Sequence record: EF517063.1
Length of the DNA: 499 bases
Strand: one strand, 5' to 3'
Origin: a phage
Part shown: positions 1-499 of the stretch, piece by piece
How positions within the stretch are numbered: position 1 is the stretch's first letter
How the letters are laid out: every line of letters begins with the position of its first letter
Made by a program: the position numbers and the translations under genes
The notes under the pieces: generated by a model
Seen by the model: the letters and a program-made list of their open reading frames with translations, nothing else
Databases searched by the model: none
Told to the model about the DNA's origin: nothing

Positions 1-2
1 TT

Positions 3-239
3 CAGGCAATCTTAGAGAAAGATATGCTGCATCTATGTAAGCAGGTCGGCTCAGGTGCGATTGTCCCCAATGGTAAACAGAAGGAAATGATTGTCTAGTT
101 TCTGACACACGGTATGGAAGGATTGATGACATTCGTAGTACGTACATCATTTCGTGAGGCCATTAAGGACATGCACGAAGAGTATGCAGATAAGGACTCT
201 TTCAAACAATCTCCTGCAACAGTACAAGAGGTGTTCTGA
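3..239 (+). CDS. 5.5: T7-like gene 5.5 protein (H-NS-binding host-takeover protein); 5' end lies outside the window; frame interrupted by an in-frame amber TAG at 96-98 (nonsense allele / possible pseudogene)
   Basis: Frame 3 translates as QAILEKDMLHLCKQVGSGAIVPNGKQKEMIV-[TAG]-FLTHGMEGLMTFVVRTSFREAIKDMHEEYADKDSFKQSPATVQEVF-[TGA 237-239]. I recognise this as T7 gp5.5 from memory. The 78 in-window codons plus about 21 missing N-terminal codons give the expected 99 aa, and L30 falls where the literature places it. The stop overlaps the next gene's ATG (TGATG). It is absent from the ORF track because the TAG splits it into pieces too short to be listed. Confidence 0.8.
96..98 (+). other. 5.5: In-frame amber (TAG) codon at codon 53 of gene 5.5
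   Basis: Read directly: att gtc TAG ttt ctg. The frame is open on both sides, from the window start to 95 and from 99 to the TGA at 237-239. Confidence 0.85.
226..231 (+). promoter_or_regulatory. Ribosome-binding site (Shine-Dalgarno) for gene 5.7
   Basis: AAGAGG sits 7 nt upstream of the ATG at 239, inside the 3' end of gene 5.5. Confidence 0.6.
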
Positions 240-448
240 TGTCTGACTACCTGAAAATGCTGCAAGCAATCAAAAGTTGCCCTAAGACTTTCCAGTCCAA
301 CTATGTACGGAACAATGCGAGCCTCGTAGCGGAGGCCGCTTCCCGTGGTCACATCTCGTGCCTGACTACTAGTGGACGTAACGGTGGCGCTTGGGAAATC
401 ACTGCTTCCGGTACTCGTTTTCTGAAACGAATGGGAGGATGTGTCTAA
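239..448 (+). CDS. 5.7: T7-like gene 5.7 protein, 69 aa (in T7, an inhibitor of sigma-S-containing host RNA polymerase)
   Basis: ORF-track ORF 239..448, MSDYLKMLQAIKSCPKTFQSNYVRNNASLVAEAASRGHISCLTTSGRNGGAWEITASGTRFLKRMGGCV, which I recognise as T7 gp5.7. ATG at 239-241 is preceded by the Shine-Dalgarno-like AAGAGG (226-231). It overlaps the 5.5 stop upstream and its TAA (446-448) overlaps the 5.9 ATG. Confidence 0.9.
   Translation: MSDYLKMLQAIKSCPKTFQSNYVRNNASLVAEAASRGHISCLTTSGRNGGAWEITASGTRFLKRMGGCV
433..439 (+). promoter_or_regulatory. Ribosome-binding site (Shine-Dalgarno) for gene 5.9
   Basis: GGGAGGA, with the GGAGG core at 434-438, lies 9 nt upstream of the ATG at 448, inside the 3' end of gene 5.7. 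Confidence 0.65.
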
Positions 449-499
449 TGTCTTGTGACCTTGTGACTATTCCACACGATGTGTGGAACGATATACAGA
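448..499 (+). CDS. 5.9: T7-like gene 5.9 protein (RecBCD inhibitor, DNA mimic); N-terminal 17 codons only, 3' end outside the window
   Basis: ATG 448-450 overlaps the 5.7 TAA (TAATG) and has GGAGG 9 nt upstream. Translation is MSCDLVTIPHDVWNDIQ..., closely resembling the T7 gp5.9 N-terminus as I recall it (MSRDLVTIPRDVWNDIQ...). The fragment is too short to appear in the ORF track. Confidence 0.75.
   Translation, partial: MSCDLVTIPHDVWNDIQ

Follow-up and report, generated by a model that had tools for sequence, protein, structure and literature searches.

Gene content of the window

The window, i.e., the whole 499-bp stretch of phage DNA that was analysed (sequence record EF517063.1), aligns without gaps to positions 16912–17410 of the bacteriophage T7 genome (V01146), and window base 1 corresponds to V01146 16912. 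It contains gene 5.5 from codon 22 onward, the whole of gene 5.7 and approximately the first 17–18 codons of gene 5.9; the start codon of gene 5.5 lies 61 bases upstream of the window. Wild-type and laboratory T7 records, which are the best matches in the phage collection, are all equidistant from the window at 98.4%, while the closest natural relative reaches 94%. This places the window on the backbone of T7 proper rather than on that of a wild relative. The features identified are the following:

3..95, plus strand: gene 5.5 codons 22–52, still translated; identical to T7, matching PF11247 profile positions 22–52 with E 1.7e-17 (translation)
96..98, plus strand: amber codon TAG, allele Q53am of gene 5.5 (C96T; CAG in T7) (T7 alignment, translation)
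99..239, plus strand: gene 5.5 codons 54–99 and the native TGA, cut off from the 5.5 start; PF11247 profile positions 54–99, E 1.8e-28
114..239, plus strand: in-frame ATG open reading frame of 41 aa, corresponding to gp5.5 residues 59–99 (ORF list)
226..227, plus strand: tandem GG>AA change; gp5.5 codon 96 CGG to CAA (R96Q) (T7 alignment)
239..448, plus strand: gene 5.7, intact, 69 aa; G257A (V7M) and C418T (silent) (ORF list, T7 alignment)
448..499, plus strand: start of gene 5.9 (RecBCD inhibitor); C454T (R3C), G476A (R10H) and G499A (G18S) (T7 alignment)

Genes 5.5 and 5.7 overlap at the TGATG sequence at 237–241, and genes 5.7 and 5.9 follow in this order, as in V01146. The downstream part of gene 5.5 (99–239) bears two alterations, the silent C101T change at F54 and the tandem G226A/G227A change that produces R96Q. 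The latter precedes the ATG of gene 5.7 by 12–13 nt and adjoins the GAGGT ribosome-binding site of this gene (228–232). Missense changes are also found further downstream, one in gene 5.7 (V7M) and three in the opening codons of gene 5.9 (R3C, R10H and G18S).

An amber codon interrupts gene 5.5

Translation of positions 3–239 yields QAILEKDMLHLCKQVGSGAIVPNGKQKEMIV*FLTHGMEG...ATVQEVF*, in which the TAG at 96–98 is the sole internal stop. As gene 5.5 starts at V01146 16851, this TAG occupies codon 53, where the T7 reference reads CAG (Gln). Apart from the TAG, the frame is open as far as the TGA at 237–239. Both pieces score above the gathering cut-off (25) of the Pfam profile PF11247 (Phage_T7_55), the N-terminal piece with 63.8 bits and the C-terminal piece with 99 bits. 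Since the two halves match profile positions 22–52 and 54–99, the stop falls exactly on profile position 53. An earlier sequence-only reading had placed the amber at codon 53 of a frame open to the TGA at 237–239, flanked by gp5.5 on both sides, and had proposed that a single C-to-T transition turned CAG into TAG and shortened the product to a 52-aa N-terminal fragment. The translation, the profile matches, the alignment to the T7 reference and the codon count agree with this description in each respect. The gene 5.5 copy does not form a single uninterrupted reading frame of about 95–102 aa and, judging from the letters of the record, is a disrupted copy that does not encode a full-length family member.

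In every phage record with a gp5.5 homologue (577/577), the match spans at least 80% of the 99 residues. Family members range in length from 95 to 102 aa and are uninterrupted. Residue 53 is Q in the 12 close relatives (12/12), in T3 and in Serratia phage SM9-3Y, and is replaced by Glu or Ala in two distant homologues. Neither a stop nor a gene boundary is found at codon 53 in 12 IMG/VR relatives, 4 distant homologues and the 577 phage records. The sequence-only reading had noted that a stop or a naturally shorter gp5.5 in the reference or in related phages would undo its proposal of a nonsense allele; the reference and the relatives all carry a sense codon and a full-length protein, and the amber observation stands. 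Q53am is a nonsense allele and does not reflect a natural layout of the gene.

Conservation in the family peaks in the SPATVR sequence near the C-terminus (SPATVREVF motif), which is located downstream of the stop. Within this motif, Arg96, changed to Gln in the window, does not vary among six homologues with identities as low as 34%. T7 gp5.5 counters H-NS by binding the H-NS oligomerisation domain (PMC8501957); a search for a solved structure of gp5.5 found none. In T3, T7M and Yersinia phages, the similarity to the window is confined to approximately positions 201–498, at about 93% DNA identity, and their gp5.5 proteins are only about 49% identical. On sequence grounds, a mosaic boundary appears to lie close to where gene 5.5 ends at its 3' side in T3-type phages.

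Spectrum, density and coding effects of the substitutions

The window differs from T7 at nine of 499 bases (1.8% of sites), and all nine differences are G:C>A:T transitions (C96T, C101T, G226A, G227A, G257A, C418T, C454T, G476A and G499A). Twelve IMG/VR relatives, each of which differs from T7 at 37–116 sites in the region, served as the natural comparison set. In these relatives, G:C>A:T changes account for 162 of the 710 differences (23%), the remainder being A:T>G:C transitions and transversions. Under the spectrum of the natural relatives, the probability that nine of nine changes are G:C>A:T is 1.7e-6.

Coding effects were evaluated at the 240 G:C sites of the window. G:C>A:T changes at these sites would produce 13 stop, 147 missense and 80 silent outcomes, corresponding to expected fractions of 5%, 61% and 33%, respectively. 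The observed hits comprise 1 stop, 5 missense and 3 silent changes. The coding effects of the nine hits thus fit unselected mutation or relaxed selection. As 13 of the 240 G:C sites yield a stop when hit, the probability of at least one nonsense codon is 0.39 for nine random G:C>A:T hits in the window. The stop is unusual with respect to wild-type T7, as no other record has it, but not with respect to the local mutation load. The occurrence of a stop among nine G:C>A:T changes in 499 bases points to heavy mutagenesis and relaxed selection.

Mutagenesis of T7 with either nitrosoguanidine or hydroxylamine gives spectra dominated by GC>AT changes, and a UV experiment on T7 gives a different spectrum (PMC6042481). 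A UV origin, which the tandem change (CC>TT) might recall, was rejected; eight of the nine sites are dipyrimidine sites, yet about 75% would be expected by chance (an estimate made by eye). An APOBEC-type preference for 5'-CC/5'-TC is not significant with nine sites, and was likewise set aside.

Mutagenised T7 isolates carry the same kind of changes

Five genomes of a laboratory series were used as references: T7+ (AY264774), K (AY264775), K115 (AY264776, derived from K), P (AY264777) and P82 (derived from P). We take the K and P isolates (Bull et al. 2003, J Mol Evol 57:241) to be terminal lineages of the T7 phylogeny that Hillis et al. 1992 generated experimentally with the help of a mutagen. 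Genome-wide, K and P carry 412 and 304 substitutions relative to T7+, 94% of which are G:C>A:T in each isolate. The same 499-bp stretch contains 10 substitutions in K and 5 in P, every one of them G:C>A:T. The density of substitutions in K is 1.06% genome-wide, and 12% of its 499-bp windows contain at least nine. Premature stops occur in genes 4.7 (W48*), 5.7 (W52*) and 5.9 (W13*) of K, the latter two adjoining gene 5.5, and in genes 0.4 (W28*) and 4.2 (W59*) of P. Genes with a TGG>stop change are annotated as "similar to gene X" features in these records (13083–13490, 16306–16515 and 16515–16673 in AY264775; 1255–1410 and 12147–12485 in AY264777).

Because K and P show the same spectrum, the same density and stops in accessory genes, a gene 5.5 stop amid dense G:C>A:T changes is routine for such lineages. 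A passage in PMC2491900 describes the T7 lineages of Hillis et al. 1992 as grown with the mutagen present. No other record carries the Q53am allele itself; the same type of event is already known from mutagenised T7. Gene 5.5 of K (AY264775, locus 581–880) is open; it features three missense changes (D20N, A23T and G39S), one ambiguous base and the same silent C>T change found at window position 101.

The window is distinct from K, K115, P and P82, and is neither identical to nor clearly descended from any of them; none of the five genomes of the series matches it. C101T is the only change it has in common with K (chance p = 0.32), and none is shared with P. A short-segment search for the variants at 226/227/257 or 418/454/476 found them in no other record, and C101T only in K. 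An exact 30-mer spanning the TAG had no match in viral, genome or metagenome contigs; exact-protein look-up returned no record for gp5.7 carrying V7M or for the 41-aa reading frame, and a megablast search against plasmids and E. coli genomes returned no match.

K and P have 15 G:C>A:T sites in common (25 sites of any type), compared with 5.7 expected (Poisson p ~9e-4). Recurrent mutation sites therefore exist, and the overlap suggests hot spots of mutation, parallel selection or a common ancestry. In both isolates, a purine stands 5' of the mutated G in 82% of cases (80–84%) vs a background of 51%. This 5'-purine-G bias is a clean alkylating-agent context signature, and could be used for typing other mutagenised records. 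In the window, 5 of the 9 mutated G residues have a 5' purine; at the K/P rate, five or fewer would be found with a probability of 0.066, a figure drawn from nine sites only. The same small sample gives a likelihood ratio of about 4.8 toward a context-neutral mutagen. As the bias is not evident in the window, the mutagen or the experiment may differ from that of K and P, and the context hints weakly at hydroxylamine-type or deamination chemistry, or at a different experiment.

K115 lacks the segment T7+ 16850–17486 (~637 bp), and with it genes 5.5, 5.7 and most of 5.9; the loss arose during fitness recovery. The junction joins T7+ 16849 to 17487, and the corresponding BLAST pieces overlap by 18 nt (about 2719–2736 of the AY264776 locus). 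The sequence suggests that the deletion of 5.5–5.9 may have occurred between short repeats during fitness recovery.

Gene 5.5 is conditionally dispensable

The V01146 annotation states that gene 5.5 "permits growth on lambda lysogens". In PhageMaP data, the essentiality of 5.5 is raised mainly on lambda-lysogenic hosts (PMC11482910). The same study also places 5.5 among generally high-essentiality genes (PMC11482910), and its loss may consequently cost fitness even on ordinary hosts. Because K115 has lost 5.5–5.9, and both V01146 and PhageMaP tie 5.5 to lambda lysogens, the gene is conditionally dispensable and not needed on ordinary hosts. For this reason, the sequence-only reading finds no support where it framed the allele as a classical am mutant that has to be grown on a supE/supF host.

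The 52-residue truncated gp5.5 would probably be non-functional. The stop also abolishes the possible 5.5–5.7 frameshift fusion product annotated in T7. Expression of gene 5.7 itself should largely persist, as judged from its own GAGGT site and from its ATG, which overlaps the old TGA, although the 226–227 change lies beside this site. The phage is expected to be restricted on lambda lysogens and to grow near-normally elsewhere, a suppressor being unnecessary. Poor plating on lambda lysogens is expected because the allele removes the C-terminal half of the H-NS antagonist; such a plating defect is an already known phenotype of 5.5 mutants and carries little biological weight.

Origin of the Q53am allele

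We consider that the stop most probably arose as a by-product of chemical mutagenesis in a laboratory T7 lineage and knocked out a gene that is conditionally dispensable (probability roughly 0.8). A laboratory T7 genome would have been heavily exposed to a G:C>A:T-specific mutagen, candidates being alkylating (nitrosoguanidine) or cytosine-modifying (hydroxylamine) agents, and the lineage would have been propagated under weak purifying selection. One of the hits would have changed codon 53 of gene 5.5 from CAG to TAG. Translation from the 5.5 start would then stop after 52 residues, and the C-terminal half, including SPATVREVF, would be lost together with any 5.5–5.7 fusion product. The phage would remain viable without a suppressor on standard non-lysogenic laboratory hosts, since gp5.5 is not required there. 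The alignments, the codon counts and K115 show the allele, the spectrum and density of the changes, the absence of selection and that the gene can be dispensed with. We infer a chemical mutagen as the cause, and likewise its identity and the experiment of origin; for the latter, the mutational signature is the evidence at hand, because the exact sequence is absent from the collections searched.

The window is accordingly best annotated as part of a mutagenised laboratory genome. Other oddities in this genome, such as missense changes at invariant residues and further stops, are to be viewed likewise rather than taken for natural biology. An exclusive G:C>A:T spectrum serves as a quick test for mutagenised records.

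The nine changes could instead be absent from the phage and reflect cytosine deamination damage (due to heat, age or bisulfite-like treatment), a consensus called from a mutagenised mixed population, combining variants that never shared one genome, or an in silico alteration. Cytosine deamination produces exactly C>T and G>A, and an artefact would also account for a window sequence that occurs in no collection searched and that lacks the 5'-purine bias of MNNG-type mutagens. However, damage seldom reaches the consensus at 1.8% of sites. Moreover, the deposited isolates K and P, which are clonal, have the same density and spectrum in the region, and a real genome of such a kind is unremarkable. 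As clonal isolates of the same density exist, an artefact need not be invoked, and we regard it as unlikely.

Strain LE392, on which T7 is often grown, carries amber suppressors and is lambda-lysogenic, a background in which 5.5 matters. The allele might have been deliberately isolated or selected and kept on a suppressing or recoded host (supE/supF or release-factor-1-deficient), where full-length gp5.5 is made. The stop formed is a TAG, neither TAA nor TGA, and a passage in PMC8923235, citing Hammerling et al. 2014, describes T7 evolved on amberless or recoded hosts, on which amber codons are tolerated. The identity of the stop is nevertheless uninformative, because CAG exposed to a C>T mutagen can yield only TAG; within the window's part of gene 5.5, a G:C>A:T change can create a stop at five sites, and at four of these the stop is TAG. 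Eight further G:C>A:T changes surround the allele, one of the affected codons being that of the invariant R96, which speaks against selection for gp5.5 function. In addition, the heat-adaptation lines on recoded hosts, as given in that passage of PMC8923235, fixed only about 10 substitutions per genome, far below the density of the window. Deliberate selection or maintenance of the amber is therefore distinctly unlikely. That the amber is actually decoded on a suppressing or RF1-deficient host, position 53 being occupied by a suppressor-inserted and possibly non-canonical amino acid, is if anything slightly less probable; if true, the window would capture a phage on its way to an altered genetic code.

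A natural T7-like phage in which gene 5.5 was recently pseudogenised or is naturally split is very improbable and close to refuted. In its favour, accessory genes of this block are variably present in relatives, and in some records the match to the window begins only at about position 97, 165 or 201. In contrast, the backbone is T7 itself, no natural relative being closer than 94%, and 77% of natural divergence is not G:C>A:T. The matches to at least 80% of gp5.5 in all 577 phage records also argue against it, as does residue 53, which is Q throughout the twelve close relatives and is encoded by a sense codon in the distant ones.

Finally, rescue in the absence of a suppressor is highly improbable, whether the TAG underwent programmed readthrough or ATG 114 served for re-initiation and gave a complementing fragment 59–99: this in-frame ATG, 15 nt past the stop, is the only re-initiation candidate, but direct reading reveals no AGGAGG-like Shine-Dalgarno motif upstream of it (TCTAGTTTCTGACACACGGTATG), the window contains no match to Rfam and no known recoding signal, the fragment carries R96Q at an invariant residue, and no relative among the 577 phage records shows such a split arrangement.

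Comparison with known systems

The gene in the window resembles members of the PF11247 H-NS-binding family (Studiervirinae) in that both halves are gp5.5 and the gene is located upstream of 5.7 and 5.9. Unlike these members, the copy in the window is interrupted at position 53.

Classical T7 amber mutants (Studier collection) are conditional lethals in essential genes, obtained in a near-wild-type background and grown on suppressor hosts. As in these mutants, a sense codon was converted to TAG by one transition of the kind induced by mutagens. In contrast, gene 5.5 is non-essential on non-suppressing hosts, as K115 is viable, and the allele is accompanied by eight extra substitutions in 499 bases, which is not a near-wild-type background.

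The closest parallels are found in the mutagenised series. The window shares with K and P the T7 backbone, a proportion of G:C>A:T changes of 94–100%, a density of 1–2% in the region, unselected missense changes and stops in accessory genes. It differs from them in the stop in gene 5.5, which both K and P keep open, and in the frequency of 5'-purine-G sites (5/9 vs 82%). As in K115, gp5.5 has been lost in a laboratory T7; K115, in which the loss is compatible with viability, lost the gene by deletion during fitness recovery, whereas the loss in the window occurred by a point nonsense mutation.

Follow-up and report, generated by a model that had tools for sequence, protein, structure and literature searches.

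The analysed DNA was a 499-bp stretch of the phage sequence record EF517063.1, hereafter called the window. In an ungapped base-by-base comparison, the window corresponded to positions 16912-17410 of phage T7 (V01146), with 490 of 499 bases identical and zero indels. The wild-type record AY264774 showed no difference from V01146 over 16912-17410 by BLAST. Wild-type T7 records were also the top matches in a BLAST search of 50,697 phage records, at 98.4% identity over window positions 1-498, and neither near nor distant BLAST searches of these 50,697 records returned a phage record closer to the window than wild-type T7. The nearest other species was YpsP-G, at 93.8% by BLAST. From this match, the window is assigned to the gene 5.5-5.7-5.9 segment of Escherichia phage T7 (Teseptimavirus T7).

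Three genes lie on the + strand of the window in the order known from T7, as delimited by the V01146 annotation and by translation, together with the alignment for gene 5.5 and the list of open reading frames for gene 5.7. The 3' part of gene 5.5 (1..239) comprises codons 22-99 and the stop codon at 237-239, and its product is annotated in V01146 as an H-NS-binding protein required for growth on lambda lysogens. Gene 5.7 is present as a whole (239..448) and retains an intact 69-codon reading frame with one amino acid replacement, V7M, and one silent change. The 5' part of gene 5.9 (448..499), which encodes the RecBCD inhibitor, comprises codons 1-17 and base 1 of codon 18. The overlapping stop/start junctions between these genes are intact, namely ATGA at 238-241 and TAATG at 446-450. 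The list of open reading frames also contained a short frame that terminates at a TAG at 96-98, upstream of the intact 5.7.

Exactly nine mismatches to V01146 were found over the 499 bases in the ungapped comparison, and all are given here on the + strand. Within gene 5.5, C>T at 96 converts codon 53 from CAG (Gln) to the amber codon TAG (Q53*), C>T at 101 is silent (F54, TTC to TTT), and a tandem GG>AA at 226..227 changes codon 96 from CGG (Arg) to CAA (Gln) at R96. Within gene 5.7, G>A at 257 changes codon 7 from GTG (Val) to ATG (Met), and C>T at 418 is silent (R60, CGC to CGT). Gene 5.9 carries C>T at 454 (codon 3, CGT to TGT, R3C), G>A at 476 (codon 10, CGC to CAC, R10H), and G>A at 499, the first base of codon 18, where GGC (Gly) would become AGC (Ser). 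Position 499 is the final base of the window and was dropped from the BLAST alignments by end trimming; the change there was seen in the ungapped comparison, and T3 carries G at this position.

The amber codon at 96-98 leaves only 52 of the 99 residues of gp5.5, and it likewise cuts short the 5.5-5.7 fusion protein that is annotated as possible. An in-frame ATG at 114-116 (gp5.5 Met59) lies five codons past the amber codon and opens a 41-codon reading frame to the usual 5.5 stop (114-239); an obvious Shine-Dalgarno sequence was not seen upstream of it. Reinitiation at this ATG, which would yield a C-terminal fragment of gp5.5, is only a formal possibility. The tandem change at 226-227 shortens a purine-rich stretch from GGGAGGT to GAGGT, 6 nt 5' of the gene 5.7 ATG. 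The GGGAGGT stretch, at 226-233, is likely the ribosome-binding site of gene 5.7, and its shortening could modestly reduce 5.7 translation.

The original prediction had listed four transition-type codon differences from the T7 reference in this region. All four proved correct against V01146: TAG at 96-98 from CAG by C to T, Val to Met at gp5.7 codon 7 (the one trusted least), Arg to Cys at gp5.9 codon 3, and Arg to His at gp5.9 codon 10. The statement that only C-to-T and G-to-A changes occur was also borne out, with a correction to the count, which is nine and not four, since the changes at 101, 226, 227, 418 and 499 had been missed. Alignment to the reference revealed neither identity at these codons nor differences spread over all substitution classes, and the proposed cluster survived this comparison with nine of nine changes being G:C>A:T, distributed over both strands.

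The spectrum consisted of four C>T (96, 101, 418, and 454) and five G>A changes (226, 227, 257, 476, and 499) on the + strand, with no A:T>G:C change, no transversion and no indel. The 4:5 split was compared to the 110 C and 130 G of the window and showed no strand preference (binomial p = 1.0), a sample of nine that excludes only strong bias. To place these changes in the natural variation of the group, nine natural relatives with identities from 94% to about 77% were aligned (YpsP-G, vB_YpYeO9, NC-A, 3A_8767, PHB20, WX2, 04922B, CQ615, and T3). All nine relatives carried the T7 reference base at each of the nine sites that they cover, including C at position 96, and an in-frame 5.5 amber codon was absent from all nine. 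This agreement shows that the reference bases are ancestral, and that the nine states of the window are derived and private.

The relatives' own differences from T7 in the window belonged to all classes, with 8-30% G:C>A:T and many A:T>G:C changes and transversions. With the pooled G:C>A:T share of 24% in eight Teseptimavirus relatives, the probability of nine of nine changes in this class is about 3e-6. A divergent natural relative of T7, or a recombinant with one, had been among the origins first proposed for these differences. The only point in its favour is that the window is not identical to T7. The best match among the 50,697 phage records is wild-type T7 itself, no variant is shared with the natural relatives, and the bases, the spectra and the missing amber codon of the nine relatives all contradict it, so that a natural origin of this kind is scarcely conceivable.

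More than 100 laboratory T7 records differed from the reference by 0-1 base in the same stretch by BLAST, compared to nine in the window, which upholds the earlier claim of a density above that of a typical laboratory mutant. MZ375282 (T7_250S), MZ318362 and OL964741 have one private difference each in the stretch, and the one in T7_250S is an A:T>G:C change. The MZ3752xx genomes, which presumably come from a heat-adaptation study of T7, are wild type in the window's stretch. These records show that the ordinary laboratory background of T7 is 0-1 change per 499 bp. The substitution cluster is real, directional and far denser than usual laboratory drift.

The variants were further searched as exact 25-29-mers spanning the changed sites. 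None was found in the viral, metagenome and genome contig collections, and a wild-type 29-mer used as control returned T7 and NC-A. The exact variant product of gp5.7 gave no match in the protein-position index. The result of the k-mer search would suit a sequence with no biological lineage, whether produced by template damage (cytosines deaminated by heating or ageing) when one molecule alone was read or coverage was very low, or composed as an in silico or synthetic variant. Sequence context as flat as the background and coding effects matching random placement would agree with such an origin, and heating is cited in a passage of PMC8923235 as raising G:C>A:T changes in phage DNA. However, 3.75% of the G:C pairs are changed, which is far beyond the damage generally known from ordinary libraries, and only about 10 substitutions per genome became fixed in T7 adapted to heat (PMC8923235). 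An artefact is also not needed, as real T7 lines reach an equal or higher local density (12 differences for isolate K in the window's stretch). We consider an artefactual source unlikely, though it keeps some weight.

The coding effects of the changes were compared to the random expectation. The window contains 240 G:C positions, and G:C>A:T changes at these positions would be silent in 33%, missense in 61% and nonsense in 5.4% of cases. The nine observed sites comprised three silent, five missense and one nonsense change, and nine random hits would include one or more stops with a probability of 0.39. The coding effects look like unselected accumulation and equal the random expectation. This agrees with genes that T7 can do without on standard hosts and disagrees with designed edits.

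Deliberate editing, which had also been put forward, would take the form of a knock-out of 5.5 by a cytosine base editor with bystander edits. CAG>TAG is a classic base-editor stop design, the changes at 96 and 101 are both + strand C>T and lie 5 nt apart, and the CGG at 110-112 could serve as a PAM for SpCas9. However, with this PAM, C95, which has a TC context and lies in the usual editing window, would have remained unedited while C101 at protospacer position 12 was edited. Only one of the nine changes makes a stop and three sites are silent, an effect mix that follows random expectation, and the changes are spread over 400 bp and both strands, so that at least six guides would be needed, with no design logic. 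Editing is therefore regarded as very improbable.

Public genomes of mutagenised T7 provided a direct reference for this pattern. The records comprised the wild type (AY264774) and the isolates K (AY264775), K115 (AY264776), P (AY264777), and P82 (AY264778), and each isolate was aligned to AY264774. The K and P lines of Bull and colleagues were reportedly propagated in nitrosoguanidine with bottlenecks. The four genomes differed from AY264774 by 285-412 substitutions per genome, or 8-11 per kb, and 90-94% of these were G:C>A:T; at such shares, the probability of nine of nine changes in this class is 0.40-0.60. C>T and G>A were about equally frequent (191:196 in K and 146:123 in P), with no strand bias. 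The wild-type record AY264774 is linked to Bull et al. 2003 (PMC2680503).

In the window's 499-bp stretch, K had 12 differences (10 G:C>A:T and two N) and P had five. K averages 2.0% of G:C pairs changed genome-wide, its count in this stretch is more than 2-fold its mean, and about 12% of its 499-bp windows contain at least nine differences. Adjacent mutated pairs in the K and P lines occurred about as often as expected at random. Nine hits placed randomly on the G:C positions of the window would include two neighbours with a probability of 0.12; the tandem GG>AA is unexceptional. Isolate K carries stops in 5.7 (W52*) and 5.9 (W13*) (AY264775 16306-16673). K115, a descendant of K, has deleted about 16850-17486 of the wild type and thereby lost 5.5, 5.7, and most of 5.9 (AY264776 14854-15236). 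The 5.5-5.7-5.9 block is repeatedly inactivated or lost in mutagenised T7 lines.

Descent of the window from K/K115 or P/P82 was considered and rejected. Position 101 is the only one of the nine sites that is also changed in a public mutagenised line, namely isolate K. The window thus carries one of the 10 called K sites and none of the five P sites, and one common site is consistent with chance, for which about 0.36 shared sites are expected from nine and 10 hits on 240 sites. Isolate P (AY264777) was less like the window than the wild type is by BLAST. P and P82 share G>A at window position 372, where K has N. The K-family and P-family genomes have 22-23 substitutions in common, of 285-412, which could reflect a short shared stem before the split or parallel hits at hot spots. 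Both families also have an early-region deletion that takes in gene 0.7. As judged from the distribution of the changed sites, the window is an independent lineage, or at least none of the isolates K, K115, P, and P82.

The sequence context of the changes was analyzed with regard to the agent. MNNG is known to act preferentially on a G that follows a purine. In the K and P lines, a purine preceded the mutated G at 81% of 670 distinct G:C>A:T sites compared to 51% in the genome background, and T at this position was depleted to 8%. This 5'-purine pattern is a clean context signature of the alkylation type that is recoverable from public records. In the window, a purine preceded the mutated G at five of nine sites (P = 0.07 for five or fewer at an expectation of 0.81; nine events only), and a likelihood ratio based on the four-base frequencies at this position was about 2:1 for no context preference over the K/P pattern. 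The bases 5' of the mutated C were C, T, C, C, A, G, T, G, and C, with no TC, CC or WRC motif, at the low power of n = 9. Nine events cannot identify the agent among alkylating agents (MNNG, EMS), hydroxylamine and a cytosine deaminase.

Several other sources were considered and set aside. Deamination hot spots at Dcm sites (CCWGG) do not apply, as 96 (CCAGT) and 101 (CCTGA) are not Dcm sites. Nitrous acid, base analogues and error-prone PCR are known to yield A:T>G:C changes or transversions as well, and bisulfite mutagenesis of one strand does not fit the hits on both strands. Hydroxylamine appears in a T7 kinase paper as a TMT quench only. Springman et al. 2010 (nitrosoguanidine; Genetics 184:221) and Bull et al. 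2013 (hydroxylamine) are said to have sequenced populations and not to have deposited clone genomes. A heat-adaptation study of T7 with an amber suppressor was considered as a source of the TAG, and its genomes fix about 10 substitutions (PMC8923235).

Enzymatic cytosine deamination in vivo would proceed through C>U>T on exposed single strands of phage grown in cells expressing a deaminase that acts on cytosines in DNA, whether or not uracil-glycosylase is inhibited as well. The enzyme could come, for example, from a mutagenesis plasmid (PmCDA1/UGI), from a fusion of a deaminase to the RNA polymerase or the DNA polymerase of T7, or from a bacterium that encodes one naturally. Enzymatic deamination fits the exclusive G:C>A:T spectrum, the missing 5'-purine bias suits an agent directed at cytosine slightly better than MNNG, and adjacent changes such as the minus-strand CC>TT at 226-227 would be in keeping with a processive enzyme. 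All T7 transcription has the + strand as its non-template strand, and this strand would also be the lagging-strand template to the right of the T7 primary origin. For these two reasons, an excess of C>T on the + strand would be expected from a single-strand deaminase. The observed 4:5 split opposes this, with a probability of four or fewer in nine of 0.049 at 75% + strand bias and 0.0009 at 90%, and the nine events show no dinucleotide or WRC motif at the mutated C. Engineered T7 hypermutation systems with deaminase-polymerase fusions exist (PMC13236587), but the published T7 system also installs A:T>G:C, works at a rate of about 4e-5 per base, and was weak with PmCDA1 as the fused deaminase. 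Altogether, we judge a deaminase rather unlikely, with a small chance remaining to it.

The best explanation is probably a laboratory T7 lineage that went through many rounds of exposure of its DNA to an agent producing G:C>A:T transitions alone. The likeliest agents would be an alkylator of guanine O6 (MNNG or EMS) or hydroxylamine. Hits would have built up on both strands under purifying selection that was weak or absent, since 5.5, 5.7, and 5.9 are dispensable on ordinary laboratory hosts. GC>AT changes are dominant after nitrosoguanidine or hydroxylamine mutagenesis of T7 (PMC6042481). Among the origins named in the original prediction, chemical mutagenesis of the hydroxylamine type holds in that a G:C>A:T-specific mutagen is best supported by the K/P spectrum, the strand balance and the density; hydroxylamine itself does not follow, as nine events are too few for it. 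Cytosine-deamination damage is compatible with the nine events in class, and the strand split and absent motif speak against a single-strand deaminase. The natural relative is refuted by the alignments, and deliberate editing is disfavoured by the mix of effects.

The dose under repeated mutagenesis of a laboratory lineage was estimated from the changed fraction. The changed share of 3.75% (nine of 240 G:C pairs) would amount to about 725 hits per genome for neutral sites if it applied to all 19,329 G:C pairs of T7. The published T7 rates are about four viable mutations per genome per infection for phage grown with MNNG, and up to eight per genome per hydroxylamine treatment (PMC6042481). At these rates, 725 hits would take about 180 infection cycles at about four per cycle, or about 90 hydroxylamine treatments at eight. 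The real genome-wide figure would be below about 725, because essential genes purge hits. These estimates suggest a long history of mutation accumulation and not one mutagenesis step or a single mutant hunt. The nine changes are observed, as are their class, strand balance, derived polarity and neutral-looking coding effects, and a mutagen as their cause, how many rounds there were and a laboratory source are inferred.

The main value of the result lies in annotation and quality control. The source would be marked as a heavily mutagenised laboratory T7, as distinct from natural variants and from wild-type stocks. The amber codon inactivates gene 5.5, and the missense changes in gp5.7 and gp5.9 are passengers. 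The sequence would mislead if it were taken as 'T7' or used for inference of natural variation or selection. The full genome, if it exists, would be an independent mutation-accumulation line beside the few that have been sequenced (K, K115, P, and P82) and useful for studies of mutational spectrum and mutation load. The window is a fresh instance of a well-known laboratory phenomenon, with no new biological feature or question.

The window was finally compared to known systems of dense, directional mutation. APOBEC3G retroviral hypermutation, MutaT7, MP6, and deaminase-T7 DNAP fusions (PMC13236587) produce, like the window, dense changes limited to C>T and G>A. However, APOBEC3G-type and deaminase mutators leave strong strand asymmetry and dinucleotide motifs, unlike the 4:5 split and the motif-free context seen here. 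A related idea is that the window is the scar of an anti-phage defence by a host-encoded DNA cytosine deaminase in a viable T7, as a bacterial analogue of APOBEC3G retroviral hypermutation. Neither the restriction to G:C>A:T nor the tandem CC>TT would conflict with it, but strand bias and dinucleotide motif are both missing and chemically mutagenised T7 lines look like the window, which makes such a scar extremely unlikely.

T7 populations under lethal mutagenesis with nitrosoguanidine or hydroxylamine (PMC6042481) resemble the window in GC>AT dominance, and they gain several mutations per genome per cycle, adding up to hundreds. The K, K115, P, and P82 isolates are like the window in being the same phage on the same wild-type backbone, with G:C>A:T dominance and no strand bias. 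They show about 1% change genome-wide and 1-2.4% in the window's stretch, and their dispensable 5.5-5.9 block is knocked out by stops or deletion, as 5.5 is by the amber codon in the window. Differences were seen as well: the density in the window, 18 per kb, exceeds the genome means of 8-11 per kb, and a 5'-purine bias at mutated G, clear in the K and P lines (81%), does not stand out among the nine sites of the window (5/9). Since the spectrum, strand balance, local density, and dispensable-gene knock-out match those of the K and P lines, the window has precedent in viable T7 genomes.
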